A DNA stretch of 63,694 nt, counting the filler, from Hyphochytrium catenoides (Eukaryota; Protista; Hyphochytriomycota), in the NCBI GenBank assembly GCA_900088475.1. It is 12 parts of 12 records of this genome, joined end to end, with 100 filler letters (N's around TTAATTAATTAA, not from the genome) between each part and the next. Parts side by side here need not be neighbours in the genome. Positions count along the whole stretch, not along the records: positions 5,134 to 13,334 come from FLMG01001752.1; positions 13,435 to 17,024 come from FLMG01004597.1; 10 more parts are not named here. One strand, 5' to 3'. The stretch's first letter is position 1, and the number at the start of each line of letters is the position of its first letter. Below the pieces are notes generated by a model, which worked only from the letters and a program-made list of their open reading frames with translations, ran no database searches and was not told the origin of the DNA. The translations under genes were made by a program, and so were the position numbers. Shown here one piece after another: positions 1 through 63,694 of the stretch.

Positions 1-1183
1 CTTTCTCTCTGGGTGAAGAGAGAGGAAGAGAGGGAGAGACACACACAGTCAGAGGTCCACAGCGGCGCAAGGGAATCCGAAGAGGGCGAAAAGAGACAGA
101 GGAAGGAGGGCCAAAAAAGAGACAAGTTGATGGAAGGTTCTGCATCAAAAAGAAAACATACCCGCGCGCAGAGCGAGACCAGAGCCAGGGGAGGCCCTGC
201 ACTACCGGAAAGATATAAGGAGAAGAAGAGAGAGAGAGAGCGGGGTCTCTCCCCTTATTCCACCGAGAGAGAGGAGAGAGAGAGAAAGAGACAACAAAAG
301 ACGTCTCGTCCCCGCCCACACCACTGACAGAAGGGATAAAAGAGAAAACAGGGGAAGCAGTTAAGCAGACGCCAGGGGAAGAGAAAGCAGCCAAAACACC
401 CGGGGAAGAAGAGAATAAGAGAAAGAAGAGAAGCTCAGAGAGAGAAGGGGAGAGAGGAGGAAAACAGGGCGGGGAAGAGAGAGAGAGAGACACACACACC
501 ACAACAAGAGACTGATTGAACAGAAGAGAGAGGTGTCAGAGGAAAAGAAAGGAGAAAAAACTGAGACCAGGAGCATCTTTAGAAACAGTTCGAAATATTT
601 CAATTGTTTTGAAGATTTCCGAGCATATCTTTCAAGATCAGGAAGTGTTGCATGTGACTGACTGACCAATGGAGGGAACTTATACCCTTCCTTTTCCTTA
701 GGAGAAGAGAGAGACGAAAGAGAGAGAGAGAGAGAGGAAGAGTTGTCCTTTTCTATATAAAGGAAGAGATTGTCGGGAGGCAGAGAGAGAGAGAGAAGCA
801 CTTAGAAAAAGAGATAGTTTTTATGCGTTACAGGACTGGGTGCAGGGTCCCACAGGAAACGCGGTTGCATTTGAAGCTGTGCGTCAAGGGGAGTTACCCC
901 GGCATTGACATTCCCAGGGACAAACCGGCTTGGCTGTGACTAGCGCTGTGTGTTTATTAAGACCTTTACATCCGGACCCTACCCACGGGGGGACCCCAGA
1001 TTCTGGTGGGTGGGCTTTGTAATTACTGTAATGACTATATTTGGACACTTTCCCATAAATTGAGAGAGTGGAACCGCCCACAACCTTTTAGTGTGACAAG
1101 GGACAGAGGGCCCCCATCCCTCTTTCTATGGGCCCATGACATTAGGGTGGGTGTGTACATCGGTACTTGTTCTCGAGATTTCG

Positions 1184-1287
1184 TGCATTTCCTTTTGGCT
1201 TTTTCGGGCGAGAAGAAGGTTTAGGTGCTAAATTATGCATTTCCTTTTGGCTTTTTCGGGCGAGAAGAAGGTTTAGGTGCTAAATTA
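1184..1287. repeat. Perfect 52-bp tandem duplication (2 copies)
   Basis: TGCATTTCCTTTTGGCTTTTTCGGGCGAGAAGAAGGTTTAGGTGCTAAATTA at 1184-1235 and 1236-1287. Confidence 0.95.
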
Positions 1288-1320
1288 GGTGAAGCACTAC
1301 CGTTACAAACTAGAGCTGCG

Positions 1321-3697
1321 TGTTTAGCTGAGTGCTCGTTGAGAGGTAGTGTTGGACTTGTGCTCTTCGTAGGAGATTGATGAATGAATTAGTTTGATCA
1401 AAGTGACCAAGTGCTTATCAAGCTCTTGTCTAGTGATTCTTCTAGAGCTAACTAGCTAAACTACGCTAGTCGCTAACTTAATACTGAACTACTTCCTATA
1501 TCTAAGTTCTACGATGAAAGAGCAACACATGCAAAGAAGATAGAAGTAGAAGGGAGTGAGAGAGAAAGACCTCATCAGAGACACGAAGTAAGAAAGGCTT
1601 TCAAGAGCTTCGGTCCTTGTGTCCAGTGAGAAGTTCAGAGCGCCATCAGAACTTCTATCTGCAAAGTCTAACGCAGAAGACCAGCACGGTCTAGTCCAGA
1701 GACAGTGCGCGAGAGACTTCCAGTGCAGAGTCCGAACGTAAGCAGTAACTTCCAGTACTCTTTACAGCGTGCTCTACTACTGAGGAGTCCCAGTAGTGAC
1801 TGGCTAGCGTTAGCACTCTGTGCTGGACCTCTCTCCTGCACTGTCTCTACACTGGACTGGGCTGGTCTTCTTGTAGCTGATGAGTGCTTCTCTCTAGAAC
1901 TTGATGAATGATTAAAGAGAACTACCACAGCTAATCAATCACTAAGTAGTCCCATAACTTCTTCTACATCATCAATAAGCCTATCTAACCTTAGTACTGA
2001 GATTACCTAGAGTTTTTAAAGGTCCTTCCCGAGAGAGAGGGGAAGAGAGAGAGAGAGAAGAGCAGGATGACAAGATTGAGAGCACTTTCATCCTCCACGA
2101 TCCTCTAACTCGTTAAGGGTCCTTCGAGAGAGAGGGGAAGAGGGGAAGAGAGAGAGTGATGAGCATATTCGGTAGCTAAGCTAGGTTAGCTCTAGGAGAA
2201 CTCTAGACCAGGGCTTGATCAGCCAGTTGATGATGGGAATATCTCACAATCCACCTCGCTCCATGAGCACTTAGCTAAACGTAACGAGGGGAAGAGAAGA
2301 AGACTTTTAAGTTTCACTGTGGGAGTCACCATTATTGGAGACAGAATATGCTGTCCTCATACAGCTCCCGGACGCTGCTGATCTGTAGCTGCCGCTAGGA
2401 GGCCTGGTACGGAGCAAAAGAGGCATGATACCATGGAGACCTCACAGGCGCCGTGCCGCTCGAGGAGACGCAGCAAGCGAAACAAGACGCGGAAAATAGA
2501 GAAAAAAAACCAGAAGAAGGCGGTCCGGACATTGTTCCACCATTGACTGTTTGTTAGCTGAGTGTCACCTTGTAGGTTACTTTACGCCTGCAGAGGTTAG
2601 GGGATGGGTCATCTCCTTGTAACGGACGAGGGACGAAGACGCTGCCTATCCAACCTGGGTTGTCATAGTCAAGAGAGATCAAGATGTACTCTACCCCCGC
2701 CCATGCAGTTGTGACTACACGACTCAGTGATAGAAAGGGTTAGGCTAACCTTTCTTCTTTGCATGTTGCGGTCCTACCCAGACTCTTACTCTCTCGAGGC
2801 AATGATGCCAACAGTCATGGAGATGAGTGAAGGACTCTGTTAGCAGAGATAGCCTAGCGATAATCTCTCTCACAGAGCTCAGTTGAGAAAACGCAATCTA
2901 TCGTGCAAGTGCTCTTTCCATAGCAGTGACTAACGAGAACATCTCTGTGTTACTCAGCCCAAGACTCAACTCTGTTCTCTTTATCAACATGTTGGTCATC
3001 ATAGAACCAACCCACATAGAGGCGTGCTATTACCTTGTGCGCTACAAGGTAAAGAGTCAGGAACTAAGATGAAGTCCTTGGCAACAATGGCCCTGGTCGC
3101 ACATCAATTTTAAGGCTCTACTGAGGGAAAAGCACTCTGCTTTTGCTTTCGGTAGGTACTTTGTGGTTCTGTGGCCTTGCAGGATTCAGGGGCAAAGCCA
3201 GTAACAGAGCCAAACGAGTGGGAGTATAGGAAGTACTGGAAGATATTGCTAGCGTTTGGACTCTGCGCTAAAAGTCTCTCCCGCGCTGTCTCTTGCACTG
3301 GACTGGGCTGGCCTTCTGCGTTAATCTTTGCAGTGCAGAGGGAAGTTCTGCTAGCCCTGTGAACCTCTGCACTGAAGGCAAAGGAATTGAACGTTGAAAA
3401 GCAAGCTTTCTTCATGTTTCTTTCAAGGTCTTTCTCTCTCTCTCCCTCCTGCTTTTATCTTCTTTGCATGATGAGTTGCATTTTCATCTAAGACTTGGAC
3501 ATAGCAGGAAATAGTTCAGTACTGATGGTAGCTAGTAAGTTAGCGACCTTAGTAGTTCAGCTAGGTAGCTCTAGCAGACTTTCTAGACAAGAGCTTGGCG
3601 AAGCACATGTTCAACTTGATCAATCAACTCATTCAAGAATCTCCAAGCAAGAGAACAAGTCCTACAATCTACCTCTCCACGAGCACTCACCTAAACC
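1321..3697. repeat. Diverged inverted duplication (~440 bp; 1321-1758 vs 3231-3697) with an internal fold-back; probable degenerate TE remnant
   Basis: The reverse complement of 3231-3697 aligns by eye along 1321-1758 (GAGTGCTCG.GAGAGGTAG, AAGCTCTTGTCTAG, CATGCAAAGAAGATA, AACGCAGAAG.CCAGC, CTTCCAGTACT). A third partial copy at 1795-1870 is inverted relative to 1676-1750. Confidence 0.8.
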
Positions 3698-4587
3698 AAC
3701 TTGGCTGGGATGGAAGAGAGCAAGAATAGCGTCCAGTAGTCCACAATGCTTAGCAGTGAGAGGAGTCTCAGTTGTGCTGATGATAGTCTCTCACGGTAAG
3801 CCCGCCTGACGTCTGGCACTTATCCACCCAGTTCTGCACTAGCAGGAGCACTCATACGGCCTCCTCGACCAGTTACTCTCCTCCAGCACTGTCTTGCCTT
3901 GCGTGATCTGCTGCAGCCTAGACGCGTGGCAAGGGTAAGAATACAATGTTACGTGCTTGCTCCTCTCGAGAAACAGATGAAAAGAAAAGATCAGACATTC
4001 CGTTTCATTCGTCTTCTACTGCTTTCAATGAGCTCTGTACTATGGCAATAGTGCATCAGCGTGCAGACAGGGGTGATGCAGAACGAGCCGTCAAACTCGG
4101 TCAGTGCCATGGATCGACCTACTAGCAGGCACCGGCTAAAACTATTTAGTTGAAGACGACGTCAGAGATTGCAGAAAGCTCTCCCTTCTTGTGGCAGAGT
4201 TCTTTGTAGACTGAGCTGGTCAAGGCGACAGTCAGATCTACAAAGCACTATCGCGAAGATCGACAGAGTGCGCAGGAAAGAGAGGCACGGCGGGCTTAAT
4301 TAACTGGGTTTACGTCTGCAACTAGAAGCAAAAAGACTGACTCCGTTAGCATCGTAGGAAGAAGCTCCTCCTCCCCTCTGTTTCCTTCTCCGTTCACCAC
4401 GACTACTGATGAACTTCCTCTCATAATATTCCCTAACTCTTGAGCTCTCCTGATGCTACTATTCTACTCCCTAAGCGGCGGTGACTTTTCTTTTGTCTTC
4501 TACTTTCGTCCCTCTCACTCTCTTGCCCTACCTTGGGCAGCTTATCTCACTGTTACAGTGCACTATGGATGCATCAGAACCGCTGCT

Positions 4588-4722
<135 letters not shown>

Positions 4723-5033
4723 CCCATCCACATGCACACACCTGACCGTCCTCATTCCATATCTACGACAGATAGACGAGCTTGTGAACCTTTATGGAAG
4801 CAAATAGCTTCGCACGTGATCCTCCTCCTTGCGCCCACTTACCAGGGGCAAAGCATCATTCAGCCCTCATCACATTAGCATCTTTATCTGAACAGCACGG
4901 TGGAACTCCAAGATGAGTTGGTATAACCTTTGTAAGGTAAAGATACTTGCACACTCTCGATGAAGAGTCACAGCAGTCAGTGCACTATGGATGCATCAGA
5001 ACCGCTGCTGCTCTCTCTCTCTCTCTCTCTCTC

Positions 5034-5133
5034 NNNNNNNNNNNNNNNNNNNNNNNNNNNNNNNNNNNNNNNNNNNNTTAATTAATTAANNNNNNNNNNN
5101 NNNNNNNNNNNNNNNNNNNNNNNNNNNNNNNNN
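5034..5133. other. Artificial contig linker (N44-TTAATTAATTAA-N44). Same linker at 13335-13434, 17025-17124, 20354-20453, 44815-44914, 46061-46160, 47426-47525, 51502-51601, 59238-59337, 60774-60873 and 62272-62371
   Basis: Identical 100-nt spacer with stops in all six frames, seen 11 times. Plain N gaps also occur at ~58517-58544 and ~59655-59698. Confidence 0.97.
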
Positions 5134-5683
5134 GCGAGGAAGAGTGCTCAAACCCAGATCGCTTTCAAACTCACATAATGCTTATTTCCTTCCATTTTAG
5201 GCTAATGCCTCATAACGTCACCCTAACACAGGTTAATAATTGAAAAAGATATATGAGTTAGCGTTGTTAGAAGGTTTGGCATCGGCCATATTTGTGATGG
5301 GTGTTCTGATCCGAAATGAGAGTGGTCATCTCTTCAAGTTGCCCAGTCATTGCCCCGTTCGGTTCTGACCCATCGAATCATTATTCCGAATAAAGCTACC
5401 ATTCTCATGAAATAAAACTCGAGTGGCCTGTGGGAATTAGAATAACGAGGGTGAGTTACTCCCTCCCCTATGTGTTTGAGTGTTTCCCTCGTGTCAAATG
5501 TTAAGCCGACGGAGCCACTCACCCGCTGGTGAGAGCCTTTCTCGACTCTGTCTTGTTCCTGTTCGTAAGGGCCTTTCCTTTCTCTTTCCTCTATCTTTCT
5601 CCACTCTCTTTCTCTTCCTCTTTCTCTCTCTCTCTGTCTCGCTCTGTTTCTCTTTTCCTCCCTCTCACTTTTCTCTCTTCTCT

Positions 5684-5719
<36 letters not shown>

Positions 5720-6035
5720 CTCTCTGTCTCTTTCACTCTCGGTCTCTCTCGTTATATCTCTACCTCTCTCTCTCTTTTCTTTCTCTCTTTTCTCTCTGTC
5801 TCTCTCCCTCTCTGTCTCACTTGATATATCTCTTTCCCCCTCTGTCTCTCTGTTCTGTGTCGCTGTCTCTCTCGCTCTGTCTCTCTTTTTTCTGTCTCTG
5901 TCCCTTTGTTCTCTGTCTCTCTGTCTCTCTCTCTCTTTTGGCTTGATTGTCTCCTAATCTCGGTGGTCTGTCTTCCTTTATCTCTTGCCTTCTTTTCGCT
6001 GGTTTTTCTCTTTTGTTTTTCTCTATTCACCAAGT

Positions 6036-6090
<55 letters not shown>

Positions 6091-6413
6091 TCGTCTTGTC
6101 TCTTCTCTGATTCTCGCTTTGCAAGCAAGGACACTGAAAAAAAAAAAATCACTATAAAGACAATTTCTCTCTTCCAGATGTGAAGATTATTGCGTCTTCT
6201 ACTGAAAATCTCCGTAATGTTATCCGGAAAGGGAGCTGCAGAATCTCGAGAAGATGGGAAAGAATATCAGAATGAATCAAAAAGATGAAGACTAATGCCT
6301 GGTTCTCTCCAAAGGGGCGCTTTACATTGCCCTTCAAAATGTTCTCCTTTTTCGCCCCGGCGACTTCTCTCTTTCCTGAGCTTGTGCTCTTATAAATCTC
6401 TTTCTTCGACGCA

Positions 6414-6885
6414 ATGAAGGCTGCCGCTGCCCCTATAAAAAGCGTCAGCGCTGGGACAAACATCGCCATCGGAGTCGCTCTCGGTCTTCCGACTCCAAGC
6501 TGTGAGGTCGGAGGAGGAGAGAGACAGAAAGCGCTTGTCTTTCGCAAGCTCTCTCTCCCGCTGAAACTCGCCCCTGAGTCCACATTAAGGCAGATTCTCA
6601 TTGGAAAGAAAGGCGCGAACATCAAAAATCTTTCCGATGAGACGCGATGTCATCTAGCGCTCAGGCAGCCGGAAAAAGCGGCAGATAAGGGAGATGGAGC
6701 TTATCTTCTTATCAGCGGGGAGACCGAGGGAAGGGTGAGAAGAAGCCTCCCTCTCTCCTGGTGTTTGACTCTCTCTCTCTCCTTTCTTCTCTCTCTTGCT
6801 TTCTTTCGTCCCCCTCAGCCCACTATCTTCTATTCCTTCCGTCCCTCCTTCTCTCTCTCTCTCTCCTTTATACTATCTCTTTCTT

Positions 6886-6918
<33 letters not shown>

Positions 6919-7209
6919 CCCACTCTCTGTCTCTCTCTTTCTCTGTCTCTCGCTTTCTCTGTCTCTCGCTTTCTCTGTCTCTCTCTCTCTTTCTCTCTCT
7001 CTGTCTCTCTATACTTGTTTCTCTTCCTCTTCCTCTTTCTCTTTTCTCTACAGATTTCCTCCCTTCTCTCTCCTCTGTCTTTCTCACCTACTCTTTCTCC
7101 CTTTTGCCTGCTTGCGCTTTGTCTTCTTCTTGTTCTTCTTTCTCAATCCTTTTCTGCGGGTGAATGAAGTATGAACCTCATTCCTTTTTACAATGTGACA
7201 CACTCCCTC

Positions 7210-7245
<36 letters not shown>

Positions 7246-10200
7246 TTCTCGCTCTCTCTCTCTTCCTGTCTGCTTCTTCGTAGGTAAACAAAGCGGAGAG
7301 ACTGGTATTGGAGTACATAAACGCCCAACTGACTGAGGGAAAGAGGAGAGAACAGGAAGAGGAGAAGAGAAAGAGACAACAAGAAGAAAGAAGAAAAAAA
7401 AGAGAGGAGGATGAAAGAAGAAAGAAGAGCAATGTTGGAAAAAAACGTCCTCTCCCGCAATCTTCTCCCTCCTTTAGCAAGGAAGGGTCGAAGAAGAAGA
7501 AAGAGGCAAAATCTAATCAAAGGAAACGAGGGAAGGGGAGAGAGAGAGAAAGAGAGAGAAAGGGAGGACCTCCTCCGAAAAAAGAGAGAGGGCCTCCTTT
7601 CCTGAACGCTTCCGTCAGATATACAGCCCGGCGAAGGGAAGAGGATCATGGGAACGAAGAGGGAGAGAAAGAGGGAGCAAGAGAGACTCGGAAGATGATG
7701 GAAGAGAGTGAGAGACCTGATCTTCTCTCTTCATACCCCGAAGACATAGAGGCGGGGAGGTGGAGGGAAAGAGAGCGAGAAAGAGAGTTTGCCGCCTATC
7801 CTCCTCCCTACTCTGCTTCTCCTCTCTCCCAGACGTCTCTCCTTCCCTCCCCGAAGTTTCATCTCTCTTATCCTATCCCTGGGAGCACGCTGGGAGGAAG
7901 GGAGGAAGCCGCGAGAGAGAGAAGAGAGAGAGAAAGAGAGAAAATTTACGCGGATTCAAGGGACTATCTGCCTAGAGACCACCACTCGAGGGAGAAAAGG
8001 CAATGGGACCGGGAGAGAATAAGAGAGACAAGAGAAGAAAGACCTTTATTAGTAGAAGACGCGGAAAGAGAAAAGGAAAGAGAGAGAAGTTATGAAGAAA
8101 GAGAAGAGACTTATCCCTACCCTTCACAGCATAGAACGGATGGTCTAAGAGAGAGAGAGAGAGATGACAAATATTTCTTCACCAGCAGAGAGAGGGATAG
8201 CAACTGGACAGAGAGAGAGACGGACAGAGATGGTTACCCTTCCAGTTCTCTTCCTCCTTCCCGTACGAAGCCTCTTTCTCTCTCCTTTACTTCTTCTCTC
8301 CCTCATGCGTCTTCCTCTCTTCTGCAAGACAGAGATTATTTGCCTCCTCGGGACTGGGAGACCGAGCCTCCTCGCTCGTTTTCTCTTCCCAACAGAGGCT
8401 CCCCAGCACTCTCTTCCGCCGGTCTTTCCCCTAATAGGAAGTGGAGAGAAAGAGAGAGAGAAAAGAGAGAGTCATCCGCCTCTCTCTCTCCTCGACAGAG
8501 AACAAGACAAGCCCGGGAGAGGTTTCGCCACGAGGCAACCAGCGTCTCTCCCTCTTTCCAAAACTTTGTTCCGAGGGTTGAAGAGTCTCTCTCTCTTCCC
8601 CGGCCTCCCGTCTCTATTGCTAGTCAAACCTCTCTCTCTTCTGATGGTTGCACACAGACAGAGACACCATTGATGTTCTCTGAGCGCACGCAGACGGAGA
8701 GAGAGATGCTAACCCGAGAGAGAGAAACACAGACGACTCTCTCTTCTCATCCTATCTCCACACAGACAGAAGCACCACCTCTCTCTCGAGAAAGAGAGGC
8801 GCAGACCGATATATATTATCTATCAACTGCATGCCAGACAGAGTCTGCGCGAGAGGAAGAAAAAGGAGAGAGGGTGCATGTGGCTACCTCTACCTCGGAG
8901 ATAAGAGGAGAGACAGATGAAGAGCGAGGTGAAGAGAAGAGAGAGAAACGAGACATTCTCTCCCAACTTGCAACCTTACTTCTAAAGCAGGGAGAATCGT
9001 ATCGCTCTCTCTCCTTCTCTCTCTCTCGTCCGCGGACACAACTCCAAGTGGGAGAGACAGTGGAAGGCGTCTCTCCGTTCTCTGGAGAAAATGACGGCGT
9101 TGCAGCGCTAAGAGAGCTGGAGAGAGCGATTCTGGAGGAGGAAGAAGCGAGAAAAGTACTAGAAGAGAAAAAGAAGAAAGCACGTGATTGTCTGCAATCT
9201 TCTCTCTCTTTGAAAGGTCTCACTCTCTCTCAGCTTCAGATCCCTAAAGAGCTTTTTTCACCCACAGAGGATGGGACATCGAAGGAGTAAGTTCGTCTTT
9301 TCCCCGTGCCTCTCTCAGTCTCTCTCTCTCTCTCTCGCCTTTGGCTGTTCCCGCCAGTCTCTCTCTTCCCTCTCACTCCGTCTATACCTGTGTCTGGATC
9401 GGTCTCTTTCCAACGGTTTCTCTCTCTTCTCTCTCTCTTTTCTCTCTCTGTTCTCTCACCCTCTCTCTCTCACTCTCTCTCTCTTTTCTCTCACTCTCTC
9501 TCTCTCTCTTTTCTCTTTCTTTCTCTCTCTCTCTTCCACTCTCTTCTCCTCGGACCTCTCTCTACCGACCACTTCCTCTCTCTTCCTTTCTCCTTTCTGT
9601 TGTCCTCCTCCCTCCATGGCACTGGGGATACCCCCCTCTCGTCGAATAATACTGCTAACTCAATTGCATCTCTAGGGAGGACCGTCACATCCTCGGGGAG
9701 TGTCGCAAAGCCGTCCGTCGGATCTGCGACGAGATCGAGAGAGAGATTCGAGCTTCAGCTTGCAAATGCAGAGGCAGAGCAAAAGGGAGAATCGGAAGCT
9801 ACGGCGCCTTGCGATGCAATGTCTGCAAGAGTTGCTGCCAATTGCACTGCTCCTGCGGCAGCAAGTGTAGATGTAGGAATTGCGTCGTGTATAGAGAGAC
9901 AGCGAGGAGACTGGAAGAAGAAGAAGAGATGCTGAGGCAAATGGACAATCAGAGAGAAGAGGAAAATCGGTAAGAAGAAGCTTCTCTTCTTCAGCAGACA
10001 CTTTCTCTGTTTCTGTCGGTCTGCGTCTCTCTTTCTCCCTTCACTAAGAGCTCATTCTCTTGCGTTGCACTTTGCTTCTTCTCTTCTGATCTTCCGCTTA
10101 TGGACCTTCGTTTTGCTAGCCTTCTGCTGGCCCTTTGTCTTCGCATATGCTCTGTCCTGTTTCCTGGCCTACTCTCTGTACTTTAACTTTCCCTCCTCTA

Positions 10201-11159
10201 TGATCGTATTATCCTCTCTCTTTTTCCTACTTCTCTCTCTGTGTGTTTTGCTCTCGCTGTTGGTTTTCTTTCTCCTCCTCGCGCTGTGTCGTGACTTCTT
10301 TATCTCTTTTTTCCATTGCATGGTTCTCTCTCTCTATCTTTCTCTCTCTCTCTCTCTCTCCCCCTCGCATAACCGTTTTGTGTCTCCGACTCGACGTCTT
10401 TTATCGTTCTCCAGGAAAGAGCAGGAACGGCTTTTCAAAGCCGCGAAGAGCCGCATGGCAAGAGCCCATGGTCCTTTTAGAATAAACATCAAGCTTAGGG
10501 ATGAACGGGAAGATGGTGAGTCCCAGAGGAGAAGGGCAGGAAAGAGACATTAGCTAGAAAAAGAGAGAGGGATGGTCTACTATATGACCTTCGTTGCCTC
10601 TACTACTGATGCCCTTTTGCTCTCTCCCTCTCTCTCCCTCCTCTCTCTCCGGCATAACCCCATCTCTCGCTCTCTGTTCCCCCTCCCGCACTCTCTCTCT
10701 CTGTCTCTCTCTCTCTTTTTTTCTCTCTCTCTCTGTCTGTCTCTCTCTCTCCCTCCCTCTCTCTCCCTCTCCCTCTCTCTCTCTCCCTCTCTCTCTCTCT
10801 CTTTCTTTCCCTGTACACGTCTCATTCTTTGCCTGTTCTTGCCTATTTCTCTCTTTCTCTCTGTCATCCCTATTCACCCTGCCCTTCTAACCCTTCCCAC
10901 TTTCTCTCTCTCTCTGCCGCTATCGCCGTCCATCCAAGGCTCTCCCCCTATGGTGCTGGACAAGTCTCCTCCTTTGGACCCCTACGCCGTGCTTGGCCTT
11001 CCCCGCTCCGCGTCTCTGAAGGAAGTCAAGCAAAAGTACAGGACTTTAGCCTTGCAGCTACATCCTGACAAGAGAGGAGGAAGGGAAGACGAAGGAGAAG
11101 ACACGGTCAATCGATTTGTTCTGGTCACGCGGGCCTATGAGTTGCTGACCAAAAGCTAG
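6414..11159 (+). CDS. Multi-exon protein (~979 aa): N-terminal KH domain, long Arg/Glu-rich disordered region with a TQT motif array, Cys-rich domain, C-terminal DnaJ (J) domain
   Basis: Manual model: exons 6414-6734, 7284-9286, 9676-9969, 10415-10515, 10939-11159 (2940 nt). All introns are GT-AG with matching phases 0,2,2,1. KH signature ILIGKKGANIKNL..LLISG..V.KAE.LV is completed across intron 1. J domain DPYAVLGL..EVKQKYRTLALQLHPDK..F..VTRAYELL. The KH and J calls are firm. Joining them into one gene is inferred; it could instead stop at TAA 9290. Confidence 0.7.
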
Positions 11160-11580
11160 GCCTCACAGTCTCTCTCAAATCTTTTTGTCTCTGCCCCAGG
11201 CGTCAGGAGTCACCCGGCTGTCCCTGTGTATTTCTATTATTTGTTGTCTCTCTATGTGTCCCCTATTATTTATGGTCTGCTAGGGCTATCGACGGAACTT
11301 TGAACCTTTTAGGCGTCGAAGTTGTATACACGCGAAAGAGAGAGAGAGAGGAGAGAATGGAAAGGTCTAACGATCTAGCTTGACACAGACTTTGTATAAA
11401 GAAGAGCTCTCTTATTCATTAGACAAACCCCAGTGATTGCCAGAGGGTTAAAAGGCCAACAAAAGATACGTGGCTCACTCCATCTTCTCCCTCTCTTCTC
11501 TACAAATACAAGAGAGAGAGAGAGAGAAAGAGTCATTCTTCCGTTTTGCCTCTTCGCCCTTCTACTGGGTAGGAAGCTCC

Positions 11581-13098
11581 TCAGCCGCAAAGGATGAAGT
11601 TGGCGGTAGCGCAGGAGGAGCTCTCCGTAGGCTCCGCCATGGCTCTGGAAGTTCGAGAGTAGCGAAGATTATCCACCGACAGCATCCGGCGCGCAAGCAG
11701 CTCTTCTCCTTTCTCTCCGTCTCTCTCTGCCTCTCCACTCACCACAAGTGTGAAACGCTGAGGTCTGAAGGTCCGAAGCGCCTTCTCTAGCGTTTGAACT
11801 GGAAGAAGAGAGAGATCATTGGTCTCTAAAGAGGCGTAGCTGCACTCTTTCTCAGGAGTAATGTGCATTGTATAGTACGCATCTCCTGCAAGACCGTTCA
11901 TAGAGTAACCACAAGGATCAAAGGCCACGGCGTCAATGGTGGCGCCGTTGCAAAGCTCATCGATGCCGCCTTTCTTGGTCATTTCTATGGGATTGTCCGT
12001 GTTTTTCTTGAAGAAGATTGACGCTGTCTCCTCCGCAAGACCGAACATCATGAGGTTGAAGGTAGAGCGCGATGGTTTAGCCTTAAGAGACGCGGGGGAG
12101 AGAGAGCCTTGAGGAGAGAGAAGAGGCCTGTGAACCACGTACATCAGCCAGTGATCGCCTGCCATTGGACCCAAGATGTGTCCACTTCCATCTCTAAACC
12201 ACTCGTCCAAGAACTTTGTCTCGGTAGTGAAAGAAGTATGAGGAAACTCTTGCTGCTCGGGGAAGGAGAAGTTCTTCCTCGAGTAGAGAAGGCCCTCCAG
12301 TTCCAGGCCCTGCTCTCGGGAATACTCCATAATGACAGGAATAGCGCGGAGAAGAGTGGTGGTGCCGCAAGTCTAAAGAGAGAGAGAGAGAGAAAGAGAA
12401 AGACTCTTAGAGATGCCAAGGCCCGAGTAGTGTGTCAGTTAGACCTAAATGCGGGAGAGGAAGAGCGTATAGAAGAGAAAAAGGGATAGAGACAAGAGAG
12501 TTTGAAGGACAGAAGAGGAGGAAAAGAGAGAGAGACAGGGAAAGAGCGATCTCTTTCTGTCTTACCTTCAAGATAATCTTGTTCTCATAGACGAAGAGAG
12601 AAGACTCGGAGAGGATGTAAGAGTCAAAGGACTCTGTAGACATCTTCGTCATGATCAGACAGCGCGCCTTCTCACAGATGTGATCCAGCTGAGCGCGGCT
12701 AAAGGAGCGAAGGCCTCCATTGGCCAAGCCGCGGCCTCTGAAGGTCATCTCCAGATTCTTTTCTGGGCCTTCAAAGAGCTGCAAACAATAGAGAAAGAAG
12801 AGAAGCCCAAGATCAGTCTCTAGAGGAAAGACGAACAAGAAAACGGTGATAGCACAGACAGATATTTCTCCTCAAAAGTGAGTGATTTCTGAAGCTTTTT
12901 ATCGGGAAAACTCTTTTGAATAATGAATTATCTTCAGCGACTTACCATGACCTCCGGTAGAGCTCCGTCATTGGAAGAGAGACCGCCAGCCGCGGGTGGA
13001 GCGTGAACTCCTGCGCCGGTCAGCTCAAGCTGAGAGAGAGCGGAAGTGACGTCCTGGCTCTCAGGAGAGAAAGAGACGGGTGCTTCTTCTGAAGGCAT
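11581..13098 (-). CDS. AMD1: S-adenosylmethionine decarboxylase proenzyme (~385 aa, 3 exons)
   Basis: Exons 13098-12946, 12778-12566, 12372-11581 with GTAAG donors. Motifs FEGPEK, YILSESSLFVY (pyruvoyl self-cleavage E/S), KTCGTT (rebuilt across intron 2), FDPCGYSMN and TMHITPE..CSYASLETN. Confidence 0.95.
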
Positions 13099-13180
13099 GA
13101 TTGGTCTTCAATGAAGATCAAAGAAGAGAGGGAGAAAGGGTTTGGACGTTATGAGAGACCGCCGACTCTTTAGCTGAATG

Positions 13181-13291
13181 TTAGCCTGGCTTCTTGCACC
13201 CGATGAACGGGTAGAGCGCGTCCTTCAGGGTGCTTTGGACGTCCCGGAGATCCGACACGAGCTGCTCGCAGAGATTTTTCTCAATTATCAT
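13181..13291 (-). promoter_or_regulatory. Upstream ORF in the AdoMetDC 5' leader: MIIEKNLCEQLVSDLRDVQSTLKDALYPFIGCKKPG*
   Basis: ATG at 13291, TAA at 13183-13181 (36 aa). It ends 82 nt before the main ATG with no intervening ATG. The C-terminus resembles the plant AdoMetDC small uORF ending (C-x-K/R-K/R-P-S-stop). Confidence 0.75.
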
Positions 13292-14089
13292 ACGGACCAA
13301 AAGCTCCGATATACTTTACGCCGCCTTCAGAACCNNNNNNNNNNNNNNNNNNNNNNNNNNNNNNNNNNNNNNNNNNNNTTAATTAATTAANNNNNNNNNN
13401 NNNNNNNNNNNNNNNNNNNNNNNNNNNNNNNNNNGAGAGAGAGAGAGAGAGAGAGAGAGAGAACAAGAAGAAAGGAAGAAAGAGGCAAAGAGAGCAAGGG
13501 AGGGAGAGAGTGACAAGAAAGACCGACAGAAGAAGGGAAGAAGGGAAAGAAGAGAAGGAGAAAAGAAATGGAGAAAAGAGAGAAAAGAGAGAGAGAGCAG
13601 AACAAAACAGTAAACGACTGCGGTGGCGTGGATCAGTGATGAGTGGTTGCAGGCACTGTGAGGAGAGATAGGAGAGACACAGTGGGAGGAAAGAGGAGAA
13701 GCTCCGGTCGGAATGCAGTCATAGCCACGTCGTTGCACTCTCTCTCTCTCTCTCCCCCTCTCCTCAGTCTCTTCTTCCTTTTTTGTCCAAGAAAGAAACT
13801 GGCCCTAGGAGAAGAAACTGCATCTCCTGCTGCATTTCCCTCTTCAGCATTGGCCATTCGCCACCCTCCCGCCCGACGTGAAAAGTCTTCTTGCCAACAT
13901 GTCGGCAACCTCTCTCTCTCTCTCTCTTTTTCTCTCTCTCTTGTTCTCTCTTTATCGTTTCAATCTCGTTGTCATAAGATGAAAAGTTACTCGTCGCAAC
14001 GCTTCAGCCTGACATTGGAACTAACACGAATAATTGTACTTCCCTCTTATTCTACTGTCCCTCCTCTCTCCGATCCTCTCTCTCTCTTT

Positions 14090-14128
<39 letters not shown>

Positions 14129-14815
14129 GTCTTCTTTTCTTTCACTGTGGTCCCGTTATCTCTCTTCTTCTCATTTGGTCTTGTGCGTGTGTCTAGACTG
14201 TCAAGAGCTCTCAGCTGGCGTGCTTCTCCCTAAGTAGGCACGAAATTTCCTACTGCCGGGCTTGACATGCGCAAGAAGAGAGAGAAAAAGACTCAAAAAG
14301 TGGGGACTGTTCACTCAAAGGATGCTTCATCTCTCTTTTTCTTTCCTATCCTCCTCTCACACAGCAGGGACGAACCATACAAACCTGGAAAAAGAGAGGA
14401 GAGAAAACGAAGGCGACAAGTCGAAACAGACGCTGCTGCAAGAAGCGAGAAAAAAGAAAGAAGAAGAGAGAAGAGAAAGAGAGCTGCTGGTGGATGAGAA
14501 GAGGAAGGATAGTAGTAGAAGAGAAGGTAGGAGGGATATTCTACTTATTCAAAGAAGAGAGAGTGAAGAGGAAGAAAGCTAGATAGAGAAAAGACGGTAG
14601 AAGAAGGGAAGGTATACTTTGTAAGAGGGAGAGAGAAAGAGAGAGAGAGAGAAAGAAAGAGAAAGCTACTTCAATACGATCTTTGCCGCCAGCTGGCGTT
14701 AACCAGTTGCTAATACTGATATTTTTCATAAAGAGTAGACAAGGTGAATGCAAAGTAAGAGAAGAAAGGACATAATCTCCGACAGAGAGAGAAAGAGCGA
14801 GTGGGTGAGACAGAC

Positions 14816-14850
<35 letters not shown>

Positions 14851-15107
14851 GAAGAAGGAAAGGCCCCTTGCAAATCGGAGAACACGGAAATGACCATTAG
14901 TCTGCAAGGGGAAGAAGGAGCGATGATGGCGGAGAGAATAATGAATAGAGAGAGAGAGTGTGTGTGTGTATGAGAAGTATGTCACTGTCCCTGGTGCTCC
15001 TTTCGCTTATGTGGCCCCTGCCAGGACGTGTCCCTGACTGACCGACGACGTATGGCTCCCATTCTCGTCATCACTTCTCTCTGTCTCTTTCTCTCTCTTC
15101 TTCTCTC

Positions 15108-15149
<42 letters not shown>

Positions 15150-17787
15150 TCTCTCTTGTCTGTCGCGCTATTTCTCTTTTTTTACCACTCTACTATTTAC
15201 AACTTTCTCTCTCCTTCTCTCTCTTTTCCCTCTCTAACTTATGATCCATCACTTATCGGGCATATCTCTTTATCGTGACGACGAGGGAGGAGAGAGACAG
15301 ACAAAGACAGGAGAGCGGAGAGGGAGAAAGAGACAGAGAAAGAGAGCCAGAAGGAGAGCCGCTGAGGAGAAAGAGCATGTGATGGCCCCTGTGCAATGTG
15401 ACACGATGACGCTAGCCGCGTAAGGATCGTCCCCTCTCATGCTCTCGACCTTTCTGGCCTTATATTTTATGACTCCATACAAGGTCCTATACTTTGGCGG
15501 TAGCAGGGCGCGCCACAATGGGAAGAGAGAGAGAGAAAGAGAGAAGAAAGATAGAGAGGAGAGATATGCAAAAGAAAGAAGAGGCAGAGACAGGGAGAGA
15601 CAAAGACACAGAGAGAGAGAGAGAGTCTTGGGTAACTCTGTTCCATTGCTAGTGTTTCAACCATATTGGACTCTTAACCATGATGCCACAGTTCTCTTTC
15701 TCTTCAGAAAGAGCTGACCAAGGTGCGCACATAAGAAAGAAGAGAAGGGAGAGAGGAAGATGATAAAGAAGAGAGAGAGAGAGAAAGAAAGAAAAATCTA
15801 AACAGGGAAGAAGTGGACGAGAGATACTAATGTGTAGGAGAAGAGGTAAGTGAAAGGAGAAGAAGGAAACGAAAGATGAAAGGAAGGCAACAGGAGGTAG
15901 GGGAAGACAAGATTCAAAGGAGACAATAAGCGAGAGACAAAGAACATAATTGAGAAGGAGAGATAAAGAGAAAGGGGAGAAGAAGAAGAAAAAGAGGAAA
16001 AGAGATCTACAGAAACAAGAAAGAGAGAGAGATGATGATCATCGTCCTTCTTGAGATGTGTGGCCAAACTCTCTGAACCTCTTTGGCGAGACAGGGAGAG
16101 AGAGCGAGAGAAGAGGGAGAGAGACAGAGAGAGAGAGACAGACAGACAGACAGAGAGAGAGAGACGGAAAAGATGGCCAGGCTCAGAAACGATGATGAAC
16201 CAGCCTAAGGTGAGGCGCCTGAGCAAAAAGGCCGAGGACGAAGGGAGAAGAAAGGCAGAGCCACGCACAAATAATGAAGAAACAAAGAGACAACAATCGA
16301 AGACAGAACAAAGCAAGAAGACGCTCTGCTGCTTTAGCTCTTCTTTCTTTCGTTCTTCTCCTATAACATTCTATGCATTATAAAGAGGAGGAATAATAGC
16401 TACTACGACGACTCAGTAAAAAGAGAAGTGAATAAAGTGAATGAGGAAGAAGGAGAAGACGAAGAAGGAGAAGAAGAGAAATGAAGAGGAGACGAGAGCC
16501 TTTACAAAGCCCTGGACTCTTCAACGTGTTCACCTCCTCTCTCACCATCAATGTCTGAAAAGGAAGACGATCCATAGTTGACCTCTTCCGCAAATAATGA
16601 CAGAAGACAGAGGAGGAGGAGAATTGAAGAAGAAAGAGGCGTCTCCTATCACTATTGCGGAAGAGTTCAATCATCAACATCGCGCTCAATCATGCAAGCT
16701 TTCTTTTTGAGAGACACAAGGAGCACGACGAGGATGAGCAGCAGCAAGAAGGGGCATTGTACAAAGAAGAAGATAGAGGATGATGAGGACGAAACAGGGG
16801 CACGAACGAAGAAGAAGGGGAAAAACAGGAGAGAAAGAAGAAGAAGAAGACAATAGAGTAAAGGACGAGGACAAGCAGTAGGGAATGTATAAGAGTCAAG
16901 AGGAAAGACGAGGCCTACTTCTGGGGAAGAGGAGGAGAAGGAAGAAAGGTTAGCAGAGACACACAGATAAGAGAGGCAGAAAAGAGAGAGACAGATGCAG
17001 ACAGAAGATATATATATATATATANNNNNNNNNNNNNNNNNNNNNNNNNNNNNNNNNNNNNNNNNNNNTTAATTAATTAANNNNNNNNNNNNNNNNNNNN
17101 NNNNNNNNNNNNNNNNNNNNNNNNTCTCGCTCGCTCGCTCGCTCGCTCTCTCCCCCTTCCTCCCTCTCACATACACAACACACACACATTTCATCGTCCT
17201 GCTCTCTCTTTCTGTTCTCTAGCTACTCTCTGGAAAGCCCTCATTCCTACCTTGTTCAGTATCGGGAGCCTAGAACCTTTCTCTCTCCGTCCCCGGCTCT
17301 ACAACTCCCTCGTCGCTTGTAGTCCTGTTTTACAGGAAAACTGGGCGCAGAAGAGAGAGCTCCTTTATCATTGATGGCTGTACGGATGGTGAGGCCTGCA
17401 GTGAGGTTACATTGTTACATTGACAGCGCGCCCCCTTGGGGCAGAGGGTCGAGACAATCATAATGAAAGAGAGCACCAGGAAACTGAAGAAGTGGCCGAC
17501 GACGGACAGAAGATAAAAACAGAGTCAACTCCACACAGAAGAAGGAAGGAGCGTGCCGCACCTCTTCCTTCTCTCCCTTTTCTCGCTCCTCCATCAGCTC
17601 ATTCTCCGACATTCCTCTTCGCTTCAGCCAAGCCCAGAGCCATAGGACAAGACGCAAGGCCATTCTTCTTGTTCGGACAAACCAGCTCCGCCTCCCTCGC
17701 TTTTCCACGACGAGAGAGAGGAAGAAGAAAAAGAAGAAGAGGAAAACCAAAACTGTTGAAAGACCGAACCTTCCCATCCCCAGAGAA

Positions 17788-18812
17788 ATGAGGTTTTCAG
17801 CATTCCTCCTTGGTATCGTCGTCACCGCGACCTTCCAGTCTTCTTCGCTGTTCTCTCTAGCCCAAGAAGAAGCGAAGAAAGGGCTGGACAGAAGTGCTGT
17901 GCGAAGAAGCAGGAGGGAGGTCGTAGATAGCGGGGACGCCGCGGGCACTGCCACCAGCAGTGACTCCGGGAGACATGTCACTGGAACAGACGTCCGGGTA
18001 CCGGCAGTAGAAGACGGTGCTCCTCCCTGCTGCTCACCATCTCCGATCAGAGAGAAATAACACCAAACGACAACTCGCTTTGTATATGATCTATGTAACA
18101 TGAATGACTCTCCATTCCGAGATGGGGGAGTGGAAGGTGACTGTCATCGTGATCCTCTTCAGCAACAAGGGAAAAGCCTCTCAGGATTCGTGCAGCTATC
18201 TGAACATGCTTGCTGGGGCAACCACGAGAACAAAGGGGAAGCTCTCCATTGGGACGGGCACCATGCGGGCATTAGCTTCGGAGAGGATGCCAGAGCCAAA
18301 TGCATCAACCTGTCGGGATGCGACCGGATAAGCAAATTCAATGACCGCGTGTCCTCGGCCTCGTGGCAGTTCCAGGACGTTCATTGTGATGACCGGATTA
18401 GGTTCTATCCTGACGAGAACTGCCAAGGATCGTACAAAATACGGTGGATCACTTCCCGAAGAACTTCCTCAAGGACGGCATCAACAACATGGTTTCGTCC
18501 TTGATGATTTATAACCCTCTTCTGGACGACAGCAGCAGCGCCGGACACAGCGACAAGCGAACGGTTTGTCCTACTTTTCTCCACAACACCGTGGAGAGAT
18601 ATCAGCAGGCCCTCTTCTCCGTCCATGTATACACATACACTAAGAAAGTCAGCTATTTTTCTGCTGTTCCTTCTGCCACGTGCAGCCTTAGCAATGCAGC
18701 AGTAGCCTCGCAGCATACCAGTCCATCATCAACAGACCAAGAACCACTGGGTCCTGACGATGAGATGACCTCCCAGGTTGCTGATGCGGAGCAGGATAAT
18801 GTAGCGACCTAA
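17788..18812 (+). pseudogene. Disrupted secreted protein with a beta/gamma-crystallin-like domain of the type seen in oomycete secreted proteins
   Basis: Signal-peptide-like MRFSAFLLGIVVTATFQSSSLFSLA. In-frame TAA at 18058-18060. Then CINLSGC..FNDRVSSASW..IRFYPDENCQG, a frameshift near 18440, then FPKNFLKDGINNMVSSLMIY (two N-D/N-x-x-S-S motifs). Family recognised from memory, not by search. Confidence 0.6.
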
Positions 18813-20144
18813 CGTTGCTGCTGATCGGGAGGAATCTTCATTCTCATTTATAAGAAGAGCAGTTGGTGGCTCGTAATAACAGAAGAGAAACTATTGAACT
18901 AGAACCTTAGCCTAACCCTAAGCGAGAACTTCTGATCTTGTTAATGTTGAGATGGCAGAGTTGGTTGGAAGATCATCTTCTATGTTGGCGTGCAAATAGT
19001 AGGAATGAAGATTATCAAGGAGCAGCTTGCACAGAGTACTGGTCCTGAAGTACTATAACGCCTAAGGATGTATGGAGACCTATGAAGGTGATATGCAAGA
19101 GAGAAAGCAGAAGAGAGAGAAACACTCTAATAAGGAAGAGAGAGAACAGAGAATGTTAGAAATTCATTGAATGATGACCAAGGGATCCGTCGTTGTCTTG
19201 AGTGAGACAACAAGAGAAATCGCCAGTAATTGGTGGTGGACGGAAGGAAGAAGGGAAGAAGTAAAGTCTTGAAAGAGACAACGTTCATGAAGAAAGATCA
19301 AATCTCTAAGAGAAATGATTGGAGAGAGAAGAAAGGGATGAAGGAGCAGAAGAGTATACCTTTGCCCATAGAGAACTCACCAACAAGAGATAAGGGTTCT
19401 CAACAGTTAGGCACCTACTTTGACTATTTCTCACCCCGTTAACTATCTTCTCCCGATCTTCTCGTTCTCGCACGGAGAAGATGATGACATCTTTTCTCTA
19501 ATCTATCTCCTGCAATATTCTATTAACGAGGCAATAGAAAAGATGCAATTATAATGAAGACCCGCGAGGGAGATGCTCTTAGAACATAGCCCGAGAAGAA
19601 AGGATTGGGAGGACCGGCGGCGCCGGCTGGCGGTGTGCCCTAATATCATGGAGAGGAGGACAGACTACTACTCTTTTTCTTTTCCTTCTGCTCACCCAGA
19701 TGAAGTGGCAGGGCATGCAGAAGAACATAAGCCTCTGGCTGGGGGATCAAACTGGCGCTTGACATTACTAGCCTGGGAGCTCTCCTTGCCGCTTCGCTGG
19801 GTCAAGCGGAAGGAGGCTCTTGACCCGTTAGTAGTTACCGTCGTCGTGTCCTACTAACTCTAGGACAACAACTAACTCAATCAGAAGGACTAAGCTAACT
19901 AACAAGAACTGAGTACTCTCTTCTTACCGCCGCCGCGACTACAGTTTCTCTACGCAGCACTCTCTCCTCTAGCATGGGGTGTGGCGCAGCGAAGAAAGGG
20001 CGGGCGGGTGGTTGTTGACTCTTCCTGCTGCGCTCAATCGGTGCAGTCAGCTGTGCCTCCTTCTCCTCCCCTCCTCTCCGTCGCCGCTGTGTCTAAGAAG
20101 TCTGGGCAGGCGGCAGAGGCTTCGGCGGAACGAGGAGCAAGGCT

Positions 20145-20353
20145 GAGACTGAGGCGCGAGGTCAGCCCCACCATCCTTTACCGCGCCAGGAAAACCTAAT
20201 ATTCCCCTCGGATATTCATTCTTCTTCTAGAAGAGATGCTCTTGTTGGTCAGACGTGCATTAGGAAGAGAAGAAGAAGAGAAAGAATCCTTTGATGGTGA
20301 TGATGGTGACAGCGTTACCACTGAGCATCCTTCTTGTTCTTCACACCTCCTTT
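20145..20353 (+). repeat. Dispersed repeat; near-identical copy at 59338-59550
   Basis: GAGACTGAGGCGCGAGGTCAGCCCCACCATCCT...AGCGTTACCACTGAGCATCCTTCTT at both loci, each next to a contig end. Confidence 0.9.
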
Positions 20354-21625
20354 NNNNNNNNNNNNNNNNNNNNNNNNNNNNNNNNNNNNNNNNNNNNTTA
20401 ATTAATTAANNNNNNNNNNNNNNNNNNNNNNNNNNNNNNNNNNNNNNNNNNNNTCTCGCGACGGCGGAGCTCGATGGTGTTGACATGGCTGCTAGTGGCT
20501 CAACTCCTCCCTCTCCTCCTTCTTCTCCGCTTCTCATTACTGAGGAAATTAACTATGATTCTTCCTTTACTGATGATGAGCAGGGAGCAGATCGAGTTGA
20601 GGTGGAAGAGCCTAAGGCTTCTTAGCTTTTCTTCTCTTTCTCTTTTTCTTCTTCACTTTCTTCTTCTCCTAGATTAGTTTTCATAATAAAGGCCACATCA
20701 ACCTGAAAAAAATTTAAAAAAAAAAACAAAGAAGAAAGCGAGACGAACGAGAGAAAGCAAAGAGTACGAGACTGACACAGAAAAAGACTTGTCATTCGAG
20801 CAGACAACTTTGCTATAAAAAAACAGAACTATTCTTCAGTGTGATCGTGCCGCTAGCTCGTCCTCTTGGCCATCATGGGTCTCGGCTGGCAAAGACTCTG
20901 ACTCTTCATAGCAACAGAATCTCCGCGATTCATGAAGAGAAAGCGCTACAGATTCTGAAGCGTGTTCCTTATCAGCTTATCAGCAGCTGGACCCCGCTCT
21001 AGCTTGCTTGGTGGAGCCTGATGATGATGATCATCATCTCGGCGCCACGCCCTCTTCTTCTTCTTCTTCTCCGTCTCCTGTCATGATCGTCCAAGAGTTC
21101 AACTACTATGATTCTTCTTCTCCTACTATCCGACATTGATGGTGGTGAAGGAGGAGGACAATGTACTGAGAAGAGTCCAGGACTCTGTAGCCCTTGCCTC
21201 CTCTTCAGTTCTCTTCTTCTTCTCCTCCTCAGTCTCCATCTTCTTCTTCTTCTTTTACTTCTTCTTAGTTAGCAAAAGTAGTAGTACCAGCTATTATCCC
21301 CTCTTCCTACTATAAAAATGGAGGAGAAGCAGCAAACCAGAAGAGGAGAAGGCAGCCAAAAGTAAGAGGAGAGACAACTTTTCTCACTACGAGACGAAGG
21401 CCCATTGATTGCTTGTAAAAATCTTCTCTATAATTTATAAAAGAAACCCAATGAATGCTTCTTTCTCCATGAAGATAATGAAGAAGATAGATTTGGAGCA
21501 GGAGGAGAGGAAGAAAGGAGCCGTGCAAGAAGAAGAAAGAGGGGACAGGGAAAGATTAGTAGGAAGGAAGAGCCTAGCAGCTTAAGAAGCACTTGTTTCT
21601 CTTCTTTCCTCCTTTCTTCTCTCTT

Positions 21626-21656
<31 letters not shown>

Positions 21657-21657
<1 letters not shown>

Positions 21658-23024
21658 TATCCTAGGAACCATCCGTACTCTCCGATGAGCATTCCCATGG
21701 TGGCTCCTGAGGAAATGCCAAAGAAGAGAGCGGTCACCATGATTGCACCAGCACTTTCTCTGTCTTCCAAAGTGCACAGACGCGGTGCTTTGCCCATAGT
21801 AACTGTACTAAGAAGTCCGTTGCTGAGACCGATAATGAAGTTCACCAGCAGCTGCCAGAAGACAGCGAAGCCCGTAGCAGAGCCAAAAATATAGATATCA
21901 CTCTGCGGATGAGCAAAGAGAAGCGCAGGCAGAAGAAGAATGCGCGCCACGGAGAGAATGAAGCACAGCTTTAGAGAGAAGAAAGCGTAAGCTCTCTTTC
22001 CGCAGAAGACTCGGCCAAAGAAATCTCCATAGTTATAACTCGCAATGATACCAGGCGAACAGAACCACTTGAGCGCTACCGCGCCCATTGGAAAGAGGCC
22101 GTTGAAGCCCGAGCTGCAGCCAAAGCCAGGGAAGAGAGTGAGAGAGACAAAGAAAATAAGGAACTGAGAGATTGCTGGGAGAGGAATGATGTTGAAGATC
22201 CTGCCTAGCGTCTTAACTCTTTGGACAGGACCTTCCTTATCTGCGTGGTTAGCCAGCGTCGCCTTGTCATTCTCTGCCAGGTAGTAGGCGACAGAAGGGA
22301 GACGGATGAGCTTGAAATAGAGATAGACCGCGCTAAAGCAGACCAGGATGAGGACGGAGAAGAAGATGTAGAAGCTCTGCTTCGTGCTCTGTTTCTCCTG
22401 CGCCGTCCCACCGACAATCAGCCGAATGAGCGTCAACAGCGTGATGTTGATCACGCCGGAGGTGACATTTCCAATCTGCACAGCGTTTGTGAAGGCTTCG
22501 ATCGGAAAAAGCGACGCGATCCCATAGAAGCACGACTCCGTCAGCGAGTTGGCGAAGCCGATGGAGCCAAAACAGAACAGAATGACCGTGGCGCCGGTCA
22601 TCTCGCTCACTTCGATGAAGTCCTGAATCAGGATCACCAGCGCGGCCAGGACGAAGATCGAATAGCCGCTCACAATCCTCGTGGTCACACTGATCTTCTT
22701 GTCCAGGCCAAAGATTATTTGGACAACGTGTCCGACCACCATCGGCCAGCTCGTGACCAGCGTGGTCAGGTACTCGAACTTCACGTTAGGAAACCTTGCC
22801 TTGTAATAATCTTGCGCGGAGAGGCAGGAGTAGTACGCCCACAGGACGGAGCCGTTGAGAAACATGAGAGAGAGAAAGATGAACCGGTGACGCATCTCAA
22901 GGTCTCTCTCGATGTGCTCGGGCAGTTCTTCCTTGTCAGGGATGGAGATGATGGATCCTCCCTCTCCTTGACCCAGGAGCTTTGACTCACGCTCCGAGTG
23001 CTTGGAACTTCGGATGGCTGCCAT
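21657..23024 (-). CDS. Equilibrative nucleoside transporter (ENT/SLC29 family), 455 aa, intronless
   Basis: Multi-TM profile with ENT-type motifs LNGSVLWAYYSCLSAQDYY, FGSIGFANSL.ESCFYGIAS.FP, VSLTLFPG, YNYGDFFGR, GLSNGLLST..M and E.AGAIM..L.FG...G. Confidence 0.9.
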
Positions 23025-23672
23025 TCTTCTCTCTTTCTCTTTCTTCTTTTAGAGCCTCTCTCTCTCTTCTCGCTTGGTAAGGAAATGTAGGGTTGCGATA
23101 ATAAGAGAACGGAGCGAAGAACGTAATGATGGCGCTTTCTCTCTCTAGCTTCTCGCTTCTCCACTCTTCTCTAGCTAACCCCTAAGGAAACTGTACCATT
23201 GGCGCTGCGCAGGACAACCACCCGCGCCTAAGGAGAAGAAAGTTGGTGAATGGCTCTTCTCTCTCTCTCTCTCTCTCTCCCTCTCTCTTTCTTTCTCTGT
23301 CCCCTCAATCTGTGGTGAACATTACGAAGCTCTCCGCGTTTGCCTTGCCTTTGGGGTTCCATGCACGCTTTGTTTATCTCTTCCTCTATGTCAAGGCTTT
23401 CTACAATAGAATCTGTTCTTGCTAAAGAGGAAGAGAGAGGAGGAGAGAGAGAGAGAGAGAACCGACAAGGATAACAAGCAATAGAATTTTACTTCTATTA
23501 TTACGTGGTAGTTCTCTTCTTCGTCTTCTATTCCCTTCTCCATAGAGTGAAGTATTGCCATCATCAGAAAGAGTTGATAGAGGAAGCAGAGATGAGGATC
23601 GCTTACAGAGGGAGAAAAAAGAGAAAGAAAGAAGAGACTTAGAGATAGTGTTATTACAATTGAGCAAAAATG

Positions 23673-23724
<52 letters not shown>

Positions 23725-23951
23725 GAGGTCAAGAGAGAGAAGGCTTCTGCAGCATCGTTTCAGTGCTTCTGATCTCTTAGGCCTGCACTCCTCAGCTCTC
23801 TCCTCCTCCATTTCTTTCCTCTGACTCTAGGTTGCAGCAGTCTTTTCTTCTTAACCCAGCAACCTTATTCTCTCTTCCAGCGCATTCTTCTCTCCTTCTA
23901 ATCATCTTATCTCTCTCTCTCTCTCTCTCGCTCGCTCGCTCGCTCGCTCTC

Positions 23952-23982
<31 letters not shown>

Positions 23983-24691
23983 CATCTCTCTCTTCACTCA
24001 TATGTATAGCTATCTATCCTGTGTCTCTCTCTCTGTCTCGATCCCTACTTCTGCTCTTCTTCTTGCTTTATCCTCCCGTAACTCTCGCCAAATTTAGGTT
24101 GTGGCTGCTTTTATGTCTTCCGTGCGTCTCTTTTGCGCACTCTGTCTCTATCTACTTCTAAATGTTACTCTAATGACCCTGTCTCTCTTTTCAATCTGTC
24201 TAGATTCCTAAATAACACCCGAAACCAGTACAGAACTTAACAGCCTTGTAAAACGGTAGTCGTCGTCTGATTCCAAAACTAGCAAGTCTTTGCCGAAACT
24301 GATTCTTCTTTGATAGATCTTTATTTTGTACTTTATCAATGTTGGTACGTAGTAAATGCGGTGATTATCTTCGGTAACTAGGAGTGCCGACCCGCAGTCT
24401 CCTGTCTTTTATTCGGTGTTCCGCTCTTTTCTAGCATATCTTCGTCTCGCAATTTCGGTTATTATTATTATTCCTTTCTTTCTCTCTTTCTTTCGCCCAC
24501 TGTCTTGTCTTTCTCCATGAATCCATCCATCTCTCTCTTTTCCACTCTGTCTCTAATCTGGTTCTCTTACCCTCTCTCTTTAAATCTATCGATCGATCGA
24601 TCGCTATATCTATGTGTCTATCTCTTTCACTCTTCTCCGTCTCTATATCTCTCTCTACTGTCGACTACTTTATCTATCTCTTCCACTTGAC

Positions 24692-24741
<50 letters not shown>

Positions 24742-25191
24742 GTCGCTCTTGTTTCTCCGTTGTCCTTGATCACTCTGTCTCTGACAGTAGTTGCAATCTT
24801 GCTCGGGCTTGTACACCATTCGTGTCTCTCTCTGTCCCTCTCTTCTTTGCGGTTCTGCTTCTCTTGGGTTCTTTTCTATGTCTTTGCCCTATCAACTCCC
24901 CTTTCCCTCGCCTCGATTTTCTCTTTCTCTCTCACTCATCCTCTCTTTGCTCTCTCTCTCTCCTTGCTCTTCTCAAGGCTGCTTCCTGATGATCTCTCCC
25001 ACAGGGAAGAGGAAAGCAGAAGCATCCCTTCCTCGCCAAGAACAAAGCGTCATGATGCCCGTCTAAGACCCAGCGCCAGCAGAATCTCTTCAAACAAGCA
25101 GAATCATCCTTCCTACCGTACATTTTCCTCTCCCTTTCAATCTCTTTCGTTTCCCTCTCTCCTTCTGCTCCTGTGCACTGTACACTCTTTC

Positions 25192-25223
<32 letters not shown>

Positions 25224-25840
25224 TTCTCTCTCTCTCTCTCTGTCTTCCTTTATCACTTCATCACTCTATTCCGCGTCTTGGTCGCTCGCCCTCATCAGTC
25301 AAGAGAGCGAACACGAGAAGCGCGTCCCATCTTCGTTGGACCGTGGCGGGATAGAATGTCTCCGAGTTATCCTCCTTCTTCCTTTTGACGACAATGTCCC
25401 CCATTTCTTTCTCTTTCTCTCCCTTTTCTTCACGATCAAGGGAAAGAAATGCGGGACTTTTTCCTGAGAGCCACAACTGTGTGCATCGCCTCTTCCCCTG
25501 TCCTTGCCTGTCGTACAGAAGAGAACTAAGTATAAGGAGAGAAAGGTGGACCCCTCTGCGCAGCTGTTATTTCCTCCGTACGTTCCCATCAGCCTGGCCC
25601 ATGTTACTCATGGACAGCAACAGAAGTCGTCAGAGTGACATCCAATCCTCCCTTCTCTCCCTTTGTCTCCCCTTCTTCTCTTTATTTGTTGCTGCCTCTT
25701 GGTGTCATATCTCTCTCTTTCGCTGTCTCTCTTTCTCTCTCTCTCTGTGTCTCTCTTTCCCTGCCAAGACCTCTTCCCCCATTCGTGTCTTCTGCCATCT
25801 TGTTGTCTCTCTGTATGTCTCCCCTCTCTTTCTCTCTTCC

Positions 25841-25895
<55 letters not shown>

Positions 25896-28129
25896 TCTCT
25901 CCTTCTCCCATTCTCTGCGGCCCTGATGAGCTCTTGACGCCTGATTTCTTCTAAAGAGAAAACGGACGAGGATGCCAGAAAGGTTGAACTCTGACCGCAA
26001 CCTCTCTGAGTAGCCCGCACTCAGGAACCTGCTGCTCTTAGGAATGACTGACTATCAAGAAGAAGAGATAAACATCCTCCCGCAGCCAGCCCGCAGAGAA
26101 CCAGACTGCATCCATAGACAAGCTCACCAGCCGATAGACAAGCTCACCAGCCGATAGAACAAGGTTTTTGCCTTGCCAGTGGTGGCTGCACCTGCTGTCT
26201 CCGTCATCCCTTGTCGCTTTAGTCTCTTGGACGAGTAGCAGAGGATCACACTTAGGGTTTGGCTTTAGTTAGGCTCACAGCGCTCTCCACTCGCCCTAGA
26301 AGCTGGCTCGTGACTGCTCATGAGATCACCTGGAGCTTGATCTCTGCTGAGGATCTCGGTGGCAGGGCATTAGAATGCTGACCTCATGGTGCTTCTCTCC
26401 TCCTGCCAGTAGGAGGATAGGGCTCCCAGAGGAAACAGGACTGGATATCGGCTTATCAGGAAGCTAAAAGAGGCTTTCTTTCCCTACGTTAGAATGGAAA
26501 GAGCAGCAGTCTTGAGAGCTCACTCGCCGAGAGGAACGGGCTTTATTAGACGACAGAGTAAGGAGTTAGGCGGAGACCTACTACTCGGTGAGGAGCTAGA
26601 GCCACTAATAAGGAAAGTACCTTCTTGATGCATTCAATGATGAACAGAAGTTCTCGGTTAGGGTGGCGTGAAGAGGCCGTCAAAGCCGCCCCTGATCGTT
26701 GTGAGAAGGGAAGCGCCTGAAGCTGCTACTGCAGCAGGCAGGAGACTCATGATCGTTGTCATCATCTCTCCCGTGCGAGATATCGCTGTGAGGAGTGAGC
26801 AGTCCAGTGCAATGTATGAGGTCAGACAAAGGGAACAGCCACCAGAAAGAATCCTGGCTGCTGAGACAAGCAGGAGGAAGCATCACCCGTGTCGAGGACA
26901 GACCCTACTTCCTTGAGGTTTGAAAATCAAATAGAAGAAGTAGCGAGCATCACGCTGTCTAGGGTTAGGGTTAGCGCTAGGGTTGCTCCGTACGGGAGGA
27001 CAGCAAGCGCGCCTTGAAATAATGATTGCCTCTGGACCTCAAGCCGCTGGCATCGCAGCGGGAAAGAGCCCTTCCTTGACGTCTCAGGATCCTTGTTGGA
27101 CAGTATCGTACACTTGGAGACGACAGGGAGGAGGAGGAACAACAACGGAGAAAGTCAGCCTAAAGCATGATGATTCTTCTCTCGGAGCTCGAAAGCCGCC
27201 TTCTTCCCTTCTCCTCCTCCTGCCTCCGATCCTCTCATCACTGATAAGAGTATCGTCACTATCCTTCCTACTATGGAGACGGCTCACGGAGTGCGAGAGG
27301 ATGATGTTCAACCTTGACAAGTTCATAATTTCTTTAGCAGCACCGCAGCTTCTTCTTCTGCTTGTTGTTCCAAGGGACAAGACAAAGGAGAAAAGTAAGG
27401 CTGGACGGACCACCAGCAGAGAGGACAGCCCAGGCGCTGTGACGGGAAAGAGGGAAGGAACATCGTTTAGGGAAAGAAAGGTAGACGGGAACAGCAGTGA
27501 TCTTCTCTTTCCCTCCGCGTGTCTCCTCTTTTCCTCCGTGTGCCTCTCTCTCTTTCGACGTGGAAGGTGGCTCACTTAGTCATTGCCTAATGACGGGGAT
27601 GACGGCTTCAAGAATCAGCAAAGAAGAAAGAGAGAACAGTGCTCTGGAGGGAGAGAGAGAGAGAGAAGAAAGAGAACTCTCTGTTCGTCGATTTTGAGCG
27701 GACATGACCACCTGTGCTGTCTTCAAACCCCGCCGCATGCTAGTTTGCTCCTAGGTAATTTTTCAAAAGTGGAAAACATTTGTCGAGAAGAGGAGAGGGA
27801 GAAGAATGCTCTCTGCTGCTGCTTCTCTCCTTCCGTCTTTCCCTTCCCCCAGTGATAGCACCGTCTACGTCTCTCCTCTTTCTTCCGTCTTTTCCTTTAC
27901 ATAAAAGACCGTCCTCCGTCTCTTCTGCTTTCACGAAGTCTCTTTCTCTTTTCTCTTCTTCTTCGTGGGCTCATCAGCACTAGCTCACTAGCGGAAGAGA
28001 GGAAGTCTCCAGAAGAAAGAACAGCCGAAAGAGAGAAAGAACTAGTGGAGAGACAGACAAATCAATGGAAACATGTCTAACACAGGGAGAGAGAGAAAAA
28101 GAGAGAGAGAGAGAGGGGCAGATAGGAGT

Positions 28130-28412
28130 CTCACTCTACTCTCGGCTCTTCTGTCCCAAGCATTGGTGCCGGAAAGTAAGAGAAGGATAGGAGAAAGCAG
28201 CAGGCCATAGAGATTCTATAAAGTTATAGAGAGAGAGAGAGAGAGAGAGAGAAAGAAAGAGAAGATGGCTTCTCCCTCTCCCTCGCGCCCGACTTATGAA
28301 GGCGCCTGGGCAAAGAGAATGGGAAGAGATCGGCGGACTCAATTATCAAAAAGCCTATGCAACTTCTTACTCCCAGCCTCTTGCCATCACTCTCTTCTTT
28401 AGAGAGGTGAGA
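28130..28412 (+). pseudogene. Orphan duplicate of the 5' flank and exon 1 of the 7TM-RGS gene (source ~39930-40195), frameshifted
   Basis: ATGGCTTCTCCCTCTCCCTCGCGCCCGACTTATGAAGGCGCCTGGGC at 28265 is identical to 40051. Extra G (GAATGGGAAG vs GAATGGAAG). No downstream RGS exons follow. Confidence 0.85.
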
Positions 28413-28513
28413 AAGAGAGAGAGCAACCTTTCTCTCTTGATCGCTCCCCAATCTCAGCTTTTGTTGCCCTTCCCGCTTGTCCCGAGTTTCCTTCTCATCT
28501 TTCACCTCGCCAA

Positions 28514-28562
<49 letters not shown>

Positions 28563-28815
28563 CTCTCTCTCTCTCTCTCTCTCTCTCCCCCTTTCCCTCT
28601 CCCTCTCTCTCTCGCTCTCTTCCGCAAGCATTCCATTTTATTGACCTCAAGGGGCTTAAAAGCCTCTCACTGAACTTATACCATCCTCTCTCAGTCAAGT
28701 CAATCATCAACGCGGTCAGACACTATCGAGCACGCCTTGTCACGCGAGGAAGAGATAGCAAAAAAACCTTGGACAGCTCTTCTTTGTCCGTTCTTTCTGT
28801 CCTGATCCTTTGACT

Positions 28816-30227
28816 CTAAGGCGTGCCTGGAGACCAGAGGCTGGGGTCACAGACCCACGAGGCTGGCACTTCCTCAGGCGCCGCTTCACTGGCCAGCGCC
28901 TTCGCAGCCAGACAATCCGTGCCTGTCGGACTGTCTCCGCCCACAAACGCCCAGCAGGACGTCGAAGGCACAATCGAGAGGACGTTGACGATCGTGCCGT
29001 AGAGAAGACAGAACGCCACGAAGGCAATCAGAAGCTGCGCCACGCGCGGGCTGCGTGTACTGCGCGCGAGAAGCTCTCTGCATTCTTTCCTTTGCGGAGG
29101 CAGCAGCGGCAAGAAGGCGAAGGACATGGGGTTGATGGCAGTCACGAGGAGCGTGAGATATGTGAATCGCCAGCGGACAGCCGTGGTGTCTCCATCGGCC
29201 CAGCACGGGTTCAGATAATGCACATCGACGTTGAACGGCCCGGCCAGCTGGCTGGAGATGGCGGAAGTGAAAGGCCCGATCATGTTGGAGCACGTGGTCA
29301 CCAGCGCGTAGGTGATCGCCTCCAGACCTGGAGGCGCAACCTCGAGGATGCAGGTGAGGCCCACCATGTAGCTCCAGGAGACCACGAAGGTCGACGAGAG
29401 CATGGTGCACATGAGGAAGTAAGGGTTGCGCCGGACATCCCAGACCTGGAGGAAGTAGAGCTGATTGAAGAATGTGCTGAGCAGCGAGGTGATGATGATG
29501 AGATAGCGCCAGTTCGTGTTGAGGAAGTGATACTTCATCAGAGAGAGGCCGATGATCGTGATGACATCGGAAAAGACGTTGATCAGAGAGTTCTGCAGCG
29601 GCGTGAGCTTCCACCCAGTAATGATAAGACTGAGCCTGAGCTTGGTTCGTGATCCCGACGAAGAGACCGTTCAGAATGGTCCAGACGACGATCTGCCAGA
29701 CAGCGCGGAGCTGCAGCGTCTCATAAAACTCTTTGGTCATAGGGACGGCCGGGCTCTTTCTCTTCTCTCAAGCGGAAGAAAAGAGGAAGAGGAAGGACCG
29801 TCAGCCCAAAGATTGTCCAGCCAAACTGAGGAATGGTCAGGCCCCATGTGAAGTCTCCGCCATACTCCTCGCTGTTGAAGGCAAACGCGGTCAGCAGCGC
29901 AGCCACAGCGCCAGACACTTCTCTGACGAGATAGACCGTCGTCTGCGCCTTTCCTCTCACGTCAATGTGCTCGTGATGGGCAATCCAGACCATGAAGCCG
30001 TCTGCAGCGCTGTGGCGGGGGGAGAGAGGCAGAAGCAAGGGAAAGTTAGGTGGGCTGGTGCGAGGCAGAGGGAAAGAGAGGATGTACGAAGAGAAGAGAG
30101 AGAAAGGGAGAGGGTGGCAGAATGGGAGAGAATGGGAGAGAAAGGGGGAGAGAAAAGGGGGAAAAGGGGGAAAAGGGGAGGGGGGGAGACAAAGAGAGGG
30201 GGGAGAGAGAGAGAGAAAGAAAGAAAA

Positions 30228-30260
<33 letters not shown>

Positions 30261-30642
30261 CAAGGATCATATAAGAAGAGCCAATAGAAAGTAGGGCAGA
30301 AAGGAACTTATACATTGGCGAACATGTAGCTGTGAGCCCGACAAGCGGCGGCGACGGCGGAGGACGATGCGTAGAGACAAGCCAAGATGAGGAGAGAAGA
30401 AACAGAAGTCGTTAGCCCCGGAGAGTCATCGTAACGGTCCGATCAGAGGGAGTAGAAGGACGAGAGAGAGAGAGAGAGAGAGGAAAAAGAAAAGAGAATT
30501 GAAAGAGTGCGAGTAAGAGAGAGTATGAGTAAGAGAGAGTGAGTAAGAGAGAGTAAGAGAGAGAGAGAGAGAGTAAGAGAGAGAGAGAGAGAGAGTGAGT
30601 AAGAGAGGGCGCAAGAGAGAGAGCGAAAGAGAGAGTGAGAGT

Positions 30643-30684
<42 letters not shown>

Positions 30685-30898
30685 AGAACAGGACACTTAA
30701 AGTGTCATCGTTTTAGCTGGCAATTGTCAGTGCTCTCACTCACGCGAAGTTGATAGCCGTCAGAGAAGCAGTGAACATTGCCACGGAAGGATTCTCTCCC
30801 ATGCACGCGAACCCGATCAGAATGGCCTCAGTGAGCAGCCAGCCTCCAGCGATATAGTACTTCCTGCAATAGTAAGAAAGGACATGAGTCCCGGGCAC

Positions 30899-30956
<58 letters not shown>

Positions 30957-31519
30957 AAGAGAGAAAGAGAGAGAGGAGAGAAAGAGAGACAACGGAGTGT
31001 AAAACTAACAGAAAAATGGAAACGAGAGAGAAGAGAGACAAGACCAGCCTTCCATTTTCCCTCTTTCTCTCTCTTCCTCTACTGATGTGGGCGAGGCATT
31101 CACCTTCGATAGCCAAAGAGAGGGAAACAGTCCGTGATAATGCCATAGAAGATCTTGTATGACCACCAAAGGTACGCGAGCGTCGAGGCGGCCGCAGAAG
31201 TTTGGTTCGAAGCTTTGTTTTTGATGACAACGACAGGATAAATGAGATTTCCCAGCGTGTTATTGAGGAAGCCAACGTTCGAATAGCTGCCCAAGATGCT
31301 GAGGTAGTCCAGGTGATAAAGGCGCGGATTGAGCCCATCCGTGGCAATGCTATAGATGTCATGCTTCTCCCTCTGCGGCGGCGGCTGTCCGTCCACAGAA
31401 GAGGAGATGAAGCTCTGTTTCTGACTGTCAGGAAGTCTCTTGGAGAAGCGCTTGCTGAGCTCTGAGCCACGGAGCTCGTCCTCTTGTCGGCTGGACGAGT
31501 CAGCCGTGTAGCGCCGCAT
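28816..31519 (-). pseudogene. Folate-biopterin transporter (BT1/FBT, MFS), 4 exons, apparently disrupted
   Basis: Exons ~31519-31104, 30863-30744, 30329-30312, 30009-28816. Motifs WSYKIFYGIITDCFPLFGYRRKYY..GW, YMFANVAADG, RGKAQT and E.APPGLEAITY.LVTT..N. Lesions: intron-3 donor reads ATAAGT instead of GTAAGT, and frameshifts near 29741 and 29611. Confidence 0.8.
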
Positions 31520-33505
31520 GGCTCTCTCTTTGTCTTCCACGAGTGCTGACCTTAAAAAAGAAAGAGTCCTGGCCCTAGAGAAAGACGATCTATTTTTTTT
31601 TGGGCTCTGCTTGTTGCTCTGGCGGCTCTGGGAAGAGAAGAAGAGAGACTCAGAGACAATGAAGCTCTTCAGCTTGGGAAGGAGAGAGAAGCGTGGCCCG
31701 GCAGATGGGAAGAGCAGAAGCAAAGAGTGAACACGACTTCAGGCACTCTTCCCGCTCTTCGGAGCGCTGGACTGAAGACTGAGAAAGAAAGAATGAGGAG
31801 TCCTGGAGATGGGAGGAGGAAAGAGAGCAGTAGGAGGAGAGGAAAAAAGTTTGGTTGCATAGGCAGAGAGAGAGGAAGAGAGAGAGAGAAACAGAGACGA
31901 AGAGGAAGAAAGAAGAAAGGCCGCCTTTTCTGCTCCATAATAGCGAAGCAGGAGCAACCAAAGTGCTCTGGGAAGATGTCCATTAGAAGCACCATGTAGA
32001 ACCGATAAATGCTGCTGCATGACGAACATCTCTTTCTCTCTCTCTCTCCCCTTTTCCTCCTCTCTTGACCTCTCTTTTGCTCTCTCTCTCTCTCTTTCCC
32101 TCACTTCTCCTTCGCTATCTCTCTCCCATACTTTCTCTCTTATTTTTGCGATGGTTCTTAAAAGAAGAGCTCTGTCCGCGGGTAAGAGAAGCATCACCAG
32201 CAGGAGGAGGTTGACCAAGAGGAAGAGAGAATGATGGAAGAGAGAGCGGACAGGGAGAGAAAGGCAAAGAGAACATTGAAAGCGAGGGCATAGAAGGAGA
32301 GAAAAAGAGATCATGAGAAAACAGAACGATCAGAATCTAGCGACGAAAGCAAAGAGAGCAAGAGCGATAGAAGTGAGCAAGCCAAAAGAACGAGGAGGAG
32401 AAGGAGGAGAAGAGGAGACGAGGAGAGAGAAGATGAACAAACTTGATGGGGATGACGCCCCTGCTATCACTTTCTTGAGAAGGTTAGTTCTTGCCTAGAA
32501 AGACAGGGAAGACAGAGTGCTGACGCTATCGCGGTCAATGCAGTGTAGGAGAGAAAGGAAAGCATGGAGAAGAAGAAAGGCAGGCCAATGATATGAAGGG
32601 GAATGGAGGAAGAGAGAGAAAGAGGATCTCTCTCCTCTGCCCCTTTGCGCTCCCGGGAGTCCTAGAGATACGGCTGTAGAAGAGGGCTTTACACTTCTTA
32701 GAAAGCAGGTCCTCTTCTCTCTTCTCTCTCTCTCCCTTCCGTTCACTCTTCGCTCTCTCAACTATTCCTCTTTTTCTTAATTATTCTCTTTCTGTTCTCT
32801 TCCCTCTGTCTCCTCTTTCCGTTCGGTCAAGAAGGTTCTTTAGAACGAGGCGTAGTATCCTGACATTTACTATAGACTCTTAAGTTAGTTTAGAACCATC
32901 TGCCCGGACTCCTTTTAGTAGACAGAGAGAGAAAAGAGAAAGAGAAAAAGACAACGAGAGAGAGAGAAAACAAGATAGAGATAGAAAAGGAAAGAAGGAA
33001 GCGGAAAGGAGTGAGTGAGAGGGAGGAGGGAGAGAGAGAAAGAGAGAGAGAGAGAAAGAAAGAGAGAGAAGCGAGAAAGGGAAGGACAGGGAGGAAGAAA
33101 GAGAGAGAAAGGGTTTGTGTCTGTGACAGCAGGTCTGACAACAATAAGAACTCTAGGAAAGCAACAGAGCTATCGCCTGGCATCTTCTTTTTCGCGGAAG
33201 GTTCTGACTCACCATCGTAGTAGCTCTACTGCGAGTAGCAATGGCCATGGGAGGACTCCGTAAAGACCTAGCAGAACTAGTAGTCAGTGACTGCCTCGAG
33301 AGAGGAGAGGGAGAGAGGAAGGAGACAGTCAGAGAGGAAATAGAGCGGAGAAGGCCAGACACGTACAAGTAGAACACAATCGCTAACTATCCAGCAAAAA
33401 CAGGAAACAGAGTGATTAGATCTTGAGGGTCAGATGAAGAGAAGAGGGAAGAAACAAGCGCGCTGTCTGTCAATTGAGAAAAAGTAGACCTTAATGTTTG
33501 CTGGA

Positions 33506-33549
<44 letters not shown>

Positions 33550-33713
33550 GAGGAAGAGAGAGAGAGAGAAAAGAGAGAGAGAATAAGAGAGAGAGACACA
33601 AGGAAAGAGAAAAAATGAGGGAGAGAGGTTGTACCCACGCAGTAACCCTAGGGACGTAGGGACACATAGAGAGAGAAAGAACTAATAAGGTTCTACCGTT
33701 CTACACTAGGGAG

Positions 33714-33740
33714 TAGGGTTAGGGTTAGGGTTAGGGTTAG
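33714..33740 (+). repeat. Interstitial telomeric repeat (TTAGGG)n, 5' flank of the LINE
   Basis: TAGGGTTAGGGTTAGGGTTAGGGTTAG. Confidence 0.92.
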
Positions 33741-36137
33741 CGTTTCGTTCTTAAAAAGTCTTCAAGAGATCGGTTTAAGTGGTTGTTTCTTTGGAAGCAA
33801 TCCTCTAAGGAACTATCTCTTCTTCGAAAAGCTTTGAAGAAAGAAATTTCACAGGCACGTACGCTTTCCTGGCGAACGTGCATGGAAGAAATTGGCTCTG
33901 ATCCTGATCCATCAAGCCGTCAACTTTGGAAACTCTCTCACAGCTTGATGAGCCCAAGGCAACCAACATGTTTCGATGTGGATGATGCCTTCCATCATTG
34001 CGGTAATCTTTACGCGAAGAGAGAACTTCCAAAAGAAGCTTTGTTAAGAGCAGAGCTTGATTCTTGGCTTTCTTCTACATCTGGCAATGGGACGGTGATG
34101 GAGCCTATTACTATGGAGGAGTTACAAGGATGTATCAAGACTTTGGCGAATAACAAAGCGGCGGGACCAGATATATTCCTGGGGAGGCTTTTAAAATTCT
34201 TTCTGGTATCACAGCGGAATGGTTACTCTTCGTTCTTAATGGATGTGTAGAGGTTAGTCACTGTCCAACCAACTGGAAAGTTGGTGTGATGACCTTCATT
34301 CATAAAAAGGGGGATAAAGGCGACTGTAAAAACTATCGTTCTATCACTCTCTTGAGCCATATGCGGAAACTCTTGGAGACCATCTTGTGGTTTAGACTAC
34401 AGATCGGGCGGAGGAGGGTAACAATATTGCTCTCACACAAGCCGGTTTCCGGAAAAACCGCGGCTGTCCAGAGCAAGTGTTGGTCCTTCAACACGCTATG
34501 GATAAAGCAAGAACCGAAAAGAGAAACCTCTGGATCACTTTTCTGGATTTGAAGAACGCTTATGACTCTGTATCACACACGGGTCTCTTATACAAACTGA
34601 TGAAGATAGGTCTACCGCCTACCTTTGTGAAGTTTGTGAGGAACTGGTTGAAAGATGCAAAAGGCATGTTCTTCAACGATAGAGTGACAAGAAGTTTCGC
34701 TATTCAAAGAGGGGTCCCACAAGGTTCTGTTCTTTCTCCTTTCTTATTCAACGTGTTTATTAACGACCTCGCTCCGGATGATTCAATTCATCGATTAGGC
34801 GTGGATTTGACTACGGAACACAGGATTGGATCTCTCCTCTATGCTGATGATACTAGTCTGATGGCTCATAACCGAGACAACGCACAAAAACAGGTGACAC
34901 ATATGGCGAAGTGGTGTGACAGATGGGGATTGGTTATTCATCCCGGAAAAACTGAGGTCATGTTACTCAAATATGGCCGAAAGGAGAATTTTTCCCCTCT
35001 CTTCTTGGAGGAAGCTACAACTCTCAACTTCTGTGAACGCTTTCGCTATCTAGGAGTTACCCTGGGTGCACGGCTTAAAACAACTGGAACTGGTTCTTTA
35101 GAGAAAGCGGAGAAGAAATGGCAAAGCCTGGTAGCGCTCTTTGCAAAATACTGTCATCTGACTGCAGAGGGACAAAGTCGGCTTTATACCGCTATTTTAC
35201 GCCCTACTATCCTCTATGGTACTCAACTCTTTCCTTTAAGGAGTAACGCGGAGAAGTTTCAGAAGAAAGTAGCCAGACGGATATGTGGAGCCTTCCAAAT
35301 ACGGAGACCAGAAAGGTGTACGAGGTTCTCGGTTGGTGGAGATTAGAGGCACACGCTGATAAATCCTGCTTGTACTTTGCACAACGGGCCATCAACTCGC
35401 CCTATAAACTGGCTCGTGACTGCGCTAGAGATCAATTGGAGCTTGGACTCTCTTGGGGGTCTCGAGTGCAAACACTATGCTTGTCTTATGGTATTTCTCT
35501 CCAACAATTAGAGGATGTTTCTGACCAGAAAGATCGGGAGTCGGCTTATGAGGATTTTAAAGGCGCTTTACTCTCTGCTTTGGAACGTAAAGAGCTTGAA
35601 TATCGTCATGAAGACCAACCTCTGGAGGGAGCTGTTCTCCATCAAAAGGAGCACGCTTCCCTACTCTTACGGTGTGGAGGTAATTTGGTTCGTTTCGGAT
35701 TTCATGTGGTTATAAACCGATATAACCCACGTGATGTTGGAGATCTACCTAGCCATCTTTGCGGCAAAGCCTGGGACACCCCTCAACACCTTATATTTGA
35801 ATGTCACGGAAGAAAATCGACAGTAAAAGAACTCTCAACTCTCCAACAGAAACTTGTTGGTATATGGACACGCCTCCCAGCCGTGCAGCTGGATTGCACT
35901 ATGGCAGGTCTTAAAGCTTTCTTCTGGAGGAGTTAGATTCCGTCGATCTCCCATTGTAAGAGACTTCTTAAAAGTCTTACAGGAGATATATCATCTCCGT
36001 GCAAAACATCGTAAGTAGACAGACTAACGGGACAAACCAAGTAAAAAGTAGGCGCATACCTATGTAAGGTACAGCCATTTTAGGGCAACTACTAAGCTCT
36101 TGTCTTTCTTAAAAAATAAACAGTACTTGTAGTTCAC
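33741..36137 (+). mobile_element. 5'-truncated non-LTR retrotransposon (ORF2 reverse transcriptase plus C-terminal zinc-knuckle-like motif), frameshifted, embedded in (TTAGGG)n
   Basis: RT motifs PITMEEL..IK.L.NNKAAGPD, WK.G....IHKKGD....NYRSITLLS, QAGFR, FLDLKNAYDSV, GVPQGSVLSPFLFN, LLYADD and FRYLG. HLCGKAWDTPQHLIFEC lies downstream. Frameshifts near 34172, 34403 and 35295. No endonuclease or ORF1 present. Confidence 0.92.
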
Positions 36138-36173
36138 GGTTAGGGTTAAGGTTAGGGTTAGGGTTAGGGTTAG
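36138..36173 (+). repeat. Interstitial telomeric repeat (TTAGGG)n, 3' flank of the LINE
   Basis: GGTTAGGGTTAAGGTTAGGGTTAGGGTTAGGGTTAG. Confidence 0.92.
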
Positions 36174-38107
36174 ATGTAGTTCTAATAAGCGAGAGAGAGC
36201 CGGTCCCTAGGAACACTGTTTGTCTTTTTTAATTCGACATGCGGTTAGCGGCTACTCTTGGTAAGTGTAGTGAAGGCCTTCATAGGTAATTTCATGCCTT
36301 CTCTCCTTTTTGCCGAATCTTTTGCTGTCCGTTAGCGGGTGGCTGTGGCGCCCACATCCGTCCAAGGCTGATGATAGGTCATCAGTCGCTTCCGGAAAGG
36401 GGAAGCTGGTGCTCTTCACTTCTGAATTCTGAAGCGTTTATTTATGATTTATGGTAAGCGGCTCTGATGATGGACGCGGAGTGGGATGAGGGATGAGTCC
36501 AACGCGGACCAACGAAGAAAGAAGCATCCTCAACGTATCCGAGGAGGCCGGCGGCCAAGGGGCTGGTGGCGGACTCGATGGCACGAACAGTAACAATGGA
36601 GAAAAGGAGAGGCGCGGCGCTCAATGGCGGCTGCTCCCTCTTCTTATCATCGGCCGTTTCTTCCTCCTTAGAAAGGAAGTGAGCGAAAAAGAAGTGTCTG
36701 TTCCTTGACACTGCTCCTGCTGCACGGTAGCCTGCTGCCTCCTGGTGGTCGTCCCTCTCCTCCTACTACTCCCTCCCCTTTTCTAAGACATCGCTCAAAG
36801 CGGTGAAGCTGCTACCATCACTCTTCGTTTTCATCAGTGCATTAGATAGGGAAGAAGGACGTCACGGCTAGTAGTAGATGATTCAGCTACTTTATAGAGA
36901 AAACCTGGCTCCATTCTTTCTTCCCGCTGCTGCCCAATAATAAAGAAGACAGTAAATACCGTCGGCTTTCGCTGGTGGCCGACAGCCATGACGCCGTCGT
37001 CGTCCTCCTACCACCAGCAGGCCAATCTTCCTAAGTGCAGGCGAACAAGACGAGAGTATTGCTATCTAAGGGAATAAGCACTCAGCAGTCAACACCAGAG
37101 AGAAGGAGGAACAGGAGAGGGCTTTCTAGTAATGACGCTTGTGGCCGATAATTTGAGCCACCTTCTCCTCCCTCCTCCTTCTGCTCCCTCATCATCTCAT
37201 CACCATCTTCGACCCATAGCATCATCGCTCCCCGTCCCTCTTTTAGAGGTTTCTCTCTTTTTCCTCTTCTATCTCTCAGACCTCTATTGTTGCTGCTACC
37301 CATCATCATGGCTGCAGAGCACGTGATGGGTAATAATAACGGGAAGGAGAGGATGGAGGAAGGTTAGTAAGGCTGAACATCAGCAGGAGGGAGGAGGCCA
37401 AAATCCAAGGATAACAAGCGACAACGATGGATTGAGGGAGCTTTCCTCGAGTAAGGTGATTGTCTCCAGGAAAGGAGAGACCAGGCATCTTCCGGTTGTC
37501 ATCTCCACAATCTTCTTTTCTTCTTCAATCCGTCTTACTTTCTTACCAGTGTCCCTCTCTTCTCTTTATCCATTATAAAGAAGGCAGTGAAGGCTCTAAA
37601 GGCGGAGGCCGTCCGCGATATGGGAGAGACTTTGAAGAAAGGAGGGAGAGGAGGCGGTACTAGAGGCTCAATAGAATTATGACAGGAGCAAGAAAGCAAG
37701 CAGCAACATTGCCCGTAGTTATCCTTCAACGGGCGACTCACAAGGTGGGGAAGAGCACACACTAGGAGCAGCAGCAGCCTCAGGAGCCTTCTTAGCGGCC
37801 AATGGTGTCGTCTTCTCTATAGGAAAGGATTATAAGTATAAAGAGCGAGACAGTGAACTCTGAGCGGAGAAGACTAGCGAGAAAACTAATGAGAGAGGAA
37901 AGGATAGTGATGTGAGCAGGGAACGGAAGACGAAAACGAGTGCCCGCTCCTGGGAGAAGGGAGAAAACGAGACGATAGAACTTTATCATGGCGGGCGAGT
38001 AATACGAAAGACCAATGATAGGCAAGATAGAGAGAGGAAGGGAGGCTGAAGCAATGGATCCTAAGCGATCGTGGAACAACAAACAAAGAGAGAAGAGGGA
38101 GCGGGAC

Positions 38108-38158
<51 letters not shown>

Positions 38159-40050
38159 GAGAGAGAGACAGAGAGAGACAGAGAGAGACAGAGAGAGAGA
38201 GAGAGGCCCAAACGAACGGAAAGTCTGTTCTGGAGAAAGAAAGAGTTTGTAACGGTCTTCGGTCCTGTCATCTCCTTCCCTCCATATTTAACATCTTTTT
38301 TTTACACTTCGTCCCTAATCCCTGTCAATTGACTAGATAACCAACAGGACACACGTCGTACTTAATTAAGTGTTTGTGCCAGTACTTGGCCAAGTATCCA
38401 GGGGGGAAGGCAAGAAGCATGAAGACTGCATCGCATAAGTACGATACACCAATCGTGACGATACTTACCATTGACAAGATACTTGACAATGTGGAAGATG
38501 GTTGCCTAAGCGTTTCATGTAAGATATTAGGAGGTGGGACCACCCAACCAACGTGACGACGAAGCGGCTGAGCTCTTCTCTCTCTCCCTCTCTCTCTCCT
38601 TCCTCTCTCCTCTCCCTCTCTCTCTCTCATCTCCTTCCTCTCTCTCTCCGTCTCTCCTTCTCTCTCTCTCTCTCTCCATCTATCTATCTCTCTGTCTCTC
38701 GTCCCTTTGCTTTGCTCTGCTCCTTTTCGGTTATTTTTATCCGCCCGTCATGCTCTGCAGAGTTCTCCCATCTCTGTACAGTATCTAATCGCTCTGATGA
38801 CTCCTCATCTCTCCCACTTTTTGACCTGACTTAGCCTGCTGATCACTGCCGTTCGCCCTCTCCTTTTGGTCAGTTCTTCCTATGATTTGTTAGCAGCTTC
38901 TCTCTCTTCCCACGTGCGCCGTCTTCTTCTCTTCTTCCTCCCCCATCGTTCTGGATATTTGGAACTTTCTCGCCCAGTCCTCCTCAGCCTTCCCTCTCCA
39001 AATGCATAACTGCCGTTTGGAGAGAGAGAGAACTCAGCCGCTAGTGAGAAAGGTTAAAAACCAACCAAAAGCTACAGCAATCTGTTGCTGGCTGAAAAGA
39101 AGAGAGAGTGAGAGAGAAAAGAACGAGAAAGAGAAAGCGGAAAGAAGGCAGGAGAGAGATAGGGATGGAGAGAGAAGAGAGAGGATAGATAAATAGGAGG
39201 ATGGGAAGTTAAAGAAGCGTCGCCTATAGAGAGGCATGCAACTCCGGGTCCGAAGCAGACAATGCACCAGAAAGAAGAGAGAAGAGAGACACACAAGAGA
39301 AGAGGCAACACAGAAAGAGGGAATAAGAAAGACATTAAAGCCTGTGAGATAGGATTCTACCAGTCAAGAGTAGAGGGACATTTTAAGGAAGTAGTAGATA
39401 TACTGGGAAACAAAGAGAGAGAGAGAGTTGGAAAACAGAGAAAGGAGAGAGAAAAAAAGACACGCCTGCTTGACTTCCTTTCGCATCTTGTTTCTGTAGC
39501 GGATATGGTGAGCGATTTGCCGGCTCCTTCTCTTACTAAGCCCTACGTTCTACTCTCTCTCTCTCCTTTGTTGTCTCCTCTCTCTCTCTCTCCCCTCTTG
39601 GCTTGCATATAAGTGTTGCTGCTGCGTCACACTCTCACTCGAGGCGTTGGCTCCAGATTGCCTTACCATCAGTCTTCCTCCTCCCAGGTTTCTCTCTCTC
39701 TCCCTTCCCCACTTTTCTCGTCGCTCCAATTCTTCTCCATTTTATCTCTCTCGTCTCTTCTTCGCCAGCCCATCAGGTCCGGCAGCCGCAGATATCACTA
39801 GCGGAAGACAAGTGGTCTTCGAAAGAGAGAGAGAGAGCTAGTAAAAGAGAGAGACAAAGTATAAAGAAACACAGAGAGAGTGACGCAGATAGAGGCACAG
39901 ACTCCGTAAAGCTCACATAGATTACTCGGAACGGACAGTCTCTCCGCTCTATTTTTCCCAAGCATTGGCGCCAGAAACTAAGAGAAAGACAGGAGAAAGA
40001 AGCAGGCTACAGAGAGTCTATCCAGTGAGAGAGAGAGAGAGAGAGAGAAG

Positions 40051-40634
40051 ATGGCTTCTCCCTCTCCCTCGCGCCCGACTTATGAAGGCGCCTGGGCGAA
40101 GAGAATGGAAGAGATCGGCGGGCTGGGCTATCAAAAAGCTTACGCAACTTCTTACTCCCAGCCTCTTACCATCACACTCTTCTTTATACAGGTCAAAAGA
40201 GAGAATTTGTCTCTCATTCTCTCTCTCTGTTTCTCTCTGATTCTTCCCCTCTGATCCTTTAAGCTTACCCCATGGTCTCTTCTTCCGTTGCGTATCTCTC
40301 TCCTTTGTTTCTTCGCAGCTTAAATGTATCCTTTACAATGCAAAGACAGTCTTCTCTCTCTCTTGTCCGCGTTTCCCTTCTCTCTTCCTTCCTTTTCTCA
40401 CACTCCCGCCTCTTCACCTTTCTTGTCTCCCTCATGTCCCGTAAACCCCCCCCCCCCCTCTCTCTCTCACTCTTCTCTCCCGCTCTCTATCTACTCTTTT
40501 GTCTTTTGCTCTTTCTTTCTCTTCCATGTCCTTTCTTCCCTCTATTCCTATCTCTCTCTTATTACTTTCCTCTATCTCCCTTCCTCTCTACCCTTTCCTT
40601 TCTGGCCATCATCGGGGGTCTGTTCTTCTCACCA

Positions 40635-40679
<45 letters not shown>

Positions 40680-43365
40680 ACCTCTCTCTCTCTCTCTATC
40701 CCCACAGGTAATCTCTGCAATCACGATCATCGCTCTGATGTTCCGCCGGCGGCACTTCTTCCCTTTGAACGTGGCGCCGTTCTGGCTGCAGGCGGGCGGG
40801 CTGATCGGGACCGCGACGACCATGTTAGCCACGACGCACTTCGAAGCCCTGGAGTTGCGTGGGAACTGTATCATGTGGTGGCTGGTGTATCCCATCTTCG
40901 GCTGGTTCCCCTTCGTCACCTCCATGTTCCTCATCCTCTGGAATGTGCAGGTGAGATGACGGGGAGAAGCGAGAGAGAAAGAGAGGGAGAGAGAGAGAGA
41001 GAGAGACTAAGAAAAGTGCTGGAGGAGTCTATTCGCCAACAGGGAAAAAGGAGAGAGAGAGAGAGAGAGAAAGAGCATATGAAGGGAAGTGTTGCCAAGG
41101 AAGAAATCAGCAAGAAGAAGAAAAGAACTACCAAGAGCCAGTGTGAAGGACGAGAGGGGGAGGGGATTAGAAAAAGAGGAGGCAGGGCGTAGGAGAGAGT
41201 CATGATCTTCATCATTTCTCTCCGCTTAGGGAGATCTCTCTGTTCTCCTCATCAGTCGTCCCGCTCACAAGGGATCTTCCTGCTCTCTAAAGTTTGTCTT
41301 TCTTAACATCTCTCTTTCACTCTTTTTCACTCTCCCTTTCTCTCTCTCTTTTTCTTCCATTTTCTCTCTTTCACTCACTCTCTCTCTCTCTCTCCCTCTC
41401 TCTAGGTATCCTATGCTCTGCAGCTGATCCGCGTGAATCAGAAGAAAGGCTACCGAAAAATCTACATCTGGTCCTCTCGGCCGCGGGTCCTTTATTATCA
41501 ATATTTCACCGTCGGCGCCCTCCTCACTCTCCCGCAGATGCTTCTCTTCTATCTCGACACCCGCATGCCAGGCTTTGATGACATCTCCTGCAGACCTAAC
41601 TGGGAGCCAGCGGTGAGACAGAGGGAGGGAGAGAGAAGTCTCCACAGGGAGGAGAGAGCCTCTGAAAGGGAGAGAGACAAAGGAGAGACCCTGACTGACG
41701 TAATGAGAGAGAGAAAGTAAGGGAAGAAAAATGTGTAGAGATGGCAAAGTATAGAATGGAAGATCGCAGGCGAGAGATTGCGAGATAAAAAGGCAAGAGC
41801 GGACCGAATAAAGGAAGAAAAGAGAGAGCGACAGACTGACAGACAGACAGAAAGAGAGAGAAAAAACTATAAAGAAGGAGAAAAAGGGGAAGTGGGCGAA
41901 GAGTGGGAACTGATGACGATATAGCAAAAAGATAGAGGATGCAGGCAAAGAAAGAGAAAGAGATCCTCTGAAATTAGAGGAGAGGCTCTACCTTGAACCC
42001 TTACTGTCCCGAAAAGTGTACTCACATAGCGACCTCCGCTGTCTGTTATGTCTCTCTCTCCCTCTTAATCATTTTTTTCTCTCTCTCTCCCTGTCTCTCT
42101 CGCTCTCTGTCTCGCTCGCTCTCTCTCTCTCTCTTTGCCACGGTGCAGGCGGCTTTTTTCTTCGGTCAGCCCTTCGCCGCTGCTATCTTTGTGATGTATC
42201 TCGGGGTCCGGATGCGCCACGTCCAGGAAGAGTTCCAACTGACCAGAAACTTTGCGAAGATGGCGCTCGTCTTCTTCTGTCTCCCGATCCCGCTGCGGAT
42301 GGTTCACACCATGTTCGAGCAACACATTCCCCTCGAGACCCTCAAGCACACCAAGGCGGTAAGAGACAGACAGACAGACAGACAGACAGAGAAAGAGAGG
42401 GCTCTCTCTCTTCTCCTTCCTATCCTTTCCTTCTTCTTTCTTTTCCAACAGTTTTCTCGTTCGCGCCTTGTTCTTCCTGGCTTTAACGTCATTCTCCGAT
42501 TCCTCTCCCGCTACCGAAACCTGACTTCTCTTTTTCGCTTTCGCTCTTTCCGCTCTGTCTCTTACGCTGTTCCCTCCGTACCCTCTCCCTCCGTGCCATT
42601 TCCCTCTCTCCTCTCTCTCTCTTTCTCTCTCTCTCTTTCTCTCTCTCTCTTTCTCTCTCTCTCTTTCTCTTTTTCTCCTCTCCATCGCAGGTGGAAGTCA
42701 TCTTCTGGTTCATAGCGCTGATGGGCTATCTTTACTTCACGGGCTACTCCTCCTGGCGTCTCTCTTATGATAAAGAACTTAGAGCGAAGTCTTCCCGCCG
42801 CACCTCCGCGGCAACGATCACGCCGCTGAAGGAGAGAGAGGGAGAGAACCAAAGAGTGAAGATTGACTCGTCCAGCAAACTGAAGGAACTTCTCTCTGAT
42901 AGTCAGATTAGAGAGCCCTTCGGGAAGTACTGCACACGCGAGTTCTGTGTGGAGAACGTGCTCTTTCTTGACGCTCTCTTCTCTCTCAGGGCCATTCTGC
43001 AGGGAGAGGAGAGAGAGGAAAAGAAGGAAGAGAGAGAGAAGGTCTTGAAGTCTCTCCGGGTGGATTTCTTCGAGAACGGAAGCTTGAATGAGATCAACGT
43101 CTCGATGGCGCTCAGGCAGAAGACGAGAGATGCGCTGGGGAGATGGGCGGGGGCTGTGAGTGGAGGAGAGAGAGAGACGGAGAAACAGAGAGAGAAAGAG
43201 GCGGATGACCTGCTGCTGCAGTGCGAGAGAGAGGTGCTGAAGATGCTTTTAGCTCCCTTCAATCGCTTCCTCGAGAAAGACACGGTGGTGTATGAGATCG
43301 TGGTCTCCTCTCCTATCATTGTACTGAACGGAGACGGAAACAGGAAAGACTCAGCGCTGCACTGA
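40051..43365 (+). CDS. Multi-TM (probably 7TM) RGS-domain protein, ~491 aa, 5 exons
   Basis: Exons 40051-40191, 40708-40950, 41406-41612, 42149-42358, 42691-43365, all joined by phase-0 GT-AG introns. Several hydrophobic helices, then RGS box LLSD...REPFGKYCTREFCVENVLFLD..FFENGSLNEINVS..EVLKML..FNRF. Confidence 0.85.
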
Positions 43366-44478
43366 AGGAAGGATGAAGAGGAGAGACGTTGAGAGCCAGC
43401 TTCAAGAGAAGATGAAGAGGAGGAGCATGAACTCTTCCTTGAAACATAAGAGGCAATAGGAGTGGAAGAGGGAGGGAGAAGGGGAAGTGAGAGAGAGAGG
43501 AAGAGAGCAGCAGAGGTATTCTAGAAGGAGAGAGCAGCTCCCTTAGATGACTCAAATTTATTGACTTTAGATCGCATGAGAACCTTAGCGCCTCCATGCT
43601 TCCCTCGTCTCTGTCTTCCTCTGTCTGTCTCTCTCTCTGTCTCTCGTCCGCTTCTGTGCATGAGAGCTCTGAAGTCTCTCTCTTCTGTCCGCAATCTATG
43701 ACCTTCTTACTGAGCATCCGCCGAACGGAGTTTCTCTTCTTCACCAACAGGAGAAACGAGGCTGATAAAACATGAGACGAAGCCTGGCTAGAAGAGATAT
43801 TGCAAATATGTAGCAACAGACGAGGAGACAACGATTGAGCAAGAGCGAAAGAGGGTGAGAGAGAGAGAAAGAAGAAAAGACGCTCGAACCAACATTCCTC
43901 AAGGGAAGAGGAGGTGGCTCTTTCTCCCTCCTCTCTCTCTCTTCCTCTCTCCTCCGACACAATCACCAGACCTTCTTCATCTTGTACTCGTCCCGCCTTT
44001 CCCACCGCCCCAATTGCCGTCTGATGGACAGAGCAAAGGAGCGAGCGAACACTCTTTCTCTGGCCCTCAGGTCTGTCCGATGCTCGGGCCGTAGCGCGGA
44101 GTCTCTCAGGGAAAAAAATTATTGCAGGAGAAAGACTGCCTTCCCTTGTTTGTGGCACAGAAAGTTCATCTTTCAGATCTTATCCCTCCAGCCCCCTGAC
44201 AGATAGTTCTACCGTTCTACCACACTCTGTCTCACCGCTCCACAACGTTCGTTACGCCCATTCCATGTCTTCCTCTCCCTTTCTTTTCTCTCTCTCTCTC
44301 TCTCTCTCTCTGTGTCTCTGTCTCTGTCTCTCTCTCTGTCTCTGTCCCTTTCTCTCCCTATTTCTCTCTGTCTCTGTCTCTGTCCCTTTCCCTCTCTATT
44401 TCTCTCTGTCTCTCTCTGTTTCTGTCTCTCTCTCTCTCTCTCACTCTCCCTTGTAGGCTGCACTCAGGGCGGCTCCTG

Positions 44479-44583
44479 ATTGGTGCGAAGCTCACGCTGG
44501 TGACCATAGATCTACCCAATCATCAGGAGACTAAGAATATTCTCGCCAATGGCAGGCCACCAACCGAAGATAAAACATCCAAT
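44479..44583. promoter_or_regulatory. Cluster of four CCAAT boxes
   Basis: ATTGG 44479, CCAAT 44516, 44546 and 44579 (spacing 37/30/33 bp) in non-repetitive sequence. The target gene is not visible because the contig ends at 44814. Confidence 0.4.
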
Positions 44584-45241
44584 GGCAGTAGGCCCTGGTC
44601 TCATGCAGAACGCCGATAACCACCTCTTTATCGTCAATAATACCGCATATCATCAATCTATTTAGTATATGGCTACGCTCAGAGGATAGTAGATGATGGT
44701 GATGCCCAAGATGCCAAGAGAAGGAGGAGGAGGGAGGAGGAGGGACTGTCCACCATCTTCAACACGCGATTGCTGTATCTACACCCGCCCCGCGCCTCAA
44801 AGGAAACACTTTCTNNNNNNNNNNNNNNNNNNNNNNNNNNNNNNNNNNNNNNNNNNNNTTAATTAATTAANNNNNNNNNNNNNNNNNNNNNNNNNNNNNN
44901 NNNNNNNNNNNNNNGCTCTCTCTCTCACACTCTCTCTCTCTCTCTCTCTCTCTCCCCTTTACTCTCTCTCTCCCCTGTTCTCTCCCTCTCTCTCTGACTT
45001 CTGATCTCACAATGGTTACCCATGGGTGTTCAGATGCGTGCAAACCCATCTTAATCTGGGTCTGAAATATAGTGTTACAATATGTCGAAGCTGGGAGAGT
45101 GAGATTTGGGTAAGTATAACTAGCTTACCCATAAAGTTGATGGGTTGATACACTCGGCATGAGAATGAAGGGAAGAAGCTTCAGGAGCAAGAAAGGAGGA
45201 AGCTAGGAGGAACAGCGGAAGAAGGCGAAAGTGTGACTTGG

Positions 45242-45272
<31 letters not shown>

Positions 45273-45365
45273 AGAGAGAGGGAGAGGGAGAGAGAGAGAG
45301 AGAGAGGAAGAGCGAGAGAGAGAAAGAGAGAGAGAAAAAGAGAGAGAGAGAGAAAGATAGAGAGA

Positions 45366-45399
<34 letters not shown>

Positions 45400-47628
45400 C
45401 CGGAGAGAGAGTGCCAGAGAGAGAGTGCCAGAGAGCGCTCCAGGAAGCCAGGAAGAGGGGGATAAGAGAGCGAGCGAGGGAGAGAGGACTGTGAGAGAGC
45501 GCCAAAAGATAAGATGAGAGTAGCGGATAAGAGGGTGGGGAGGTAAAGGCAAAGAGAAACGGTATGCACTTGGAAGAGAGAGCCTCTCCTAGACGAAGAT
45601 GAGAATCGATCAATGCCGCTGCCTCTCTCCCACGCAGCGATGGTAGGAAGAGGAAGAAGGGAAGGGACTGATGAGACGAGAGAGAGAAGGCAAGAGAGGA
45701 AGAAGCCAGAGGAGGCAGTGTGGCAGCAGCGGGAAGAAAGATAATAGGAGGAGCTTGCTTGCTGTCGAGACTCAAGGGAAGCGCTGAGACTTCCACGAGA
45801 TGCCACTGAAGAAATTCTCACTGATGGTGTTAACGAGGCACTCGATGAGATGAAGAGGAGGACGCACGTGGCTCTCGTCTCTCTCTCTCTCCTCTGCTGC
45901 TATCCTTTTTGGCTCCTTTCTCTCTCTCTCTCTCTCTCCTCTCTCTATCAGCCTTCTCCTCTCTTGCTTGCTTACTCCTGCCACCCGGTACTTTATATAA
46001 AGTAAATGCTCAGCTAGAAGTTGCCTGCATTCCGGCTCTCTCTCTCTCTCTCTCTCTCTCNNNNNNNNNNNNNNNNNNNNNNNNNNNNNNNNNNNNNNNN
46101 NNNNTTAATTAATTAANNNNNNNNNNNNNNNNNNNNNNNNNNNNNNNNNNNNNNNNNNNNGAGGGATTGTTGAGAAGAGTATTTAACCACTTTCACACCT
46201 GATTGGTGAAAATGATGTCAATATAGCAGTAAGCTGTCAAATAAGCTTGTGAGGGCTTTTCAGAAAGCCTGTCATTTAGAGCAGTGCTGGCGCTGTGAAT
46301 TCGCAATAATTGGACCATCTTGGCGTCAATCTTGACAAAATATCAAAGATACGGCCGTTATGGAGTCAAGTATGGTAGACGCTTGGTCGTCTAGGGACAG
46401 AGGGGTCAAAGTCTGTCTCTCTGTCTCAACCACCATCACCAGCCTGCAAGTGCACTCTCCAAGCGCTACTGAACTCTAGTCGCGGCACCAGTAACGAGAA
46501 CGAATGGCAAGTCATCTTGGGAGAGAGCAGGAAGGATAGAACAACCCGCCACCTAAGCTTGTGAGACAACCAAGGGAAGAAGGAGAGCGATAGAAAGAGT
46601 AAAGTGTCAGTGGCTCCTCCTCCTGTTGCCCTCTTCTTACCGTCGTACGTTGTGAGCGCTGCTTCTACTTACTGGACGGCCCGCAGCACTGTACCATCAT
46701 GAGAGGACGCTATGCTGTTTGCGTATTATAGTAGTTCTACGGCATCCTCCCAGCCAGCAGCATAGCATTAATTCTTAGACCTAACTCATGGGAACGTGGA
46801 CGGAGACACAACGGTAGTAGCATTAGGGCAAAGGAAGGGCGGCACGGAAGTAATGATAGTAGTGCCTCTGCATCTGTCTGGCTCTTGGGTCACCCTATCC
46901 TAATTGTCGACTTTATGCGGTGCTGATGGTGGTCTGACGAGGACATCATGAATCATTGCTCCGCCGAAGGCTCGACTATTGACTCTATGACCATCAAACA
47001 ACCATGTATCAGTTCCGCTCATCTCATTCCCAGTGAACAGTCTCCTTGACTGCCGTCTTCGAGTTCCTCTAAACGGCTACGTACAATATTTTTGGTCGGC
47101 CTTATTAGAAATGAGGGTGGAGGAGGAAACGATGAAACAGAGGTTAATCAAGAGGAAGACATCGTCCTGGCTCCTGGGTTGGTTCATGTCTTACTTCCAT
47201 CCAAGAGTTTACACGGTAACCAGTATCGCCACGGCCGGCGAGCGGGTCGCTCTACCAAGTGCAACCTGATCAGGCACGACAGTCCTTACTCTAGCAAAAA
47301 ATGACGCCGATGTTTTCAACACTTGCAATGAGGAGGCCTTCCATCAGCCTAAGAGACCCTCGTTGCAGACGGAGCAAGCAGCCACCAATCATTATGGAGC
47401 CCTTCCTCAAAACAAAAGATTCTCCNNNNNNNNNNNNNNNNNNNNNNNNNNNNNNNNNNNNNNNNNNNNTTAATTAATTAANNNNNNNNNNNNNNNNNNN
47501 NNNNNNNNNNNNNNNNNNNNNNNNNTATATATATATATATATGATAGCCTCACCCGTGGATGCTATCTAACCCAAAATATTGTGCCTTTGGGCGATCCAC
47601 CATTTGTTCTTCTCCTACTCTCTCCTAG

Positions 47629-48624
47629 AGTGTACCTTTATCATCATCGACAATAGCTTGCCGGGAGCGTCAGGCTTCGAGACGTCAGGTGAATCTTTCT
47701 CTTTCTCCCTCCACACTTTATCTCTACCTGAGCCTTCGCAAGGGCACTGCTATCCAAATTATCTCTTTGTCTCTAAGCCCGTACGTCACTGTCCAAGGCC
47801 TTGCGAGGCCATCTTTAGGTGCATGATCTCTCTTTTCGGGCTGGCAAAGCCCGATGTTTCGATGAAATCTGTGCCAGCAGTGATATCTCCCTCCAGAGGC
47901 TTGAGGCTCCGTCTTGTCGTTTCTTATTGTCTATCTTTGACACTCCTTCCGGCCATGTCCTCTCCTTCCTCTCGGGCTCTTCCTGCAGCGATGGCAGGAG
48001 ACGTGAATCTTTTCTTCAATTCGTCTGAGGACCCCCAAGAATGTGAGCTGAACTTGATGATTGCCCGACCTGCCTCCAGAAGAAAAGGGTTGGCGGAAGA
48101 GGCCCTAAGTATAATCTTGGGCTTCGGCGTCGCAGAGCTTAACGTGACTAGGTTCTATGCAAAAATTGGAGATAACAATCCGGCTTCACATGCGCTGTTT
48201 AAGAAGTAAGAACTGAAGACTGCTGTCTTGCTCAGTCTAACAGCTCTCTTTGGTCTTCAGTCTTGTCATTCCACCTTGCCTGTTGCCAGTATTTATACCC
48301 AGAGAAGAAGGCTGTCACGTCCATGCACTCTCAGCTTCTTGGTTACCCTGCCTATGAGTCCACGTGGAGGCGACTCTTAATTCTCGACGGCGCTTTCTCA
48401 GTACCGTCAACTCAGATGATGATATGTTATCTTCAGCAAGATGTGATCATTCCCTCGCCTCTTTCTTTAGGCTGTCCTTTGTATCGTGCAACTATGTGAA
48501 GGCCTTCGAAGAGACGGAGTACGAGCTGGTTGTGAACACAGAGAGGCGAAGGGAGCTGACGGAGCCCTATAGCATCATAGGTCTGTCTTGTACATTTAGC
48601 CCAGGACTCTCCCGCTACTGCTGA
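47629..48624 (+). CDS. NAT9: GNAT N-acetyltransferase 9-like protein, 5'-partial
   Basis: Exons 47629-47688, 47989-48205, 48471-48624 (3' end uncertain). Motifs (K)CTFII, MAGDVNLFF, ELNLMIA...RRKGLAEEA and F.AKIG..N.AS..LF.KL.F. Confidence 0.85.
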
Positions 48625-49364
48625 ACATTTCCCCTCTAGCCTGGCCCTATCCCCTCCGCTATTCCTTGACCATATTCTGCGACAATGACTGGGCTTCAGA
48701 TTCTGCCAGATTTGCCTCACGCGATATACACTGTAGCCTGTCTTCTACTGCTCTATCAATCTCGCTTGTATATCCTCCTTCTACTCTTCCTATTTGTCTC
48801 TCATCGGCAGCTTACACTTCGATTGCACTCCAGAGAGGCGGACCATTGAAGACTAGTCAAATGGCTTAGTCTTAAAGACGTTGTGCCGCTACGTCGTAGG
48901 CGTCCAGTGCTGTCAATCCGCCTGTGCTCTCGTCCATCAGCCACATGTTCTCCTTACTTACGCATTGAGATCCCATCAGTCTTACCGGCTGCTCTTTCTA
49001 AAAATATCTGTATACCGCTGCTGATGGCGCAAAAGCTTTCCTTTATAGAGCGTTTTCCTCTGCTTAGTGCCCTATTTACCGTCCAAGGTCTAAGCTAAGG
49101 CAGCGTGACCTTGAACTCATGGAAGCCAATAGATATATGTAGTGCATCATTGCTCGGGCTCCAGACCGCCTTAGTGCATGATCTCCACTGCCCTTATCCA
49201 CTATTACTCTTTGAGCTTCTCTTTGTTCATCCTCAACAGTCACGAGTAGCTCTGCTTGTGGCTTCTAGAACTTATGATGGACGGGGGACAGGAGAGCCGC
49301 AGCTATATGTCGCTAGACCATTGCATGTCTATGAAGTCTTAAAGCAGCAATCTGCCTTATAATT

Positions 49365-50270
49365 TTAGAATTTGCAGTGATAGGGAAACCTTGGGACTGG
49401 AATGGTGTCCCGGATGTTCTCGATGCCGGTCAGATACTGAAGCAGCCGCTCGAACCCCATTCCCCAACCTCCATGCGGGACAGTGCCAAACCTAAAGCGG
49501 AAGGACGAAAAGTCCATGAACAGCCTAGGTTAGGGGGAGTAGATCTTAAGGGCACTGCAGAAGACAGAAGGGCACAGTTGACCATGGGGTCTAGACAGAG
49601 GTAGGATAGAGGAAGATAGGGCATACCTTCTAAGGTCGAGATACCATGATAGATCCGTTCCGTCAGACACAGCTCCTGCAGTATAATCCGCTAGAGTTCA
49701 AGCATTAGTGAATAATAGAAGAGCCACGCTAGCAAGTCTGCGATGATAAAATGAAAGCCTTTGGCCAGAATTAGTGAAGAGAGAAAATCATTCCGCTTAC
49801 CAGGTAGGATACCCATCTTCTTCATCTTGTCTGCCAAAACATCGAAACGCTCTTCTCTCACGCTGCCCCCTACTAGCTCGCCTGTGCACAAGTGCGCCGA
49901 GTGAGACATATCACCAATGCCCCAAAAGGACGGCTGAGGCCACCCGAAGCTACTCTGCGGTCTTTGTCCGCGTTCGGAAAGAGCTCTCTTTGCTCTCTGC
50001 CATGCGTCACTCAATGCATCTGACCCGTCGGTAGGGAGCGCCCCGTACAGACCCCTAGTCAAGACGACCGCGCGCAGTAGATCCCTTCTGCTACAACCCT
50101 TTTGTCGTGGGTCGCTCGAATTTGCTTTTCGCTTTTATATTTCTTACCTATTCGCGGCACGAGGAGGTCTAAAGCTGCCACAGTTTTCCCATCGTCATTC
50201 TCTCTCATGTAGAAAGCCTTAATATCCCGAGGATAATCCGTGATAAATACTGCGCCATTGATATATCTGT

Positions 50271-50327
<57 letters not shown>

Positions 50328-51501
50328 AGTAGTGAGCACTATGACCACTTCGAAAAGGGAAAAGCGGGGTAGGATAAGGCTTTTTAAAAACCAGCCAGCA
50401 AAAGAGGAATTAAGGCCGTAAGTGAGAGTTACTGACTCTTCCGCGAGATATCTCTCGTGCTCTGTCCCGAGGTCCATCCCCCAGTGCGGCTGAACCTTCC
50501 AATCCCTACTTCTTCCAACTTTCTGCAGTACCTCTACCGCCTCAGTGTAGGACAGCCGAGGTATTGGTGAATCTAGCGACTTTGACAAGCGATCTAAGAC
50601 ACAATGGCGAAGGAGGGGTAAGGAAGTCATCGGCGCGGGTCTTTGGAGAAAGGCAGATAAATGATGGAGCTCTTAAACGAAGTTACGTGAGGGAGGGCTT
50701 CAGATGCCTCGCCGGGCGGGCCTAAGGCAAGAAATAAGGAACAAGGCTAGCAGATAGAATGAAATTGACCCACCTATCAGTCCCTTCTCTACTCTTTGGT
50801 CAAAAAAGTGAAGATCTTCCTGATTCTCGGTAAGTACTGAGGCCACCACGTACTTCAAGCAGCTCTCAGCAAGGGACGAAACGCTCTCCAGGTCTGCAAC
50901 ATAGACATGAGACAAATGAACAAACGCGGCACATAGATGGAAAGGAAAGATGGGAAAGGGTTATCGCAGCTTCGTCAGCCTGCTGAGCTGCGGGAGCCAA
51001 CGTTACGACGCTCTACCACTGGAAAAGAAGTATAAATGGAAGAATCGAACACATGGCCAGAGCCTCCGAGGCTCTCCTTGCAGCAACAAACTAGCTGCAA
51101 GGAGAGGTTGGTGAAGAGTGACAACACCTGCAAAGGCTATTTCAGGTTCAACCATCCAGAATTCAGCCAGATGGCGACTGGTTTGACTGTTCTCTGCTCT
51201 AAATGTTGGGCCAAAGGTATAAACCTGAGAGATAAAGATAAGAGGGCTAGAATGTGAAGCAAGCAAGCAAACAGGCAAAGAGCTGGAAAAACTACAGCAA
51301 GTAATTGTCTGCACTTCAGGGTCGCAAGTAGCCCGTCCTAGGACGGAGAAGAGGTCATCAAGGTAGATGCATCTGAGCTCTAGAGTCGCATGTAGGGATG
51401 CAGAAATGACCCAAAGTTCAATAGCGAATCTTGAGTATGCCCGCAACTACTAGGGTCTGACCTTGGAGAGTCCGCATGCAAACATCTCTGCCTCCAGCTG
51501 A
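49365..51501 (-). CDS. NARS2: Asparaginyl-tRNA synthetase, bacterial/organellar type, 5'-partial, multi-exon
   Basis: Spliced motifs [80 protein letters not shown] and [36 protein letters not shown] at 49367-49365. Confidence 0.92.
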
Positions 51502-51607
51502 NNNNNNNNNNNNNNNNNNNNNNNNNNNNNNNNNNNNNNNNNNNNTTAATTAATTAANNNNNNNNNNNNNNNNNNNNNNNNNNNNNNNNNNNNNNNNNNN
51601 NGTCTGT

Positions 51608-51665
<58 letters not shown>

Positions 51666-51964
51666 TTCTCTATCTCTTTCTCTCTTTTTTTCTTGCGGTT
51701 CCTGTTCTCTGTCTCCTCTGCCTTCAGTGATCTTTGCTTAGGCTGTGCTCCAGTTCTCTGTCTTTGCAGATCTGAGCGCTTTTTTCCTCTTATTTTCCTC
51801 TTTTCGTCTCTCTTGCTTTCCTCTTTTCTCTTTCTTGCTTGTGCAAGAGCTGCACGACGTTCGCTTCCCTTTCGGTCGTGTTAGTTTCTTGAGAATGTCC
51901 GTTTGCTTTGTGAGATTTCGTGATGTCTAACGACTCAGCGTTGGCAGCGCTTTCAGTTACGCTC

Positions 51965-52029
<65 letters not shown>

Positions 52030-52112
52030 TTTTTTTCTTTTTCTCTCTCTCTCTTGCTCTCTCTCCCTCACCTTTTCTTCTTCTCCCTTGCTTATGTGGT
52101 ATATTTGTCTAG

Positions 52113-52554
52113 GCCTTTGTGTTTGCCCACCCTGTATCGCCTTAGTGTTCGAGTACTGTGAGTACAGCAGCTTGGACAATGTGCTCACTGCAGACTGCAA
52201 GTACGTGCCTTGTGACGTCTGACTAAGGGAGAAGGGAAAAGAGAGAGCATAGGCCACGGAGAAGAGCGGGGACAAACGATCAGGATAGCGACAGGGTAGA
52301 GAAAGAGGAGAGAGCGTGCACATGGGGAGAGGAGCAGTACCGAGGGGATTAGCTCTAGAATAGAGAGAAGGCTTAGTCACAGTGTAGGAGTTGTTCAGGC
52401 GGAACATAATGCTTGGATCTTGTCTCTCATTCTCTCCTCTCAGGTGGGACGTTGCCATGAAGATGAAAGCATGGACTCACGCCTGTCGCGCAGTGGCTTA
52501 CATGCATTCGTTTGACCAGCCGTTCCTCCACCGGTAATACCAAGGAGATCCCGG

Positions 52555-52590
<36 letters not shown>

Positions 52591-54020
52591 CTCTTTCTTT
52601 TCTCTCTCTCTCTCTCTATCTGCCATCTGTCATCCACGTTTTGATCTCTCTTCTTCAACTGCTCTCGGTCCCTCTAGTTCTCTCTCTCCTTCTTCTCATT
52701 CTCGCTCGTTGCTCTGCGTCTCTCCTTCTTCTCTCCAGAGACATCAAGACAAGCAACTTTCTCTTAGACGAGCACTACGTGGTCAAGCTCACGGACTTTG
52801 GCGAGGCGAACTTGCTCCAGCCCACTAATGACGGAACTATGACCATTTGCGGGACAGTAGACTTTATGGTGAGATAGGCTTCTCTCTCTCTCTCTCTCTG
52901 TCAGTCCCTCTCCTCTCTCTGCGTACACGTATTTCTCTCTCTCCCTCTCTCTCTCTCTATCGCTGTAGCTCTCCTTCAACTTTCTCTGTGCCGGTGCTTT
53001 TATAAGGCCGCTTGACTTGCTTATCGAGTTCTCAAGATCAATATTCCCGTCACCCGTCGCTCGTCCTCCAACTCTTAGTGTCTCTCCCTCTCTATGCAGT
53101 AGAGGCTCTCTCGATTGCGTTCAGCTCTCTCTTAGACAGTCCTTTTCTCTCTTGTCAATGGATGTACCTCAACACCAACTCCCGCTCAAACTTCTCTCCC
53201 TCTCCCAGGCGCCAGAGATTATCTCGTCAAATAGCAGAAACGCTGTGTACGGCACTCCTGCGGACGTGTACAGCCTGACCGTCTCTCTCTGGCACATGCT
53301 TTTCCCAGGGAAGAGTCCCTATCCAGCGAAGAACCATCTGCAGGTATCAATCCTCTTCTTCCTCTCCTCTATCTAGAGATCTGTTTTGTCTTCCTTCTTC
53401 TGTCTTTCAACGTAACAAAATCGGTTCTCTTCTTTTGATGTAAACAGGAGTATCTCCCTCGCTCTGTCCCTCTCTCGCTCTTGCTCTGTCCCTTTAGCGA
53501 GCGCGCTCCGTCTCTCTCGCGCACGCTCTCTCTCTCCCCTTGCGTTAGTCTCTTCCTTTTGTCTTTTACCCTCTTCACATTCACCACGTCGCAGGATTCA
53601 TTTGTCTCTGTTCTTTTCTCATTCTCAATGCTCTTGTTTCATCCTCAGCGCTCGTTTTCTTTGTTTGCTATGTTGGACCATTTTCTTTCTCTCTCTCCCT
53701 CTCTCCTTGCGTTTGCCCTCACGCGCAAGCATGGACTCTTGCTCTCGCTTACCTTCTCGCTCTTTCTTCTTTCTCGCACATAGGTGTACAGCTCTGTCAT
53801 ACAAGGGGTCCGTCCCTCTCTCCCTCCCTCGACGAACAAACAGTGCGCAGATCTCCTCCGCAGGGGCTGGGCGGCAGACCCAGCGCTGCGGCCGTCGGCG
53901 GCCCAACTGGCGGAGGAAGCTCAGGCGCTGTGGCTGCTGGCCAGTCACGGAGGAGGATTGAAAAGATGCAGGGAGGAGTATTATGAGAGCGTGGAGCACG
54001 AGGTTCTCGTTCCCTCATAA
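52113..54020 (+). CDS. Protein kinase, TKL-like, 5'-partial (at least 5 exons)
   Basis: Spliced GLCVCPPCIALVFEYC, AVAYMHS....LHR-DIKTSNFLL...VKLTDFG, CGTVDFM-APE, ADVYS and W..DP..RPSA. Confidence 0.9.
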
Positions 54021-54964
54021 GCGAGAGAGAGAGAGAGAGGGAGAATTTTCGGGCTAGTAGTGCTAGAGTACATGGAGACAGCACAGAGAGAGGAGAGAGA
54101 GAGAAAGAGAAGAAGAGAAAGACAGAGAAAGAGAAGCTGCCATGCCCTCCTCTCCGTGAAAGCCAGAGTTCTTAGCTAGGTCACAAGAGGCAACAAATAT
54201 TTGATCGGACTTTGTCTCTTGAGCTGGAAAGAGAGACACGTAGCGTTTGAGTCACCAAGAGTCAGTTATAACTGGCGCCTCTCTCTCTCTCTTTCATTTG
54301 GGACCGAACTTCTTTTCTACCTTATATAGCTAGACGGGAGAAGAGAAGAGGAAGAATGAAGAGATCTAGAGAGTTGTCGGTCTCGTTTGCCTAGTAACAC
54401 CAATAATCTGACTATATACCGACGCGGCCACTCAGCTCTTCCTATGGACTGCTTCTCTCCCCGCTAGACAAGGAAAATGGCATCAATACTTTCCTGCACA
54501 TCTATGCTGACAGAGAGAGAGAGTAGCTGGCGTACGCAGAGAGAGAGAGAGAGTGCAAACCGGAGGGAGAGAAAGAGATGAGGGGAAGGTTACATAGCCC
54601 TGATTGCCGCACTAGAGGGATGTCTGTCGCGCCATCGCGGCGAAACAAAGGCAATGATGGAGGTGACGGTGGAGAGAGAAATCCAGGAAAGAGAAGATGG
54701 TTTATCCATGCCTTTCCAGGCTCTGGACCTCTAACCAGCAGTTACTTTGACAGGCAAGAGACACGATGTGTCTCCCTTTTGGGGAGCAACAAAGGCAGTT
54801 CATTGACTCGTCTTAGAGCTTATAAGAGAGAAAGTGAAGGAGAGAGCAAAACTGAGCATCTCTCTCCATCCTCTTCCTCCTACATAGGAACATTGCGCAA
54901 GGCAGAGAGAAGAGTAAACTGCATCTACTCTCTCTCGTTTCTCGATGTTCCTGTGGCAACCCCT

Positions 54965-55665
54965 TTAAGTGCTGGTAAGCGGCTTACGCGCGAGGAAGAA
55001 ATAGTCAGGAGAGAAAATCTCCTTCTTCCCGCCGTCCACAAGGTCATCGGCTGTGAGATTGAGCATCTCACTTACACGGGCAGCGCCCTTGGGAGCGATG
55101 CCCAGCATCTCCAGAGAGGAGACGAGAGCATGAGTGCAGACTCTGCAAGAAGAAGAGAAAAAAAAAAGAGAGAGGGAAGAACCATAGATTAGGATGAAGA
55201 ACGATTAACCCTTCCTTCTCCTATCCCCATTTACTCTCTTGCAAACGGGACTACTATCCTTCCTCTAGCTTCTTCCTCCTCTTGATACCATCTCACCTAC
55301 CTGCCTTTGCTCTCTTTCTTCCTCTCTCTCTGTCTCTCTCTCTCCCTCTCTCTGTCTCTCTCTCTCCCCTTCTCTCTCTTTGTCACCCCATGGCCCTGGC
55401 TCTCGGGCTAGCTCACCTTCCGATGCGGGTCATTCTGAAGCCCGAAAGCGTCATTTTCCCATCCAAAGTGTCATACCACGGGACCTGCCCCTTGTCATGA
55501 ACCTTCTCGTGCATATCGTACGATTCCAGAACCTCAAATCCACACTTTCGCAGGGCCGCGACAACCTGCTGAGGCGACGCCATCGGAGGCAGTCCGTTCC
55601 CCATCTCAATCCCTTCTTTGATAGCCACGTGCCGAGGGTCAGAGCCGTTAAACCTGGCAGTAAAA

Positions 55666-55708
<43 letters not shown>

Positions 55709-56536
55709 AGGTAAGCTGGGTTCAATATGGAAAAGAGCGGAGGACCGGCTCTCTCTCTATAGGGCGAACTGGCGATTGCACTTGTGCTTCTTTCTCACTG
55801 GTTTTTCCCTCTCTCTCTCTCTCTCCTTCTCTCCCTCTCTCTTCGCGCACTCTTCTCTGCCACCCACTTACTTTTCGGTGACGACCCACTCGTAGCCGGC
55901 GAAGAGTCCCCCAGGCTTCAGTACGCGGAAAGCTTCACCGTAAGCCGCCACCTTGTCTGGAGCGTGGCACGTGGACTCAATGGCGTACACCGCGTCAAAG
56001 TGATTATCTGACCAGGGCTAGAGCAGAACGCAGAGAGTGAGACACAGAGAGAGAGAGAGAGAAAACTAGAGAGAAAGAGATCACTATGAGGCCCAAAAAT
56101 GTTCGCAAAAGTATGAATGGGATGCATAAGATTTACTGGCGTTGTCCTCTTCTCTCCCTTTCCCTCGTTTAGTCCTAAAACCCCTCCTATGGCCTCTACT
56201 GTCTCTTCCTTTCTCTCTCTCTCTCTTTCTCTCTTCCATTCGCAACAGGACGTCTTACCATCTTCATGAAGTCTCCCTGTACGATCTTGCACTTGTCAGC
56301 CAGTCCTTTCTGCTCATTATATTTGTTGCCCACTTTGACTTGGTACTGGTTGATCGTAAGCCCGAGAACATTAGCGGACGAGAAGCGCGCTATCTCCCTC
56401 ATTGGTCCTCCGATGCCGCAGCCCATATCGAGAGCAACCTTTCCTTCTCCAAGAGCGAGAGAGAGAGCGAGAAAGTGCTCCGAACGGCGAATGGACTCTA
56501 GAAAAGTTTCATCCTCATAGCTGAGGAGAGAGGAAA

Positions 56537-56570
<34 letters not shown>

Positions 56571-57703
56571 AGAAGAGTCGGAAGAGAGAAATGTCAGGAA
56601 GTAAGAGAGTTATGGAAGGTACCAAGGGGAAGGCCCATTTAAAGTCTATGCAAAGGAGAGAGAACGAGAGAGATCAACAGATATGATGGTAGCGCTAACC
56701 AGAGAGGAGAGAGAGGCTAGCTTTACCTGACGACGGAGAATAAAATAGAAAGACGCGCTCGTGGAAGAGCGAGAGAGAGAGAGAGAGGAAGAGAGAGAGG
56801 AAGAGAGAGAGAGATAGAAAGAGAACGCTAGAGATAGGATGAAAGAGAGAGAGAGAGATAGGAAGAGATAGAGAGAGAGAGGAAGAAAGAGAGAGAGAGA
56901 GAGTCTCTTTACCGCTGGGCGAAGTGGAAGGACTGGCACCATCCATACTCATAGAAGTCCGTGACAAGATCATAGAAGTTGTTCACCATCAGGTCATAGT
57001 TCTTCACTCTTCTCTCTTTGCTCTCTTCTGTCTCCAAGCCTCCTGCTTTCTTTCTGTCATAGCCTTTGAACAGCTCGTCGTACTGCTGAACAGACTGCTG
57101 CACGCCCTCACGAGACAGAGTGGAGTCAGCATTGTGAGCGAGACGGGCAAGAGCGACGACCGTGTTATCAAAGTCTTTTCCCTTTCTCTCTGGCGCCGTG
57201 TGCGCCTCATAGAGTTGGGAGAGAATGTACATCGCGGCGGCAGTGAGAAAGGCGATGAAGAGAGTCAGAGCGATGACTTTTTGGTTATCGTACGCCCAGA
57301 TAGAGGCCCAAGCCATGGAATCCTGCAGTGTCTCCATCACCGCTGGGAAGAGAGAGAGAAGAGAGAGAGAAAAGTGAGAGAGAGAGAGTACATTTAGCTA
57401 GACAACGTGAACAGATAGAAAGAAACAGGAGTTTGGGAGCAGTAACCCGAGAGAGAGACAGACAGAAAGAGTGATAGAAGATAACGATAAGCGGAAGGCG
57501 ATGGAGGTTTGCAAAGAGAAGAGATAAGAGAGGTCACCAAGAGAAAGTTATATACAAAGATCCATCTTCATGAGCCAGAAAGTAGAAGAAGCCGAGAAGG
57601 GAAAAAGAGAGAGAAAGCGAGAAGAAAAAAGAGAGAGATGTGGTGACAAATGGACCTTACCTTCGCTGGTGAGCAGCGCTAACGCTGCCAGGATGATGTA
57701 CAT
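54965..57703 (-). CDS. SMT1: Sterol 24-C-methyltransferase with a hydrophobic N-terminal extension (6 exons)
   Basis: Exons from 57703-57661 and 57342-56913 through to TAA at 54967-54965. Motifs [70 protein letters not shown] and FFLARKP. First exon inferred from splice phase. Confidence 0.92.
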
Positions 57704-60700
57704 CGTAAAGAGAGAGAGGGTTCAACAACCCCTACTTGCAAAGAGAGAAGGAGAGGCGAGGGAAAGACGATCGACAGTCGGTTGAGACGACGCTTGAGCT
57801 GCAGAGCGCGCTTGGCCTCTGCTGAGCTGCTGAAAGAAGGAAACTGAAGAGGAGAGAATGAGTCGGCACTGCAGAGAGGGAGCGAAAGAGAGAGCTAGAG
57901 AGAGAGAGAGAGAGAGAGAGATAGGGAGGCTGCAGCTGAGGCTGCCCTGCCCACTGGTGATTGCTTGGATGCCCCTGGCCCCTGGACTAGGTATCAATGG
58001 AGAAGAAGAGAGAGACAGGAGGGATGACCAAAGTTGGAGAAAGAGAGAGAGAGAGAGAGAGAAGGAGAGAGACAGAAAGAGTATAATCAGGGAAGAGACA
58101 GACAGGAAGTGCAGAAGGCGTTTTGGATATGTTCCTACAAGACAGAATGATGCATGTAAGATGTGTGTTTGTCCGATAATACCTGTAACGCCATAGATCC
58201 AACAAACGCAACAATCACTCCAAACATTTTGAACATCAATAACCAGTATTACTACGACTTCTGAACTTTACCATATATATCTATAATGCGGATAGCCTAA
58301 GATCTCGCAATATTACTACTGCTGGTGTTCGATGGATCTTTTTTCTGCAGGCATGCCATTATTCCTAATCCTATGCATTCCCATTTTCAACCGATGAGCC
58401 TGGAGGAAGTTTCTTTCTGATCTGCACGAGCAGAGGAGAGGAGGAGTCTGAAAGGGAAAGAGAGAGACCGACGGAGAAATCCAGGGAGAGAGAAAGAGTG
58501 AAAAGGGGAGAGAGAGNNNNNNNNNNNNNNNNNNNNNNNNNNNNAGAGAGAGAGAGAGAGTGAGAGGAAAAGAGAGAAAGAGAGAAAACGGGTGTAACAG
58601 GCAAACAAGATTATCAGCAACAATGAACGAGAGATAGAGTGGGACTGTGAGGTGGAAAGGAGGCAAGGGCGATACGATCCTTGTAGAGAGAAAAGAGAAC
58701 AGTTACTTAATTAGGACTCTCCTACGACGTAGGAACTAACTCGGAGCATATAAAGGTTCTACGAGAGAGATGTGACTTGCTCCTCTTTCTCACTCACTCA
58801 CTCTCTCTCTCTCCTCTCTCTCTCATCTCTCTCTCTCTCTGTGTAAGCAGCGTCACCCAGCACAGAAAGGCGCACATCATCTTCGAGATACACTCTTTCT
58901 GTGCCTTCACTCAATCAGCATCAGCACGGTCATCGCCAGCGCGGCACATGAGAGAGACAGAGATACGGAGAGAAGGGCGGCAGAGAGAAGAGAAGAGAGT
59001 AGTTCAGCATCAGCTAATTCACTTTTGAACGTAGAACTGTTCCTTTCGAAGAGAGGAAGACGGGTTATCCCAATCTCTCCTTTCATCTGAATCATTTCTT
59101 CTCCCTCTCTCTCTCTCTCTCCGTTTCCTGGTCTGTCCGTCTCTTCGCCTCTCTCTCTCCCCTCCTTCCTCCCACCACCCTGTTCTCTCTCCTACCTCTC
59201 ACATTGTGTTTTCATATCTTTTATGGTCTCCCTCCTCNNNNNNNNNNNNNNNNNNNNNNNNNNNNNNNNNNNNNNNNNNNNTTAATTAATTAANNNNNNN
59301 NNNNNNNNNNNNNNNNNNNNNNNNNNNNNNNNNNNNNGAGACTGAGGCGCGAGGTCAGCCCCACCATCCTCTACCGCGCCAGGAAAACCTAATATCCCCC
59401 CTCGGACATTTAACCTTCTTCTAGAGATTCTCTTGTTGGTCAGACGTGCATTAGGAAGAGAAGAAGAAGGGAAAGAATCCTTTGATGGTGATGATGGTGA
59501 CAGCGTTACCACTGAGCATCCTTCTTCTTGTTCTTCACTCACATCTTTCACCACCACCTCATTCGCTCAGATAGTCTTCTCTTTGCTGGTACTGTCCCCA
59601 CCAGTGCTGCTGCTGCCACGGCTACCACTAATATAATGAGTGTAGATCATCAGGNNNNNNNNNNNNNNNNNNNNNNNNNNNNNNNNNNNNNNNNNNNGGT
59701 GCCATTGATCTTCTCCGGCACCTGCTGCTTTCCTCATCCGCGGCGGGTTGTAGATGATGTTCTTCGACGACAGAAGGGCAGGTACGGCAACGAGCTAGCC
59801 TATGAAGAAGAAGATGATGATCCAACGGCCAGTAGTTTTGAGAGGAACGGGGAAAACCCAGCAGCTTCTTCTCTACCTTCTTCTTCTAAAACGACGGATG
59901 AACAGTCACAGAAAGACCAGGGCTGTTATGTTGTTGAAGACGCTGCTGGAGTTAGAACTCAAGAGCCATCACTAGGAAGGTCATCCGTCGTCGAAAGGTA
60001 GGATGATGGCAACGGCAATCCAATCTAGGCGAAGAAGAAAGTATTGGGAGGAAGGAGCTAAAGGTTATCGGCAAAGATCCTCTTTCCTCTGGGCAGTATA
60101 ATAGGTCTATTAGCGTCCGGTGTCCAGCAGAGATGCTGCTGCTGCTGAAGGTGAAAGCTCTATGATTGAGTTATATAATCGTCGTGGTAGGGACACTTCT
60201 CAAAATAAAGAAAGAGGCGGCTATGCTGGACCTTGATATTGTACTGTCGCTGCCGTGGTGGTGCAGCAGCAGCAGGCAGTGCCTTCTCTTCTCAAACTCC
60301 CATGGCCACATCGAGTGTCTCTCTTCTACTTCTGCTACAGCGAGATTGTACTACTTCTTGGCGCATATATAAACTGATGCTCATAATTCTGGACAGAGAG
60401 AAATCAAGGGATTAGCGGCACAACATCTGCAACTATTCTCCTTCTTCCACCTTTTGTCCTCAATATTATCCTTCTTGCTACTAGTGGCGTGGGCGAGGCG
60501 GCTGCGCTTTCCTTTTTTCTGGGCAAAAGAGTAAGCAGGAGATCCGCTTATTCAAAGACGCAGCCAGCAGTATGACAAGTCTCTTTCGTAAAGAAAGAAT
60601 CCTTGCAAGAAGATGATTGAATGAGAAGACTTTCAACTAGGATCATGAAGGAGCAGCTCGACAGGCAGGTAGGCAGCAGGGAGCAGGGCTATTCAACGGA

Positions 60701-60873
60701 CGATCTGGGTTCTCAATCAGTAGTTAATATAATGACACTCTAAGTGAATAGTGGAAAGAAGTTGTTGAGAGGGNNNNNNNNNNNNNNNNNNNNNNNNNNN
60801 NNNNNNNNNNNNNNNNNTTAATTAATTAANNNNNNNNNNNNNNNNNNNNNNNNNNNNNNNNNNNNNNNNNNNN

Positions 60874-62271
60874 ATTTTTGTGAGTGTCTTGACGTCTGAA
60901 AGGAGATTTTACTGATGAGAGAGAGTCAGAGACCAAACTGACAGTTGTGCAAGAGCCTAGGTTAGGTTAAGACTATAGCTTAAAGAGTGACCAGCTGCAT
61001 AGCTAAGAAAGATGACCTGCTTAAGGAGCTTCATCATGATTTGTTAATGCCAGCACCCTCTAGACTTCCTGTTGGACAAGGGGCTGATCTTCAGATTGTA
61101 TTTGATCACCAAGTGTCTTCTCTATGAGCATCCTCATCAGCACCTCCTTCTTTCTTACCGAATCCTGATCTGTTCTCCCCCTCAAATGCTTAAGAAGAAA
61201 TTGTGCATTTCTAGTAGTAGCCCGATTTTCCTTTAGAGAGATTGCGTTCATTGTCTCAATGGAGGCAGTCAGTTTACTCAGCTCCTTAGACTTCAATTGA
61301 GAGCTGTCAGCAACAGCTTCCGCGGCCTTCTGAATTGCCCCAAGCTGCTTCTGCTGTTCCTGCTGAGCCTTGGCACGTTTATTGCCCATTGGTTTGTCCT
61401 CTTGGCAACCCGCACCTTTCGGCGTTGTAGAGACTTCCCCTTCTAGCAATCCATTGCCGACAAGAAAGCGCTTACGGCAAGGCTCTCCTCCTGAGGACAG
61501 GGATGACGGGGAAGAAGTACTAGCTTCTACTACCCCCTTATCTCCTTCGTTACCGCCAGGAAGACCATGACGGAGGACAAAATCGTCATCATCCTCCATA
61601 GTTATTTAGCTCAGGGTTGAACTCAGGCAGTGCCTTAAGGACCTGCCAGCCCTCGAGAAACCTGAAAGAAGTTCCCTTTATTTGCTTAAAGAGCTCCAGA
61701 GCATCATCTAGGCGGTCCTCCTCTTCTGTTTTCCCAGACTCGTTCTTCTTCAAGATCTTCTGTCGATAGAACCCTGTGAACTTCATAGAATCTTCTCTGA
61801 TGCTAGCCCACCTATCCTTCAGCGATCGCCAGTCCCTTTTCACCTCCTTGGGAGCCCCTGGGTCATTATATACTTCAGGAAAGGCACGCTGAAAGACCTC
61901 AGTAATCGTAGCCCAAAAGTCAGCTGACTGTTGATCAGCTCCCTTGATAGGATCTTTAGTGGCATAAACATAGGCCTTGCAGAGCTGGGTATCCTCCCGG
62001 GTGGAATACTGCTTCCCGCGCCCCATGGTCTTCTTCTCCTAGGCAGCCTTTAAAGATAAGAACGAAAAGTGAAAGGAGGAACAGCGTGAGTAATAGCCAG
62101 CCGCTTGCTATTGCTGCTGCTAGTGTATGGCTTCGTCGTTTTGCCCCGCTGTTAAGGAGCTGGTATCTGCTGCTGGACTGCCAGCACCAGTCTCTGCCTA
62201 CTGCTGCTGCTGATCTCCTCCCGTCTTCATCAGTAAAATCTCCTTTCAGACGTCAAGACACTCACAAAAAT
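60874..62271. mobile_element. TIR-bounded non-autonomous DNA transposon carrying only a Myb/SANT-like gene (PIF/Harbinger-like)
   Basis: Perfect 45-bp inverted repeats at 60874-60918 and 62227-62271 (ATTTTTGTGAGTGTCTTGACGTCTGAAAGGAGATTTTACTGATGA), at both ends of the contig. No transposase inside. Confidence 0.7.
61060..62026 (-). pseudogene. Myb/SANT-like DNA-binding protein with a NAM-associated-type C-terminus; one frameshift near 61600
   Basis: YSTREDTQLCKAY...DPIKGADQ....FW..I, SLKDRW..I, F...Y, SGKTEED, FRFLEGWQVLK.LPEF, then KPMGNKRAKA in the next frame. This pattern is typical of Harbinger-associated Myb-like proteins. Confidence 0.75.
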
Positions 62272-62371
62272 NNNNNNNNNNNNNNNNNNNNNNNNNNNNN
62301 NNNNNNNNNNNNNNNTTAATTAATTAANNNNNNNNNNNNNNNNNNNNNNNNNNNNNNNNNNNNNNNNNNNN

Positions 62372-62970
62372 GCCCAATGCATCTGCCCAAAAAAAACAAG
62401 GCAGGTCAGTAGCAATCAGAAGGCGTCTCGTCGCCTGCATGACAGTTCTCATCAAGCGTTCTTAATAGCCGTTGCTAGAGGGGGAATAAGCAGGTGTAGG
62501 AGAGTGCAGCAAGATCCCCCGGCGAGAGCACACTGCGATCAGGCACTGCTAACGAACTTCCCCCCGCGATCGGAGCGTATCTCCTTCACGCGCTCACCCG
62601 TCTGGTTCTCCATGAAAAGAATGAACTCCTCCAACTTAGCTTCTGCTTCTCCTTTGCTCCGAAGAAATTGCACAAAGCACCTCCGAGAGGAGTGATCATC
62701 CACCACGAGCAGAAAATGTGCACAGCCTTGATAGCTACGAGTATTGACAATGCCAACGTCGGCGTGCAGAGGTTCCAGAAATTTTGTTGTCTTACGGGGC
62801 TGAGCGTGGTAAGGTTTACGAGTTAGGTTCGGTCGCAAGAATGCAGGTCTCACAAAGACAGAGCTGCTGAGAAGCTCTATCAAGGGCTATACCGGAAGCC
62901 TGCAGGGCTAGTCTTCGAATATCTGTGTGGTTGAGAGATTAAGCCATTTGTGCCAGAGGGTGATAGGCTC
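62372..62970 (-). mobile_element. Degenerate Ty1/Copia integrase (pre-integrase plus rve core) remnant
   Basis: LWHKWL, LHADV, HFLLVVDDHS, VQFLRSKGE, ENQTGERVKEIRSDRGGKF, PAYSPSSNG and LP.FFWADA, with internal stops. Confidence 0.85.
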
Positions 62971-63694
62971 TTGCTTGCTCGTAGCTGCGGGTAGTCTTGG
63001 GAGGAGAAGAGTCACTTTGTCCCCGTGCATCGGCAGTGCCGAGGAGTAATAAACTACTCAATTGGTCAAACCAATACGTCTCACTTGTTCTTGTGAGGTT
63101 AACTTTGCAATGTCCTCCTTGACCAATGAAGGACTGACTCCCCTTCCCACGGCAAAAACTGGCCGGTTGTCAGCGGTAAAGAGAGGAAGAGGGTCAATAG
63201 GAGTGAAAGAGAAGAAAGAGTGATCGATCTCCAGAAATGCGACTCGAGCATCCGCTGTCTAGCAACTGTGGCTGCTCTGGACGGCTTTCGCCCTCGCTGC
63301 AGCCTGCTGGATAGAAGCTAGGTAAGGGATACACCAGAGTCGATAGAAGGACTTTGCATACTGATTGGCTAATCCCAATTCATTAGTGTCAACTGATAGA
63401 TCTCCTCCTGGTGAAGAAGAAGTGGAGGATAGGAAAGCAGCTAAGAGCGCACTATGTTGCTGAGTGTTGCTTTTACTGGGCTCCTGTACCAACGGCGACT
63501 TGTCCAAGTGGACGCGAGACTTCCAGCCAGTTGGCCTGCGAGCAGCGCTCTCCAGAAGCTCAAACCAGTCTGCGCTGTTATGTCCCTTTTTCCGGCGAAT
63601 GCCGCACTGCCTGTTACCACGCGCAGGTTTCTCCTGTCTTTCGCCGATCTGTGGGATCTTCTCTTTTCCTTTCCCCTGGAGCAGAGAGAGCATT

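Follow-up and report, generated by a model that had tools for sequence, protein, structure and literature searches.

AdoMetDC is the committed step on the way to spermidine and spermine, and the feedback control of its translation by peptides encoded in upstream open reading frames (uORFs) is a classic example of how ribosomes sense small molecules. A short open reading frame in the visible leader of the AdoMetDC gene of Hyphochytrium catenoides raises the question of whether it belongs to this class of control devices, or whether its features are better accounted for by chance or by another gene. The original prediction took it for a polyamine-sensing, ribosome-stalling uORF specific to its lineage. 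It is considered here within the window, i.e. the whole stretch of 63,694 nt of H. catenoides DNA that was analysed, together with transcript contigs and with the AdoMetDC loci of related organisms.

The AdoMetDC gene and its visible leader

The gene downstream of the uORF is a three-exon AdoMetDC gene, located on the minus strand at the end of one piece of the window. Its predicted identity was confirmed by Pfam profile PF01536, of which exons 2 and 3 together span positions 4–331 of 343. The junction between exons 1 and 2 (12946|12778), corresponding to an intron of 167 nt with GT..AG borders, is present in a spliced transcript contig of run X6. Homology searches were performed exon by exon. 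Exon 3 has 1575 homologues, with a top match at 51% identity and next-best matches in oomycetes and brown algae at 40–45% identity. In a tree based on exon 3 only, the AdoMetDC of the window lies on a very long branch within a clade with 91% support that also contains oomycetes, brown algae and several protist transcripts. The joined coding sequence (CDS) was used for composition and codon statistics only. The features of the locus are as follows:

11581–12372, minus strand: AdoMetDC exon 3 including the stop codon (PF01536, 7e-62, profile positions 77–331)
12566–12778, minus strand: AdoMetDC exon 2 (PF01536, 2.6e-22, profile positions 4–76)
12946–13098, minus strand: AdoMetDC exon 1 (51 codons, N-terminal extension, GT donor; junction in the spliced X6 contig)
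13099–13180, minus strand: spacer between uORF stop and main ATG (82 nt; site of all placed differences in related contigs)
13179–13183, minus strand: uORF stop TAA with the following CA (stop-CA also in 8/8 uORFs of relatives)
13181–13291, minus strand: uORF (direct reading, periodicity, codon-usage score, no differences in the X1, X2 and X3 contigs)
13289–13291, minus strand: uORF start codon in weak context (C at -3, A at +4)
13292–13334, minus strand: leader sequence visible ahead of the uORF (without ATG; in-frame stop TAA, 13318–13316; cut by the assembly gap)
13178–13334, plus strand: antisense ORF, open to the edge of the piece (no Pfam or PDB match)

Direct reading of the minus strand gives a uORF that extends from an ATG at 13291–13289 to a TAA at 13183–13181, with 36 sense codons before the stop and a peptide C-terminus of C-K-K-P-G-stop. 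The stop codon is followed by CA (TAA CAT, 13183–13179), and a CT-rich spacer leads from there to the main ATG at 13098. Coordinates, strand, peptide and spacing are exactly those of the original prediction. Its statement that no other ATG-initiated ORF exists in the visible leader holds as well, the uORF start being the sole ATG among the 236 visible leader bases of the minus strand. The region is also free of microsatellites, as had been noted: (TC)n arrays are found in non-coding DNA throughout the piece but do not occur within 13128–13334. A weak repeat of 10 nt in two copies occurs at 13108–13127, inside the CT-rich spacer.

The two start codons differ in context. That of the uORF is weak (gtccgtATGA, with C at -3 and A at +4), and that of AdoMetDC has an A at -3 (ccaatcATGC). 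In the plant dual system, the stop codon of a tiny uORF overlaps the AUG of the small uORF by one base. Such an arrangement is not visible in the window: the three bases that finish with the A of the uORF start codon read GTA, which is no stop, and a plant-style tiny uORF was not seen in the visible leader at 13292–13334, where there is no ATG. The leader ends at 13334 in an assembly gap, and a tiny uORF could lie farther upstream.

Coding signal and transcript contigs

The mere presence of an ORF of this size is within chance expectation, since a closed ATG-initiated ORF of at least 36 codons was obtained in 17.6% of shuffled leaders, and at most one ATG in 12.8% of them. Composition is more informative. 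The GC contents at the three codon positions are 0.57/0.31/0.80 in the uORF, compared to 0.54/0.46/0.60 in the AdoMetDC CDS. Three-base periodicity is pronounced (chi2 16.8, p 2e-4), at a value equalled in 0/636 non-coding windows (introns and 3′ flank), in 2% of CDS windows and in 0.5% of all windows of the piece. A codon-usage log-odds score trained on coding sequence of the same piece yielded +6.4 bits for the uORF frame and +1.8 bits for the antisense frame, compared to -8.7 to -14.9 bits for the other four frames. On periodicity and codon usage, the block 13291–13181 thus looks coding, with the uORF frame as the better of two candidates.

Database searches returned little. The uORF peptide has no match in Pfam or PDB, the 44-aa stop-to-stop frame that contains it has no word-sharing homologue, and none of six guessed products, looked up as exact sequences on either strand, was present. 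An exact 39-mer of the uORF was found neither in prokaryote genomes nor in viral contigs, which argues against bacterial or viral contamination. When both strands of 12900–13334 were compared with Rfam, with hits accepted up to E = 10, a single chance hit of 11 bits was returned, so that the leader region does not correspond to a known small RNA. A degenerate nucleotide pattern encoding the ten C-terminal residues of the uORF gave one hit in the JGI metagenomes (L003); it was dismissed as a chance match, the contig being bacterial-looking, with a frame lacking the stop and no AdoMetDC.

The ORF may have arisen fortuitously in a leader whose conservation has a different cause, for instance a promoter or 5′UTR element or an RNA structure. 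Repression, if any, would then be of the generic kind exerted by an upstream AUG regardless of sequence. ORFs of such size in 18% of shuffled leaders are in keeping with this explanation, as is the folding of the minus-strand leader, which is marginally better than that of shuffled sequences (z -2.0) and includes a 7-bp stem formed by the two AUG regions. Codon periodicity of the strength observed is not expected from it, however, and a TC-to-CT swap at 13113–13114 in the X1 and X6 contigs is, on our reading, not compensatory for the predicted hairpin. We consider this explanation unlikely, also in view of the comparison with related organisms below.

Transcript evidence was drawn from the contigs of RNA runs, among which the best run covered a share of 0.09 of the sampled gene words. 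One contig of run X6 joins exon 1 to exon 2, and another spans 13076–13228. Both are 151 nt long with a depth of 6.9 and lie on opposite strands, and they probably represent a mate pair from a single cDNA fragment. The final 16 codons of the uORF, the spacer and the first part of the CDS would in that case be carried by the spliced mRNA. As judged from this one cDNA-like contig pair, the AdoMetDC mRNA thus probably includes the 3′ part of the uORF, if not more of it. The uORF start codon at 13291 is covered by the X1 contig only (13099–13294), from a run whose RNA status is a guess.

These contigs also bear on the possibility that the uORF is in fact an independent micropeptide gene, or the terminal exon of a gene lying in the assembly gap, with no part in the control of AdoMetDC. 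The coding-like signal would be expected in either case; candidate AG acceptors are present upstream of the ATG, and the sequence past 13334 is missing. An in-frame TAA nevertheless lies just upstream (13318–13316), just 82 nt separate the stop from the AdoMetDC ATG, and the X6 contig is unbroken from the 3′ part of the ORF into the AdoMetDC CDS. The absence of homologues in the word search with the 44-aa frame and in the exact look-ups also speaks against it, and the features of the ORF fit those of AdoMetDC uORFs. Such an origin appears very improbable.

A further pattern was noted in the distribution of contigs. Two soil metatranscriptomes of different studies, X2 and X3, contain the same contig of 184 nt (13095–13278) with identical ends, and four soil metatranscriptomes as well as X1 cover only the region from ~13095 to 13294 and not the rest of the gene. 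This island of contigs is not obviously accounted for by an ordinary mRNA leader. It could represent a conserved stretch between polymorphic flanks that break low-coverage assembly graphs, or alternatively a separate abundant RNA.

The latter possibility leads to a third alternative, namely a gene on the plus strand, present either as a divergent first coding exon (ATG at 13178, open to the gap) or as a small RNA of ~184–200 nt, the uORF then being an antisense frame. The plus-strand ORF from 13178 to beyond 13334 is open over 52 codons and overlaps the periodic region. The confinement of the X1, X2 and X3 contigs to 13095/13099 to 13278/13294 and the identical ends of those from X2 and X3 would also fit, as would a run of five T on the plus strand at 13275–13279, where the X2 and X3 contigs end. 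Against this stand the codon-usage score, at +1.8 bits for the antisense frame versus +6.4 bits for the minus-strand frame, and a GC content at first codon positions of ~0.8 in the shared block (0.71 in the whole plus-strand ORF), which is atypical for coding sequence. Folding of the plus strand is no better than that of shuffled sequences (z -0.71), and neither an Rfam family at E up to 10 nor a Pfam or PDB match was found. Moreover, the X6 contig begins within the AdoMetDC CDS (13076) and continues into the block, and a plus-strand gene leaves unexplained the Pro-x-stop ending, the stop-CA context, the length and the colinear similarity of the minus-strand frame. It is therefore regarded as distinctly improbable.

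The contigs differ from the window at several positions. All placed differences in the X1, X2, X3 and X6 contigs (13113, 13114, 2-nt deletion 13130, 13131, 13172) are located in the spacer, and the X1, X2 and X3 contigs show zero differences inside the uORF. The X6 contig covering 13076–13228 has five differences, of which two are unplaced and possibly in the uORF part; in exon 1, 5/66 bases of X6 differ. By a hand estimate, the chance that 4–5 events over 196 bases all fall in the 82-nt spacer is ~0.01–0.03. This provides modest evidence that the uORF may be more constrained than its surroundings, the absence of changes in 111 nt being only modest evidence because the organisms concerned are closely related.

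AdoMetDC uORFs in related organisms

AdoMetDC uORFs are known from many lineages and, apart from those of vertebrates and the sea squirt, have proline as their penultimate residue (PMC2811004). Those of the penultimate-proline type are found in plants, green and red algae, diatoms, Pezizomycotina and invertebrates (Ivanov, Atkins & Michael 2010, PMC2811004). The uORF of the window resembles this class in its location on the same strand in the AdoMetDC leader, in its second-last proline and in its short distance to the main AUG. Within lineages, the peptides of this class are conserved (PMC2811004). We compared the DNA around twelve AdoMetDC proteins of relatives, listing the ORFs in their leaders.

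Eight AdoMetDC leaders of relatives contain uORFs of 24–41 codons located 11–198 nt before the main ATG. One leader is that of Phytophthora sojae, two belong to further oomycete-type transcripts, one to an MMETSP transcript, and the other four to protist contigs or transcripts. All eight uORFs end in Pro-x-stop or D-I-S-stop, and CA directly follows the stop codon in 8/8 cases. These uORFs, and the related one of Ectocarpus, are as follows:

Pro type: Phytophthora sojae (L009, 1760–1864) and the oomycete-type transcripts L006 and L016; 34–36 aa, A-C-D-E-P-A-stop
Pro type: MMETSP transcript (L011, 157–264); 35 aa, D-C-D-P-S-stop, main ATG 11 nt downstream
Pro type: Ectocarpus leader uORF (L010); the same E-L-E-V-D-D-I-I core at the start, then a GTGAGC donor
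D-I-S type: L001/L002, L004/L005, L007/L008 and the 5′-truncated L015; 24–41 aa, S-D-I-S-stop

A downstream leader ORF of Ectocarpus L010 ends in C-Q-P-L-E-P-S-stop. In shuffle tests, the MMETSP uORF L011 was similar to those of the oomycetes (p ≤ 0.001), Ectocarpus (p ≤ 0.0005) and L001 (p 0.005), and L001 in turn to L004 (p ≤ 0.001) and L007 (p 0.0025). These similarities appear to link the uORFs of the Pro type and of the D-I-S type.

An exhaustive profile search with the family alignment, from which the window peptide had been left out, detected only two more members, P0121 and P0123, both oomycete-type, which indicates that gene callers rarely report such peptides. No clear family uORF was found in the genomic DNA upstream of P0050, P0062 and P0046, where introns in the leaders or compact genomes may hide it. 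In the literature searched, neither oomycete AdoMetDC uORFs nor long protist uORFs of the D-I-S type were found described; part of this may already be known.

The uORF of the window shares the architecture of this family. Its 36 codons and its spacing of 82 nt are inside the family ranges, its penultimate residue is proline (K-P-G-TAA), and its cysteine is located five residues before the stop, as in oomycetes. Similarity extends further to the oomycete and ochrophyte uORFs L009, L006, L016 and L011, with a length of 34–36 aa, a cysteine at a distance of four to five residues from the stop, proline in the penultimate position, an aromatic-I-G motif before the cysteine, and the stop-CA context. 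Differences are also evident. The strong V-D-D-I-I/V-D core of these uORFs is replaced in the window by V-S-D-L-R-D, a weak acidic core; K-K is found where they have D-E or D; and the uORF starts with ATGA versus ATGC in all relatives.

The combination of termination features was evaluated in a blind scan of 230 ATG-initiated ORFs of 24–45 aa, taken from both strands of the piece and of 13 loci, for a Pro-x or D-I-S ending together with a stop codon followed by CA. Nine ORFs were returned: the uORF of the window, seven ATG-initiated leader uORFs and the second Ectocarpus leader ORF. The 5′-truncated L015 has no visible ATG and is outside the seven. The two-part signature occurred in 0/221 other ORFs, among which a Pro-x or D-I-S ending was found in 10/221 (4.5%) and the other feature in 7.2%.

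Comparison of the peptide itself gave a mixed picture. Global alignments evaluated against composition-preserving shuffles were significant for the window uORF with L011 (p 0.0035) and with P. sojae (p 0.002). The summed global score with all 8 members gave p 0.002–0.005, and that with the four Pro-type members p 1e-4 to 6e-4, over three gap settings in both cases. The window peptide also outscored 115/115 natural decoy ORFs of 30–42 aa. Local Smith-Waterman alignments of the window peptide with each relative were not significant (p 0.1–0.9), and with an HMMER profile of the family it scored no better than its shuffles (p 0.41–0.55). These local and profile results are what a fortuitous ORF would give. 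Such an ORF would not, however, be expected to carry both features of the family signature, nor to show colinear similarity that depends on residue order. Membership of the window uORF in the uORF family of the relatives is likely, if not proven by sequence, and shared architecture and termination context are stronger arguments for it than the peptide sequence.

The predicted lineage-specific AdoMetDC uORF sensor thus stands in part. A same-strand leader uORF that is coding-like, with a penultimate proline and of typical position and size, is present as described, and the precedents invoked for it agree with the literature, both for the penultimate proline of AdoMetDC uORFs (PMC2811004) and for the PS-stop of yeast HOL1 (PMC11550727). 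Its restriction to one lineage was not upheld: related uORFs precede AdoMetDC in oomycetes, a brown alga and several protist transcripts, with the stop-CA context in common and colinear similarity in global alignments.

Proposed mode of action and relation to known systems

Taken as a whole, we consider it probable (about 0.7) that the uORF of the window is translated and regulates the AdoMetDC mRNA in cis, and that it is a divergent member of a stramenopile-type family of AdoMetDC uORFs with conserved peptides. Most likely, it is another divergent member of a known control device and not a new invention. What is new here is the Pro-Gly ending and the lineage; the principle is already known.

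Start codons in weak context are subject to leaky scanning under the Kozak rules. Scanning ribosomes reaching the weak AUG of the uORF would thus in part initiate there and in part leak through to the main AUG, with its A at -3. Termination on the uORF is proposed to be slow as a consequence of the nascent chain F-I-G-C-K-K-P-G and of the poor stop context UAA-C-A. At high spermidine and spermine, release would become slower still, through an eIF5A-dependent pause at Pro-x-stop of the kind seen in yeast HOL1 and plant AdoMetDC. A ribosome arrested 82 nt before the main AUG would then block and queue scanning subunits, and less AdoMetDC would be synthesized. At low polyamine levels, termination would be fast and the main ORF translated. 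By analogy with the systems discussed below, we infer translation of the uORF, ribosome stalling and dependence on polyamines; a role for eIF5A at the window uORF would be pure inference from the same analogy.

Mammalian and plant AdoMetDC uORFs are known to work through their peptide sequence, the mammalian one by a polyamine-dependent stall of the ribosome at termination, and the plant system represses AdoMetDC translation at high polyamine levels (PMC2811004). The plant small uORF has 48–55 codons and ends in Pro-Ser-stop (PMC2811004), compared to 36 codons and Pro-Gly-stop in the window. The uORF of yeast HOL1 and the uCC of AZIN1/ODC offer a further parallel, with a polyamine-sensitive pause at a C-terminal motif containing proline and subsequent queuing (PMC11550727); in HOL1, termination at PS-stop is impaired by high polyamines, and a queue of ribosomes results (PMC11550727). 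The window uORF may function analogously, even if these are different genes and their peptides are unrelated to that of the window.

The MAGDIS uORF of vertebrate AMD1 precedes the same gene, and a pause at its termination that depends on the peptide blocks scanning ribosomes (PMC2811004), as might also be the case in the window. It differs in having six codons, 14 nt from the cap, and a D-I-S end without proline, versus 36 codons and a Pro-Gly end in the window. The D-I-S-stop of MAGDIS, absent from the uORF of the window, recurs in the longer uORFs of four protist relatives, whose S-D-I-S-stop is also the ending of the vertebrate peptide.

It is tempting to speculate, with somewhat less than even confidence, that the AdoMetDC genes of oomycetes, brown algae, several uncultured or marine protists and the window share a homologous peptide-uORF scaffold. 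Such a scaffold would comprise an acidic-hydrophobic core and a hydrophobic-Gly-Cys segment, with ends that switch between Pro-x-stop and Asp-Ile-Ser-stop and are always followed by stop-CA, and the Pro-Gly-stop uORF of the window would be a divergent member of it. If this is true, the two classic termination motifs of polyamine sensing, the Pro-x-stop of plants, algae and fungi and the Asp-Ile-Ser-stop of vertebrate MAGDIS, would represent interchangeable ends of one ancient sensor, and not separate inventions. The occurrence of both endings on peptides that appear related bears directly on whether the sensors of animals and plants have separate origins. This control device would gain in reach by a member from a deep-branching lineage with an enzyme ~50% identical to its best database match, and with the window a Pro-Gly-stop variant becomes available for testing. 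As a whole, the comparison set outweighs the single locus and suggests a common stop-CA context. In the D-I-S type, conservation around the stop codon extends to the nucleotide level, the sequence GAC ATT TCC TGA CA being identical in three divergent lineages and differing in L015 at one synonymous base.

Relatives and neighbours of the AdoMetDC gene

The H. catenoides AdoMetDC (positions 11584-12372, minus strand) lies on a very long branch, with 2.94 changes per column, and its best relative in the protein collections shares at most 51% identity; the organism therefore has no close sequenced kin in these collections. Non-coding DNA of the piece bearing the gene is dominated by (TC)n arrays. 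Other genes of this piece are:

10947-11159, plus strand: J-domain exon, convergent with AdoMetDC and facing its 3′ end
6414-6760, plus strand: KH-domain-like ORF
7308-9290, plus strand: low-complexity ORF of 660 codons, rich in Glu, Arg and Ser

Leader uORFs in oomycetes, Ectocarpus and other protists

A strongly conserved uORF of 34-36 aa, ending F-T-G-F-F-Y-I-G-A-C-D-E-P-A-stop and placed 40-198 nt upstream of the main ATG, is present in oomycete AdoMetDC leaders, and no paper describing it was found in the literature searchable here. In four further AdoMetDC lineages, from uncultured or marine protists, leader uORFs of 24-41 codons end in S-D-I-S-stop, thus sharing the D-I-S ending of the vertebrate MAGDIS uORF while being longer. 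The uORFs of both types are as follows (L, loci around related AdoMetDC proteins; P, called uORF peptides):

L009 1760-1864: oomycete uORF, Phytophthora sojae
L006 393-503: oomycete-type uORF
L016 512-616: oomycete-type uORF
P0121, P0123: oomycete-type uORF peptides
L001 57-152: D-I-S leader uORF
L002 41-136: D-I-S leader uORF
L004 1871-1975: D-I-S leader uORF
L007 58-132: D-I-S leader uORF
L008 53-127: D-I-S leader uORF
L015 1-126: D-I-S leader uORF, 5′-truncated

The last codons of the D-I-S uORFs and their context, GAC ATT TCC TGA CA, are nucleotide-identical in three of the four lineages, and L015 has TCT in place of TCC. Shuffle tests tied the D-I-S uORFs to one another and, via the pair L011-L001 (p 0.005), to the uORFs ending Pro-x-stop.

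In the brown alga Ectocarpus sp. (L010), the leader uORF seems to be split by a 5′UTR intron:

L010 2022-2126: first part of the leader uORF, with an E-L-E-V-D-D-I-I core, meeting a GTGAGC donor at 2115
L010 2328-2414: second ORF, 70 nt ahead of the main ATG

The second ORF terminates in A-L-L-C-P-F-G-C-Q-P-L-E-P-S-stop, followed by CA, and resembles the A-L-Y-P-F-I-G-C-K-K-P-G end of the window uORF.

All AdoMetDC leader uORFs recovered (9/9: the window, 13179-13183, and L001, L004, L006, L007, L009, L011, L015 and L016) carry CA directly 3′ of the stop codon. Since eukaryotic termination is poor when C follows the stop codon, this dinucleotide may contribute to the stall signal.

Contig coverage and predicted fold of the leader

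Contigs from three public sequencing runs (X1, X2 and X3) span only the block 13095-13294, the rest of the gene being absent. Those of X2 and X3, soil metatranscriptomes from different studies, have identical ends (13095-13278), and two more runs (X4 and X5) probably cover only this block likewise, as judged from their equal word share. Such coverage could reflect a conserved island whose flanks are polymorphic or, as another candidate explanation, a separate abundant RNA. In the predicted minus-strand fold (z -2.0), GUAUGAU of the uORF start region (13287-13293) can pair with AUCAUGC of the main start region (13095-13101), and the resulting 7-bp helix would close the whole uORF-plus-spacer block. 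The ends of this predicted helix almost match those of the X1 contig.
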